A DNA stretch of 63,885 bases, filler included. It is 6 parts of 6 records of this genome, joined end to end, with 100 filler letters (N's around TTAATTAATTAA, not from the genome) between each part and the next. Parts side by side here need not be neighbours in the genome. Positions count along the whole stretch, not along the records: positions 32,847 to 42,263 come from DRR723986_10268; 5 more parts are not named here. The stretch is one strand, 5' to 3'. How positions within the stretch are numbered: the stretch's first letter is position 1; every line of letters begins with the position of its first letter. A program made the position numbers and the translations under genes. The notes below the pieces were generated by a model. The model made no database searches, was not told the origin of the DNA, and worked only from the letters and a program-made list of their open reading frames with translations. This document shows, piece by piece, positions 1-63,885 of the stretch.

Positions 1-843
1 GTCTTCATGATGTGGCTCGGTGAGCAGATTACGGAAAAGGGCGTGGGCAACGGGATTTCCCTGTTGATCTTCGCTGGCATCGTAGCGGGTCTGCCCGCGG
101 CGATAGGGCAGTCACTGGAACAGGCAAGACAAGGCGAGATCAACATTCTTGTCCTGCTGCTGATCCTGACGCTGGCAATTGCAGTGATCTACCTGATCGT
201 GTTCATCGAACGCGGCCAGCGGCGGATCACGGTCAATTACGCGAAGCGCCAGCAGGGCCGCAAGATGTACCAGGCGCAGAGCTCGCATCTGCCCCTGAAG
301 GTGAACATGGCGGGTGTTATCCCGGCTATTTTCGCCAGCAGTATCCTGCTGTTCCCTGCGTCAATCGCGCAGTGGTTCGGGTCTTCGGGCTCAGCCGACT
401 GGCTGCAGGATCTGGCCGTGGCCATTGGCCCGGGCCAGCCGCTGAACATATTGCTGTTCACGGTGTTTATTGTGTTTTTCTGCTTCTTCTATACGGCGTT
501 GATGTTCAACCCGCAGGAAGTGGCTGACAACCTGAAGCGGTCCGGCGCCTTTGTGCCCGGTATCCGTCCGGGGCAACAGACTGCCAACTATATTGATGGC
601 GTCCTGACCCGGCTGACGGTGTTTGGCTCAGCGTATATCGCGCTGGTCTGCCTGATGCCCCAGTTCCTGGTGGTGATGTGGAATGTGCCCTTTTACCTGG
701 GCGGCACCTCATTGCTGATCGTGGTTGTGGTTGTGATGGATTTTATGGCCCAGGTGCAGAGCCACCTGATGTCGCACCAGTACGATTCGGTGCTCAAGAA
801 GGCCAACCTGAAGAACTATGGTGGCAGCGGTCGAGTCCGCTGA
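1..843 (+). CDS. secY: Preprotein translocase subunit SecY (5' truncated)
   Basis: [52 protein letters not shown] motifs; upstream of rpmJ/rpsM. Confidence 0.98.
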
Positions 844-868
844 TCGCCGGGTAACGGAGAGAGAAGAG

Positions 869-985
869 ATGAAAGTACGTGCATCAGTGAAAAAGATCTG
901 CAGGAACTGCAAGATCGTGCGTCGCAACGGCGTCGTGCGGGTGATCTGCAACACCGATCCGCGCCACAAACAGCGCCAGGGTTGA
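869..985 (+). CDS. rpmJ: 50S ribosomal protein L36
   Basis: Not in ORF track; hand-translated [38 protein letters not shown], between secY and rpsM. Confidence 0.97.
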
Positions 986-998
986 TCCCCGGTTGCGG

Positions 999-1027
999 TT
1001 GATTTTTGCTAACGATATCGCTAGAAT
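999..1027 (+). promoter_or_regulatory. Putative sigma70 promoter of the alpha operon
   Basis: TTGATT (999-1004), 17-nt spacer, TAGAAT (1022-1027), upstream of rpsM. Confidence 0.55.
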
Positions 1028-1130
1028 GCTGCGCCTTTCGTTTCCTGCCCCGAAAACTGAGTTAAATCAGGGGTTTGGAGCGCGTGCGCGCAACGTAATA
1101 GCGTTGAATTGAGTATTTGGAGAAAGATGG

Positions 1131-1487
1131 ATGGCTCGTATTGCCGGCGTCAATATACCTGATAACAAGCATGCTGTTATCTCACTGACCTACATCTTTG
1201 GTGTAGGCCGCACTCAGGCCAAGCGCCTGTGCGCCGATACCGGCGTTGCGGAGCATGAAAAGATCGGGGAACTCACCGAGCAGCAGATGGATGCCCTGCG
1301 CAACAAGGTCGCGGAAATGACCGTGGAAGGTGACCTGCGTCGGGAAGTCTCGATGAACATCAAGCGTCTGATGGATTTGGGCTGCAACCGGGGTCTGCGT
1401 CACCGTCGCAGCCTGCCGCTGCGCGGCCAGCGTACCAAGACCAATGCCCGCACCCGTAAAGGTCCGCGCAAGCCGATTCGCAAGTAG
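1131..1487 (+). CDS. rpsM: 30S ribosomal protein S13
   Basis: [14 protein letters not shown]...[17 protein letters not shown]. Confidence 0.99.
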
Positions 1488-1565
1488 TCGTAACCGAACA
1501 CAGCGAATCCTTTTTAGTGTAGCTGCACCAGAGTGCAGTGTTGATATTAAAGCAGGAACACAACT

Positions 1566-1958
1566 ATGGCTAAGCCAGGTGCCAAAAGCACTCGTAAGAA
1601 AATTACCAAGACGGTTGTTGACGGTATTGCGCACGTGCATGCGTCCTTCAACAACACCATCATTACCATCACCGATCGCCAGGGTAACACCCTGAGCTGG
1701 GCAACCTCCGGCGGCTCCGGCTTCCGTGGTTCGCGCAAGAGCACGCCGTTTGCTGCACAGGTTGCGGCAGAGCGCGCAGGTGAGGCTGCCAAGGAATACG
1801 GCCTCAAGAACCTGGACGTGCAGGTGAAAGGCCCCGGCCCCGGTCGTGAGTCAGCGGTTCGTGCGCTGAATGCCTGCGGCTACAAGATCAGCAATATCAC
1901 CGACGTGACGCCAATTCCGCATAACGGCTGCCGTCCTCCCAAGAAACGTCGCGTGTAA
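1566..1958 (+). CDS. rpsK: 30S ribosomal protein S11
   Basis: [40 protein letters not shown]. Confidence 0.99.
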
Positions 1959-1979
1959 CGCTTTACAGGAAGAATTGAC

Positions 1980-2600
1980 ATGGCTCGATATATTGGACCC
2001 AAGTGCAAGCTCTCCCGTCGTGAGGGAACCGACCTGTTCCTGAAGAGCGGAGTGCGTGCGCTGGAAAGCAAGTGCAAGGCCGAAGCGGCCCCCGGACAGC
2101 ACGGTGCCCGCCGCGGCCGTCTGTCAGATTACGGTGTTCAGCTGCGTGAAAAGCAGAAGGTTCGCCGGATTTACGGCGTGCTGGAAAAGCAGTTCCGCAA
2201 CTACTACAAGCAGGCTGCCCGCCTGAAGGGCGCAACCGGTGAAAACCTGCTGCAGCTGCTGGAAAGCCGCCTGGATAACGTGGTTTATCGCATCGGTTTC
2301 GGCGCTACCCGTTCTGAAGCCCGGCAGATGGTTTCGCACAAGGCGATCCTGGTTAATGGCACGGTGGTGAATGTGCCTTCCTATCAGGTTAAGGCCGGCG
2401 ATGTCGTTTCCCTGCGCGAGAAGGCCAAGAAGCAGTTGCGCGTGCAGTCCGCACTTGCCCTGGCTGCCCAGCGTGGCGAGCCGGAGTGGATCGACGTCAA
2501 TACCGAGAAGCTGGAAGGCGTATTCAAGTCAGTCCCTGATCGTCAGGAGCTGTCTTCCGAGATTAATGAAAACCTGATTGTCGAACTTTACTCCAAGTAA
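1980..2600 (+). CDS. rpsD: 30S ribosomal protein S4
   Basis: [39 protein letters not shown]. Confidence 0.99.
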
Positions 2601-2638
2601 ACCCGACCAGGAATCATCACACAGCTACAGGTGCCACA

Positions 2639-3643
2639 ATGCAAAGTGCAGTGAAAGAACTTTTGACCCCGCACAAGATCGATGTCGAGCAGAAGAGCGG
2701 AACGCGCGCCCAGGTAACGCTGGAGCCGCTGGAGCGTGGTTTCGGCCACACGCTGGGCAATGCCCTGCGTCGCATTCTCCTTTCCTCTATGCCTGGCTGT
2801 GCCATCACCGAAGTCGAGATCGACGGTGTATTGCACGAGTACAGTGCGATCGAGGGCGTCCAGGAGGACGTGATCGAAATCCTGCTGAACCTGAAGGGTG
2901 TCGCCCTGGTCATGAACGGCAAGGACGAAGCAGAACTGACCCTCAGCAAGAAGGGCCCCGGCCCGGTGACTGCGGGTGATATCCAGGTTGATCACGATAT
3001 CGAGATCCGCAATCCTGAGCACCTGATCTGCCAGCTCAACGATAACTCCGAGATCTTCATGAAGCTCACCGTGGCTCGTGGCCGTGGTTACTCTCCCGCC
3101 GATTCCCGTGAGAATCCGGAAGAGGAAACCCGCGCGATTGGCCGGCTCCAGCTGGACGCGACCTTTTCCCCGGTCAGCCGTGTGTCCTACGTGGTCGAGG
3201 CTGCCCGTGTTGAGCAGCGCACTGACCTCGACAAGCTGGTCCTTGACCTCGAAACCAACGGTACGATTGATCCGGAAGACGCGATCCGTCGCGCGGCAAC
3301 CATCCTCCAGCAGCAGCTGGCGGTGTTTGTTGACCTTGAAAGCGAGAGCGAGTCTGAGTCCTACGAAGAGCAGGACGAGGTCGATCCGATCCTGCTGCGT
3401 CCGGTAGACGACCTGGAGCTGACTGTACGCTCCGCCAACTGCCTGAAGGCAGAAAACATCTACTACATCGGTGACCTGGTGCAGCGCACCGAGGTTGAGC
3501 TGCTCAAGACCCCGAACCTGGGCAAGAAGTCGCTGACCGAGATCAAGGACGTACTGGCTTCCCGCGGGTTGTCGCTGGGCATGCGCCTGGACAACTGGCC
3601 TCCGGCCAGCCTGAAGAACGACGAGCGGGTGTTGAGCGTCTAA
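2639..3643 (+). CDS. rpoA: RNA polymerase subunit alpha
   Basis: [37 protein letters not shown]. Confidence 0.99.
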
Positions 3644-3705
3644 GCAACGCCCCCGGAATTGGATAGAACGTGCTGCGATAGCACTGAAATTACAGGATTA
3701 GGAAA

Positions 3706-4095
3706 ATGCGTCATCGTCATAGTGGCCGTCAGTTAAACCGCAACAGCTCGCACCGCAAGGCCATGTTTCGCAACATGACCATCTCGCTGGTCGAGCATGA
3801 ACTCATCAAGACCACCTTGCCCAAGGCGAAGGAACTGCGCAGCTATGCGGAGCCCCTGATCACCCTGGCCAAGAACGACAGCGTTGCCAACCGTCGCCTG
3901 GCCTTTGATCGCACCCGCAGCAAGGCAGCGGTCGGCAAGCTGTTCAGCGAGCTGGGTCCGCGGTATCAGGAGCGTCCGGGTGGCTACATCCGCATCCTGA
4001 AGTGCGGTTACCGCGCCGGCGACAAGGCCCCCATGGCCTACGTCGAGCTGGTCGATCGTCCGCAGCCGGAAAGCTACGACGACGCGGAAGACTGA
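3706..4095 (+). CDS. rplQ: 50S ribosomal protein L17
   Basis: [28 protein letters not shown]. Confidence 0.99.
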
Positions 4096-4122
4096 TCCTG
4101 CGCCTGTAACACAGGCAGTACG

Positions 4123-4148
4123 AAAGCCGGGCTTGTCCCGGCTTTTTT
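4123..4148 (+). terminator. Intrinsic terminator of the alpha operon
   Basis: AAAGCCGGG-CTTGT-CCCGGCTTT hairpin followed by T-tract. Confidence 0.85.
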
Positions 4149-4226
4149 GTGTCCGCGTGTTTGAGGCTGGTGCCCGAGGGAATAAGTGTTAGGCTTCGGC
4201 ATTCATGCTTGTGGCAAGGATCGGTT

Positions 4227-5096
4227 ATGAAGGCGAACGTGATTGCGGATGGCTTGTATTTCGGGGAGGGTCCCAGGTGGCATGATGGTCGCCTGTGGTT
4301 CAGCGATTTCTACGATCACGCCATCAAGTCTCTCGGGGTGGATGGCGACGTCCGTATCGAGCACGAGTTCGAGGGTCAGACCTCGGGCCTTGGCTGGTTG
4401 CCGGATGGTCGCCTGCTGGTCGTCGCAATGCGGGAAATGCAGTTGCTGAGACAGGAGGGCGAGGGCTTCGTGGTCCACGCCGACCTGTCGCCGCTGTCAT
4501 CTTTCATGTGCAACGATATGGTGGTGGATCCGGCGGGCCGGGCCTGGGTTGGTAACTTTGGCTTCGACCTCGATGGCGAGATCGCGGCCCGCGGTGCCGA
4601 ATCGGTCATGGCGGACCACCGCACCACCAACCTGGTACGGGTCGATCCGGATGGCAGCGTGCACTGCGCCTCGGCGGGCATGAGTTTCCCCAACGGTACG
4701 GTCATCACCCCCGATGGCGGGACCCTCATCGTGGCCGAAACCCTGGCCATGCGCCTTACCGCGTTCGATATCACCGACCAGGGCGAACTGGTCAATCGCA
4801 GGACCTGGGCCGAGGTCGGCGCCCGCGCGCCGGATGGTATCTGCCTGGACGCCGATGGCAACGTGTGGGTGGCCAATGCGATTGCCGCCGAGTGTGTGTT
4901 GGTGGCAGAAGGCGGTGAGATCCTGCAGACGGTGTCTGCATCGGCAAATTGTTTTGCCTGCATGCTGGGTGGACCGGAGGAGCGTGACCTCTATCTGCTA
5001 ACCGCAGCGGGTTCAGATCACCAGCGGGCATCGGCCGCACGAACCGGCAAAATCGAGCGGGTCAGGGTCACGAGTCCACGGGCCGGCTGGCCCTGA
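4227..5096 (+). CDS. SMP-30/gluconolactonase/LRE family beta-propeller protein
   Basis: FGEGPRWHDGRLWFSD, CNDMVVD, FPNG, PDGICLD motifs; start moved to ATG 4227. Confidence 0.9.
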   Translation: MKANVIADGLYFGEGPRWHDGRLWFSDFYDHAIKSLGVDGDVRIEHEFEGQTSGLGWLPDGRLLVVAMREMQLLRQEGEGFVVHADLSPLSSFMCNDMVVDPAGRAWVGNFGFDLDGEIAARGAESVMADHRTTNLVRVDPDGSVHCASAGMSFPNGTVITPDGGTLIVAETLAMRLTAFDITDQGELVNRRTWAEVGARAPDGICLDADGNVWVANAIAAECVLVAEGGEILQTVSASANCFACMLGGPEERDLYLLTAAGSDHQRASAARTGKIERVRVTSPRAGWP

Positions 5097-5139
5097 GCTT
5101 CGGCTGCGCCGAGCCCGGACGCAGGCCTGCAGCGGGTGC

Positions 5140-6321
5140 TTACAGCTTGACGCTTACCTTCGCTGCGGCGCGCAGGGCTTTCTCTGTTGCCTCGCCGGTA
5201 GTCTCCGCCCGGGCCAGGGCAACACCCATCCGGCGCCGGCCGGCGACCTCGGGCTTGCCGAACAGGCGCAGGTCCGTATCCGGTTCCGCCAGTGCCTCTT
5301 CCAGCGAGCCATAGCGGGTCTGCTGCGATTCCCCTTCCACCAGGATGACCGCTGAAGCCGAGGGTCCACGCTGGCGAATGACCGGAATTGGCAGACCGAG
5401 AATCGCCCGGGCATGGAGGTCGAACTCGGACAGGTCCTGGGAGATCAGGGTCACCATGCCGGTGTCGTGAGGTCGCGGGGAAACCTCGCTGAAGTAGACC
5501 TGGTCGCCCTTGATGAAAAACTCGACACCGAACAGCCCGCGCCCGCCAAGAGCCCCGGTGACCTGCGCCGCAATGTCCTGGCAACTCGCCAGCGCGGCCG
5601 CGGACATGGGTTGCGGCTGCCAGGACTCGCGGTAGTCGCCGTCCTCCTGGCGGTGGCCGATCGGTTCACAGAAACTGGTGCCACTCTCGTGGCGCACGGT
5701 CAGCAGGGTGATTTCGTAATCGAAGTCGACAAAGCCTTCGACGATTACCGTCCCGGCCCCGGCGCGCCCGCCCTCCTGGGCGTAGTTCCAGGCCCGGTCC
5801 GCATCCTCTGCGCGTAGCACTGTGCTCTGGCCCTTGCCCGAGGAACTCATGATCGGTTTCACCACGCAGGGGATGCCGACGTCGCGCAGGGCCGCGTCGA
5901 AGGCCTCGCGGCTGTCAGCGAAGCGGTAGGGGGAGGTGGGTACGCCAAGCTCCTCAGCGGCCAGACGGCGGATGCCCTCGCGATTCATGGTCAGCCGGGC
6001 CGCGCGGGCTGTGGGCACCACGGTGAAGCCCTCGGCCTCCAGTTCGACGAGGGTGTCGGTGGCGATTGCCTCGATTTCCGGAACCACGTAGTGCGGTTGC
6101 TCCAGTTCGATGACCCGGCGCAACTCGTCGCCGTCGAGCATGGAAAAGGTGTGGCTGCGATCCGCCACCTGCATGGCGGGTGCATGGGCGTAGCGATCGC
6201 AGGCGATTACCTCGACCCCGAGGCGCTGCAGGGCGATAACCACTTCCTTGCCAAGTTCACCCGAGCCGCAAAGCAGAACTCGGGTGGCAGTTTCGCTGAA
6301 TGGGGTGCCGATGGTGGTCAT
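5140..6321 (-). CDS. purT: Formate-dependent phosphoribosylglycinamide formyltransferase
   Basis: [45 protein letters not shown]. Confidence 0.97.
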
Positions 6322-6421
6322 GCGCGCGTTCCTTACAGTTGTTGCCCTTGGTGTCTTTACCTTTCGGCCCAGCCGGGCTGGTCATCTTCAAATGGTATCG
6401 TCTGCATTCGCTTCGCCGTTC

Positions 6422-9265
<2,844 letters not shown>

Positions 9266-9508
9266 TGAATTCCTGGTGCAGTTTTGCTTTGGAAACACGA
9301 CAGTATAGGGCTTCTCGCTTGGGAGAGGCAAAATCCGTCAGGCTTTGTTACGTTCGCAGGCGCGTGCTGGATGCCGATCAGGCAGTCACGACGAGCAGTG
9401 GCGGTTCCGCCCTGTCGCGGGCGCTGCCTTCTATGGTGTCTCAGCTATGCCAAGCTGTTAGAATGCGCGCTCTTCCGGAAAGATTAATCAGTGATAACCC
9501 AGAACCCC

Positions 9509-10702
9509 ATGAGCGCGCTGGAGAGGCGTGCGGTAGGCTCACTCGCACTGCTTTACAGCTTCCGCATGCTGGGGCTGTTCATGGTGCTGCCCCTGCTCGC
9601 CCTGTACGCGGCGGAGTTGCCGGGCGCTTCCCCCTTTTATATCGGCATGGCCCTGGGTGGCTATGGGCTCAGCCAGGCCCTGTTCCAGATCCCCCTGGGC
9701 TGGTTGTCCGATCGGGTCGGTCGCAAGCCGGTCATTATCGGCGGCCTGCTGGTCTTTCTCGCCGGCAGTGTGGTAGCCGGCGCCGCCACGTCCATGGGCG
9801 GTATCGTGTTCGGCCGGGTGCTGCAGGGTGCGGGCGCCATCGCCGCCACGGTAATGGCCCTGGTCGCCGATCTCACCAGCGAGGAACAGCGCACCAAGGC
9901 GATGGCGGTGGTTGGCGCCAGTATTGGCCTGTCCTTCGGCCTGGCGATAGTGATCGGCCCCGTAGTGGCGGCCTTTGGTGGGCTGTCGGCGGTGTTCTAC
10001 CTCACCGCATTACTTGCCGCTGTCGGTATCCTGGTGGTTATGGTTGCAGTACCGTCGCCGCAGACCCCGCCGCGCCAGCATTCCGAGGTGGGCGCCCAGC
10101 GTGGGCTGATCGGCGCTGCCATCCGGGTGCCGGCCCTGCGCCGCCTCTACCTGGGTATTTTCACGCTGCACTTTATTCTCACCGCCAGCTTCCTGCTGGT
10201 GCCCCAGGTGCTGGAACAGGCGCTGGGGGTCGCGCGTACCCAGCACTGGCAGGTCTACCTGCCCATCCTGGTGTTGTCCCTGCTGGGGATTGTGCCGCTG
10301 ATGCGACTGGCGGAATACCACGGTCGCCTGGCGCTGGTGCTGCCGGGTTCCGTCCTGCTGTTGCTGCTGGCCATGGCTGGCTTGTCGCTGCTGACCTCAG
10401 CGCCGGTCTACTACACCAGCCTCTGGTTGTTCTTCGTGATGATCAACTACCTCGAGGCGACCTTGCCCTCACTGGTCAGTAAAACCGTGTTCGCCGGGGG
10501 CAAGGGGACGGCCATGGGCATTTTCTCCACCAGCCAGTTCCTCGGCATCTTCGCCGGCGGCGCGCTGGGGGGCTGGGTGCTGCAGGCCGCCGGTGGCTTC
10601 GGCCTGTTGCTGCTGTGCCTGGTTCCCGGCCTGGTCTGGCTTTACGTCACCCTGCCCGGCAGGGCGGCCGGAACGCTGGAATCGCCACCCGAGGCGGGTT
10701 GA
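9509..10702 (+). CDS. MFS transporter (YajR-like)
   Basis: RMLGLFMVLP, motif A GWLSDRVGRKPVI; familiar uvrA-MFS-ssb arrangement. Confidence 0.9.
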   Translation: MSALERRAVGSLALLYSFRMLGLFMVLPLLALYAAELPGASPFYIGMALGGYGLSQALFQIPLGWLSDRVGRKPVIIGGLLVFLAGSVVAGAATSMGGIVFGRVLQGAGAIAATVMALVADLTSEEQRTKAMAVVGASIGLSFGLAIVIGPVVAAFGGLSAVFYLTALLAAVGILVVMVAVPSPQTPPRQHSEVGAQRGLIGAAIRVPALRRLYLGIFTLHFILTASFLLVPQVLEQALGVARTQHWQVYLPILVLSLLGIVPLMRLAEYHGRLALVLPGSVLLLLLAMAGLSLLTSAPVYYTSLWLFFVMINYLEATLPSLVSKTVFAGGKGTAMGIFSTSQFLGIFAGGALGGWVLQAAGGFGLLLLCLVPGLVWLYVTLPGRAAGTLESPPEAG

Positions 10703-10830
10703 TCCCCGGGTTGGCCGGATGGCCTGATTTGCCCGCTGCTGGGCGACAATGCTGGTGCATTTGGCAGACGGGATTGCTATAGTCCTTGGTTCACTAGGGC
10801 ACAAGAATCACGCGTTTCAGGGGAGCAGGC

Positions 10831-11328
10831 ATGGCGTCACGGGGTATCAACAAGGTCATTCTGGTGGGCAATCTGGGCAATGACCCGGAAGTACGCTACC
10901 TGCCCTCCGGGGGTGCGGTAACCAATATTTCCGTGGCCACCTCGGAAAGCTGGAAAGACAAGCAGACCGGCCAGCCCCAGGAACGCACCGAATGGCACCG
11001 TGTGGTTTTCTTCAACCGGCTGGCGGAAATTGCCGGCGAGTACCTGCGCAAGGGCTCAAAGGTCTATGTCGAGGGCTCGCTGCGCACCCGCAAGTGGCAG
11101 GACCAGTCCGGGCAGGATCGCTACAGCACGGAAATCGTCGCCAGCGAAATGCAGATGCTCGATAGCCGTGGCGCCGGCCAGGACGGCGGTGGTTCCTACC
11201 CGTCCCAGGACCAGAGCGCGCCGCCCCGTCCCGCGGGAGGCGGTGGCAATCCCTCCCAGGCCGCTGCGCCAGCAGGAGGCGGACAGCCGACAGACTTCGG
11301 TGCTTTCGACGACGATATTCCCTTCTAG
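10831..11328 (+). CDS. ssb: Single-stranded DNA-binding protein
   Basis: [18 protein letters not shown]-terminal FDDDIPF. Confidence 0.99.
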
Positions 11329-11377
11329 GCGCCCTGTGCGCCTTCCCCCTGGCACCTCCATCGAGGGCGCCTGAGTC

Positions 11378-12253
11378 ATGCGCGTACTGCTGATCGGCGT
11401 GGACGCCTGCCTCGGGATTGCCCTCCAGGGGCAGGTGTTGCGTTGGGGTCGACACGAGCTGGAAACCATCACCCTGGCGGCAAGTCGCTGGAAGAGCGAA
11501 CGGCAGGCGAAAAAGGCCGTGCGCAGGGCCCGGCCCGACATGATCATCGACCTGCGGGTAATCGCCTCTGCCGATAGTGGTGAGCCGGTGCACGAGCTCG
11601 ACCTGCAACGCTGTCACTGGCTGGCCAAGGCCTGCCAACGCAGTGAGATTGACTATTTCTATGTGTCCAGCTCCCGGGTGTTTTCCGGACTGCGGGATCG
11701 CCCTTACCGCGAGATCGACGAGCCGGACAATACCGAGACGATCGGCCGCCTGCTGCAACAGGCGGAGCAGCTGGTGCGCGACACCTGCGAACGCCACATC
11801 ATCCTGCGCCTGGGGCCGGTCTTCTCCCCCCGCGGGGTCAACGTGCTGACCCATATGCTGGGCCGTCTGCGTGAGGGTGGTGAGCTGTTGCTCGGGAACT
11901 CACTGCGCGGCTGCCCGGTGGAGTCTTCCGATGCGGCCCGGGTGATTTCCGCGATGCTCGACCAGTTCAGTGCCGGTGCCCAGAACTGGGGTACCTTTCA
12001 CTACTGCAGCTCCGATCCGACCAACTGCTACGAGTTTGCCGAGGTGCTGTTGGCTTCGGCTTCCCAGTTTTCGGAATTCGGCCCCGCAGCGGTGCAATTG
12101 GTGGTGGAGCCGGGTGAATCTCACCTGCGCTATCGCGGCCTGGAATGCAGCCTGATCCGCAATCACTTCGCGATCAAGCAGGTGGCCTGGCGCGGTTTTG
12201 TGGCCAATGCGGTCAAACAGTATTTCGAATTACTGGCGGCGGAGGAAGCCTAG
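11378..12253 (+). CDS. RmlD-like sugar-nucleotide-binding protein
   Basis: SSSRVFSG, PYREIDEP, HIILRLGPVF, WGTFHY; RmlD substrate-binding-like with degenerate catalytic motif. Confidence 0.75.
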   Translation: MRVLLIGVDACLGIALQGQVLRWGRHELETITLAASRWKSERQAKKAVRRARPDMIIDLRVIASADSGEPVHELDLQRCHWLAKACQRSEIDYFYVSSSRVFSGLRDRPYREIDEPDNTETIGRLLQQAEQLVRDTCERHIILRLGPVFSPRGVNVLTHMLGRLREGGELLLGNSLRGCPVESSDAARVISAMLDQFSAGAQNWGTFHYCSSDPTNCYEFAEVLLASASQFSEFGPAAVQLVVEPGESHLRYRGLECSLIRNHFAIKQVAWRGFVANAVKQYFELLAAEEA

Positions 12254-12255
12254 CC

Positions 12256-12774
12256 ATGGCAAAAGCGACAGATACCCGGCCACAAGCACTGAGCGTGGCG
12301 GTACTTACCGTGTCCGATACTCGCTCTGAAGCGGACGATACGTCCGGCGATTTTCTCGTGCAGGCACTGCGGGCCGATGGCCACCACCTGTCTGCCCGGC
12401 GGATTGTCATTGACGACATCTACCAGATCCGGGCGGTGCTCTCGGGCTGGATAGCGGATGCGGATACCGACGCCGTGCTCATTACCGGTGGCACCGGGTT
12501 TTCCGGGCGGGATTCCACGCCCGAGGCGGTGCTGCCCCTGTTCGACAAGACCATCGACGGCTTCGGTGAGGTATTCCGGGCCCTGTCCTACCAGGAGATT
12601 GGTTCGTCCACGGTGCAGTCCCGCGCGCTGGCGGGCTTCGCCAACAATACCGTGATCTTCTGCATGCCGGGCTCCACCGGGGCCTGTCGCACAGCCTGGG
12701 ACGGCGTCATCAGCGAGCAATTGGACAGCAGTCATCGCCCCTGTAACTTTGTCGGGGTACTGGGCGTCCGGTGA
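12256..12774 (+). CDS. moaB: Molybdenum cofactor biosynthesis protein B
   Basis: [36 protein letters not shown]. Confidence 0.95.
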
Positions 12775-13979
12775 CCAGCCTGCTACCAGTGGAGGACGCG
12801 CTGGCGCGTATTCTTGCCAGCGCCCAGGCTGTCGCCCTGACCCGGATCCTGCCGCTCGGCGACGCCCTGGGCCGTGTGCTGGCCACGGAGATCAACTCAC
12901 CCATAGATGTGCCCGGCGCGGATAACAGCGCGATGGACGGCTATGCCCTGCGCGCCGCTGATACGGGGGCTGGCCCGCTGCCAGTCAGTCAGCGCATTCC
13001 TGCGGGTCACGCGCCGCAACCATTGGCCCCGGGCACCGCGGCGCGCATTTTTACCGGGGCAACGATCCCGGCGGGTGCAGACTCCGTGGTGATGCAGGAA
13101 GACTGTGAACTGGATGGCGATTCGCTGCATGTCGCCACTGTGGTCCAGTCCGGGCAGCACATCCGGCGCCGGGGCCAGGATATCGGGGCCGGGGCCCGGG
13201 TACTGAACGCCGGGCGCCGGTTGCGGCCGCAGGACCTGGGCTTGCTGGCCTCCATCGGCCTCGCCGAGGTGGCGGTCTACCGCCCGCTGCGGGTGGCGAT
13301 TCTCTCGACCGGGGATGAGTTGGTCGAACCCGGTACGGGCGAGATTCTTCCCGGCCAGTTGTTTAATTCCAACCGTTACATGCTCGCCGGCCTGCTGCGT
13401 GGTCTCGGGATGGAATTGGTGGACGGCGGCGTCGTTGCCGATGATCCGGCGGCGACCAGGCAGGCCTTGCAGGCGGCTGCCGAGATGGCGGACTGCGTGA
13501 TCACCAGCGGCGGCGTATCGGTGGGGGAAGAGGATCACGTCAAGGCCCAGGTCGAGACGCTCGGTGAGTTGCAGCTGTGGAAGCTCGCGATCAAGCCCGG
13601 CAAGCCACTGGCCTTTGGCCGCATCGGTGAAACCCCGTTCCTCGGCCTGCCGGGGAATCCCAGCTCCGTGTTTGTCACCTTCTGCCTGATCGCGCGGCCC
13701 TATCTGTTGCAGCTGCAGGGCTGTTCGGAACTGCAGCCCCTGTCGGTGACCGCCCGCGCTGCGTTCACAGTGGATCGTCCCGGCGGCCGCCGTGAATACC
13801 TGCGTGCCACCCTGGAGAATGTTGGCGGTGAACTGACGGTCACCGCCTATCCGCGACAGAGTTCCGGAATTCTCAGTTCGGTGAGCGAGTCCAATGCCCT
13901 GGCGGTAATCCCGCCGGGGACGACCGTCGCCGAGGGCGACCGGGTCGAGGTATTGCTGCTGGATCTACTGACGGCCTGA
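12771..13979 (+). CDS. moeA: Molybdopterin molybdotransferase
   Basis: [37 protein letters not shown]. Confidence 0.97.
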
Positions 13980-14016
13980 GCGCCAGCCCCCGGACTTGCA
14001 GGGGCGGGCCCCGGAC

Positions 14017-15243
14017 TCAGTCCTGGTACTTCTGGAATACCAGCGAGGCGTTGGTGCCGCCGAAGCCGAAGCTGTTCGACATCACCCGATGCAGGTCGAC
14101 ATTGTCGTGGCGGGTCCGGGCGATGGGCAGGTCGCCGGCCTCGGGGTCAAGGTTATCGATATTGGCCGAGGCGGCGATGAAGCCCGCCTGCTGCATCAGC
14201 AGCGAGTAGATGGCCTCCTGGACGCCGGCGGCGCCGAGTGAGTGACCCGACAGTGACTTGGTTGAGCCGATAACCGGGATGTGATCCAGGCCTTCATAGG
14301 CCGCTTTCACGGCTTTCAGCTCCTGGATGTCGCCTGCAGGTGTGCTGGTGCCGTGGGCATTGATGTAGTCCACGGGTCCGTCGACGGTTCCCAGGGCCTG
14401 TTGCATGCAGCGCACCGCGCCTTCGCCGGAGGGCGCCACCATGTCGTAGCCATCCGAGGTTGCGCCGTAGCCCACCAGTTCAGCGTAGATTTTCGCACCG
14501 CGCGCTTTCGCGTGTTCCAGTTCCTCGAGCACCAGCATGCCGCCACCGCCGGCGATCACGAAGCCGTCGCGGTCCGCGTCATAGGCCCTGGAGGCGCGCT
14601 CGGGTGTGTCGTTGTAGCGGGTGGACAGCGCGCCCATGGCGTCGAACAGGCTGCTCAGGGTCCAGTGCAGTTCTTCGCCGCCACCTGCAAATACCACGTC
14701 CTGCTTGTTCATCTGGATTTGCTCCATCGCATTGCCGATGCAGTGCGCGCTGGTGGAGCAGGCGGAGGATATGGAGTAGTTGACGCCCTTGATCTTGAAC
14801 GGTGTCGCCAGGCAGGCGGAAACGGTGCTGCCCATGGTCTGGGTTACCCGGTAGGGTCCGACCCGGCGCAAACCACGGTCGCGCAGGATGTCGGCGGCCT
14901 CGGTCTGGCTGGCGGAGGATGCGCCGCCGGAACCGGCGATGATACCGGTCCGCACATTGGAGACATCACTGTCCTCGAGGCCCGAGTCAGTGATTGCCTG
15001 CTGCATGGCGATGTAGGCGTAGGCTGCCGCATCACCCATGAACCGCAGCTGCTTGCGGTCGATCAGCGCTGCGGTGTCGATATCCGGGGCGCCGGCGACG
15101 TGTGAACGCATGCCGATGTCGATCTGTTCCTGGCGCGTGCTGATCCCGGATTTCCCTTCGTACAGGGACTGGGTTACGGCTTTCGCATCGTTGCCCAGGC
15201 AGGACACAATGCCCATGCCGGTTATTACGACTCGTCTTTGCAT
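14017..15243 (-). CDS. fabB: Beta-ketoacyl-ACP synthase I
   Basis: [36 protein letters not shown]; follows fabA. Confidence 0.96.
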
Positions 15244-15247
15244 CGGA

Positions 15248-15763
15248 TTAAAAGGACTCCGTTGACTGGAACAGGCCTACCCGCAGGTCAGTGGCTGTAT
15301 AGATTTCGCGGCCATCCACCGACAGGCTGCCGTCGGCGATGCCCATCACCAGCTTGCGCTCGATGACCCGCTTCATATCGATGTTGTAGACCACCTTGCT
15401 GGCGGAGGGTAGGACCTGGCCGGTGAATTTTACTTCCCCGGAGCCGAGGGCACGGCCGCGACCGGGGTTGCCGCGCCAGCCGAGGAAAAAGCCGACGAGC
15501 TGCCACATGGCGTCCAGACCCAGGCAGCCGGGCATCACCGGGTCGCCGGGAAAGTGGCAGCTGAAAAACCACAGGTCCGGATGAATATCGAGTTCCGCCA
15601 CGATCTGACCCTTGCCGTACTGGCCGCCGTCCGAGCTGATATGGGTAATGCGGTCCATCATCAGCATATTGTCAGTGGGTAGCTGGGCGTTGCCGGAGCC
15701 GAAAAGCTCTCCGTGGCCGCAGGCGATCAACTCTTCCTTGGCGTACGAATTTTGTGGAGTCAT
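15248..15763 (-). CDS. fabA: 3-hydroxyacyl-ACP dehydratase/isomerase
   Basis: [28 protein letters not shown]. Confidence 0.98.
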
Positions 15764-16019
15764 GAATATTCCAGTTGTCCCGACCGGGCCTGCGCTGCAG
15801 GATCGCGGGGGGGTGGGGCCGGCCCTTTGCCGGGTGCAGCCGTGTAGACGGTGCCATTTTAATGCCTGCGTGGCACAAGTCCAGCCCGCGCCGGGCTAAT
15901 CGGGCGTCCGGTGGCCAAGCGGCGGGGCCTTCGTTTACTATACCAAGCCCACGACAGGAGCGGTCTCATCGGTAAAATGATACAGCCCGCGCTGATGTAT
16001 CCGTTCGCAAGGACCTGAC

Positions 16020-17429
16020 ATGTTGATACCCGTTTTATTGTCCGGTGGCGTAGGCAGCCGGCTCTGGCCTGTCTCCCGGGAAGCGCATCCCAAGCAGTTC
16101 CTGCCGCTGGCCAGTGAACTGTCCATGTTGCAGGAAACCCTGAACCGTACGCTCGGCCTCGGGGCGTCGGCTCCGATGGTGGTCTGTAACGAAGAACACC
16201 GCTTTATGGTGGCCGAGCAACTGCGCGAGCTGGCGATCCAGCCGGAGGCGCTGATTCTCGAGCCCGCGGGTCGCAACACCGCGCCAGCGGTGGCGCTGGC
16301 GGCACTGCAGGCCTGCGAACTGGACCCGGAGGGGGTGCTGCTGGTGCTGCCCGCCGATCACCTTATCGCCAACGTGCCTGCCTTTGTCAGTGCTGTCGAG
16401 CTGGCCCTGCCCCAGGCCGAGTCTGGCCGCCTGATGACCTTCGGCGTGGTGCCGACCCAGGCAGAAACCGGCTACGGCTACATCAAGTGTGGTGCCGCTC
16501 TTGGCGAGGGCCTGTTCGAGCTGGAGCGTTTTGTCGAAAAGCCCGATGCGCCCACGGCCCAGACTTACCTGGATTCCGGCGACTATCTGTGGAACAGCGG
16601 CATGTTCCTGCTGCGCGCTGCCACCTACCTCGAACAACTCGAGCAGCATGCCCCCGAGATGGCGGCCTGTTGCCGCAAGGCGATGGCTGGAGCTTCCGCC
16701 GACATGGACTTCGTGCGGCCGGATAAAGCCGCCTTCCTCGCCTCGCCGGGGGACAGCATTGACTACGCGGTGATGGAGAACACGAACCTCGGCGGCGTGG
16801 TGTCTCTGGACTGCGGCTGGAGCGATGTCGGCGCCTGGTCGGCGCTGTGGGAGGTTGCCCAGCGGGACGCGGATGGTAACGTCGCCAAGGGGGATGTGAT
16901 CCTTGAGGATTGCCGCAACAGCTATTTCCGCAGCGAGTCACGCCTGCTCGCCGCTACCGGCGTCGACAACCTGGTGGTGGTGGAAACCGCCGATGCGATC
17001 CTGGTAGCAGACCGGGACCAGGTCCAGGATGTGAAGAAGATCGTCAACCGGCTCAAGGAGACCCGGCGCTCTGAGGCCTCCCTGCATCACCGGGTGTTCC
17101 GGCCCTGGGGGTCCTACGAGTCACTGATTGTTGCCGAACGCTTCCAGGTCAAGCGCATTGTGGTTAACCCGGGCCAGACCCTGTCCCTGCAGATGCACCA
17201 CCATCGGGCCGAACACTGGATCGTGGTCAGCGGCACGGCGGAAGTGACCTGTGACGACAAGGTCTTTATGCTGGGCGAGGACGAATCCACCTATATTCCA
17301 CTCGGTCACAAGCACCGGCTGGCCAACCCCGGCCGAATACCGCTGGAGCTGATCGAGGTGCAGTCGGGAACCTACCTGGGTGAAGACGATATCGTGCGCT
17401 TTGAGGACGTCTACGGGCGCGGCAGCTGA
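16020..17429 (+). CDS. manC: Mannose-1-phosphate guanylyltransferase/mannose-6-phosphate isomerase (ManC/AlgA type)
   Basis: LSGGVGSRLWPVSR, GRNTAPA, WSDVGAW, cupin HHHRAEHW. Confidence 0.95.
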   Translation: MLIPVLLSGGVGSRLWPVSREAHPKQFLPLASELSMLQETLNRTLGLGASAPMVVCNEEHRFMVAEQLRELAIQPEALILEPAGRNTAPAVALAALQACELDPEGVLLVLPADHLIANVPAFVSAVELALPQAESGRLMTFGVVPTQAETGYGYIKCGAALGEGLFELERFVEKPDAPTAQTYLDSGDYLWNSGMFLLRAATYLEQLEQHAPEMAACCRKAMAGASADMDFVRPDKAAFLASPGDSIDYAVMENTNLGGVVSLDCGWSDVGAWSALWEVAQRDADGNVAKGDVILEDCRNSYFRSESRLLAATGVDNLVVVETADAILVADRDQVQDVKKIVNRLKETRRSEASLHHRVFRPWGSYESLIVAERFQVKRIVVNPGQTLSLQMHHHRAEHWIVVSGTAEVTCDDKVFMLGEDESTYIPLGHKHRLANPGRIPLELIEVQSGTYLGEDDIVRFEDVYGRGS

Positions 17430-17457
17430 CCACCAACCCACATAACGAGGGAATGAC

Positions 17458-18285
17458 ATGATTGGTAAATGCCTGTTTCCGGTTGCCGGCTACGGCACCC
17501 GCTTTCTGCCCGCCACCAAGAGCATGCCCAAGGAAATGCTGCCGGTGGTCAACAAGCCCCTGGTCCAGTACGGGGTGGAGGAAGCGATCGAGGCGGGTAT
17601 GACCACCTGCGCAATGGTGACCGGCCGGGGCAAGCGCGCCATTGCCGATCATTTCGACATCTCCTACGAGTTGGAGAGCCAGATTTCCGGCACCAGCAAA
17701 GAGGTATACCTCGAGAGTATCCGCAACGTGCTCGACAAGGGCGTGTTCACCATGGTGCGCCAGCGGGAGATGAAGGGCCTCGGCCATGCCATTCTTACCG
17801 GCGAACCGCTGATCGGCAATGAACCCTTCGGGGTCCTGCTGTCGGATGACCTCTGCCTCAACGAGGGCCCCGGCGTACTCAGCCAGATGGCGGAACTGTA
17901 TCGCCAGTTCCGTTGCTCGATTGTCGCGATCCAGGAAGTGCCGGAGGAGGATGTCCACAAGTATGGGGTCATCGCCGGGGAGAGCCTGAAGGACGGTATC
18001 TACCGGGTCGACGAGATGGTGGAAAAGCCCGCGAAAGAGGATGCCCCCTCCAACCTCGCCATCATCGGCCGCTATATCCTGACCCCGGATATTTTCGACA
18101 TCATCCGGGAGACACCGCCGGGCGCCAATGGCGAGGTCCAGCTCACCGATGCCCTGCAGACCCAGGCCCGCAGCGGCTGCGTCATGGCCTATAAATTCAA
18201 GGGTCGGCGCTTTGACTGTGGCAGCGTGCCCGGCTTTGTCGAGGCCACCAACTTTGTTTACGAAAACTACTACGGTAAGGAATGA
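17458..18285 (+). CDS. galU: UTP--glucose-1-phosphate uridylyltransferase
   Basis: FPVAGYGTRFLPATKSMPKEMLP, KGLGHA, VEKP, GEVQLTDA. Confidence 0.96.
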   Translation: MIGKCLFPVAGYGTRFLPATKSMPKEMLPVVNKPLVQYGVEEAIEAGMTTCAMVTGRGKRAIADHFDISYELESQISGTSKEVYLESIRNVLDKGVFTMVRQREMKGLGHAILTGEPLIGNEPFGVLLSDDLCLNEGPGVLSQMAELYRQFRCSIVAIQEVPEEDVHKYGVIAGESLKDGIYRVDEMVEKPAKEDAPSNLAIIGRYILTPDIFDIIRETPPGANGEVQLTDALQTQARSGCVMAYKFKGRRFDCGSVPGFVEATNFVYENYYGKE

Positions 18286-18291
18286 TCCACC

Positions 18292-19548
18292 TTGGACAAG
18301 ATCACCTGTTTCAAAGCCTATGACGTTCGCGGTCGCATTCCGGACCAGTTGAATGAGGACATCGCCTACCGCATCGGCCGCGCCTATGCTGAGGTGATCC
18401 GTCCGCAAAAGGTGGTGGTCGGCCACGATATCCGCCTGACCAGTGAGGCGATCAAGGGTGCGCTGAGTGATGGCCTGCGCGACCAGGGGGTGGATGTTTA
18501 CGATATTGGCCTCTGCGGTACGGAAGAGATCTACTTCGCCACCGATTTTGCGGGTATGGACGGCGGCGTGGCGGTCACCGCCAGCCACAATCCCAAGGAC
18601 TACAACGGGATGAAATTCGTGCGCGAGGGCTCCCGCCCCATTTCCGGGGACACCGGGCTGTTTGATATCCGTGAGCTGGCCGAACGCAATGAATTCACCG
18701 CCGCCCCCGAGCGTGGTGAGCTGCATCCCCTGGATACCTCGCAAGCCTATGTTGAACACCTGCTGGGCTACGTTGAGCCCGCGGCCTTGCCGCCGCTGAA
18801 AATTGTGGTGGATGCGGGCAACGGTGGTGCGGGCCGGGTCATCGACCTGCTGGAACCACATCTGCCTTTCGAGTTCATCAAGCTGCATCACGAGCCTGAC
18901 GGTAATTTCCCCAATGGCGTGCCCAACCCCCTGCTGGAGGAAAACCGGGCCGCGACCATCGCCGCGGTCCAGGCGCATGGCGCCGATCTAGGTATAGCCT
19001 GGGACGGGGATTTCGATCGCTGTTTCTTCTTCGATTCAGCGGGTAATTTTGTCGAGGGTTATTACCTGGTCGGCCTGCTGGCGGAGGCCTTCCTCAAGCA
19101 GCATCCCGGTGCCAGCGTGGTCCATGACCCGCGCCTGACCTGGAATACCACGGCCATCGTCGAGGGCCTGGGCGGCAAGGCCGTGCAGAGCAAGACCGGG
19201 CACGCGTTTATCAAGGAGCGCATGCGCCTGGAGAATGCGATCTACGGCGGGGAGATGAGCGCGCATCACTATTTCCGCGATTTTGCCTACTGCGACAGCG
19301 GCATGATTCCGTGGCTGCTGGTGACCGGGCTGATTGCCAGCCGGGGGCAGTCACTGGCAGAGATGGTGGCGGAGCGGGTCGCCGACTTCCCCTGCAGCGG
19401 GGAGATAAACCGGACGATCGACGATCCGGCGGCGGTGCTGGCCCAGGCCGAGGCGACCTATCGCGACCAGGCGCTGGCTATCGAGCACGTGGACGGACTC
19501 AGCATGAATTTTGCCGAATGGCGCTTCAACCTGCGCATGTCCAACACC
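18292..19548 (+). CDS. manB: Phosphomannomutase/phosphoglucomutase (3' truncated at contig end)
   Basis: [27 protein letters not shown]. Confidence 0.93.
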
Positions 19549-19648
19549 NNNNNNNNNNNNNNNNNNNNNNNNNNNNNNNNNNNNNNNNNNNNTTAATTAA
19601 TTAANNNNNNNNNNNNNNNNNNNNNNNNNNNNNNNNNNNNNNNNNNNN
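19549..19648. other. Artificial contig spacer
   Basis: 44 N + TTAATTAATTAA (stops in all six frames) + 44 N. Confidence 0.99.
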
Positions 19649-20119
19649 CTTGTAATTTGTCGGTGGGGACTGCTTCTACCCCCAAGACTCTGTGACCGTG
19701 CTCAAAGCCCCCAAAGCGTGCTTCTCTGAGTAATAGACAAGCACCGGAAGCTATTTAGTGAATGTGTGTGATGTAATTACCGAATTTCACACTTTGCCCA
19801 TTGGGGTACAAGTGCGTGTATGCATCAAATTGTGCATGGCAAAGGTCGCAAATACTGCTTATGTTCTACCCATAACAGTCGTATCCCCCCTCTCCGGATT
19901 TTGTCCCCTTTTCCGGAATCTGTCCCCCGTCTGCAATTAAAAAAACGTACGTAGAGAATCAGTCATGGACTGGAGATTGCTGGCTGACACGTAGCTTTCC
20001 TGTGAACAGCAGGTATTGTGTTTAACCAGCAGTCCCAAGTTGTTGATGGTTTATTTTGAAGCTTACGACCTGTCCTGAGCACTGCGCAAGGTAGAATCAT
20101 TGCAGCAGGGAGTGGCGTC

Positions 20120-21733
20120 ATGCAGGGGAATATTTTTGGTCCAAAAGCTGCCGTGGCAGCGTTGTGTTGTTTAAGTTGTTTGTTGCCGCTTCTGTACTTT
20201 CCGATTTCACCGGATTTGGCGGTATTTGCACTTGGCGGTCAGGTTATACTCGACGGCGGGGCAATGTATGCTGACTTTGTAGACATTAAACCGCCTCTGG
20301 TATATTATCTGCTGGCAGCAGGGCAGGCTTTGTTTGGCACGAGTGAACTCGGGGTTCGCTTGTTTGACCTGATCTGGCAGTTTGGCACGTGTATGTCCAT
20401 GTACTTTGTTGTACGGCAGGCAGGTTATGCAAATGCGCATGGCCTGGCTGCGGCCTGCCTGTACGCATTTGTCTACGTTACACATTCATATGCCTCCACC
20501 ATGCAGTGTGAGTCGTTTGCGATCATGCCGATGCTGTGGGCTATGGCTTTGATGTCGCAGCAGTCGCAGCGGGTCTGGAAGATACTCGTGATTGGTTTTC
20601 TGTGTGGTTTTGTTTTTAGCATCAAGTACCCTCTGGGGATTATTCTGGCGGGCCTACTGATTTGGGATGTGCTGTTTAGCCAATTGTTTGATCCTATGTT
20701 TAAGAGTCGGCAGGCGCGTCTGTTTGTGTCTCGCTGGCTGCTGATTTTGTCTGGATTTATAGTTGGCGTTTTTCTGTTTCTGGTATTGCCGCTGATGGCG
20801 GAAGGCGCATGGGAAGCGTTTCTGCTGGTCTTTGAGTTCACGCTTAGTTACAACAGCAGTTCGATTCTGGATGTGGTTTTTATTCGCGAAACACTTAAAC
20901 AAATCCCGGAATACCTGGTTGATCAATTTTCGCTGCTGATGGCTCTGGGAATTGCGGTTGTGCTTTTTAGGATGATTGGCATGTCCGGCGAGCGCCGGCC
21001 GAATAAAGAGCGTGAGCTGGCCTTGGCTCTGATATGTTTGGCGGTGTTGCTCGTTTCGGTTGTAATTGAGCGCAAAATGTTTGCGTATCACTTTAGCCGC
21101 GCGCTGGTGGTACTTGTGCCGCTGGCTTCGATTGGACTAGTGGATTTGTTAACAAAGATGCGCAGCTCAGCGGGACAGGTGCGGATTGTTAACCCGCTGA
21201 TAATGGTTTTAATGATTACCATGGCGATTCTGTTTAGCCCGCTGCCGCGTTATGTTAACCTGCTGCGCCCGGCCGTGCACTTTCACAGCAATCCGGCGGC
21301 ATTTGATGCTTTTTATGAACGGCCGGGATTGGACCGCTCCGTGATTCGCGTGCAGCAGCGTGAGCTGCAGGAATTTGTGCGCACGATTGCTGGTGCGCAC
21401 GAGGAGGTGCTGGTGCTGTCTACACACTCGGCAATGATTAACTTTGGGCTGCAGCGCCAACAAATCCACCGCTTTCCAGGGATGCAAATTTTTGCGTTTG
21501 ACACTGCACCTGCAGCGTGGCGCGCCGAAGTGTATGCCGTTATGCGCCGCGCGGACTTCCTGGTTGTACAGCTGAATGATCGCTTTGATTTGGTAAATGC
21601 CACGAATGCGAGCAGCGCCGAACTGTTGGCCGCCGATGCTGAAGCCTCAGGAATTATTAGCACGCGTTTCCGTGAGCTGCGCCGTTTTGAATCTTTTGTT
21701 GTGTATCGCGCGGCAGAACTTGAGCCCAAATGA
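20120..21733 (+). CDS. Multi-pass membrane glycosyltransferase, GT-C fold (ArnT/PMT/GT39-like), paralog 1
   Basis: N-terminal TM then MYADFVDIKPPL loop motif, about 11 TM segments, soluble C-terminal domain. Confidence 0.7.
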   Translation: MQGNIFGPKAAVAALCCLSCLLPLLYFPISPDLAVFALGGQVILDGGAMYADFVDIKPPLVYYLLAAGQALFGTSELGVRLFDLIWQFGTCMSMYFVVRQAGYANAHGLAAACLYAFVYVTHSYASTMQCESFAIMPMLWAMALMSQQSQRVWKILVIGFLCGFVFSIKYPLGIILAGLLIWDVLFSQLFDPMFKSRQARLFVSRWLLILSGFIVGVFLFLVLPLMAEGAWEAFLLVFEFTLSYNSSSILDVVFIRETLKQIPEYLVDQFSLLMALGIAVVLFRMIGMSGERRPNKERELALALICLAVLLVSVVIERKMFAYHFSRALVVLVPLASIGLVDLLTKMRSSAGQVRIVNPLIMVLMITMAILFSPLPRYVNLLRPAVHFHSNPAAFDAFYERPGLDRSVIRVQQRELQEFVRTIAGAHEEVLVLSTHSAMINFGLQRQQIHRFPGMQIFAFDTAPAAWRAEVYAVMRRADFLVVQLNDRFDLVNATNASSAELLAADAEASGIISTRFRELRRFESFVVYRAAELEPK

Positions 21734-21930
21734 TCAAAGAATGAACGCCAAAAAACCTTGGTGGCTGAGCTGTTTGTGCCGTGGGAAACAGTGCCTAACA
21801 AGAGGAAACAGCCAGCCACCAAACGGAGTGAGGGGGGCGCAGCGCTCAAGTTTTGTGTACTATCTATGCGTATTTCGGTCGCGAGGATTTTGTGAAAGAA
21901 GTGTCGACAGGCACGCGCAATATTGGCTAA

Positions 21931-24177
<2,247 letters not shown>

Positions 24178-24339
24178 GGACGTCCTTTCGCTGCTGCAGA
24201 TGCTAAAATTGATTACAGCGGCCGGCAGGGCCAATAAAAAGTTGAAAAGGGCTGACGCACCTGAAAGCGTTGGAGTTGGCTGTGCCGGGGCGGCATGGCC
24301 GGCAGTGAGAATAGCACTTCCACTTATGGCAGACGAATA

Positions 24340-25920
24340 ATGCGTTTAACTCAGCGTGAACGAACCATCATGTATGTAGGTGCAGTCCTGTGCCTGATTT
24401 TTCTGGTGCCTTGCCTGCTGTTTCCGATTTCGGCTGACCTGGCGCTGTTTTCGCTGGGTGGCCGGGTTCTGCTGGAAGGCGGAGCGATGTACGAGGACTT
24501 TGTGGACATCAAGCCGCCGCTGATTTTTTATGTGCTGGCGGTGGCGCAGTTCCTGTTCGGCGAAGGTGAACTGAATGTGCGCATCTTTGACTTCATTTGG
24601 CAAAGCGCCACAATTGTCTCGCTCGTCTACGTTCTGCGGCAGCATAGTTTTTCCGTCCTGCAGGCGATGGCCGGCGCGGTGCTTTACACGCTGGCTTACA
24701 CGGTGCAGAATCACCCATCGACGATGCAATGTGAGGGGCTGGCGGCTATGCCGCTCTTGTGGGCGGTACATTGGTTCCTGACGCGGCGTGAGAGTAATGT
24801 GCATCGCATGCTGGTTGGGTTTCTGGTTGGCGCGGCATTCTGCCTCAAGTTCACGCTCGGGATTGTGCTGGTGCCGTTTTTGCTGAGCGATATTTTCATA
24901 GACAGGTGCGGAATTGCCGAGCTGTTCAGGCGCTGGCTGGCGATTGGCGGCGGTTTCCTGATTTCGCTGGCGATTCTGTTCGTCTGGCCGCTGATGATCG
25001 GCGAGGCCTACGAAGGTTACCTGTTGATGTGGGACTTCACGGTTGGATATGTTGGCATCCAAAAATGGACGCTTGAATACATTCGCACGGCCTTAAAACT
25101 GATACCGTACTACTTTGGCGAGAAGTTCTCATTTGCTTTGCTGGTGGGACTTGCGGCTGTGATGCTGCAGTACTTCAGGCAGGTGCGTGGCGGTGAGGAC
25201 AAGGCGGACAAGTGGACGCCGATGGCTCTGCTGGTTGGCTTGTTTCTGTTTCTTTCGGTTGTGGTTGAGAAGAAGTTTACGCCGTACCACTTTGGGCGTA
25301 TGTATGTATTTCTGCTGCCGCTGGCGGCTGTTGGTTTGATCGCCACCTGGCATTTTTTCGTGGATGTATTCCGCAAGGGCGGTGGCGCCGCCAAATTTCT
25401 GGTGCTGTTCCTGGGGTTGACAATTTTTGTGTTCTCACCCGTGACGCGTTTTGTAAATATTTTGCGGCCGAGCCTGTATTACTTCACGGATCGGGCCAAA
25501 TACGATGAGATTTACGAACGTGGGCATGAGGGCGACCGCAGTGTGATCCGCAAGAAACAGCTGCAGGTAGTAGATTATGTTAAGTCACACCGACAGCCTG
25601 GGGAACGAACATTTGTTGCGGCAACACAGGCCGGCACGATTTATTTCTTCCTGAATGAGCGCCCGATTCCCAAGTTCCCGAGCACACAGTTTTATGGAAC
25701 TCCGATGAGTCCGCAGCCCTGGGTAGAGGAGTTTGCTCCGCGCCTGGCCAAGGCGGACTGGCTGATTGTGCACACGGACGATCGATATATTCAGATTAAC
25801 GGCACGGATAAGACGGCGGTAGACGTCATCAACGATGACCCTGCGGCGGCGCGGCTGGTGCGGGAAGAATTCCACCTGGTGGAAGAGTTCGAATTTTTCC
25901 GGGTTTATAAGCGCAACTGA
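24340..25920 (+). CDS. Multi-pass membrane glycosyltransferase, GT-C fold, paralog 2
   Basis: MYEDFVDIKPPL, STMQCE, SVVVEKKF.YHF.R shared with 20120-21733. Confidence 0.7.
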   Translation: MRLTQRERTIMYVGAVLCLIFLVPCLLFPISADLALFSLGGRVLLEGGAMYEDFVDIKPPLIFYVLAVAQFLFGEGELNVRIFDFIWQSATIVSLVYVLRQHSFSVLQAMAGAVLYTLAYTVQNHPSTMQCEGLAAMPLLWAVHWFLTRRESNVHRMLVGFLVGAAFCLKFTLGIVLVPFLLSDIFIDRCGIAELFRRWLAIGGGFLISLAILFVWPLMIGEAYEGYLLMWDFTVGYVGIQKWTLEYIRTALKLIPYYFGEKFSFALLVGLAAVMLQYFRQVRGGEDKADKWTPMALLVGLFLFLSVVVEKKFTPYHFGRMYVFLLPLAAVGLIATWHFFVDVFRKGGGAAKFLVLFLGLTIFVFSPVTRFVNILRPSLYYFTDRAKYDEIYERGHEGDRSVIRKKQLQVVDYVKSHRQPGERTFVAATQAGTIYFFLNERPIPKFPSTQFYGTPMSPQPWVEEFAPRLAKADWLIVHTDDRYIQINGTDKTAVDVINDDPAAARLVREEFHLVEEFEFFRVYKRN

Positions 25921-25924
25921 GCAT

Positions 25925-27550
25925 ATGCAGCACCTCTGTAGTTTGCCATATTCAGCACCAGAGTCTTCGGTGCTGCATGCCTTGAGCCACGACGCTGAGT
26001 TCATGGATCAACGTTTTCCGGCGAATGCGCGCCTGCATTCACGCGCGCATTTTGAAGACGTGGCCGGGCGCTACCGCAAGCGCGCGCAGGCCGTTGACGT
26101 CATTCGCAGTTCGATGGCCGGGCTGGAGCTGAGCGACGCACAGCAGGCCTCGCTCAGCCTGCTGGCGCAGGACAAAACTTTGATCGTGATATCGGGCCAG
26201 CAGACCGGAATTTACGGCGGCCCGGCATTCACGGCGCTTAAAGCTGCGGGTGCAATCGAGCTGGCGCGCCGGCTCTCGGCGGCACATGCCGATTTCGCGG
26301 TTCTGCCCATCTTTTGGATGGAAGACAACGATCACGACGTTGAAGAGATTTCAGCTGTAGACTTTTTGAATCGATCGCAGGGAGCGGTACAAACGCGCCT
26401 GCGCTGGCCGGGCCTGCGCCGCCGAACGATGGTGTCCGAACTGCAGTTTGGGGACACACTTGAAGAACTGGAGCGCGACTGGCAGGCACAGGCACACCCC
26501 AGCCTGCATAGCGATGAGACATTTGAGGTTTTGCGCGCTGCCTATAGAGTCGGCTCAACTCCGGCGCGCGCTTTTCGCGACTGGATGCAGACGCTGTTTG
26601 CTGACAGCGGCTTATTATTGGTGACTGCCTCGGAGTGTCGCCGGGCAGGTCTTTTTGCAGATATTGCGCGGCAGGAGTTGGCGCAGCCGGGAGAATCTCA
26701 AAAATGTATGCAGCCGGTACTGCAGGACTTTGCTGCGCGCGGGATTAATGCGCAGGTACAGCCTTCGGCAATTAACCTGTTTTATGTAGAAAAAGGCCGG
26801 CGCATGAAGCTGGACCTGGATTCGGCGCGGAACTGGACGGCCGAAGGTTTACCGGTGGAACGCAGCAATATCGAAGCTGCTTTTGAGCGCGATGCCGCGG
26901 TGCTGACGCCAAATGTTCTGCTGCGTCCAATCATGCAGGATCAAATATTTCCGACCCTGGCGTATATCGCCGGGCCGGGCGAACGTTCGTATGCAGCCGA
27001 AATCCGCGAGTTGTATGCGCGTTTTGACGTGCCGATGCCGGCCTTTGTTCCGCGGCCGCACGCAACGCTGCTCTCGGCCGGCTTTGAGCGCCGCCGCGCA
27101 CAGGTTCCGATCGATTTTGCGGACTTGCGGCGCAGCAGTGATGCTTTTACGCAGGAGCTGAATAAGCGCTGGACGCCGGACGACTGGTTGCAGGAATCTG
27201 CCGGTTTTGCCTCTTCGATCAGCGCAATTTATGCTGATGTCCGCAAGCAGGTGGCGCAGGTAGATTCGAGCCTGGATGCGATTGCCGAGCAGGAGCTGAA
27301 TAACAGCCTGGCAGGCCTTGAGCGACTAAATGCCAAGGTGCGCCGCTCGATGCGCAGGCGGCATCATGATGACCTGCAGCGACTGCTGCACATGCATGCG
27401 GAGTACTTTCCGCGCGGTGGTCCGCAGGATCGCCACACGAGCGCAGCATTCATGGCCTATCGTTATGGGATCGCAGACTTCAGGAACTTCGTTCATACAG
27501 CCGCAGAATTATGGAATGCCGGCGAAATGATATTTACGATAGCGGACTGA
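25925..27550 (+). CDS. bshC: Bacillithiol biosynthesis cysteine-adding enzyme BshC
   Basis: SGQQTGIYGGP, FWMEDNDHDVEEI, PNVLLRPIMQD, YIAGPGERSY, PQDR motifs. Confidence 0.88.
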   Translation: MQHLCSLPYSAPESSVLHALSHDAEFMDQRFPANARLHSRAHFEDVAGRYRKRAQAVDVIRSSMAGLELSDAQQASLSLLAQDKTLIVISGQQTGIYGGPAFTALKAAGAIELARRLSAAHADFAVLPIFWMEDNDHDVEEISAVDFLNRSQGAVQTRLRWPGLRRRTMVSELQFGDTLEELERDWQAQAHPSLHSDETFEVLRAAYRVGSTPARAFRDWMQTLFADSGLLLVTASECRRAGLFADIARQELAQPGESQKCMQPVLQDFAARGINAQVQPSAINLFYVEKGRRMKLDLDSARNWTAEGLPVERSNIEAAFERDAAVLTPNVLLRPIMQDQIFPTLAYIAGPGERSYAAEIRELYARFDVPMPAFVPRPHATLLSAGFERRRAQVPIDFADLRRSSDAFTQELNKRWTPDDWLQESAGFASSISAIYADVRKQVAQVDSSLDAIAEQELNNSLAGLERLNAKVRRSMRRRHHDDLQRLLHMHAEYFPRGGPQDRHTSAAFMAYRYGIADFRNFVHTAAELWNAGEMIFTIAD

Positions 27551-27801
27551 TCCGGTAGAGCTGCGCCGCACCGATTTTCCCTAGGTCTCTGCGTTTTTTG
27601 CTTATATTTGAAGATATCGCTTGGACCGAACGTGCGTCCAGGACTGCAGAGTAAACAAAAACGCTACACTTTCTTCAATGTAGTGGCTCTGGCTTGTGAC
27701 TCTAAACCTGCTGATATGGTAAGACCGCAAAAATCCTGGATGATACGAAGGTGTGACCACCGTGAACCTTTTTACTGTAGAATATTTTTGATGGAAGCCG
27801 C

Positions 27802-28296
27802 ATGAACAGCAAACCGTTGGTGTTGGTCGTTGACGACAACAAAATTACGACCAAACTGCTCAATCGATACTTGACTCCGGCCGGTTTTAACGTTAAGGAA
27901 GCTTACGATGGAATTGAATGTCTGGAAAAAGTTGGGGAAGCCACACCTGATGCGATTGTTCTGGACGTCATGATGCCGCGAATGGATGGTTATGAGACGG
28001 TGCGCCGCCTCAAAGCTGATGAAGCCACACGCAATATTCCGGTTGTGATTGTGACCGCGCTCAACGATGTAGCCAATCAGGTTAAAGCCATCGAAGCCGG
28101 TGCCGATGACTTCCTCAGTAAACCGATCGAAGACAAATTGCTGATTGCCAAAGTGCGACTGTTGACCAGCCTCAGCCTGCAGCGTCGCCAGGTGACCGTG
28201 CTGAATGGTTTGCTCGACAAAGCCCTGACGGGTTCCCTGGATGCCGGTGAGCGCGAAAGCGCAATGGCTGAATTTTCGGGCGACTCAGTCTCCTAA
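27802..28296 (+). CDS. Response regulator receiver protein (PleD-like REC plus short helical tail)
   Basis: VLVVDD, LDVMMPRMDG, GADDFLSKP; no recognisable output domain. Confidence 0.9.
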   Translation: MNSKPLVLVVDDNKITTKLLNRYLTPAGFNVKEAYDGIECLEKVGEATPDAIVLDVMMPRMDGYETVRRLKADEATRNIPVVIVTALNDVANQVKAIEAGADDFLSKPIEDKLLIAKVRLLTSLSLQRRQVTVLNGLLDKALTGSLDAGERESAMAEFSGDSVS

Positions 28297-28405
28297 AGAT
28301 CTGGAAGCTTGCACCGCGGCAGCCTTTGGGATGAATTGGCTGCCGTCTGAGCGTGAGCGGCATACGTGTTGCATCCCGGCTTGGCGGGTGTAGACCTAAA
28401 GACTT

Positions 28406-28444
28406 GTGGGCATTGTTGTATTGGCAATGTCCACTTTATTGTTT
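28406..28444 (+). terminator. Putative intrinsic terminator
   Basis: GTGGGCATTGTT-GTATT-GGCAATGTCCAC 12-bp stem (with G-U pairs) then TTTATTGTTT. Confidence 0.55.
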
Positions 28445-28567
28445 ATATCCGATAGTGCGGGCATTAAACAGTAACTGTTGGATGTTTCGTCGTATCTCTT
28501 GTCAGTGAGGCCACATTTTCTGGCCGGTCTTTCCCGGTATTCCAGAATTCGATTCAGAAGATTACAT

Positions 28568-29197
28568 ATGCGAACAAGAATTCAGATCAACCTTGCATTA
28601 TTGTGTGTGCTGGTTTTAAGTCTGCCGGCATGTTCTATCAAGGACATCACACAAACGCTGAACAACATCAAAGACCTGCAGTACAAGCTGGGTGCCGTGG
28701 ATAATTACCGACTGGCGGGCGTGCGACTTGATGACAAGCGCTCAATCAGTGACTTCAGCGCACTGGACGCCTTAAAACTGACACGAGCGTATACCAGCGG
28801 ATCTCTGCCGGCAACGTTTACACTCAACGTTTTGGCACATAATCCCAACGATGGCAAGTCCGGCCGTACCTCTTCTGCCGTGACGATTAACTCGCTGGAT
28901 TTCCGCTTGTTGATCGACGACAAACAAACAATTCAGGGTGATATTGGTGCTCCGGTAACCGTGCCGGGTGGTGGACAAACCAGCACTATTCCAATTGCAA
29001 TGACGGTGGACCTGGCTGAATTCTTTGGTGATCGTGGTTATGAAGATGTGGCGCGTCTGGCGCTTGCACTCGGTGGCGCTCAAGGTTCGGCTGCGCGCCT
29101 GACGCTGGATATCAAGCCGGTTGTGAAAACACCGATTTTGGGTACGGTAACCTACCCTGGGCGCATCAAAGTCGTTGACAAAGAGTTTCGACAATAA
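28568..29197 (+). CDS. LEA type 2 (WHy-like) lipoprotein
   Basis: Signal peptide ending in lipobox LPAC; beta-rich NPN...LDFRLLID...VPGG pattern. Confidence 0.6.
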   Translation: MRTRIQINLALLCVLVLSLPACSIKDITQTLNNIKDLQYKLGAVDNYRLAGVRLDDKRSISDFSALDALKLTRAYTSGSLPATFTLNVLAHNPNDGKSGRTSSAVTINSLDFRLLIDDKQTIQGDIGAPVTVPGGGQTSTIPIAMTVDLAEFFGDRGYEDVARLALALGGAQGSAARLTLDIKPVVKTPILGTVTYPGRIKVVDKEFRQ

Positions 29198-29251
29198 AAC
29201 CTTTAGGTCTTTAGGGAGCGCGATCAGCATGCGGGGCACAGTGCGAAGAGC

Positions 29252-30316
29252 ATGATACTTTTGTGGTTAGTTGTTGTAGTCTGTATTGTTGTGGCGGGCC
29301 TGTGTTCACTGGCCGCCGCGGCGTTTACAGAGTTAAGTTATGCCAAAATCGCCGAGCTTGATGCGGAAGGCCATCCGCGTGCGAGTTTGCTGCATTCGTG
29401 GAAGACAGAGTCCGAACGTCCGCTTCTGGCTGTGCGCATCTTTGCCGGTATAACCCACATGGTTGCCGCATTGGTGGCAGGCATTGCGATATCGGACTCT
29501 TTTGCTTTTGAGTCCGGCGGAATGTGGGGCCTGGCGCTCGTAGCCACGCTTGTCTATATTGTCGTATTGTTTGTGCGTGCCGGTGCCGAAGGTATCGGCG
29601 AGCGCAATCCCTCGGCACATGTCAATCGCATGGCACTGACAATCAGCCTCGCCGATTCGATTATGCGGCCGCTGGCAACCCCGGGAACAATCCTCAAAAG
29701 CGTGCTGCGTGGCCGCGACGACTACACCGAAGAGGAAGCCCGCGAAGATATTGATGACATCCTTGAAAGCGCACACGAAGAAGGATCACTGGACACCGAA
29801 GAGTATCGCTTCCTCAAGAGTATCATGAAGTTTCACGAAGTGCTCGTAGCCGATGTAATGACGCCGCGCACGGTAGTGTTTGGCTGTAATGCCGAGCTGA
29901 CAATCAGTGAAACGCTTGAGCTGCATGGCTTGCGCCAATACTCGCGATTTCCGGTTTGGGAAGCCAATTCTCCCGACCGGGTCCTGGGATACGTGCGCAC
30001 CAAGGATGTGCTCTGGGCGGCGATCAATCGCGAGCCGGACACCTCGTTACGCGAGCTGGTACGCGATGTGCACATGATTCCCAAAACAGCTCCCCTGGAT
30101 GATGCTCTGGAAGAATTCCTGAAACGCCGCGGCCACCTTTTTATCGCCGTAGACGAATATGGCGGCGTGGAAGGCATTATTACCATGGAAGACGTGCTTG
30201 AGACGATCTTGGGTGAGGAAATCCTGGATGAGGATGATCGCATCAAGGACCTGCGCGAATACGCCAAGAAACAGCGTGAAAAGCGCCTCACCGGCCGCAA
30301 CACCGTCGATAGTTGA
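29252..30316 (+). CDS. CNNM (DUF21)-CBS hemolysin-family protein
   Basis: N-terminal TMs, VADVMTPR, YSRFPV, VDEYGGVEGIITMEDVLETILG. Confidence 0.9.
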   Translation: MILLWLVVVVCIVVAGLCSLAAAAFTELSYAKIAELDAEGHPRASLLHSWKTESERPLLAVRIFAGITHMVAALVAGIAISDSFAFESGGMWGLALVATLVYIVVLFVRAGAEGIGERNPSAHVNRMALTISLADSIMRPLATPGTILKSVLRGRDDYTEEEAREDIDDILESAHEEGSLDTEEYRFLKSIMKFHEVLVADVMTPRTVVFGCNAELTISETLELHGLRQYSRFPVWEANSPDRVLGYVRTKDVLWAAINREPDTSLRELVRDVHMIPKTAPLDDALEEFLKRRGHLFIAVDEYGGVEGIITMEDVLETILGEEILDEDDRIKDLREYAKKQREKRLTGRNTVDS

Positions 30317-30515
30317 TATCAGCCTGCTACATGTGAATTGAGCCTTTTTTGAGCGACAAACAGCGAACTTCACCGGGTTCGCCGCTACATTGCAGCTTAA
30401 AATCCAACGAAGCCCTCCTGCGTTTTGTATGTAATTATGCGGCTTTTTGTAGTTTCCAGCTTCGGCTGCTCTTGACCGCGCCGTTTTGATTTGGAATAAT
30501 TGAGGACTTCCTGCC

Positions 30516-32558
30516 ATGTTGACACGCCGCATATTACCGACTCTGCTGTTCAGTGCCTTGTTACTCATTCCATCGCTGTTGGGCTCTGCGGCCTTGCAGG
30601 CGCAGCTGAACTCCTGGCATGCGGCTGTGCAGCTGGATGCGGTGAAAATTGATTCTGAGAGTCTGGAGCTGCGTTGGGACCCGACGATCGAGCCTGAGGG
30701 CGTCATGCGAGTGTGGGGGCGCCAGCCCGGCAGCGTTAACCAGATGTTCCTGGGGGAGACTAGTTCAGCATCAGGAAAATTTCTGGTCGAAAACTTCGAC
30801 GCTGAAAGCGCAGTGGAGTATACGGTCCAACGGACATTCATCAATGGTGAAGTCGAAATCAATGGCGTCGGCTACATTACAGTCGGTTTTGACCAGCCGG
30901 AAGTCGATCAGCGCGGCAAAATGATTCTGCTCGTTGATGCTTCCGTCGCCGATGATCTCAGCACTGAAATTGATCAACTGCTGAGTGACCTGACCGGCGA
31001 CGGCTGGGTGGTTGAGCGTCAGGACGTTGCGCGCGACGCTGAAGTCACAGAGGTTAAGGAGCTGCTCAAGTCGATCTACAATGAAGATCCCGAAAGCTAT
31101 AAATCTGTCTACATCCTCGGCCACGTGCCCGTGCCATATTCAGGGCACCTGGCGCCGGACGGCCACATCGACCACCTGGGCGCCTGGCCCGCCGATGTAT
31201 ACTACGCCGATATTAACGGATTCTGGACGGATAGTGGAATTGATCAGGACAGCTCACGTCGCGACCAGAACGACAACCTAATCGGTGACGGTAAGTTTGA
31301 TCAGTCGATTTTTGCGAGTAGCCTGGAGCTTGCAATTGGGCGCGTTGATTTTTCGAATATGCCGGCTTTTGAGCTGAGTGAAGTTGAGCTCCTGCGCCAA
31401 TATCTCAATCGGGCACATGCCTGGCGCCACAAGGAATTCACGGTTGCGCAACGCGCATTGATTGACGATAATTTTGGGTTTTTCCGTGGTGAGGCATTTG
31501 CATCGTCAGCTTACCGCAGTTATGCCACCTTGGTAGGCCGCGAAAATATTGTTGACAACATCCGAGACGCAACGGTTAACTATTTAACAAACCTCATGGA
31601 AGAAGATTACCTGTGGAGTTACGGCTGTGGCGGTGGCAGTTACACAAGTGCCAACGGTATCGGTAATACGAATGACTTCACAACGGGCGAACTCAAGACG
31701 GTGTTTACCATGCTGTTTGGATCGTACTTTGGCGACTGGGATGTTAACAACAGTTTTCTGCGTGCTCCACTGGCGGCCGACGGATATTGTTTAATGAACG
31801 TATGGTCAGGACGCCCCTACTGGTACATGCATTCTCTGGCACTTGGCGCCACGACGGGTGACGCAGCAATCCTGACACAGAACAATGGCACATTGGCGAA
31901 CTTGCGTTACGTTGCACTTAACAATCGCCGTGGCGTATCGATGGCGCTTATGGGCGATCCGGCTATTCGTATGCACGTTGTTGCTCCGGTAACAGATCTG
32001 GATATTAGTACGGCCGATGATTATGTTAACCTGAGTTGGACGGCTCCGCAGTCTGAGGACGTCGCGCACTATAATGTGTATCGTTCCAATTCAGCAGCCG
32101 GACCGTTTGCGCGTATTAACAGCGAACCGCTAGACGAAGCTGCTTTTAGCGATCCACATGCTGCCGACGGTGTTAACTATTACATGGTACGTGCCGCAGT
32201 CCTGCAGGCCAGTCCAAGTGGCAGTTATTACAATCAAAGCCAGGGGGTGTTTGCGGACATAGAATTTGAGCGCGTTTCAACTTCGGTGGCTGATGCCGCC
32301 AAACTGAATGATTTTCGCGTTGGTCCGATTCCTGCCTCCAGTTTCTTAACATTTGCATTTACTATGGACGAAGCCCAAAAGGTGTCGGCGCGTCTGCTGG
32401 ACGTCCGCGGTGCCACGGTCTACTCACAGAGTTATGGCGTGCTTTCGGGGGCATTCAGCCGTCAGATTCCGCTTCAGGATCAGCCATCGGGAATGTACAT
32501 CCTGGAAATCAAGCTCGGCGAGAAAACCTACCAGACACGGATTGTACGCCACGAGTAA
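30516..32558 (+). CDS. Secreted C25/gingipain-like-fold protein with FN3-like domain and T9SS C-terminal sorting domain
   Basis: Sec signal; ILGHVPVP, ADVYYAD, LAIGRV, LMGDPAIR; VNLSWTAP...YNVYRS...NYYMVRA; CTD PIPASS...LLDVRGATV...PSGMYILEI...RIV. Confidence 0.7.
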   Translation: MLTRRILPTLLFSALLLIPSLLGSAALQAQLNSWHAAVQLDAVKIDSESLELRWDPTIEPEGVMRVWGRQPGSVNQMFLGETSSASGKFLVENFDAESAVEYTVQRTFINGEVEINGVGYITVGFDQPEVDQRGKMILLVDASVADDLSTEIDQLLSDLTGDGWVVERQDVARDAEVTEVKELLKSIYNEDPESYKSVYILGHVPVPYSGHLAPDGHIDHLGAWPADVYYADINGFWTDSGIDQDSSRRDQNDNLIGDGKFDQSIFASSLELAIGRVDFSNMPAFELSEVELLRQYLNRAHAWRHKEFTVAQRALIDDNFGFFRGEAFASSAYRSYATLVGRENIVDNIRDATVNYLTNLMEEDYLWSYGCGGGSYTSANGIGNTNDFTTGELKTVFTMLFGSYFGDWDVNNSFLRAPLAADGYCLMNVWSGRPYWYMHSLALGATTGDAAILTQNNGTLANLRYVALNNRRGVSMALMGDPAIRMHVVAPVTDLDISTADDYVNLSWTAPQSEDVAHYNVYRSNSAAGPFARINSEPLDEAAFSDPHAADGVNYYMVRAAVLQASPSGSYYNQSQGVFADIEFERVSTSVADAAKLNDFRVGPIPASSFLTFAFTMDEAQKVSARLLDVRGATVYSQSYGVLSGAFSRQIPLQDQPSGMYILEIKLGEKTYQTRIVRHE

Positions 32559-32598
32559 AGTTCGGCAGCTGGACATAGTTGGATAGTATAAGTTTATG

Positions 32599-32629
32599 AG
32601 GGGCGTCAGCACATAGCGTCCCTTTTTTT
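32599..32629 (+). terminator. Intrinsic terminator
   Basis: AGGGGCGT...GCGTCCCT hairpin followed by T run. Confidence 0.65.
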
Positions 32630-32746
32630 GCTGCATTATTTGCTTGCAAGCTGCGAGAGGCTCCAAAGAATTTTCTATGCCGCACAGTCCGAATTACCGT
32701 CCGTTTACCCACGGATTCCGGCACTTAAAGAATTAACGCTGGCAGC

Positions 32747-32846
32747 NNNNNNNNNNNNNNNNNNNNNNNNNNNNNNNNNNNNNNNNNNNNTTAATTAATT
32801 AANNNNNNNNNNNNNNNNNNNNNNNNNNNNNNNNNNNNNNNNNNNN
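32747..32846. other. Artificial contig spacer
   Basis: N-run with TTAATTAATTAA. Confidence 0.99.
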
Positions 32847-32891
32847 GGCTAACAGCTCTAAGTCTACACCTCTCGGAGGCTTCAATTCTTG

Positions 32892-33290
32892 TTAGCCGAT
32901 CATTACGGTCCCAGCGGCGATTATCTGGCCGACCGGCAAATCGCTTGGATCGTTGCAGGTCTCGACGATGTCCGTAGCGCGCGCGGCGTCCTTGCCGCCA
33001 ATCTTGACTGTGACGCTACCCATAAAGACCGTGCCTTTATCCGCCGGTGGACTCTGGAAAGAAGTACCGGGCGGCATCGCGATATGCGCAGGCACATTCG
33101 ACGCCGTACTGTCCTTTACTGCGGCGGCCATACCAGCGATTTTTACCGTGGGCTCCGTGGCTCCATCGATTTGTCCGCTGAATGGATGTGGCAGCGGCGT
33201 AGGGACCGGGCCACCGGGCGTAGGGACCATCACGATGTGTGTGTCCACGGCGATAACGCTGGCGCCTTCAGTTGCAGCTGGCAATCCCAT
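32892..33290 (-). CDS. PAAR-like spike-tip protein
   Basis: MGLPAA...DTH...VPTPLPHPF...TVKIAGMAAA...TVKIGGKDAAR...TCND...TVMIG; His/Cys candidate metal ligands. Confidence 0.9.
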   Translation of the reverse strand: MGLPAATEGASVIAVDTHIVMVPTPGGPVPTPLPHPFSGQIDGATEPTVKIAGMAAAVKDSTASNVPAHIAMPPGTSFQSPPADKGTVFMGSVTVKIGGKDAARATDIVETCNDPSDLPVGQIIAAGTVMIG

Positions 33291-33529
33291 GTTCTTTTCC
33301 TCGCTTCAGCTTTGGATGTTAACATCGCTGACTCCGATGTTAAACACTTAAACAGGTTTCTGGCTTGTGGTATAAGCTATTTGTGGCAGGCTATGTGCCT
33401 TGCGGCTGATGCCACAGCGACAAACAAAACCCTCAAAAAAAGCAGACCGTTTTTTAGGGATCTTCCCAGGTCGGGCTGCGCTGCCTTTCCGCGCCAAATG
33501 TAGTTTAAGCTCCAGCAATGAACAGTTGT

Positions 33530-34189
33530 TTAATTTATTTCCACCTGCGGTGCCGCCACGGTGACTTTACTCATGCCCGACAGCGAGATTTCGTTAGCCT
33601 CAAAAGCAAGGTTGCCTTGTGTGCTGACGAGAATATCACCATCTTTTTTGAGTGTAATTTTTGTTCCTCCGGCAGCCATTTCTGCGCTACCACCACCGCC
33701 GGCCTCCAGCGCTAATTTGATATCACCTACGGAGAGGGATATTTTTTCTTCAATACATTCGAGCAGAACATCACCCGGTAGTTTTAAACGCCAGGCGGGT
33801 TCGTTACCATCAATTGTAAGGTCCAGCTTGGGTTCGTCTTCGCCAGGCGGCAGCTGTAATGTTAACTGTCCGGCATCGTGTTTTGGGGCGTTTAAGTCGG
33901 GCGTGTACAGGCGGCCAACTACAACCGGTGCGTGATAATTACCTTCGGCAAAAACCACTACTACCAGATCTTCGACGGCTGGAATTGCAGCAAAACCGAG
34001 TACTCCGCTGGCCACGGGAACACGCGGCAATACCAGACCAGAATCGCGCAGTTCAACACTTACGGCGTAGTCGCCCTGATTTTCGGACGGACCAAAGGTG
34101 TCGACGACTTGCGCAATTGCAGCCACAGGATGTTTAGCACTTTCGTGGCGCGCAATTCGCGCAATGCTTTCAAATAATGATGAGCTCAT
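33530..34189 (-). CDS. Phage baseplate spike (gpV / gp5 OB-fold plus beta-helix)
   Basis: RVPVA...GFAAIPAVEDLVVVVFAEGNYHAPVVVGRLY OB-fold signature; short beta-strand repeats to a C-terminal VEIN; GGAG RBS before ATG 34189. Confidence 0.88.
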   Translation of the reverse strand: MSSSLFESIARIARHESAKHPVAAIAQVVDTFGPSENQGDYAVSVELRDSGLVLPRVPVASGVLGFAAIPAVEDLVVVVFAEGNYHAPVVVGRLYTPDLNAPKHDAGQLTLQLPPGEDEPKLDLTIDGNEPAWRLKLPGDVLLECIEEKISLSVGDIKLALEAGGGGSAEMAAGGTKITLKKDGDILVSTQGNLAFEANEISLSGMSKVTVAAPQVEIN

Positions 34190-34202
34190 GTTACATCTCC
34201 CA

Positions 34203-35225
34203 TCATAAGAAACCTCCAAGTCCTGCCCCAGCCAGAGCGAGCAATCCATCCAGTGCGCTAGCAGCATCGGCGTTTACACCAATAAAACTGGTGTGCGCGC
34301 CTTCGGCCGCCATGGAGTGACGTACGTTTGTTAACAGCCAGGGACCACCTTTCAAACCATTTGGCAGGTCCTGAACTTCAACTATCATTCCGGGGCGCAG
34401 GTCCGGCTGCAACCAGGTTGTAGCATGTACTCTACCGCCACGTGCTGCACTTGCAAGGCTCGCCGCTTCACCGGCCGCCTTGGCATCGGAAGCCGTACGA
34501 ATCTCGGGAGCCGCCTGCCAAATTGCGTCTGCCCCGGGCGCGCTAGCATCGGCCGGCAAATAGCTGAAACTGGGCCGCAAAACATCCGGTGCGTCGGCTG
34601 AACCCGCAGTGCCATTACCGATTGTAAAACGTGCGGCGGCGGGTATGGCGACGGAATCTTCCTGATATGTTAAAATTTCGCGTCCGTGTTTAAGTGCCAG
34701 GTCAGGAGTTCCGCCGGGCCAGGCGCGAATATCAAGTTTGCCATCCGCATTTAACAACGCCAGGCAGCCACTTAAACGCGCCAGGTGGCTGATGTGTTCG
34801 GCTACGGTATGCCGTTGATCCGCCACGTAAACCGCCAGTGCCAGTTTCGCATCGTTGGTGGCCAGGTCAATGCCGGCAGTATCGGCCAGGGCCTTGATTA
34901 CTTTGCCGGAGTCCTGCCCCTCAAATGTTTTAGCAAGACGCACTGCTGCCAGGCGTGCGGAATGATCTGCGATCACGAGTGAACTCCCCTCCAGAGACTT
35001 GCGCAGGAGCCGAATGGAACCATTTAGCGTTGCCTGGCTGCCTTCCCCGCTATCCAGTATTACACTGGCCTCGTCGTCGACTGCCGCCGAAATTGCAACT
35101 TCAATTGGGAAGTTAACGCGGGCAGACCCGACGGAAGGCAATATGCCAATGCTCACGTGCACGTCAATTACGTGTTGATCGTAAGACTTGCCTGCTAAAC
35201 GGATATCGATTGAAGGGATTAACAT
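34203..35225 (-). CDS. Baseplate hub protein (gpD/gp27-like)
   Basis: Immediately upstream of spike; PDLRPGMIVEVQDL...GPWLLTNVRHSM...HTSF C-terminal hub motif. Confidence 0.72.
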   Translation of the reverse strand: MLIPSIDIRLAGKSYDQHVIDVHVSIGILPSVGSARVNFPIEVAISAAVDDEASVILDSGEGSQATLNGSIRLLRKSLEGSSLVIADHSARLAAVRLAKTFEGQDSGKVIKALADTAGIDLATNDAKLALAVYVADQRHTVAEHISHLARLSGCLALLNADGKLDIRAWPGGTPDLALKHGREILTYQEDSVAIPAAARFTIGNGTAGSADAPDVLRPSFSYLPADASAPGADAIWQAAPEIRTASDAKAAGEAASLASAARGGRVHATTWLQPDLRPGMIVEVQDLPNGLKGGPWLLTNVRHSMAAEGAHTSFIGVNADAASALDGLLALAGAGLGGFL

Positions 35226-35302
35226 TAATTGTTTTCCGTGCTCTCAGCTATGTAAACAAATGTCAGGCGCAATGCACAAACTGTCTTATTGAGTTTCGAT
35301 TG

Positions 35303-35965
35303 TTAAGAGAAGGCGTCTCCGAGTTCGCTTAGGGCCGACTGGAATCCTCCGCCGGCTTCCTTGACTTTGTCAACGGGCGCGCTGAGTGGGTCGAACAGAC
35401 CGTTAAGGTCCAGGCCGTCAAGACTTAACAAGCCGGACAGCTGATCGATTACACCGAGGGCGTCGTCTACCGCACCGGCCACTTCACCTGCCAGGTCCTC
35501 CAAATCGCCAAGGATGTCGGTGTCGAACCCGAGGTCCCCCAGGCCAAAATCATCCAGTCCACCAAACGCATCGACAGTAGCCGGAGGCGGTAAAGGTGGG
35601 CTTTCGGCCAGCGCCAGTTGAAAACGAAATACGCCGGGGCGCCCGGCCATTTCCTCGCCACGAAAATGTGTGATTACGACTCGCTGTATGTCAAGTGCGC
35701 TCGTAATATCGGCCGAAAATGTTAACTCTTCACCTTTGGCGGCCGCTTCCTGTAAACTGCCCAGTTGATCGCGGGCATCTTCGCCGTGAAAAAAACCTTC
35801 CAGGCGCACGCGATGGCTGCGACGGGCACTGCGCTGCTGGACTTCACCTTCCAGACCCGGGACGGCAATTGAGACAAAGCCGGCATCAATGTTGTGCTCA
35901 ATTACCTGGCCATAGTCGAGCGAGATATCACCAAGCAGGGGTATGGGGCGCGATTCTTCAGCCAT
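35303..35965 (-). CDS. Tube-initiator-like protein (gpU / Mu DNA-circularisation N-terminal-like) with acidic tail
   Basis: VPGLEGEVQQRSARRSHRVRLEG...RVVITHFRGEE...FRFQLALAE tube-fold pattern; position upstream of hub. Confidence 0.6.
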   Translation of the reverse strand: MAEESRPIPLLGDISLDYGQVIEHNIDAGFVSIAVPGLEGEVQQRSARRSHRVRLEGFFHGEDARDQLGSLQEAAAKGEELTFSADITSALDIQRVVITHFRGEEMAGRPGVFRFQLALAESPPLPPPATVDAFGGLDDFGLGDLGFDTDILGDLEDLAGEVAGAVDDALGVIDQLSGLLSLDGLDLNGLFDPLSAPVDKVKEAGGGFQSALSELGDAFS

Positions 35966-37806
35966 CAGTCAAGACCTCGTAGATCAGCTTCTTCGTTGAG
36001 TAGGCGTGCCAATGAGTCGGCCATGGTCAGCGACAATGTTTGACTTTGTGCCAGGCCGCCCATGTTTGGGCTTGTGCGTTTTTCGTCAATACCATTCCCA
36101 GGAACGCGCCCCAGGGAAATCTCATGAGTCTGCAGTTGCCTGGCTCCAGTATTCTCGGCGGCTGCTCCCGAAAATCCAGGCGAAACAGCACGAAGAGCAT
36201 TGGCCGGCGTGAGCGGTTCTTGACCGCCGCCTGCACCAATAATTCGCGGCGATGTAGGCTTGGCCGCTGCGCCGTATTCTGACGCATTCACGTTTGTGTT
36301 AAGCTCTGATGCCGGTGAGGGTGCGGCTGCACCGGAGTTCGCAATGTTACCGGCCGGCTGACCGGTATCATGCCGCAGATTAACATCTTGGACTCTTGAT
36401 TGGACTTTTGTAACGGCCGGAGCCGGGCCAGTTTTGAATCGCGTTTTTGCGGCGCTGTTTGTTAGCTGCGGGATCCGTGTTTCGTTATCCAGCGCAGTTA
36501 ACTTCCAATTTTTTGGGTTCGCATGTGGTGCGCTGGAGTCAGGCCGGGCTGCCGGCTGACTCATAGATGTCTGTGGCACCGATTTTGGTGTTGTCAATTC
36601 CGTTTTGGATGCCGCTGCCGGTGCTACTCCAATACTCATGATCCGCGCTTTAAGCCGCGGTTGTGAAGCGGCAGAGTCTTGCAGTTTTGCATTTGGCGCC
36701 GGCCCGGCGGCACGTTGAGCGGCAGCAATATTGCGAGCGGCCGGACGCATCTGTCCAGGCCTAATTGTTGCCGCAGTTGAGTGTTCAAGCGAACCCTCCG
36801 CTTGAAGTTTTGCACTGCGCTGTTTGGCTGCGGAACTCGCCGAGTCAGGCGTTTCGCTGTTTAACATTGCTGCTTCGGCCTGCGTGAAAGGACGGTTTGC
36901 ATGCGGCCGCGCTGACGACTCGGCGAGCGGGTAGTCTGCAAAGAACTCATCGTCGGCAGCTGGTACCGAGCGTGCATCAAACCTGGCTTCTGCGGTGTTG
37001 TCTGCGTCAACAGATGCGTCCATGGATTGACCGACCGAACTGTCTACAGAGTTATTAACAGCATTATTAACAGAATCTCGCCTGGTTATGGACTCCGCGG
37101 CTGAGCCACGTCCATCACCAAATGTGGCAACTTCCTGAGACCGGACATTTGCGAAGTCATCAGCGAAGGCTACATCCTCAAAATCGCGACCCAAAGCGCC
37201 GCTATGAAGCTGGGGACGTTTGCCGCTGTCCAGACGTTGCAATAGATTCAGAGCGAGCTGCTTGCGAATGTTAAACACCGGAACAGCGCTTGTTTGCTCT
37301 GCAGCTGAATTGTCTGCAGCAGTTCCGGCGCCAGGTGCAAACTTGATCTTTGTCCACCCGTCGTCCGCCTGCTCAGGTTTTAACTGCAGCGCCATCTGAT
37401 CGATGCGGTCGGCCGGGGCGGCGTCAATCTGCTGCATGCTCCAGCCCGTAGCATGTGCCACGTGCATCAATGCATTCAGGTATCCGGGTTTGATGTTGTC
37501 GGCACCGGCCAGGCTGAGTGCCAGGGATTCAATTGCGTGTTGTTCAGGCTCGCTAAACTTGCGGGTTCCAGCTTCAACTGTTGCGGCGTTCAGCACCATG
37601 CGAGCCACAGCATCCGCCGGATCCAGAGATCCGGCGGCCTGTGAAACAACTGTAAAACGTTCACCAAAGTGCAGTGCGCGGATGATCGGACCGTCCTCCC
37701 CGCCAACCTGAATGGCGGTGGAAGCCATAACCGGGTGCATACCCAGTTTGACGTCGCCTGCGCTGATGCAGCCGGCACTAAAGTCGATCCTTACGTCCGC
37801 GCTCAC
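35965..37806 (-). CDS. Putative tail-assembly-chaperone / tape-measure-like protein
   Basis: Directly follows tube gene; helical N-terminus with VAHATGWSMQQI motif, long Ala/Pro/Ser-rich low-complexity middle, helical C-terminus LARLLNEEADLRGLD; abuts or overlaps neighbours on both sides. Confidence 0.5.
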   Translation of the reverse strand: MSADVRIDFSAGCISAGDVKLGMHPVMASTAIQVGGEDGPIIRALHFGERFTVVSQAAGSLDPADAVARMVLNAATVEAGTRKFSEPEQHAIESLALSLAGADNIKPGYLNALMHVAHATGWSMQQIDAAPADRIDQMALQLKPEQADDGWTKIKFAPGAGTAADNSAAEQTSAVPVFNIRKQLALNLLQRLDSGKRPQLHSGALGRDFEDVAFADDFANVRSQEVATFGDGRGSAAESITRRDSVNNAVNNSVDSSVGQSMDASVDADNTAEARFDARSVPAADDEFFADYPLAESSARPHANRPFTQAEAAMLNSETPDSASSAAKQRSAKLQAEGSLEHSTAATIRPGQMRPAARNIAAAQRAAGPAPNAKLQDSAASQPRLKARIMSIGVAPAAASKTELTTPKSVPQTSMSQPAARPDSSAPHANPKNWKLTALDNETRIPQLTNSAAKTRFKTGPAPAVTKVQSRVQDVNLRHDTGQPAGNIANSGAAAPSPASELNTNVNASEYGAAAKPTSPRIIGAGGGQEPLTPANALRAVSPGFSGAAAENTGARQLQTHEISLGRVPGNGIDEKRTSPNMGGLAQSQTLSLTMADSLARLLNEEADLRGLD

Positions 37807-38190
37807 TTAGGCTGCCTCCTCACGTACGCGCACAGCGGTGAAACTGTAAACGGCCTCACCGTGACCATTGGCCCCCATGGCAAAACTCTTCTCCTGCAGG
37901 AAGCAGTCATCAAAGGTCACCGTCATCTGGGTGTCACCTTGTTTAAGAGTCGCCGTCACCTGGAAGGCGTCATCGCCGGTTAAAGCGTTAAATGCGGTGC
38001 TGGAAGAAACGACTTGTAAACGCGCTTCTACAAACTGCGGCCCACTGGCCATGCCAATGCGTTCGGCGCTGCCCAGGGCATAGAGGTTGCGGCGGTCCTG
38101 ATGATGGCGGTATTCCACAGAGGTCACGCCTTCAACCGGTTCGCCGTTTAACAAAACGCTGCTTTCATTAGCTGCAAATATTGTCGGCAT
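37807..38190 (-). CDS. Putative tail tube protein
   Basis: 127-aa all-beta protein directly after sheath; YALGSAERIG...VTFDDC...AVYSFTAVRVRE; AGGAG RBS. Confidence 0.72.
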   Translation of the reverse strand: MPTIFAANESSVLLNGEPVEGVTSVEYRHHQDRRNLYALGSAERIGMASGPQFVEARLQVVSSSTAFNALTGDDAFQVTATLKQGDTQMTVTFDDCFLQEKSFAMGANGHGEAVYSFTAVRVREEAA

Positions 38191-38201
38191 CGGTTAACTC
38201 C

Positions 38202-39911
38202 TTAGTTCTTTACTCTGATGGTTGCGTAAATGTAATCGATGGCTCGAACAGGACGCACGGCAATGTCAATACGAACAATACCCTGCGCAAAGTCCTGCTG
38301 CGTGGAATAGACGTCAACGTGGAACGCTGGATCTGAGCCGTCGGTGGAAGGCACCAGAGCGTTGTCGCGCTGCATACGCGTAAAGGTTGCAACAATTTGT
38401 TGTTTAAGTGCCGTACGCGCGTCATCAGTGTTCAGGCGGCCGATAAAGTTTTCGGAAATTGCCTTGGTTTCGCGAATGGCCTGGTCTGCCACACGCGTCA
38501 CTGAAATCTGATCACCACTGGTATCCAAACCACGCAGAACCACTATTCCGCGGCCAATCCGATTTTGAACCACCAGCAAATTAGTACTGGCGCCAAGGAG
38601 TCGGTTCAGCTGACTCTCGCGATACGTGGCTGCCTGCATGCCATGCAGCGGCACCGACTTAAACGTCGGTGAAAACTGCGGACGCATGCGGCCAATCATG
38701 CCGGCGACGGCACCCGCGGCACCGGCCGGGGAAACTAAAACAAAGCGGCGGTTGCGCACCGTAGCGGCGTGATCCTTGATTTTGGAAAGATCACCCTGCT
38801 CGTCGGCAGTTACCGAACCAAAGGCAATACGTGGCGCACCATTATCGGCCATTGTGACCGCATGTGCCACGAGCGACTGGTGAATTGTGCGAACATCGCT
38901 GTTCGATCGCTTGGGCTCAATTGCTGCCAGGCACAAGTCAATGCGTGTGTCGTCTGACAGTAATTCGATGGCCGTTTGATAATTGGCAACCGAAGGTGAG
39001 GTGCCGCCCGCAAAGTCTGTTAAACCGCCAGTCGCAGCCGGCAGGCTGTCAGCCAGTGAACTCAGTACCGTAACGCGGATAAAGCGGCTGCGCGCCTCCA
39101 AAACGTAGGGCAAATAGTTGTCGGCATCGGGGTTCATTACCAGATCGGTAAACTCTTCGCGCAGTCCACCCTGAAATACTTTCAAATCAATGGTGCTATC
39201 GACTTCGTTAACTGAGATTTCGACTGAGAGCCCTTCGGGGCTGATGCCGTCGGCTGGACGCATATTAAAGATGGTATCTGCCGGGGTGTCCTTGCGTGCA
39301 ACGTCTATAGTCGTCACAACATCGCTGAACACATAGGTGGTTGCCGGTGCGTTGGTGGGCTCGGGCAGCCAGCTTTCGGCCGAAGGATCAATGGCAACGA
39401 CGTAACTTGACTTGCGATTGATTGTCTCAAAGATGTCATCGGGAGCACCCGCACGATCCTGCAGATCGGTGAATGTTTCTACGAGTGCACCGTTGAGGTA
39501 CAGGCGCATGTTAACGCGAACGGTATCACCATTTGCATTCAGAATCGATGAAATATCAGCTTTGAGATCATTGCCCCAGCTTCCATTCGAACGGGTTCGC
39601 AGTGTAATTGCGTTAACATCTGCAGCATTTACCAATGTAGTGGACGCCGGTCCACCACCTGCCACAGGTGAAATCACAGCTTCGCTTGCGCCATTGGCAA
39701 GTGCATGCACGACTTCGGGCATACTTACTTCCGTACCCGGCCCCAGAATCTGGCGCAGTTCACTGATTTTGGAAACTGTCACAAGACCGGATTTAACCGG
39801 TGGACGATCGACAATGCCTACAGCACCGACAATTCCGGACGGCGCCGGTAAGGGCGGTAATACGTCAAAACGCGCTTCTACGCGCACGCCGGGCACGACA
39901 AGTGTGGCCAT
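38202..39911 (-). CDS. Contractile phage tail sheath protein
   Basis: N-terminal VVPGVRVE, GSWGNDL, C-terminal ISVTRVAD...FIGRLN...VRIDIAVRPVRAIDYIYATI; GGAGAAGG RBS favours ATG 39911. Confidence 0.92.
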   Translation of the reverse strand: MATLVVPGVRVEARFDVLPPLPAPSGIVGAVGIVDRPPVKSGLVTVSKISELRQILGPGTEVSMPEVVHALANGASEAVISPVAGGGPASTTLVNAADVNAITLRTRSNGSWGNDLKADISSILNANGDTVRVNMRLYLNGALVETFTDLQDRAGAPDDIFETINRKSSYVVAIDPSAESWLPEPTNAPATTYVFSDVVTTIDVARKDTPADTIFNMRPADGISPEGLSVEISVNEVDSTIDLKVFQGGLREEFTDLVMNPDADNYLPYVLEARSRFIRVTVLSSLADSLPAATGGLTDFAGGTSPSVANYQTAIELLSDDTRIDLCLAAIEPKRSNSDVRTIHQSLVAHAVTMADNGAPRIAFGSVTADEQGDLSKIKDHAATVRNRRFVLVSPAGAAGAVAGMIGRMRPQFSPTFKSVPLHGMQAATYRESQLNRLLGASTNLLVVQNRIGRGIVVLRGLDTSGDQISVTRVADQAIRETKAISENFIGRLNTDDARTALKQQIVATFTRMQRDNALVPSTDGSDPAFHVDVYSTQQDFAQGIVRIDIAVRPVRAIDYIYATIRVKN

Positions 39912-40988
39912 TACCTTCTCCATGTTAAAATGTGGTTAAACCTGCAATTGGCAGGAACCGGCTCTCAAGTGCACACAATAGCCTATGCAGAAAGATGCGG
40001 TGAAGCATTTCCAGCACTACTGTGCAGACATAAGAATATTGACGCCGTGGTTTAACATCAAAGCCAATTGGGCACGCCCCAGCGCGTTTCGAATACGCCA
40101 GTTACGTGCATACAGCGGCTATGGTGCTCCGGTTGACCTTGACCGGCCAGACACCTGTTCCGTGCTACTAATTAGGTTGTCAGTTTTATATTAACGTGTT
40201 AAACGCCAGAATTCACAGCTGGGTGGCCGCAAAGCAGCAGAGGACGAACTTCGGTACCTTGTTCGACCATGCGATGGTTTAACGCAGGCCCAATGTACAA
40301 CAACACTTTTGTGAATGCAAGCAAAAATGTTGCGAAGTTTTTTTTCGTGTTACGCTGTAGAAAACGTGTAACTTTTGGAATGTATGCCGGATTACTCTGG
40401 GGCTATATCAAGCTAGTATCTATGCGACATGCGGGCAATTCCGGCGTGTTGGTGACCTATTGTTCCCAGAGCCCAACAGACCTTTTGATCATGTCTGGTA
40501 TGCCCAAAATGACCTAGCAGTTGCCAACAATTCGGGTTCGCATGTTTTGTAGTTAACAGTCTACACACGCCCTAAATTCGCATAGCTAAAAATGACTATT
40601 GCTTGGCCAGATGTAGCTAGAAAAATCACTTTTTGCAGGATCGAAACACACGCGGTTTTTTACGTATGTTTAAGAAGTAAAGCCAAAATTCGCCCCTATA
40701 ATCTACCAGCCAGGACTGATACCAGTTGCAAAGTTCGCGATCCCGGCGAACGTAGCATAGGGGTTAACATTTTTGACTAATAGCTATCGTTCTGTGGCCG
40801 GCCTCCAGTACACGCAAATTTGGAGCCTTTAATTGTCCACTTCGGCCCATAAAGTTTTTTTTGGACCTCTTATTTTGTGATAGCATATTGCGGAGACATA
40901 CGGAGGCAAACACCCTCGGCTTCCCTATGTAAATACATTGAGTTTGTCCCGGCTCAATTTGATTTGGAAAAAGTGAAAGAACAGTCGT

Positions 40989-42263
40989 ATGCGAAATACC
41001 GTGATGGGACGGGAGTTGGCACGCCAGAAACTCTATTCTGTTGAGCAGCTAGTTGAGCAATCCTGGATTCTGTCGAGAAAAAACGATCCACGCGCAGTGG
41101 AATACGCGCGCCAGGCAGTCGCCCTGGAAAAAGTACAGGGACGAACCCTGGGTATTCACCGCGCCTTGGCCTGTATAGCTCAGGAGCATGTGATCAGCCG
41201 CAATATCTCTGCGGCACGCAAACTTCTAACCGAAGCAGAACTGCAATCGATTAATGCAAATGACTGGGAGTGCCAGGCCTGGATACATCGGCAGTTAAAT
41301 ATGCTCGCTCACGAAGAACTAGATTGGCAGCAGTCATTCTACCACATTCGCCGAGCAATTGACCTCTACGCAGAGAATGGAAAATTTGACGCGGTTGGCC
41401 ATCGAGCGCTGGGAAGGCACTACGCCGAGGCAGGCCTCTTTGCAGAGTCGTTGGAGGTTTTGCACCAGGTACTTGATGCCACGGAGGGCTATGAAAACAG
41501 CATTGCGCGAATCAGCGCCATGGGCAATATTGCTACCGTGTGGTTCGAAGCCGGCAACATTGAGAAGTTTACTGAGGTCAATGAAGCGACTCTGGCTTTA
41601 GCAATCTCAATCAATGACTACTCATCCCAGGCGCTGTGCCTCCAGAGACGCGGCTGTGCCGGCATGATGGGATTAATCGAATCTGACGCCCTGGCCGACC
41701 TTGAAGCCGCTATAGAAATTCACGAAAGCAACGGTGAGACACAGTTCCTGATTCAGGGCCAGTATAACTATGCCGCAGCGCTGTTGCAGCAGGGACAGCT
41801 GGACCGCGGTCTAAAACTTCTGCACCAAACCACAGCATTGGCCAAGGAATTTAAAAGACCCAAGATTGTTATCGGCTGCCACATTACGAAGAGTGAGTTG
41901 TTACTTCGTCAGCAGCGCTTTGAGGAAGCGTACGCTCTGCTGAAAGAAGCATTATTGCTTGCGGAACAGGGTGATATGAAAGGGCGGCAAGCCGGAATCC
42001 ATCAAAAATCGGCAAAAGTCTGTGGACATCTGAAGCTGGCCAACGAAGCGCTGGATCACACGCAAAAATTCCTGGAGTTACAGCAGGCAACCGCAGGCAT
42101 ACACATACAACGAAAGATTACCGCGATTGAGAACCGCTATGAAATGCAGCAAAGTCACATCAAACAGGAAGTCTTGCAGCTGCAGAATCGCCAATTGAGT
42201 AGCCAGGTTGAACAGCTTAATCAAGAGTTAGCCAAAATGGCCAATGTCCTTGCCCAAAGAAAC
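40989..42263 (+). CDS. Tetratricopeptide-repeat protein with C-terminal coiled coil (3' truncated; probable regulator)
   Basis: TPR-like helices (ISAMGNIATVW, YNYAAALL), then IENRYEM...LQNRQLSSQVEQLNQELAKMANVLAQRN coiled coil. Confidence 0.75.
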
Positions 42264-42363
42264 NNNNNNNNNNNNNNNNNNNNNNNNNNNNNNNNNNNNN
42301 NNNNNNNTTAATTAATTAANNNNNNNNNNNNNNNNNNNNNNNNNNNNNNNNNNNNNNNNNNNN
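42264..42363. other. Artificial contig spacer
   Basis: N-run with TTAATTAATTAA. Confidence 0.99.
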
Positions 42364-42433
42364 GCCAGGCCCGGAAGGGAGCAACGGTAGTTACCGACTC
42401 GTGTGCCGGGGTGTGGCTGTCCGGGCCGCCTCC
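42364..42433 (+). ncRNA. ffs: Signal recognition particle 4.5S RNA (5' truncated)
   Basis: Helix-8 core GCCAGGCCCGGAAGGGAGCAACGG with GGAA tetraloop; upstream of dnaX. Confidence 0.85.
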
Positions 42434-42510
42434 ATTTAACACGGCCTTAAGTTTCTCCAGCAGGGTCGCTGGTGTATCCTAGCGGTCCGATCGATTTTCC
42501 AGAGTTGGCG

Positions 42511-44187
42511 ATGTCCTACCAGGTATTGGCGCGTAAATGGCGGCCCCGGAGTTTCCGTGAGATGGTCGGCCAGGAGCACGTGCTTCAGGCCCTGGTCAAC
42601 GCACTGGATCACGATCGCCTGCACCACGCCTACCTGTTCACCGGCACCCGGGGCGTCGGCAAGACCACGATCGCCCGCATCCTGGCCAAATGCCTCAATT
42701 GTGAAAGCGGGGTAAGCTCCGAGCCCTGTGGTGAGTGCTCTTCCTGCCTCGAGATTGCCGAGGGTCGCAGTGTCGACCTGCTGGAAGTGGATGCGGCATC
42801 CCGCACCAAGGTTGAAGACACGCGGGAATTACTCGAGAACGTGCAGTACGCGCCCACGCGCTCACGCTACAAGGTATACCTGATCGACGAGGTCCACATG
42901 CTCTCCGGTCACAGCTTCAATGCGCTGCTGAAAACCCTCGAAGAGCCTCCGCCCCACGTCAAATTCCTGCTCGCCACCACTGATCCGCAGAAATTGCCGG
43001 CGACGATTCTTTCCCGCTGCCTGCAATTCAACCTGAAGAACATGCCACCGGAGCAGATCGTTGGTCATCTCGGCTATATCCTGGACCAGGAAATGGTGAG
43101 TTTCGAACAGCCGGCGCTGTGGCTGCTTGCCCGGGCAGCATCGGGCAGTATGCGCGATGCGCTGAGCCTGACAGACCAGGCCATCGCGTTTGGTTCCGGC
43201 AAAGTGGGCGAGGACGATGTGCGCAGTATGCTGGGCACGGTCGATCTGTCTTATGTCTACCAGCTGCTTGAGGCGATTGCCGGCGGAGAGCCGGCAGCCT
43301 TGCTCGGCATTGTGGCCAGCATGGCCGAGCATGCACCGGATTTCGAGGGCAGCCTCGACGAGCTGATTTCCCTGCTGCACCGGGTAGCCGTTGCTCAACT
43401 GGTGCCAGACGCAATTGACAACAGCTGGGGCGACGCCGAGCGGGTGGCGGCCATCGCTGCCGCGTTCACTGCCGACGATACCCAGCTGTTCTACCAGGTC
43501 GCCCTCAATGGCAAGCGCGATCTGCCGTTGGCCGGCGACCCGCGCAGCGGCTTCGAAATGATTCTGCTGCGAATGATTGCCTTCCGGCCGGCGGCCATTA
43601 TCGATCCCGCGGTGACCCCGGGGGACCTGCAGGCCATTCCTGGTGGCGGTACGCAGAGCAGCGCCGGAGAGGTCGGCGCTGGCGCAGCAAAAAAGCCGCT
43701 GACACCGGCGGCTGACTCGCCGCCTTCGCCTTCGCCTGCGGCCAGCCCGCCCGCGGCGGAACCCGTTGAGCAGACGCCAGTAGCGTCAGCTGCGGCGCGG
43801 TTAAGCCCGGAAAATTGGGCGGACACCCTGGAGTCCCTCGGTCTGGTCGGCATCGTATACAACATTGCTTCGCACTGCGAATTGCGCCATAGCAACGGCA
43901 AGGACCTGGCGTTCATCCTCGACCCGGATCACGTGGCGCTGTTCAATCCAGGGCACAGCGAAAAGATTCGCCTGGCGCTACAGAACTATTTCGCCTGCGA
44001 GTTGACTGTCTCTATTGAGCCCGGTGAATTGCAGCGCGAGACTCCCGCCCGGCGCAGCGAGCGCCGGGTCGAGGAGCGGCAGCAACAGGCGGTGGAGTCG
44101 ATCGAGCACGACCCGCTGTTGCACCAACTGCTGGAACGCTTTGACGGGGAATTGGACCGGGGGTCCATAACTCCGCTGGATAATTGA
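42511..44187 (+). CDS. dnaX: DNA polymerase III subunit gamma/tau
   Basis: MSYQVLARKWRP, GTRGVGKTT, DEVHML, SRC motif. Confidence 0.98.
   Translation: MSYQVLARKWRPRSFREMVGQEHVLQALVNALDHDRLHHAYLFTGTRGVGKTTIARILAKCLNCESGVSSEPCGECSSCLEIAEGRSVDLLEVDAASRTKVEDTRELLENVQYAPTRSRYKVYLIDEVHMLSGHSFNALLKTLEEPPPHVKFLLATTDPQKLPATILSRCLQFNLKNMPPEQIVGHLGYILDQEMVSFEQPALWLLARAASGSMRDALSLTDQAIAFGSGKVGEDDVRSMLGTVDLSYVYQLLEAIAGGEPAALLGIVASMAEHAPDFEGSLDELISLLHRVAVAQLVPDAIDNSWGDAERVAAIAAAFTADDTQLFYQVALNGKRDLPLAGDPRSGFEMILLRMIAFRPAAIIDPAVTPGDLQAIPGGGTQSSAGEVGAGAAKKPLTPAADSPPSPSPAASPPAAEPVEQTPVASAAARLSPENWADTLESLGLVGIVYNIASHCELRHSNGKDLAFILDPDHVALFNPGHSEKIRLALQNYFACELTVSIEPGELQRETPARRSERRVEERQQQAVESIEHDPLLHQLLERFDGELDRGSITPLDN
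43689..43724 (+). promoter_or_regulatory. Candidate programmed -1 ribosomal frameshift signal in dnaX
   Basis: In-frame A_AAA_AAG at 43689-43695; -1 frame stop TGA at 43713-43715; downstream GGCGGC/GCCGCC hairpin. Confidence 0.55.
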
Positions 44188-44196
44188 GGAATCGAC

Positions 44197-44520
44197 ATGA
44201 AGGGATCGATCAGCGACCTGATGCAGCAGGCGCAAAAAATGCAGGCAGACCTGCAAAAGAAACAGGAAGAGGTCGCCCGTGCGGAAGTAACCGGTGAGTC
44301 CGGTGCCGGCCTGGTACAGGTGGTAATGACCGGTCGTCACGATGTCCGGCGCGTCACCATTGATGACAGCGTATTCAGCGAGGATAAGGAAGTGCTGGAA
44401 GACCTGCTGGCGGCGGCAGTCAACGACGCGGTGCGTAAGGTCGAAGCACACAACAAGGACGCCATGTCGGGCCTGGCTGCCGGCCTCGACCTGCCGAGCG
44501 GATTCAAGCTGCCGTTCTGA
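44197..44520 (+). CDS. ybaB: YbaB/EbfC nucleoid-associated protein
   Basis: [33 protein letters not shown]; dnaX-ybaB-recR order. Confidence 0.96.
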
Positions 44521-44531
44521 GACCCTAGCCG

Positions 44532-45131
44532 ATGAAATTCAGTCCAGCCCTGGAAAACCTGATTGACGCGCTGCGCTGCCTGCCGGGCGTCGGTCCCAAG
44601 TCGGCCCAACGCATGTCGCTGCATCTGCTGGAGCGCGACCGGGAAGGGGCGGTCACGCTGGCACAAGCCCTGCAGGAAGCAGTTGAGAAGATCGATCACT
44701 GCACCTTGTGTCGTAACTTTTCCGAGTACGACGTGTGTGAGATTTGCAGTGACACGCGTCGTGACCAGACCCAGGTCTGTGTTGTGGAGAGCCCCGCGGA
44801 TGTACTCGCGCTGGAACAGAGCGGCAGTTATCGTGGCCGCTATTTTGTGTTGATGGGCCACCTGTCACCTATCGATGGTATCGGTCCTGAAGATATCGGC
44901 CTCGATCGCTTTCATCGGCGGATTGTCGAGGAGGATATCCGCGAGGTTATTCTCGCCACCAATCCCACCGTGGAAGGTGAGGCGACAGCCTACTATCTCA
45001 GCAAGCTGCTGGCGCCGGAGGGTGTGCGTATGACCCGTATCGCCCATGGGGTGCCGCTTGGTGGTGAATTGGAGTACGTCGATGGTTCAACTCTCGCCCA
45101 TGCCCTGGCGGGCAGGATCCCGGTGGAGTAG
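44532..45131 (+). CDS. recR: Recombination mediator RecR
   Basis: [12 protein letters not shown]4 zinc finger, [14 protein letters not shown]. Confidence 0.98.
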
Positions 45132-45134
45132 GGC

Positions 45135-46250
45135 ATGCGCTGGCAGCTTATAGAGAACGACAGTGCCCTGCACGACGTGCTGGAGCAGAACGCGGGAGCC
45201 CCCGCGGTGGCGGTGGACACCGAGTTCATGCGTCGCGATACCTTCTTTCCGCAGGTCGCGCTGGTGCAGCTGTGTTTCGATGATCGGGCCTGGCTGGTGG
45301 ATCCGCTGGCGATCAAGGATCCCGCGCCATTGGCCCGGCTGCTGGGTGATCCTGCCGTAATCAAGGTATTGCACTCAGCCAGCGAGGACCTCGAGGTATT
45401 CGATCGCTGGCTGGGTGTCCTTCCCCAGCCCCTGTTCGATACCCAGCGTGCGGCTGCCCTGCTGGATCGCGGTTTCGGTCTCGGTTACCGGGCCCTGGTC
45501 CTGGACATCTGCGGTATCGATCTGGCGAAGGGCGAGACCCGTTCCGACTGGCTCAAACGCCCGCTGACGGAATCCCAGTGCGATTATGCCGCCCAGGACG
45601 TAGCCCACCTGTTACCGGTCTGGCGCGAACTCGACGAGGCCTGCGAGCGCACGGGCAAGCGTGACTGGGTGCTCTCGGATGGGCGTGACACCCTGGCCAG
45701 CTTCGGCAGCAGCGGTCGCGATTACTACCGCAAGATCAAATCTGCCTGGCAGCTTGATGCCCGGCAATTGGCCTGCCTGCGTGCCGTCTGTGATTGGCGC
45801 GAGACGGTGGCGCGGGAGCGCGATAAGCCCCGCGGCTGGATTCTCGATGACCGGGCCTGCCTTGGCATCGCCAGGCAGCAGCCGGCCAATCTGCAGGCGC
45901 TGCAGCGGGTCCCGGACGTGCCTCCCGGCGTTATCCGGCGCAATGGCGAGGTGCTGCTGGACCTGATTGAGGAGCAGGAGTCGCTATCGGTCTCTGAACT
46001 GCCGCCGCCACTGCCATCGCCCCCCGGCGCCGCCCAGCGCAAGCTGCTGAAGACGCTGCGCCAGCTGGTCCGTGAGATTGCCGCTGAGCTGCATGTTGCG
46101 CCGGAGGCCCTGTTGCAGAGTCGGGATTACGAGGCCTTGCTGCGCGAGGCTGAAGGGGAGGCTGTAGATACCCCGCCGCACTGGTTGGGCTGGCGGGAGG
46201 AGCTTGTTCTGGCGCCGGTCAGGGCGCGGCTGGGTGGTGGTGCCGCGTGA
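45135..46250 (+). CDS. rnd: Ribonuclease D
   Basis: AVDTEFMR, FDTQ, SDWLKRPL, YAAQDV, HRDC region. Confidence 0.93.
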   Translation: MRWQLIENDSALHDVLEQNAGAPAVAVDTEFMRRDTFFPQVALVQLCFDDRAWLVDPLAIKDPAPLARLLGDPAVIKVLHSASEDLEVFDRWLGVLPQPLFDTQRAAALLDRGFGLGYRALVLDICGIDLAKGETRSDWLKRPLTESQCDYAAQDVAHLLPVWRELDEACERTGKRDWVLSDGRDTLASFGSSGRDYYRKIKSAWQLDARQLACLRAVCDWRETVARERDKPRGWILDDRACLGIARQQPANLQALQRVPDVPPGVIRRNGEVLLDLIEEQESLSVSELPPPLPSPPGAAQRKLLKTLRQLVREIAAELHVAPEALLQSRDYEALLREAEGEAVDTPPHWLGWREELVLAPVRARLGGGAA

Positions 46251-46507
46251 AGCGTATTTGCGAGGTGTTCCGCAGTCCGCGCCGGGAGGGTATGTACCTG
46301 TATATCGATAAGCAGCGTGGGCTGGAAGCGCTTCCCGATGCGCTGCTGGCGACCTTCGGTGAGCCGGCCAGCGTGATGACCCTGTTGCTGACCCCCGAGC
46401 GCAAGCTTGCCCGGGTGGACGGGGCCACGGTACTTGCCGCGATCGAGGATTGCGGCTATTACCTGCAGATGCCGCCCCCCGAATTTCCCGGTGGCAGCGA
46501 GCAGTGA
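46247..46507 (+). CDS. ycgL: YcgL domain protein
   Basis: MYLY...LPDALLATFG...RKLARVD...GYYLQMPP. Confidence 0.88.
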   Translation: MKRICEVFRSPRREGMYLYIDKQRGLEALPDALLATFGEPASVMTLLLTPERKLARVDGATVLAAIEDCGYYLQMPPPEFPGGSEQ

Positions 46508-46947
46508 GCGAGCTGGCCTGGTTTGATGCACTGCCACTGGAGGCGCTCGATCCACAGCAATGGGAAGCCCTGTGTGATGGCTGCGCCCGCTGTTGCCTGC
46601 ATAAACTGCAGGACGGAGTAAGCGGAGAGGTGAGCTATACGGCGGTTCATTGTGGACTGCTCGACGCCCAGCGCTGCCGCTGTAGCGATTACCCACGGCG
46701 ACTGCAGCGCGTTCCCGAATGTGTCAGTCTCGATGCCCGGGGCGCCCGCGATTTTGGCTGGCTCCCGGCAAGCTGCGCGTACCGTTTGCGCGCCGAAGGC
46801 AAACGCCTGTTGGCGTGGCATCCACTGGTCAGTGGCGATCCGGAATCAGTGCACAGTGCGGGAATCTCAATTCGTGGTCGCTCGATCTCAGATGAATATG
46901 TTCATCCCGATGGTTATGATGAGCATATCGTGACCTGGGTTAATTAG
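46504..46947 (+). CDS. ycgN: YcgN family cysteine-cluster protein
   Basis: WEALCDGCARCCLHKL, CRCSDY, WLPASCAYR, WHPLVSGD. Confidence 0.9.
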   Translation: MSELAWFDALPLEALDPQQWEALCDGCARCCLHKLQDGVSGEVSYTAVHCGLLDAQRCRCSDYPRRLQRVPECVSLDARGARDFGWLPASCAYRLRAEGKRLLAWHPLVSGDPESVHSAGISIRGRSISDEYVHPDGYDEHIVTWVN

Positions 46948-46957
46948 GAGAGAGGAT

Positions 46958-47350
46958 TTGCTCGACGAAACCTCCTACAACGCTGCGCTACTGGTGTATA
47001 CCGGCTCAGCGCTGCTCGCCTTGCTGTGCATGGCCTGGTGGCTGCGCCGCAGCTGGGGCACCGGCTGGTTGCTGTTCCTGGTGTTGGGAGGCTGCGCGCT
47101 GTTGTTGACCCCGGCCTATCCCGGAGACGGGGTGGATACCCTGGCACCGGCGCTGGTGGTGGCAGTGTTCCAGCTGATGACCGAGGGCGTGGAAGCGGCG
47201 GAGCATGCGCTGCGGCCGCTGTTGGCGATGCTGGGCCTCGCCCTGGTGGTGACGCTCCTGTTGCGCTTTACGGTGTTCCGCAAACGCCGGGTAGCAGTCG
47301 CGCCAGCAGATCGCGCCGACCCCGCCGAATCTCCCGCAACGGGATCCTGA
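46958..47350 (+). CDS. Small membrane hypothetical protein
   Basis: 3-4 hydrophobic segments, AGGAG RBS. Confidence 0.6.
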   Translation: MLDETSYNAALLVYTGSALLALLCMAWWLRRSWGTGWLLFLVLGGCALLLTPAYPGDGVDTLAPALVVAVFQLMTEGVEAAEHALRPLLAMLGLALVVTLLLRFTVFRKRRVAVAPADRADPAESPATGS

Positions 47351-47356
47351 CACCGG

Positions 47357-48877
47357 GTGAAGCCTTTGTCTCTGCCACTAACTGTCCCGGGAACGGTGCT
47401 GCGTAGCCTGCTGCTAGTGCTATTACTGGGTGCCGGACCTGCGCTCGGAGATACGGCAACAAGTGGCACGCTGAAGCCGGACCTGCGTCTGCTGATCGAT
47501 ATTTCCGGCAGCATGAAGCAGTCTGATCCCGATAACCTGCGAGCGCCGGCCCTGGAGTTGATCGTGCGCCTGCTCCCCGACGGGGCCCGCGCAGGGGTTT
47601 GGATTTTCGGCGAGGACGTTGAGCCGCTGGTACCCCATGGTGAGGTGGATGCCGCCTGGCGTGAACAGGCTGCGGCAGCAGTCGCGGAGATCGACAACTC
47701 GGGTTTGCGGACCAATATTCCCGCGGCCCTGGCGGCGGCCACCTATGATCTGGGTAGCATGGATCCGCGCTACCGCACCAGCGTGGTGCTGCTGACCGAT
47801 GGCAAAGTCGACGTTGCAGAGTCACCGATGGCCAATGCCGGTGCCGCACGTAAACTGCTCGTAAACACCGCGCCCGAGCTGGGCGCAACCGGTATCCCGG
47901 TACACACCATCGCACTCTCTGCAGAGGCGGACTGGGGCTTCCTGCGGTCGCTGGCACAGGCAACCCGCGGTATCGCCGAACAGGCGGGATCCGCCGATCA
48001 GCTGACAGCTATTTTCCTGCAGTCCCTGGAAATGGTGGCGCCCACGGCGCAGGTGCCGATCTCGGGCAGCAAGTTTCTCATCGACGACTCGGTCAGGGAG
48101 TTCACGGCGCTCGTGTTTTACGGTGCCGAACCGGCAAAGGTGCGTCTGGTGGGACCTTCCGGGCAGCGCCTGCGACCAGCTGACACAGTGCCCGGCGTGA
48201 GCTGGTTCAGTAATCGAAAGTTCGCGCTGGCGACCGTGGTCGATCCCGAGGCCGGCAGTTGGCAGCTGGAGGCTCCCGATGGCGCACGTACGCGGGTGAC
48301 AGTGCTGTCCAATCTCGAACTCGAGGTCGACCCGCTTCCCAACAGTCTTCCCGGCGACAGGGCGTCTGAGCTTGGCATACGCCTGCGCCAGCGCGGAGAG
48401 GTGATCACCAGCCCTGAACTGTTGCGGGTATTCCAGCTGATGGTGAACATCCGCGCCCCCGGCGGCGACAGGACACGGATCGATGTCAGTAACACCTACC
48501 CGGTACCGGAAACCGGCGAGTACCGGGTGGCGATTCCGCCACTGGAGGGCGCCGGCCGTTACACGGTGACGGTCACCGTCGATACCGGCACCTTGCAACG
48601 GGAACTGCCGATGTATGTCGAGGTGAGTGCACCGCCCAGCGGGGAGGTAATTTCCACCCGGGCGCTGGATGTGCCGATGGCAGACCTGAGGGTTCCCGCG
48701 ATCACCCTGGGTGTGCTGGTCCTGGTAGCGCTTGCCATTCTGTTCGGGATCCTGCGCAGGCGCCGCCGGCGTAAACTTGAGCTTTGGCAACGCCGCTTTC
48801 GTCAGGACGGTGAGGCCGCCCCTTCGCTGGCTGGCGGGATCAGCGCAGAGCCGCGCCCGCCCGGTGACGCGCCTTGA
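47357..48877 (+). CDS. Exported VWA-domain protein with C-terminal membrane anchor (TIGR03503-like)
   Basis: Signal peptide, MIDAS DISGSM, LLTDG, beta-rich domains, TM followed by RRRRRRK. Confidence 0.75.
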   Translation: MKPLSLPLTVPGTVLRSLLLVLLLGAGPALGDTATSGTLKPDLRLLIDISGSMKQSDPDNLRAPALELIVRLLPDGARAGVWIFGEDVEPLVPHGEVDAAWREQAAAAVAEIDNSGLRTNIPAALAAATYDLGSMDPRYRTSVVLLTDGKVDVAESPMANAGAARKLLVNTAPELGATGIPVHTIALSAEADWGFLRSLAQATRGIAEQAGSADQLTAIFLQSLEMVAPTAQVPISGSKFLIDDSVREFTALVFYGAEPAKVRLVGPSGQRLRPADTVPGVSWFSNRKFALATVVDPEAGSWQLEAPDGARTRVTVLSNLELEVDPLPNSLPGDRASELGIRLRQRGEVITSPELLRVFQLMVNIRAPGGDRTRIDVSNTYPVPETGEYRVAIPPLEGAGRYTVTVTVDTGTLQRELPMYVEVSAPPSGEVISTRALDVPMADLRVPAITLGVLVLVALAILFGILRRRRRRKLELWQRRFRQDGEAAPSLAGGISAEPRPPGDAP

Positions 48878-48940
48878 TTCAGCCCCCGCCAGTCGCTACC
48901 CTTGTCCGCTTTCGCAAATCCAACAGGTAAACATCCGAGC

Positions 48941-49786
48941 ATGAAATTTCAGGGAACCGAACGATACGTCGCCACCGATGATCTGCGTATGGCGGTAAAT
49001 GCCGCCGTCACACTGGAACGCCCATTACTGATCAAGGGGGAGCCGGGCACCGGCAAGACCATGCTGGCGGAGGAAGTTGCGCTTGGCCTGGGCAAACGCC
49101 TGATCCAGTGGCACATCAAGAGCACTACCAAGGCCCAGCAGGGCCTGTATGAATACGATGCGGTTTCCCGCCTGCGAGATTCGCAGCTTGGCGATGAGAA
49201 GGTGCATGATATTGCCAACTACATAAAGAAAGGAAAGCTGTGGGAAGCCTTCGAAGCGGAGGAGCAGGTGGTACTGCTCATCGACGAGGTGGACAAAGCG
49301 GACATCGAGTTTCCCAACGACCTGCTGGTCGAACTGGATCGCATGGAGTTCTTTGTTTACGAAACCGGTGAGACCATCAAGGCCAGGCAGCGCCCGATCA
49401 TTATCATCACCAGCAACAACGAGAAGGAATTGCCGGACGCCTTCCTGCGGCGCTGTTTCTTCCACTTCATTAACTTCCCCGACCGCGACACCATGCGGGA
49501 GATCATCGACGTTCACCATCCAAACATCACCCAGGAGTTGGTGCAGGAAGCACTGGAAGTTTTCTTCGACGTCCGCGCGATCCCCGGGCTGAAGAAGAAG
49601 CCGTCCACTTCCGAACTCATCGACTGGCTCAAGCTGCTGATGGCGGACGATATGCCCGATGAGATTCTCAAGGACCGGGATCCCACCAAGGCCATCCCGC
49701 CACTGTATGGCGCGCTGCTGAAGAACGAGCAGGATGTGCACCTGCTTGAGCGCCTCGCCTTTATGCACCGTCGCGAGAGCCGGTAA
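48941..49786 (+). CDS. MoxR family AAA+ ATPase
   Basis: GEPGTGKT, LLIDEVDKAD, TSNNEKELPDAFLRRC. Confidence 0.93.
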   Translation: MKFQGTERYVATDDLRMAVNAAVTLERPLLIKGEPGTGKTMLAEEVALGLGKRLIQWHIKSTTKAQQGLYEYDAVSRLRDSQLGDEKVHDIANYIKKGKLWEAFEAEEQVVLLIDEVDKADIEFPNDLLVELDRMEFFVYETGETIKARQRPIIIITSNNEKELPDAFLRRCFFHFINFPDRDTMREIIDVHHPNITQELVQEALEVFFDVRAIPGLKKKPSTSELIDWLKLLMADDMPDEILKDRDPTKAIPPLYGALLKNEQDVHLLERLAFMHRRESR

Positions 49787-49791
49787 TCGCT

Positions 49792-50478
49792 GTGCTGGTC
49801 AACTTTTTCCACGGACTGCGCGATGCGGGTGTCCCGGTTACTACCCGGGAGCTGCTCGACCTGATGGAGGGGCTGAAGAAGCACCTGGCATTTGGCAGCA
49901 TCGACGAGTTTTACTATTTCAGTCGCACCTGCATGGTGAAGGACGAGAAATACTTCGACCGTTTCGATCGGGCGTTCGGACTGCATTTCAAGGAACTCGA
50001 GCAACTCGACGATATCATTGAAGCGCTGATTCCCGATGACTGGTTGCGCAGTGAGTTCATGAAGAACCTGTCGGAGGAAGACAAGGCGAAGATCGAATCA
50101 CTCGGTGGGCTGGAGAAGCTCATCGAGGAATTCAAGAAACGCCTGGAAGAGCAGAAGAAGCGGCATGAAGGCGGCAACAAGTGGATTGGGACCGGCGGTA
50201 CCTCGCCGTTCGGCCAGGACGGTTACCACCCCGAGGGCATTCGCGTCGGGCCCAATGGCAAGAACAAGCGCGCGGTGAAAGTCTGGGACCGGCGCGACTT
50301 CAAGAACCTCGATGACAGTGTCGAACTGGGCACCCGTAACATCAAGGTAGCCCTGCGGCGGCTGCGTAAGTTCGCCCGCACCGGGGCGGCCGATGAACTG
50401 GACCTGGACGATACCATCAGCTCAACCGCCCGCAATGCCGGCCTGCTGGATATCAAGATGGTGCCGGAGCGGCACAAT
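49792..50478 (+). CDS. VWA/CoxE-like partner of MoxR (3' truncated)
   Basis: FDRFDRAF, KWIGTGGTSPFG, LGTRNIKVALRRLR; directly follows MoxR. Confidence 0.85.
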
Positions 50479-50578
50479 NNNNNNNNNNNNNNNNNNNNNN
50501 NNNNNNNNNNNNNNNNNNNNNNTTAATTAATTAANNNNNNNNNNNNNNNNNNNNNNNNNNNNNNNNNNNNNNNNNNNN
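50479..50578. other. Artificial contig spacer
   Basis: N-run with TTAATTAATTAA. Confidence 0.99.
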
Positions 50579-50628
50579 GCCCCCGCCCAGGGGGGCGGTC
50601 GGGGGCTGCCCGGCCCAGAGCCGGGCGG
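50579..50628. repeat. GC-rich double-hairpin, REP-like element at contig end
   Basis: CCGCCC-AGGG-GGGCGG and GCCCGGC-CCAGA-GCCGGGC hairpins just downstream of the ABC operon. Confidence 0.45.
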
Positions 50629-50644
50629 AACACCGCCAACTGCC

Positions 50645-51589
50645 TCACCGTTCGCCCTTGTTGAACGGCACCATCAGAGCGGCGGGCACCTGCGCACGGC
50701 GCGACATGATCACCAGCGCCAGAATGGACAGGATATAGGGCGCCATCAGGAAGATCTGATAGGGAATATCCGCGCCCAGCGGAGTTTGCTGCACCCGGAT
50801 TTGCAACGCGTCAAAGGCGGCAAACAGCACCGCGCCCAGCAAGGTTTTGCCGGGCTTCCATGAGCCGAACACCACCAGCGCGATGCAGATCCAGCCGCGC
50901 CCGTTGACCATTTCAAAGAAGAAGGAGTTGAACGCGCTCATGGTCAGGAAGGCCCCGCCAACCGCCATCAGACCGCTGCCCACCATGACAGCGCCCATGC
51001 GGATGCCGGTCACGGACAGCCCCTGCGCCGCCACCGCCGCAGGGTTCTCACCTGCCGCGCGCACCGCCAGCCCAAGCGGCGTGCGGTAAAGCGTGACACT
51101 GACCACCACGGCCAGCACAAAGGCCAGATAGGTGAGCGGCGTTTGTGAAAACACGGCCTCTCCGATGAGTGGAATGTCGGACAGGAACGGCACTTCGTAG
51201 GGTTGGAAGGCCTCGATCTTGGGCGGCGAGGTGACGGACGGCAGTGCCAAGCGATAGCAATAGTAGGTCAGCGAGGTGGCCAGCAGCGTGATGCCAAGGC
51301 CGACCACGTGTTGGCTGAGGCCGAAGGGCACGGTCAGCGTCGCGTGCAGCAGACCAAAGGCCATGCCCGACAGCATCGCCACCGCGACCCCAAACCACAG
51401 CCCGCCACCCAGAAAGACGGTCAGCCATCCGGCAAATGCGCCCACGACCATGATGCCCTCGATCCCGAGGTTCAGGACGCCCGCACGTTCGCAAATCAGC
51501 TCTCCCAATGCGGCGAAGATCAGCGGCGATGCGATGCGGATGGCCGCGGTCCAGAAACTGGCAGAGATCAGAATGTCGAGAATATCCAT
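50645..51589 (-). CDS. Nucleoside/purine-type ABC transporter permease
   Basis: ERAGVLNLGIEG, GENPAA, GRGWICIALVVFG. Confidence 0.93.
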   Translation of the reverse strand: MDILDILISASFWTAAIRIASPLIFAALGELICERAGVLNLGIEGIMVVGAFAGWLTVFLGGGLWFGVAVAMLSGMAFGLLHATLTVPFGLSQHVVGLGITLLATSLTYYCYRLALPSVTSPPKIEAFQPYEVPFLSDIPLIGEAVFSQTPLTYLAFVLAVVVSVTLYRTPLGLAVRAAGENPAAVAAQGLSVTGIRMGAVMVGSGLMAVGGAFLTMSAFNSFFFEMVNGRGWICIALVVFGSWKPGKTLLGAVLFAAFDALQIRVQQTPLGADIPYQIFLMAPYILSILALVIMSRRAQVPAALMVPFNKGER

Positions 51590-52638
51590 CAGCTGCGCCT
51601 CACCCGGAATTTGGTCAGCATGATCGCCAACACCATCAACAACAGGGCAAAGGCCAGCATGATATCGGCCAGATAGGTTGGCACCCCTGCCGCGCGGCTC
51701 ATGCTGTCCGCGCCCACAAAGATGCCTGCCACAAACAGCGCCGCCACCACCACGCCCAGCGGATTGAGCAGGGCAAGCATCGCCACGATGATGCCGGTGT
51801 AGCCAAAGCCGGGGGAGATATCCAACGTCAGATTGCCCTTGAGGCCCGCAACCTCGGAAAAGCCTGCCAGCGCGGCAAGGCCACCAGAGAGCAGCGCGGT
51901 TTTGATCAGCACGGCGTTGACAGGAACACCGGCAAAGCGCGCGGCCTCGGCATTCAGGCCCACGGCCCGCATTTCATAGCCCAGCGTTGTGCGGCGCTGG
52001 ATCACCCAGACCACCAGCGCGGAGATCAGCGCAAGGCCAAAGCCCCAATGCAGGCGCAGCCCTTCGGTGATGCGCGGCAGGCGCGCCTCGGCAATCAGGC
52101 GGGCTGATTTGGGCCAGCCAAGGCCCATGGGATCTTTCAGCGCCCCTTCGAGCAGCATCGAAACCCAGAGCAGCACGACAAAATTGAGCAACAGGGTGGT
52201 CACGACCTCATCGACGCCAAAGCGGGTTTTCAGGAAGGTTGGCACCAGCAGGGCCACCGCCCCGGCCAGCATCGCGGCGATGGCGATTGTGGGCAGCAGG
52301 GCAAAGGCGGGCCACGAGAGCGCCCCGGTGCCCAGGACCACGGTCACCACCGCGCCCATATAAAGCTGCGCCTCGGCACCGATGTTCCACAGCTGTGCAC
52401 GAAAGGCGACGGCGACAGCCAAGCCGGTAAAGATCAGCGGTGTTGCGCGGTTGAGGGTTTCGAGCGCCGCAAATTTAGAGCCGAACGCGCCTTTGATGAT
52501 CAGGCCGAGCACCGAGAGCGGCTGTGCCCCCGCGATCATCGCCAGCAAAGACGCAATCACCACCGTGCAAAGAAGCGCCAGCGCAGGCAGGCCCAATTGC
52601 CGGGTCAGGGTCGGGTTGGCCACAGGTTCAAGCCGCAT
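51589..52638 (-). CDS. Nucleoside/purine-type ABC transporter permease
   Basis: WNIGAEAQ, EVVTTLLLN, GFGYTGIIVAML. Confidence 0.93.
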   Translation of the reverse strand: MRLEPVANPTLTRQLGLPALALLCTVVIASLLAMIAGAQPLSVLGLIIKGAFGSKFAALETLNRATPLIFTGLAVAVAFRAQLWNIGAEAQLYMGAVVTVVLGTGALSWPAFALLPTIAIAAMLAGAVALLVPTFLKTRFGVDEVVTTLLLNFVVLLWVSMLLEGALKDPMGLGWPKSARLIAEARLPRITEGLRLHWGFGLALISALVVWVIQRRTTLGYEMRAVGLNAEAARFAGVPVNAVLIKTALLSGGLAALAGFSEVAGLKGNLTLDISPGFGYTGIIVAMLALLNPLGVVVAALFVAGIFVGADSMSRAAGVPTYLADIMLAFALLLMVLAIMLTKFRVRRS

Positions 52639-54178
52639 GACTGCCCCCTTCCTCTTCAAATCCGTGTCCGGCCATCCAGACACCCAGTTCTGTTGTGCTG
52701 AGGGCGCCGCGTTCAAAACCGGGCGACAATCGCCCTTCGGAGATCACATGGATCACATCGGACAGCGCTGTAACCTCATCAAGATCTTCGGAGATCAGCA
52801 GCACCGCTGCGCCGCGATCACGGGCGGCCAGCAGTTGCTCATGCACGTAGGTCAGCGCCCCGATGTCCAGACCGCGCACCGGTTGGTTGGCCAGCACCAC
52901 TTCAGGCGCGGTTTCAAGCACACGGCCCAGGATCAGTTTTTGCATGTTGCCCCCCGACAGCAGCCGGATGCGGGTGTCGGGGCCGGGGCAGCGCACGTCG
53001 TAGCCTTCGATCACCGTTTTGGTGAAATCGCGGGCGGCCTGCCAATGCATCCAGCCTTTGGTGCTGAATGGCGGTTTTGTATAAAGCTCAAGCACCGCGT
53101 TTTCGGTCAGGTCAAAATCGGCGATGGTTCCGGTTTTGTGGCGGTCTTCGGGGATGCGCGCGATGCCCGCGGCAAGGGCTGCACGCGGGGTCCAGCTTTT
53201 GGGCGCGGCGTCATGGATGCGCAGACTGCCGGAGGCCGGGGCGATCAAGCCGCCGATCAGATCGGCCAGCGCCGCCTGCCCGTTGCCGGAGACACCCGCA
53301 AGGCCAATGATCTGTCCAGCGCGCAGGTTCAGGTTGACCGATTTCAGCCCCGGTGCGCTGCCGCGATCAGGGGTTGAAACATGATCCAGCGCGATCAGCA
53401 CCTCGCCGGGATTGGCGGCACGGACAGAGGGCGGCGCGACTTCTTCGCCCACCATCATCTGCGCCAGAATATGTTTGTCTGTGTCGGCGGTGCGGGCCTC
53501 GGCCACCAACCTGCCATGGCGCAGCACCACAACCCGGTTCGAGATGGCCGTGACCTCATGTAATTTATGCGAGATGAAAATCACCGAAAGGCCCAGCGCC
53601 ACGGCCTTGCGCATGGTGGCAAAAAGATCGTCGGTTTCCTGCGGGGTCAGCACGGCGGTGGGTTCATCCAGAATCAGAATGCGGGCATCGCGGTAGAGCG
53701 CCTTGAGGATTTCAACGCGCTGGCGTTCGCCCACGGTCAGGCTGCCCACCTGCGCATCGGGATCGACCTGCAAGCCATAGTCCTGCACCAGCGTCAGAAT
53801 GCGACGCCGCGCCGCCGCTTTACCAAAGCCGAGCTTCCACAGGGGCGATGTGCCAAGCACGATGTTTTCCAGCACGGTCATGTTGTCGGCCAGGGTAAAA
53901 TGCTGATGCACCATGCCGACCCCCGCCGCCAATGCGGCACGGGGATTGCCGGGCGGCAAGGCCTGACCAAAGACCTCAACGCGGCCCTCATCGGCGGTGT
54001 AATGGCCAAAGAGGATGTTCATCAGCGTTGTCTTGCCCGCGCCATTTTCGCCAAGCAAAGCAATGACTTCGCCCTGAGCGAGATCAAAGCTGATGGCGTC
54101 ATTGGCGGTCAGGCTGCCAAATCTTTTGGTGATATTGTCGAGGCGCAGGACAACCTGCGCCTCTTTATGCTGTGCCAT
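52628..54178 (-). CDS. ABC transporter ATP-binding protein (two-domain CUT2 type)
   Basis: GENGAGKTT, VHQHF, DEPTAVL, LSGGNMQK. Confidence 0.95.
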   Translation of the reverse strand: MAQHKEAQVVLRLDNITKRFGSLTANDAISFDLAQGEVIALLGENGAGKTTLMNILFGHYTADEGRVEVFGQALPPGNPRAALAAGVGMVHQHFTLADNMTVLENIVLGTSPLWKLGFGKAAARRRILTLVQDYGLQVDPDAQVGSLTVGERQRVEILKALYRDARILILDEPTAVLTPQETDDLFATMRKAVALGLSVIFISHKLHEVTAISNRVVVLRHGRLVAEARTADTDKHILAQMMVGEEVAPPSVRAANPGEVLIALDHVSTPDRGSAPGLKSVNLNLRAGQIIGLAGVSGNGQAALADLIGGLIAPASGSLRIHDAAPKSWTPRAALAAGIARIPEDRHKTGTIADFDLTENAVLELYTKPPFSTKGWMHWQAARDFTKTVIEGYDVRCPGPDTRIRLLSGGNMQKLILGRVLETAPEVVLANQPVRGLDIGALTYVHEQLLAARDRGAAVLLISEDLDEVTALSDVIHVISEGRLSPGFERGALSTTELGVWMAGHGFEEEGGSHAA

Positions 54179-55198
54179 TTAAGAGGACTTCGGTTCTTCG
54201 TCGTTGATCGTGACACTGAAGGAGCCGTCTTTGATCGCGGCCTCTTTTTCCATGACCAGTTTCATTGCCGCTTCGGGGACTTTGCCCTCGAAGGTGCCGA
54301 GTGGCGCAAGCGATGACCCACCTTCGGCCATGAAGGAATATTTGCCATAGTCATCGGCGGTGAAATTGCCGGCCTTTACCGCAGCAATCGCCGCGTCCAA
54401 CGTCGGTTCAAAATGCCAGATTGCGGAGGCGACGACGGTATCGGGATAATCGGCTTGGGTGTCGATCACATTGCCGATGGCGAGCACACCTTTTTCCTGC
54501 GCCGCGTCCGACACGCCAAAGCGTTCGGCATAGAGCAGATCCGCGCCATTTTCGATCATCGCAAAAGCGGTCTCTTTGGCCTTGGGCGGATCGAACCAAG
54601 AGCCGATAAAGCTGACCTGGAACTTGATGTCGGGGTTCATTTCTGCCGCGCCTGCCATGAAGGCATGCATCAGGCGGTTCACCTCGGGGATTGGAAAGCC
54701 GCCGACCATGCCGATGTTGCCAGATTTGGTCATCGCACCGGCGATGATGCCGGACAGATAGGCGGCGTCCTGAATGTAGTTGTCAAACACGGAAAAATTC
54801 GGCAGCGCCGCGTCCTGCTTGAAGCTGGAGCCCATGAGGAAGGCCACGTTTGGATAGTCTGCCGCCACTTCGCGGGCTTCCTGTTCGGCGCCAAAGACCT
54901 CGCCGATGATCAGGGTGTTGCCGCTTTCGGCATATTCGCGCATCACGCGGGCATAATCGGTGTTGGAGACGTTTTCGGTAAAGGTGTATTCAATGTCGCC
55001 GCGGGCCTGCGCGGTTTCGGCGGCTTTGTGGATGCGGCTGACCCATTGTTGTTCGACAGGTACGGTGTAAATGCCCGCAACCTTGATCTTGTCCGCAGCA
55101 AAGGCGGCCTTGGGCGCAAAGGCAGCGGCCCCCAGCAGAACCGCGGCACTGCCGAGCAATCTGCGGCGTGTGATACTATTGGTTTGTGGCTTATTCAT
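54179..55198 (-). CDS. BMP family ABC substrate-binding protein (Tat-like signal)
   Basis: TRRRLL twin-arginine-like signal; YLSGIIAGAMTKSG, IGSWFDP. Confidence 0.92.
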   Translation of the reverse strand: MNKPQTNSITRRRLLGSAAVLLGAAAFAPKAAFAADKIKVAGIYTVPVEQQWVSRIHKAAETAQARGDIEYTFTENVSNTDYARVMREYAESGNTLIIGEVFGAEQEAREVAADYPNVAFLMGSSFKQDAALPNFSVFDNYIQDAAYLSGIIAGAMTKSGNIGMVGGFPIPEVNRLMHAFMAGAAEMNPDIKFQVSFIGSWFDPPKAKETAFAMIENGADLLYAERFGVSDAAQEKGVLAIGNVIDTQADYPDTVVASAIWHFEPTLDAAIAAVKAGNFTADDYGKYSFMAEGGSSLAPLGTFEGKVPEAAMKLVMEKEAAIKDGSFSVTINDEEPKSS

Positions 55199-55229
55199 TG
55201 GTTATCCCCCAGTTGGACGTCTGATATTT

Positions 55230-55245
55230 TTTACCGTTTGGTTAA
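55230..55245. promoter_or_regulatory. RutR-like palindromic operator
   Basis: TTTACC-GTTT-GGTTAA, 31 bp upstream of the BMP start. Confidence 0.5.
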
Positions 55246-55426
55246 AATCGCCTTGAGTCAAGCTTTCTGTGTCGGGCTTTGGCAAGCTTAGGCCTTGAAT
55301 TTGTAACTGCCAAAGACTTGTGCGGGCAAGATGCGGGTGAGGCGAAATCTTGGGCAGGTTGGAAAAGGTTCGGCCTTTCCAAAGGGCTGGCGTTTGATGC
55401 TGCGGCGCGGCGGAGGCGGGCGTTTC

Positions 55427-56113
55427 TCACGCCAGCCGGTCCTCCCAAAGTTTCATCACAGGACGGGCTTTTTCAAACTCGGATCGCACCGCTTTGACCA
55501 ATCCGCCCTCGGCCTGCCGCCATGTGTCATCCATCGGGCCGCTGAGGATCAGGTTTTTACGTTTGAGCAGATCGGCATGGGGATGATCCTCGGCATAGGG
55601 TTTTGGCACTTTTTTGAGCGGCGGCGCACCCCATGAGGAAAACTGCAGGCCGGTGGCATCTATCAGGTCGGCCAATTCATCCCCGTCACGGTCCACAAAG
55701 GCGCGGAACCGTGTGAGTGTTTCCCCTTTGAACCCGCCGATGCCAAAGCCGATGGTCATGTCGCCGGGTTCGGAGCCAAAGAAAAAGAATGGCGCAAAAG
55801 GATCATCCCCGGCCTGCGACCACATCATGTGCAGATGGGCATTGAGCGGGGTCTTGTCTTTGGAGAACCGCACGTCGCGGTAGATGCGAAACAGCTTGGG
55901 CTTGAAAGGCTTGCCCGAGATCCGGCTGAAATCCTCGGCCAGCAGATCGGCAAAGAACTCTGCCGGTTTCTTGATCGCGGTGTTGTAGTGATCCTTGCGG
56001 GGGTTGAACCAGTCTTTGGTATTGTTCTGGCGCAGCTCGGCAAAGAAGGCGTTGCTGTCGTCGATCATCCGGGTAAAGCCGTCGGGCGGCGTGGATGGGT
56101 CCGCTTGTGTCAT
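55427..56113 (-). CDS. DUF2461 / TIGR02453 family protein
   Basis: FFAELRQNNTKDWF, FRIYRDVRFSKDKTP, LKKVPKPY. Confidence 0.9.
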   Translation of the reverse strand: MTQADPSTPPDGFTRMIDDSNAFFAELRQNNTKDWFNPRKDHYNTAIKKPAEFFADLLAEDFSRISGKPFKPKLFRIYRDVRFSKDKTPLNAHLHMMWSQAGDDPFAPFFFFGSEPGDMTIGFGIGGFKGETLTRFRAFVDRDGDELADLIDATGLQFSSWGAPPLKKVPKPYAEDHPHADLLKRKNLILSGPMDDTWRQAEGGLVKAVRSEFEKARPVMKLWEDRLA

Positions 56114-56182
56114 GTGATCCCTCTGAACAATCAGTGATGCCGCCAGTATAGGGCCGCAGGCGCGGTTGAATACAGCGAAGTG

Positions 56183-57622
56183 CTACCCTGCGGCGGCGCG
56201 GATCATGTCGGCGGCCTTTTCGGCGATCATAACCACGGGCGATGCGGTATTGCCTGACACGATGCGCGGCATCACCGAGGCGTCGATGACCCGCAGCCCG
56301 TTGAGCCCATGCACCCGCAGGTCGGTGCCGACCACGGCGTTTTCGTCCGCACCCATCTTGCAGGTGCCGACCGGGTGAAAAATCGTGGTGGCGATATTGC
56401 CCGCCTGTTCGACCAGCGCAGCATCGCTTTGATGATCGGGGCCGGGAAGGATTTCTTGCGGGCTGTAGGGTTTCAGCGCGGCGGCGGTCATGATCTTGCG
56501 GGCCTGTTTGATCGAGGCCACAGCAACCTGCTTGTCACGCGGGGCCGAGAGGTAGTTGAGCTTGATATGCGGTTGCTGGGCGCTGTCCGTTGAGCTCGCG
56601 TGACAACTGCCGATGCTGTCAGGGCGCAGGTTGCAGACCGAGACCGTGATCGCCGGAAACGGATGCAGTGGATCGCCAAGGCGGTCGGTCGACAAGGGCT
56701 GGACGTGGTATTCCAGATCCGGCGTTTCCAGCGCGGGGTCGGATTTGGTGAACATGCCAAACTGGCTGGGTGCCATGGACAGCGGGCCGCTTTGCGTGGT
56801 GAGATATTGCAAGCCAAGCCGGGCCTTGCCCAACAGGGAATTGGCCATTGTGTTCAATGTCTTGGCATTGCTGACCTTGTAAACGGTGCGGATTTGCAAA
56901 TGGTCTTGCAAGTTCTCGCCCACCCCTTGCAGGTCATGTTTGGGCGTCAGGCCCAGCCCCGCGATATGATCGGGTTGGCCAATGCCGGAATGCTCCAGAA
57001 TCTTGGGTGAGTTGATCGCCCCTGCCGCCAGCAGCACCTCGGCGGTGCAATGGGCCTCAAAGCTTTGGCCGCGCCGGTTGTACCGCACCCCTTTGACGGT
57101 TTTGCCTTCAAGAATCAGGGTTTCGGTATGGGCATGGGTCAGCACCCGCAGGTTGGGCCGTTTCATCGCAGGGCGCAGGAAGCCTGTTGCCGTGCTCCAC
57201 CGGACGCCCGCCTTTTGGTTGACCTCGAAAAAGCCCGACCCCTCGTTATTGCCATCATTGAAATCGGCACGGGGGTGAATACCAAATTCTTTGGCGCCCT
57301 CCTGCACCGCTTTGAGAATGTCCCAGCTGAGCCTCTGGGTCGTGACCTTCCACTCACCGCCCGCGCCGTGCATATCCGATGTGCCGGCGTGATGGTCCTC
57401 CGATTTCAGGAAATAGGGCAGCACGTCATCCCAGCCCCAGCCGGTGTTGCCCAGCTGCCGCCAACGGTCATAATCCGCCGCCTGCCCGCGCATGTAGATC
57501 ATACCATTGACCGAGGTGCAGCCGCCCAGAACCTTGCCGCGCGGATAGACCAGGGACCGCCCATTCAACCCCGGCTCCGCCGCGGTTTTCATCATCCAGT
57601 CGGTGCGCGGATTGCCGATGCA
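56183..57622 (-). CDS. GMC family oxidoreductase (choline dehydrogenase-like; 5' truncated)
   Basis: PRGKVLGGCTSVNGMIYMRG, GENLQDH, FHPVGTCKMG, SGNTASP. Confidence 0.93.
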   Translation of the reverse strand, partial: CIGNPRTDWMMKTAAEPGLNGRSLVYPRGKVLGGCTSVNGMIYMRGQAADYDRWRQLGNTGWGWDDVLPYFLKSEDHHAGTSDMHGAGGEWKVTTQRLSWDILKAVQEGAKEFGIHPRADFNDGNNEGSGFFEVNQKAGVRWSTATGFLRPAMKRPNLRVLTHAHTETLILEGKTVKGVRYNRRGQSFEAHCTAEVLLAAGAINSPKILEHSGIGQPDHIAGLGLTPKHDLQGVGENLQDHLQIRTVYKVSNAKTLNTMANSLLGKARLGLQYLTTQSGPLSMAPSQFGMFTKSDPALETPDLEYHVQPLSTDRLGDPLHPFPAITVSVCNLRPDSIGSCHASSTDSAQQPHIKLNYLSAPRDKQVAVASIKQARKIMTAAALKPYSPQEILPGPDHQSDAALVEQAGNIATTIFHPVGTCKMGADENAVVGTDLRVHGLNGLRVIDASVMPRIVSGNTASPVVMIAEKAADMIRAAAG

Positions 57623-57722
57623 NNNNNNNNNNNNNNNNNNNNNNNNNNNNNNNNNNNNNNNNNNNNTTAATTAATTAANNNNNNNNNNNNNNNNNNNNNN
57701 NNNNNNNNNNNNNNNNNNNNNN
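57623..57722. other. Artificial contig spacer
   Basis: N-run with TTAATTAATTAA. Confidence 0.99.
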
Positions 57723-57995
57723 CCCCTGATCCAGATTGCAGGCCAGCAAATCCACCGGTAGCAGGCCGCGCCATTTTAGTTCGTACAGAACAGCGAGCAG
57801 GGTATAGCTGTCCTTACCCCCAGACAGGCAAACCAGCCAACGTGGCGTAGACCCATCCGCTGGACGCTCGACCATACCATATTGCTCGATCGCTTCGCGT
57901 GCATATCGCACGATTCGCTTGCGCAGCTTTTTGAATTCCGTGGTCGAAGGAGCCCCGGCAAACAGCGGGTGAATTTCATCATGATCGTCAAACAT
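57723..57995 (-). CDS. ttcA: tRNA 2-thiocytidine biosynthesis protein TtcA (3' truncated)
   Basis: PP-loop [15 protein letters not shown]. Confidence 0.9.
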
Positions 57996-58108
57996 AGCGG
58001 GTCTCCGATTGGTTCGGGGCATATGCCACGTGCAACGGATGAAAGCAAAGACCTAGCGAGAATCCCCAGAAAATGGTACTTTTCGAGCTTTTGTAAGGGG
58101 TATTTAGA

Positions 58109-59044
58109 ATGGACTATTTCTTATCTGTACGCGGGCGACGGGGTGATGGTTATTCAAACAGAATGGGCGGTGCCAAGTATCTTGCCGTGCCGGACGCTGC
58201 CGGGACATACAGTCGACCCCACGAAATAAAAGTGACCCAATGGGTGCGCGATGTTCAGGCCGCGGCCGGGGCGACGGCACAGGACAAGGGCCATATCGTT
58301 GTGTTTGTGCACGGGTTCAATACCGATCAGTGGGATATGCTGGAACGTCATCGAAAGATCCGCAAAGGGCTTGAGGCGCAGGGATTTAAAGGCGTCGTGA
58401 TCAGCTATGATTGGCCCAGCGATGGCTCCGTTCTGGGGTATACGTCAGATCGACGCGATGCGCGGCGGTCTGCGGATTTACTTTTTTCCCATGGCATCAC
58501 ACGGCTTTCCAAACTGCAAACTGCCGATTGTGACTATAACATTCATGTCTTGGCCCACTCTATGGGCGCCTACCTTGTGCGTGAGGCGTTTGACTATGCG
58601 GATGATGACCATATCACCGCGCAGAAAAGCTGGACGGTCAGTCAGGTGGCGCTTGTTGCGGCCGATACGTCGTCTAAATCGATGAAGGTCGGCAACCCAA
58701 AAACCTCATCTTTGTTGCGCCACAGTACGCGTGTGACCAACTATTACAGCCCTTTTGATGAGGTGCTGTCGATTTCAGAGGTCAAGCGAATCGGGGTGTC
58801 CCGGCGCCTTGGTCGTGTTGGAATGCCTCAAGATCGGGCAGAAAAAGCCGTGAACTTGTATTGTGGAAAGTTCTTTAACGACAATCGGGCGGGATTCGGC
58901 GACGGCACAGCGATCACGCACAGTTGGTATTTCGACGCTCCGCGATTTTATGAGGATTTGTTTCACACGGTCATGGGCAAACTGGATCGCAAGGTAATCC
59001 CAACTCGAGGGCGTACTGATCAAGGCAATCTTGCTTTGATCTAG
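58109..59044 (+). CDS. Alpha/beta hydrolase (DUF900-like)
   Basis: VFVHGFN, YDWPS, AHSMG nucleophile elbow, AAD, RLG, HSWYF. Confidence 0.82.
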
Positions 59045-59283
59045 CGGTCTTTGGCGTCCTTGGGGTCTGGAACGGGATCATACCCATCCGATCCCAATGG
59101 ATGACAGCGTCCAATCCGGCGCGCGGCCAGCCAACTGCCTTTGATCGCCCCGTGTTTCTCCAGTGCCTCTAAGGCATAGGCCGAACAGGTGGGTTGATAT
59201 CGACAATTAAACCCGACCCACGGACTAAAAATCAGCCGATAAGCGCGAACAGGCAGGGCAAAGATTTGGGCCAGCAGTGTCAT
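59041..59283 (-). CDS. yidD: Membrane protein insertion efficiency factor
   Basis: [27 protein letters not shown]. Confidence 0.95.
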
Positions 59284-59339
59284 AGGGGCAATCTAGGGAC
59301 GGCAGTTGCATAGAAAAAGCGGGTGCGACGAAAAAGGCG

Positions 59340-59768
59340 TCAGTCGTGCAGCTTGCGTAACGCGTATTTCAGGTCGTTCATCAGCAATTGAAACGGGCGC
59401 TCAGCAGTGTCCGTTTTTTTACCGATCAAAACATAGTCCCAACCGGGTTTGCCCAGATCAGGTATCACAAGACGGGCCGCTTCGCGCAGCCGCCGCTTGG
59501 CCCGGTTGCGCGCCACAGCGTTGCCGACTTTTTTCGAGCAGGTGAACCCAACACGAACGCCTTCAGCCTCGTCCGGCCCACGCTTGCGCGCTTGCACCAT
59601 CATCGAGGCCGTTCCCCGGCGTTTGGCCCGGGCGGCTTTCAGAAAATCAGATCGTTTCTGCAGAACCTGCATTGAGAGGCTTCTCTCAATATCTGGACGA
59701 ACGGAAACCGCCGAGGGCATATCCCCAATTTTGGCTGTGCCAATCTTGGGGGCCTTCGGCGGTGTCAT
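59340..59768 (-). CDS. rnpA: Ribonuclease P protein component
   Basis: RVGFTCSKKVGNAVARNRAKRRLRE; exact start uncertain. Confidence 0.95.
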   Translation of the reverse strand: MTPPKAPKIGTAKIGDMPSAVSVRPDIERSLSMQVLQKRSDFLKAARAKRRGTASMMVQARKRGPDEAEGVRVGFTCSKKVGNAVARNRAKRRLREAARLVIPDLGKPGWDYVLIGKKTDTAERPFQLLMNDLKYALRKLHD

Positions 59769-59791
59769 GTCCGTCTGAACAGTCAGAGAGC

Positions 59792-59926
59792 TTATGCGCT
59801 CAGCGACTTACGACCGCGTGCACGGCGGTTGTTCAGGATTTTACGGCCGGCTTTTGTAGCCATGCGCGAACGAAAACCATGGCGCCGCTTGCGAACCAGG
59901 TTGGAAGGCTGAAAGGTGCGTTTCAT
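59792..59926 (-). CDS. rpmH: 50S ribosomal protein L34
   Basis: Not in ORF track; hand-translated [44 protein letters not shown]. Confidence 0.97.
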
Positions 59927-60224
59927 CGCTCCGTCTCCAATATGTCGATCGGGCGCGGCGTAGATTCGCCTTCCCGGGGTCTATTCGAAGCCCGTCCTCT
60001 AAAGCCAGAACGATGCCAAGTCAAACCCCGTGCCCGGGTTTTGTAAGCGTTTTGCAACAAATTCCGCCGAGGTAAACAGTGAAACGTTTCAAACCGTCGA
60101 ATTATTCCCAAAAACCTCACGATTTCGGGGGGCAGAGATCAAGGCCCTGTGAAGTCCCTGTTGATTTTACCGTGTAAGGCGCATGTTGAGGCCCAAGATG
60201 ACACACAAAAATCAATACGGTCCC

Positions 60225-60956
60225 ATGAGCGATTCTATGCAAATGCCCAAGCGCGGGTTCGCCCGTCACATTCCCTTGCTGGTGATTCTGGTCGCAGCCT
60301 GCGTCGGGTTCTTTACTCTGCGCGACTATCTCAGCTTTGAAACCCTGCGCGACAACCGTGAGGCTTTGTTGGCATACCGGGATGCCAACTATATCGCCTT
60401 ATCAGCACTGTTTGTCGGGGCTTACATCCTGATTGTGGCCTTTTCGTTGCCCGGTGCCGCTGTGGCGTCGATGACAGGTGGCTTTTTGTTTGGGCTTGTT
60501 GCGGGCACAACGCTGAATGTCGTGTCCGCCACGATTGGCGCATCGGCAATCTTTCTGGCTGCGCGCTGGGGCTTGGGTGCAACGTTGACGGCTAAGCTGG
60601 AAACCTCTGAGGGGACCATAAAAAAGCTCAAAGATGGTTTGCGGGAAAACGAGGTTTCGGTGCTGTTTTTGTTGCGCTTGGTGCCTGCTGTCCCCTTTTT
60701 CGTGGCAAACCTTGTTCCTGCGTTGGTTGGGGTCAAATTTCGCAACTATCTGATCACCACTGCTCTGGGCATTATACCGGGTGCGATTGTGTTTACGTGG
60801 ATTGGTGTCGGGCTAGGCGGCGTGTTTGATCGCGGCGAAACACCTGATGTGTCTCTATTGTGGGAACCTTTTGTGATTGGGCCCATTCTGGGCCTGTGTG
60901 TCTTGGCGGCGCTGCCGATTCTCATCAAAGCCCTGCGCGGCAAGAAAGAGGCCTGA
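60225..60956 (+). CDS. TVP38/TMEM64 (DedA-superfamily) membrane protein
   Basis: SLPGAA...GGFLFG, ATIGA, LRLVPAVPF; start uncertain (60183-60243). Confidence 0.88.
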   Translation: MSDSMQMPKRGFARHIPLLVILVAACVGFFTLRDYLSFETLRDNREALLAYRDANYIALSALFVGAYILIVAFSLPGAAVASMTGGFLFGLVAGTTLNVVSATIGASAIFLAARWGLGATLTAKLETSEGTIKKLKDGLRENEVSVLFLLRLVPAVPFFVANLVPALVGVKFRNYLITTALGIIPGAIVFTWIGVGLGGVFDRGETPDVSLLWEPFVIGPILGLCVLAALPILIKALRGKKEA

Positions 60957-60959
60957 ACC

Positions 60960-62378
60960 ATGGAGCAGATCAAAACGGATATTCTGGTCATTGGCGCCGG
61001 GTCGGGTGGCTTGTCAGTTGCTGCAGGTGCCAGCCAGATGGGGGCTGATGTCGTTCTGTTAGAGGGACATAAAATGGGGGGCGACTGTTTGAACTTTGGC
61101 TGCGTGCCCTCAAAAGCGCTGATTGCCAGTGGCAAAGCGGCCTATGGGCAATCACACGCTGCAGCGTATGGCGTTGCGGATGTGGTGCCGCAGATCGATT
61201 ACGCAGCGGCCAAAGACCATGTTCACGATGTCATCGCCCAAATCGCCCCCGTTGATAGCCAAGAACGGTTTGAGGGCTTTGGCGTTCGCGTGATTCGCGA
61301 ATTTGGTCAGTTTCTGTCCCCAACGCAGGTGCAGGCGGGGGATCACGTTATCACCGCGCGCCGGATTGTGATTGCGACCGGTTCATCGCCCTTAGTGCCC
61401 CCGATCCCGGGTCTTAACAGTGTGCCATACGATACCAACGAAACCATTTTTAACCTGCGTGACAAACCCGATCACCTGTTGATCATCGGCGGCGGCCCCA
61501 TCGGGATGGAGATGGCGCAGGCGCATATCCGGTTGGGCTGCAAAGTGACCGTGATTGAGGGGATGAAAGCCCTTGGCAAAGACGACCCCGAAGCGGCGGC
61601 CGTTGTGTTGGATGCTTTGCGCGACGAAGGCGTTGAAATCGTCGAGGATGCGCTGGCCGCCCAAATCCGGGGGCAGGCTGGCGCGATTGAGGTGGCAACC
61701 CAAGACGGGCGCATCTTTAAGGGGTCGCATCTTTTGATGGCAGTGGGGCGCAAAGCGAATGTCGAGTCGTTGGCGTTGGACAAGGCGGGGATCGAAACCC
61801 ACCGGGCCGGCATTCAAGTCGACGCAGCCCTGCGCACCAGCAACAAGAAAGTCTATGCGATCGGGGATGTCGCGGGCGGGCTGCAATTCACCCACGTGGC
61901 GGGCTATCAGGCGGGAATCATCATCCGATCCGCTCTGTTTGGGTTGCCGTCCAAAGCCAAGACATCCCATATCCCTTGGGCGACCTACACCGATCCAGAG
62001 CTGTCGCAAGTTGGTTTGACCCAAGCGCAGGCAAAAGAACGCCATGGCACGGCCCTAGAAGTGGTCAGGTTCGACTATCACCATAATGATAGGGCGATTG
62101 CTGAGCGTAAAACAGCCGGGTTTATCAAAGTGATGGTGGTAAAAGGGCGTCCTGTGGGCGTGACAATCGTGGGATATCAGGCCGGCGAATTGATCAACTT
62201 GTGGTCGTTGGCTTTGGCCAATAACCTAAAGATGAGTCAGGTCGCTGCGATGGTGTCACCTTATCCCACGATAGGTGAGGTAAATAAACGCGCTGCGGGG
62301 GCCTATTTCACACCCAGACTGTTTGAAAATGAAACAGTGAAACGCGTCGTTAAATTCGTCCAACGCTGGATCCCCTGA
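60960..62378 (+). CDS. Flavoprotein disulfide reductase (dihydrolipoamide dehydrogenase-like family)
   Basis: GAGSGG, GGDCLNFGCVPSK, GGGPIG; C-terminal PYPT instead of HPT. Confidence 0.88.
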   Translation: MEQIKTDILVIGAGSGGLSVAAGASQMGADVVLLEGHKMGGDCLNFGCVPSKALIASGKAAYGQSHAAAYGVADVVPQIDYAAAKDHVHDVIAQIAPVDSQERFEGFGVRVIREFGQFLSPTQVQAGDHVITARRIVIATGSSPLVPPIPGLNSVPYDTNETIFNLRDKPDHLLIIGGGPIGMEMAQAHIRLGCKVTVIEGMKALGKDDPEAAAVVLDALRDEGVEIVEDALAAQIRGQAGAIEVATQDGRIFKGSHLLMAVGRKANVESLALDKAGIETHRAGIQVDAALRTSNKKVYAIGDVAGGLQFTHVAGYQAGIIIRSALFGLPSKAKTSHIPWATYTDPELSQVGLTQAQAKERHGTALEVVRFDYHHNDRAIAERKTAGFIKVMVVKGRPVGVTIVGYQAGELINLWSLALANNLKMSQVAAMVSPYPTIGEVNKRAAGAYFTPRLFENETVKRVVKFVQRWIP

Positions 62379-62393
62379 TCGGGAAGGGACTTT

Positions 62394-63779
62394 ATGCTCA
62401 ATACGCTGTCTGGCCGATTTTTGATCCTGACAACGGTCTTTGTAATGCTGGCCGAAGTTCTGATTTTTGTCCCGTCCATTGCCCGTTTCCGCGAGGATTA
62501 TCTGCTCAACCGCCTTGAGCGCGCGCAAATCGCGTCGTTGGCGCTGGAAGCAGATGATATGTTAGAGGCAAAATTAGAGGCAGAGCTGTTGAAAACAGCG
62601 GGTGTCTTTAACGTGGTTCTGCGCCGTGATGAAATGCGCCAGTTGATGCTGTCGTCCCCGATTCCGGCTGCGATTGCCGACACCTATGATTTGCGCATGG
62701 CGGGACCGTTTGTGTTGATCCGGGACGCTGTGCAGCGCCTGTTCACCCCAGAAAATCAAATCGTGCGCGTGATCGGCGAGCCGGTGCGGGATGCCGGTCT
62801 GCTGATCGAAGTCACGATGGAGACATCACCACTGCGGATGGCGATGATCGACTACGGGTTGCGGGTCTTGTTGCTATCCGCGGTCATCTCGATTTTCACC
62901 GCCTCACTGCTGTTCTTTGCGGTGCGCATCTTTCTGGTGCGGCCAATCAAAGGTGTGGTTGGCTATATGCAGCGCTATGCACAGGCACCCGAAGATGCAC
63001 GTGGGATCATTCAACCCTCTGCTGGCGTAACTGAACTGCGCGAAGCCGAAGAAGCTTTGCAAATGCTACAGACGGACCTAACGCAGGCCCTGAAACAACG
63101 CGAGCGTCTGGCGCAATTGGGCGGGGCGGTGGCCAAGGTCAGTCACGATTTGCGCAACATCCTGACCTCTGCCCAGTTGTTTACGGATCGGATCGAGATG
63201 AGCGAAGATCCGTTGGTACGACGGATGGCTCCCAAATTGGTGAATTCGATCACCCGCGCGGTCTCTCTTTGTGAAAGCACATTGGCGTTTGGCCGCGCCG
63301 AAGAACCTGCACCAACCCTGACAATGTTGCGGCTCTATGATGTGGCGGATGACGTGGTCGCCAGCGAACGTTTGGCCATCGCAGAGGCCTGCGTGCAGAT
63401 TCGCAACGATATCCCCGTGGATTTGATGGTGCGCGCAGATCCTGAACAGATCTTTCGTGTCATCATGAATCTTGTGCGCAATGCGCGTCAGGCTTTGATC
63501 GCCTCAAACAAACCGGGCGAGATTTCAGTTGCTGCGTGTGAGATGGGGGACGAGTGGTGCATCGAAGTTTCTGATACCGGCCCAGGATTGCCCCTGAAAG
63601 CACAAGAAAACCTCTTTACGCCTTTCGAGGGTGGGGTGCGCAAAGGCGGCTCAGGTCTGGGTTTGGCGATCTCTTCCGAATTGGTGCGCGGGCACGGTGG
63701 GAATTTGTCGTTAAAGAGCACAGGAGCGGCGGGAACGACCTTTGAAATCCGCCTTCCACGAGGGGACGGAACTTTTTGA
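62394..63779 (+). CDS. Membrane sensor histidine kinase
   Basis: Two TMs, H-box SHDLRNIL, NLVRNA, DTGPG, GSGLGL. Confidence 0.93.
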   Translation: MLNTLSGRFLILTTVFVMLAEVLIFVPSIARFREDYLLNRLERAQIASLALEADDMLEAKLEAELLKTAGVFNVVLRRDEMRQLMLSSPIPAAIADTYDLRMAGPFVLIRDAVQRLFTPENQIVRVIGEPVRDAGLLIEVTMETSPLRMAMIDYGLRVLLLSAVISIFTASLLFFAVRIFLVRPIKGVVGYMQRYAQAPEDARGIIQPSAGVTELREAEEALQMLQTDLTQALKQRERLAQLGGAVAKVSHDLRNILTSAQLFTDRIEMSEDPLVRRMAPKLVNSITRAVSLCESTLAFGRAEEPAPTLTMLRLYDVADDVVASERLAIAEACVQIRNDIPVDLMVRADPEQIFRVIMNLVRNARQALIASNKPGEISVAACEMGDEWCIEVSDTGPGLPLKAQENLFTPFEGGVRKGGSGLGLAISSELVRGHGGNLSLKSTGAAGTTFEIRLPRGDGTF

Positions 63780-63799
63780 AAGTTTTTTGAAGAATCGAC

Positions 63800-63828
63800 T
63801 TGCACCTCCCCCGCGCTAAGTCTAAATC
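63800..63828 (+). promoter_or_regulatory. Putative sigma70 promoter of tRNA-Arg
   Basis: TTGCAC, 17-nt spacer, TAAATC, 10 nt before the tRNA. Confidence 0.5.
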
Positions 63829-63838
63829 CTGCCTCAAC

Positions 63839-63885
63839 GGACCGATAGCTCAGCTGGATAGAGTACCTGACTACGAATCAGGGGG
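63839..63885 (+). tRNA. tRNA-Arg(ACG), 3' truncated by window end
   Basis: GGACCGATAGCTCAGCTGGATAGAG D-arm; anticodon stem CCTGA-CT-ACG-AA-TCAGG. Confidence 0.93.

What the first reader, a model, noticed from the sequence alone, without database searches (positions are those of the whole stretch)
32892..39911. Compact headless contractile-tail operon: candidate atypical contractile injection system in a probable FCB-group bacterium
Seen: seven co-oriented minus-strand genes, mostly tightly spaced: sheath, 127-aa tube, 613-aa chaperone/tape-like protein, tube initiator, hub, gpV-like spike, PAAR. Upstream of the sheath is about 1.07 kb without a convincing gene, so no head, portal, terminase or neck genes sit where a prophage would have them. 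No integrase, lysis genes or T6SS membrane-complex/ClpV genes are on the contig. Established: headless sheath-tube-spike-PAAR clusters define eCIS/tailocins (Afp, PVC, MAC, Bacteroidales BIS, Streptomyces CIS). Canonical eCIS use T4 gp19-like tubes, an Afp15 ATPase, an Afp16/DUF4255 cap and gp25/gpJ wedge proteins; none of these is recognisable here. Inference: this is a divergent, minimal CIS lineage, either wedge-less or with remaining genes beyond the contig break 45 bp after PAAR. Best candidate in the window for an undescribed system.
Basis: partly seen in the sequence, partly recalled or inferred. Interest (0 to 1): 0.85.

Follow-up and report, generated by a model that had tools for sequence, protein, structure and literature searches.

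The report
Truncated headless contractile injection operon
These seven genes are the first part of a phage-tail-like injection machine with no phage head, cut off by the end of a short contig, and the same roughly 17-gene system is conserved in bacteria of at least 13 phyla without fitting the described classes.

Summary
Window 32892-39911 (minus strand) encodes a sheath, a 127-aa tube (fold confirmed), a 613-aa protein with a weakly chaperone-like N-domain, a 220-aa baseplate-core protein, a gp44/VgrG-N-like hub, a gp5/gpV-like spike and a PAAR protein. The contig (32847-42263, 9.4 kb) ends 45 bp after PAAR.

"Minimal or wedge-less" is not supported. In relatives (sheath 45-88% identical, 80 genome loci) PAAR is followed by a gp25-like protein, a J-like wedge protein and eight further conserved genes. 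These include a tape-measure-like protein of 1086-1095 aa and a terminal giant of 1926-2251 aa, which carries RHS repeats in Mycolicibacterium. The whole is about 17 genes and 27-28 kb.

The system is headless. No gene family recurs upstream in more than 8 of 62 loci, and the most frequent ones are host regulators. Three head families are absent or distant in five genomes. Phage collections hold no close relative.

It lacks eCIS hallmarks: no DUF4255 cap, no AAA+ ATPase, no gp19-family tube, and hub and spike are split. Gene order is Mu-like, yet hub and spike sit closest to eCIS and T6SS VgrG proteins.

Best reading: a distinct, widespread contractile injection lineage that I could not find described. 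I rate it a new variant of a known kind, interest about 0.65.

The parts
38202..39911 (-). Tail sheath (569 aa from the ATG at 39911; an in-frame ATG at 39923 would give 573 aa)
   Evidence: PF17482 5.5e-9 and phrog_279 1.9e-27. Homologues at 61-88% identity fill the 120 listed rows. The match to relatives starts at 39911, preceded by GGAGAAGG.
37807..38190 (-). Tail tube protein, 127 aa
   Evidence: No Pfam family at E<=0.1 apart from noise. The AF2 model has pLDDT 85. Foldseek against PDB finds tail tubes of phage 812, diffocin, phiCD508, HFTV1, PVC and Mu, E 1.4e-7 to 1e-4. Present in 80 of 80 related loci.
35965..37806 (-). 613-aa protein: conserved N-domain (about 1-195), a variable disordered Pro/Ser/Ala-rich middle, and a conserved C-terminal peptide (...LLNEEADLRGLD). 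Candidate tail-assembly-chaperone-like and tape-like protein.
35303..35965 (-). 220-aa baseplate-core protein, at the position of Mu gp43
   Evidence: DUF6046 3.4e-5 (below cut-off) and phrog_184 'baseplate hub' 8.6e-4. Present in 73 of 80 loci. hhalign probability 98.7 to the protein at the same position in IMG/VR locus L092. No significant match to Mu gp43.
34203..35225 (-). Baseplate hub, 340 aa (gp44 / gpD / VgrG N-half type)
   Evidence: PF22255 5.4e-4 and NF033848 VgrG_rel 3.1e-9. The profile against PDB hits 9gtr_q of the S. coelicolor system at 3.9e-17, a Salmonella eCIS VgrG at 2.9e-5 and MuSo2 gp44 at 3.2e-4.
33530..34189 (-). Spike, 219 aa from the ATG at 34189 (gp5 / gpV / VgrG C-half type)
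   Evidence: PF04717 3.9e-6. The profile against PDB hits Afp8 at 1.4e-9, Pvc8 at 2.8e-8, All3320, 7aef and T6SS VgrGs. P2 gpV scores only 0.016. The start follows relatives.
32892..33290 (-). PAAR spike-tip protein, 132 aa
   Evidence: PF05488 5.3e-7, above cut-off. 77-80% identical to the PAAR of L001 and L002.
32747..32846 (.). Spacer between contigs (N runs around TTAATTAATTAA). The operon is cut here.
39912..40988 (-). Non-coding leader of 1077 bp. It holds a stretch (about 40141-40297) that is 71-73% identical to the upstream regions of L001 and L002, and the 41 nt before the sheath start are also conserved.
40989..42263 (+). Divergently transcribed TPR (MalT-like TPR) protein, cut by the contig end. 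Possible regulator.
   Evidence: PF17874 2e-8 (below cut-off) and TPR families. A 28%-identical stretch (tblastx) lies upstream of the L001 cluster. Not homologous to the TPR-BTAD regulators seen upstream elsewhere.

Best explanation
The region is the promoter-proximal seven genes of a headless contractile injection system (a phage-tail-like particle). The full operon, seen intact in relatives, has about 17 genes over 27-28 kb in this order: sheath, tube, chaperone/tape-like protein, 220-aa core protein, hub, spike, PAAR, then (missing here because the contig ends) a gp25-like sheath initiator, a J-like wedge protein, a 420-470-aa baseplate protein, proteins of about 166, 320-366, 430-550, 300 and 525-546 aa, a tape-measure-like protein of about 1090 aa, and a giant protein of 1926-2251 aa. 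Inferred mechanism: hub, spike and PAAR form the central spike complex, and wedge proteins build a baseplate around it. The tube polymerises on the hub with help from the chaperone-like protein and a ruler, and the sheath polymerises around the tube. On a trigger the sheath contracts and drives the PAAR-tipped tube into a target membrane. The terminal giant protein is the candidate payload container. It carries RHS/YD repeats in Mycolicibacterium. Shown here: the identity and fold class of sheath, tube, hub, spike and PAAR; the conserved gene set; the absence of head genes. Inferred: assembly order, payload, target, and whether particles act outside the cell or from within.
For: Continuation after PAAR: L002 plus L090 (sheath 88% identical) carry the full set. 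The same order holds in Syntrophus buswellii and Mycolicibacterium senegalense. tblastn with the L002 proteins over 80 genome loci, many of them cut by contig ends, found tube in 80, the 220-aa protein in 73, hub in 73, spike in 71, PAAR in 63, gp25-like in 67, J-like in 67, and the next three genes in 64, 63 and 63. The 546-aa gene was found in 35 of 40 genomes, next to the sheath locus where coordinates could be compared. The 306-aa gene sits beside it in all 30 loci fetched around it. Headless: of 62 loci with at least 6 kb upstream, no upstream family recurs in more than 8. The commonest are TPR-BTAD regulators (8), sigma-54 activators (8) and LuxR response regulators (4). Terminase_6N, Phage_capsid and Phage_portal gave no match in 3 of 5 genomes. 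In the other two the matches lie on another contig or about 830 kb away. Not a phage: the best of 50,697 phage records is 29% identical over 25% of the sheath, and IMG/VR holds one relative at 40%. Ruler: the 1090-aa protein hits tape-measure PHROGs (1.7e-14) and keeps its length (1090, 1086, 1095, 1093 aa) across phyla. Payload lead: the M. senegalense giant protein hits RHS_repeat at 3.1e-9 and is named 'RHS repeat protein' by its sources.
Confidence: 0.85

Rival explanations
1. It is a divergent member of the canonical Afp/PVC-type eCIS class, with markers too diverged for Pfam to detect.
For: The nearest solved relatives of hub and spike are eCIS-type and T6SS VgrG proteins (9gtr, 9rce, Afp8, Pvc8, All3320, 7aef). 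PAAR is present and the system is headless. A tape-measure-like gene and a large toxin-container-like gene sit at the 3' end, as in eCIS operons.
Against: PF14065 (DUF4255) has no match anywhere in 3 of 5 carrier genomes. In the other two it lies at unrelated loci. None of 31 members of the 306-aa family match it even at E<=1. No AAA family was found among the 18 proteins of the closest relative's locus that were scanned, 13 of them cluster genes. The tube has no PF06841 match. Hub and spike are separate genes, whereas the matching solved eCIS and T6SS chains are single proteins of about 530-670 aa that align with the hub in their N-part and the spike in their C-part. The sheath profile finds no solved sheath even at E<=10.
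Confidence: 0.12
2. It is an R-type tailocin or a decayed prophage tail module of Mu/P2-like descent, confined to single lineages like other tailocins.
For: The gene order equals that of the annotated Mu tail module: sheath, tube, chaperone, tape measure, gp43, hub, V, wedge, baseplate, wedge, fibre. Hub and spike are separate. The J-like protein resembles diffocin CD1371 and phiCD508 gp65. IMG/VR locus L092 has the same order with a separate 122-aa gene and a 686-aa gene after the tube.
Against: The ORFs are intact and strongly conserved (sheath 54-88% identical, apart from three divergent long-sheath loci at 45-51%) across 13 named phyla. Host regulators lie upstream. Seven extra conserved genes, including a giant RHS-related protein, are unlike what I recall of known tailocins. 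Profile comparison with Mu sheath, gp41 and gp43 is insignificant. There are no close phage relatives. No lysis cassette was recognised, but this was not tested systematically.
Confidence: 0.08
3. It is a cell-anchored T6SS-like apparatus.
For: PAAR and VgrG-like parts and an RHS-type protein are typical T6SS cargo arrangements (general knowledge).
Against: It has a single phage-type sheath of about 570 aa. No ClpV-like or other AAA family was found, and a crude hydropathy scan found no membrane protein in the closest relative's cluster. It occurs in Actinomycetota and Chloroflexota.
Confidence: 0.02

Closest known systems
Afp/PVC-type extracellular contractile injection systems (eCIS), including Streptomyces CIS, AlgoCIS and the Anabaena thylakoid-anchored CIS
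   Same: Headless chromosomal operon with sheath, tube, PAAR, gp25-like and J-like baseplate proteins. A tape-measure-like gene and a large toxin-related gene lie near the 3' end. The hub and spike profiles find their best solved relatives here.
   Different: No DUF4255 cap, no AAA+ ATPase, no PF06841 tube match, and the VgrG equivalent is split into two genes. The sheath is the first gene. The gene order is Mu-like. The sheath and tube profiles find no solved relative by sequence.
Tail module of phage Mu (and P2-like phages and R-type tailocins)
   Same: Same gene order from sheath to baseplate, with separate hub and spike. The J-like protein is related to phage and diffocin baseplate proteins.
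   Different: No head, neck or terminator genes lie upstream. Sequence similarity to the Mu proteins is insignificant except for the hub, at E 3e-4. PAAR and seven further conserved genes are added. It spreads across phyla.
Diffocin and phiCD508 / phage 812 tails
   Same: The best structural matches of the 127-aa tube (TM 0.69-0.72). Triplex/J-like baseplate protein homology.
   Different: Identity is only 11-14% in the tube alignments. Those systems are from Firmicutes. There is no evidence of shared accessory genes.
T6SS spike complexes with Rhs effectors
   Same: VgrG-like OB-fold and beta-helix spike, a PAAR tip, and an RHS/YD-repeat giant protein in the operon.
   Different: Phage-type single sheath, no membrane complex or ClpV detected, and present in monoderm phyla.

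Membership tests
Afp/PVC-type eCIS (core Pfams as listed in Geller et al. 2021, PMC8213781, passages read) | Phage-type sheath (Phage_sheath_1 / 1C) | tested here: met
   PF17482 5.5e-9. Several homologues also carry PF04984.
Afp/PVC-type eCIS | Tube of the Phage_T4_gp19 family (PF06841) | tested here: not met
   No PF06841 match at E<=0.1. The tube profile finds no PDB chain at E<=1. The fold is a generic tail tube that matches PVC and AFP tubes no better than phage tubes.
Afp/PVC-type eCIS | DUF4255 (Afp16) tube cap | tested here: not met
   Cannot be tested on the window's own contig. In relatives, PF14065 is absent from 3 of 5 carrier genomes and sits at unrelated loci in the other 2. None of 31 members of the 306-aa family match at E<=1. 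A structural equivalent is not excluded.
Afp/PVC-type eCIS | Afp15-type AAA+ ATPase in the operon | tested here: not met
   No AAA family among the 18 proteins of the closest relative's locus scanned at E<=0.01 (10, 8). Thirteen of them belong to the cluster.
Afp/PVC-type eCIS | Single fused VgrG-like Afp8 (hub plus spike) | tested here: not met
   The hub (340 aa) and spike (219 aa) are separate genes. They match, respectively, the N- and C-parts of VgrG-like chains.
Afp/PVC-type eCIS | gp25-like and Baseplate_J-like wedge proteins, and PAAR | tested here: met
   PAAR is in the window. The gp25-like protein (phrog_975 1.2e-15; PF04965 only 8.9e-4) and the J-like protein (phrog_6 6.9e-40; PDB hits) are seen in relatives only.
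Mu/P2-like myophage tail module or R-type tailocin | Gene order sheath, tube, chaperone, tape measure, gp43-like, hub, V, gp25-like, J-like, I-like | tested here: met
   Annotated Mu order against L002 and L090. The function of the two genes after the tube is only weakly supported.
Mu/P2-like myophage tail module or R-type tailocin | Detectable sequence kinship with phage tail proteins | tested here: inconclusive
   Mu sheath, gp41 and gp43 are insignificant, and the hub reaches E 3e-4. PHROG sheath and wedge families match. No close match in 50,697 phage records.
Mu/P2-like myophage tail module or R-type tailocin | Linked lysis cassette for release | not tested
   No lysis family appeared in the Pfam scans of the closest relative's locus. 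No dedicated search was made.
Intact prophage | Capsid, portal and terminase genes beside the tail genes | tested here: not met
   No recurrent upstream family beyond regulators in 62 loci. Three head families are absent or distant in 5 genomes.
Type VI secretion system | Membrane complex and ClpV | tested here: not met
   It has a single phage-type sheath. No such families appear in the relative's cluster. No TM segments were found in a crude scan. Carriers include monoderm phyla. The TssB/TssC two-protein sheath of T6SS is recalled, not tested here.

The most novel reading that the evidence does not exclude
This is a previously unclassified, phylum-spanning lineage of contractile injection systems. 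Its features are a Mu-like gene order, a split VgrG, no DUF4255 cap, no ATPase, and its own set of about seven accessory proteins ending in an RHS/YD-shell giant. It is placed under host regulators and works in both monoderm and diderm bacteria, possibly delivering an RHS-encapsulated toxin without a T6SS.
Probability: 0.45. Interest if true: 0.8.

Novelty: new variant of a known kind. Interest (0 to 1): 0.65.

Why it matters
Contractile injection systems are being mined as programmable protein-delivery devices, and they shape microbial warfare. Published surveys define eCIS by Afp-type markers. In the Geller et al. 2021 passages I read, an operon needs at least 10 core genes plus one of Afp12, 13, 14 or 16. 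By that rule a system like this one would probably be missed (inference). The family is abundant. 447 sheath homologues passed E<=0.001 among the 8000 candidates scored. There are 80 genome loci in 13 named phyla, and they include cultured Cellulomonas, Syntrophus, Variovorax, Humibacillus, Paracoccus and Mycolicibacterium. In Mycolicibacterium, the ten cluster proteins looked up are almost all annotated 'hypothetical protein'. If it is a functional particle, it would be a new structural solution: no cap family, no ATPase, and an RHS partner outside T6SS. It would also be an experimentally reachable one.

Tried and rejected
- Whole-genome search of the window's own assembly: no genome is held.
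- Search for the missing downstream genes on the other five contigs of the window: none found.
- Extending the contig. An exact 34-nt match in metagenome contigs found nothing. A PAAR-based metagenome scan gave relatives of at most 74% identity and no contig of the same strain.
- Sequencing runs: none was listed and no RNA holder was listed.
- Earlier findings of this scan: nothing to show.
- Rfam on the contig: no match at E<=0.1.
- Sigma-54 promoter in the leader: only one weak site, 8 of 11 positions at 40828, not pursued. The sigma-70 and terminator scan was no better than shuffles.
- ESM Atlas on the 613-aa N-domain: no usable hit. Foldseek of that model against PDB: nothing at E<=0.001.
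- Pfam on 25 members of the 613-aa family and 31 members of the 306-aa family at E<=1: only scattered single hits.
- Profile comparison of the 220-aa and 306-aa families with the tube family, to test for a tube-like initiator or terminator: insignificant.
- PDB profile searches for the sheath (E<=10), tube, 220-aa and 306-aa families: none, or coiled-coil noise only.
- Window TPR protein against the TPR-BTAD regulators seen upstream in other loci: not homologous.
- Literature: eight full-text searches turned up no description of this gene set. One of them only identified PDB entries. 'DUF6046' occurs in no held paper. Subscription journals and supplementary tables (the eCIStem and dbeCIS operon lists) could not be seen, so prior description is not excluded.
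Full report
**1. What is in the window**

The 63,885-base window is six contigs joined by N spacers. The finding lies on a 9.4-kb contig, 32847-42263. Seven co-oriented minus-strand ORFs fill 32892-39911. PAAR's stop codon lies 45 bp from the contig end. Upstream of the sheath is a 1077-bp stretch that holds only short plus-strand ORFs (62-82 aa) and no Rfam match. Beyond it is a divergent TPR gene cut by the other contig end.

**2. Identity of the seven proteins**

- Sheath: PF17482 5.5e-9 and phrog_279 1.9e-27.
- Tube (127 aa): no family by sequence. An AlphaFold model built on 29 homologues (pLDDT 85) matches tail tube proteins of phage 812, diffocin, phiCD508, HFTV1, PVC and Mu, with Foldseek E 1.4e-7 to about 1e-4 and TM 0.55-0.72.
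- Hub: Gp44-like_2nd at 5.4e-4. As a family profile it hits a VgrG-like chain of the Streptomyces coelicolor system (9gtr, identified through) at 3.9e-17, a Salmonella eCIS VgrG at 2.9e-5 and MuSo2 gp44 at 3.2e-4.
- Spike: Phage_base_V at 3.9e-6. Its profile hits Afp8 (1.4e-9), Pvc8 (2.8e-8), All3320, 7aef and many T6SS VgrGs. P2 gpV reaches only 0.016.
- PAAR: PF05488 at 5.3e-7.
- 220-aa protein: only sub-threshold hits, DUF6046 at 3.4e-5 and phrog_184 'baseplate hub' at 8.6e-4.
- 613-aa protein: no family hit. It has a conserved N-domain of about 190 aa, a Pro/Ser/Ala-rich middle of variable length, and a conserved C-terminal peptide.

**3. The operon continues in relatives**

The sheath has very many homologues: 447 passed E<=0.001 among the 8000 candidates scored, and the 120 listed are 61-88% identical. 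A scan of one genome per species returned 80 loci. In the closest relative (L002, 88% identical) PAAR is followed by these proteins, read:

| Protein | Evidence |
|---|---|
| 153 aa, gp25-like | phrog_975 1.2e-15; PF04965 only 8.9e-4 |
| 575 aa, wedge | phrog_6 6.9e-40 |
| 468 aa, baseplate | phrog_1160, weak |
| 166 aa | phrog_5417 |
| 366 aa | no family match |
| 549 aa | C-terminal helix-hairpin-helix domain (HHH_5) |
| 306 aa | no family match |
| 546 aa | no family match |
| 1090 aa | tape-measure PHROGs, 1.7e-14 |
| 2251 aa | no family match |

The J-like nature of the 575-aa family is confirmed by PDB profile hits: Bas63 gp023 at 7e-16, 9euf ORF62 at 3e-13, diffocin CD1371 at 1e-9 and phiCD508 gp65.

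The same order and similar sizes recur in Syntrophus buswellii and Mycolicibacterium senegalense. Over the 80 loci, many of them cut by contig ends, tblastn found tube in 80, the 220-aa protein in 73, hub in 73, spike in 71, PAAR in 63, gp25-like in 67, J-like in 67, and the next three genes in 64, 63 and 63. The 546-aa gene was found in 35 of 40 genomes. The five misses are three Cellulomonas genomes and the two divergent long-sheath genomes. The 306-aa gene lies beside it in all 30 loci fetched around it. So 'wedge-less' and 'minimal' do not hold. The window shows the first seven of about 17 genes.

**4. Headless and host-embedded**

The upstream genes of L002 recur in only 1-4 of 80 loci. 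Among 62 loci with at least 6 kb upstream, no family recurs in more than 8. The commonest are TPR + Trans_reg_C + BTAD regulators (8), sigma-54 enhancer-binding proteins (8) and LuxR-type response regulators (4). The rest are housekeeping genes.

Terminase_6N, HK97-type capsid and Phage_portal families gave no match in G002, G003 or G005, the last being a complete M. senegalense genome. In G004 they mark a prophage about 830 kb from the cluster, with a lone Terminase_6N match some 2.5 Mb away. In G001 a terminase hit lies on another contig.

Of 50,697 phage records, the best sheath match is 29% identical over a quarter of the protein. IMG/VR has one relative at 40%. That locus, L092, has the same order but with a separate 122-aa gene and a 686-aa gene after the tube. 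Faint profile matches link the 613-aa family's N-motif and its extreme C-terminus to those two proteins (E 0.018 and 0.14). These are leads only.

**5. How it compares with known systems**

The gene order equals that of the annotated Mu tail module. Profile comparison with Mu sheath, gp41 and gp43 is nevertheless insignificant, and with the hub only E 3e-4.

Several eCIS hallmarks are missing:
- DUF4255 is absent from 3 of 5 carrier genomes and lies elsewhere in the other two.
- None of 31 members of the 306-aa family match DUF4255.
- No AAA family was found among the 18 proteins of the closest relative's locus that were scanned.
- The tube has no PF06841 match.
- The VgrG equivalent is split into two genes.

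The sheath, tube, 220-aa and 306-aa profiles find no solved structure by sequence. Hub and spike, however, are closest to eCIS and T6SS VgrGs. A crude hydropathy scan found no membrane protein in the cluster. The system thus mixes features of Mu-like tails and eCIS and adds its own accessory set.

**6. Ruler and payload leads**

The 1090-aa protein keeps its length (1090, 1086, 1095 and 1093 aa) while diverging in sequence. tblastn missed the mycobacterial copy. That behaviour is what is expected of a tape measure.

The terminal giant protein of M. senegalense hits RHS_repeat at 3.1e-9, above the cut-off, and its sources name it 'RHS repeat protein / YD-shell domain-containing protein'. The Atlas lead agrees weakly, at 0.83. 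The orthologues in Syntrophus and in the closest relative align with it but do not reach Pfam detection. An RHS shell as toxin container is therefore a hypothesis.

**7. Distribution**

A FastTree of 81 sheaths has rows from 13 named phyla: Actinomycetota 24, Pseudomonadota 13, Acidobacteriota 13, Chloroflexota 9, Thermodesulfobacteriota 6 and others. Phylum labels are clustered but need 26 changes against a minimum of 12, which fits vertical descent within families plus transfer between phyla.

The window groups with L001 and L002, and then with Ignavibacteriota, Kapaibacteriota and Rhodothermota (support 95).

PAAR homologues are not specific to this cluster. In 80 metagenome loci chosen by PAAR similarity, 19 of 51 with room have the gp25-like gene and 6 of 18 have the sheath.

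**8. Novelty**

Eight full-text searches found no description of this gene set (only identified PDB entries). I read passages of three papers. Evseev et al. 2022 lists chromosomal sheaths of other lengths. Geller et al. 2021 gives detection rules that this system would probably fail. Zhang et al. 2012 describes only the PVC-type system. Supplements were closed and subscription journals are not covered, so earlier description cannot be excluded. In Mycolicibacterium the ten cluster proteins looked up are almost all named 'hypothetical protein'.

**9. Verdict**

The best reading is a distinct, widespread CIS lineage, of which the window holds a truncated copy. I rate it a new variant of a known kind, with interest about 0.65. 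The main limits are the lack of any functional data and the chance of prior description.

Noticed in passing
window 19549-19648, 32747-32846, 42264-42363, 50479-50578, 57623-57722: The window is a concatenation of six contigs separated by N runs around a TTAATTAATTAA linker. G+C differs markedly between pieces, about 0.63-0.65 in parts of the first and fourth contigs against 0.49-0.57 in the finding's contig. The bin may therefore be mixed.
   Followed up: partly
window about 40141-40297 and 39924-39964: Two non-coding stretches upstream of the sheath are conserved (71-73% and 88-90% identity) with the upstream regions of L001 and L002. They may be a shared promoter or leader element. No Rfam family matches.
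   Followed up: partly
L081, L083 (G003) and L082 (G004): Variovorax brevis and Syntrophus buswellii also carry DUF4255 (Pvc16_N) proteins at loci far from this cluster. Two kinds of tail-like system may therefore coexist in one genome.
   Followed up: no
L078, L079, L080: A divergent sub-lineage (Gammaproteobacteria, Desulfobacterales, Haliangium) has a longer sheath, matching over about 2.3 kb at 45-51% identity. In the two genomes tested (L079, L080) there was no match to the 546-aa gene.
   Followed up: no
L183, L187, L174 (metagenome loci): A related but different arrangement: hub, spike, PAAR (58-61% identical), gp25-like and J-like at 27-48% identity, without the sheath directly upstream. 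In L174 a tape-measure-like match lies upstream of the hub. Other PAAR homologues stand with none of the cluster genes.
   Followed up: partly
L092 (IMG/VR contig, 10.6 kb): This is the only relative in the viral collection (sheath 40% identical). It has sheath, tube, a 122-aa gene, a 686-aa gene, a homologue of the 220-aa protein (probability 98.7), then hub-, spike-, gp25- and J-sized ORFs. The contig starts at the sheath, so the presence of head genes is unknown.
   Followed up: partly
L065 + L085 (Mycolicibacterium senegalense) and cluster members in M. conceptionense, M. farcinogenes, M. neworleansense: Rapidly growing mycobacteria carry the full cluster. The ten proteins looked up are almost all annotated as hypothetical, and the last gene is annotated as an RHS repeat protein.
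   Followed up: partly
L001 5710-6858: A protein with a T9SS C-terminal sorting domain (Por_Secre_tail, 8.8e-9) lies upstream of the cluster in the record titled 'Hyphomicrobiales'. This fits a Bacteroidota/FCB origin better than the title does.
   Followed up: no
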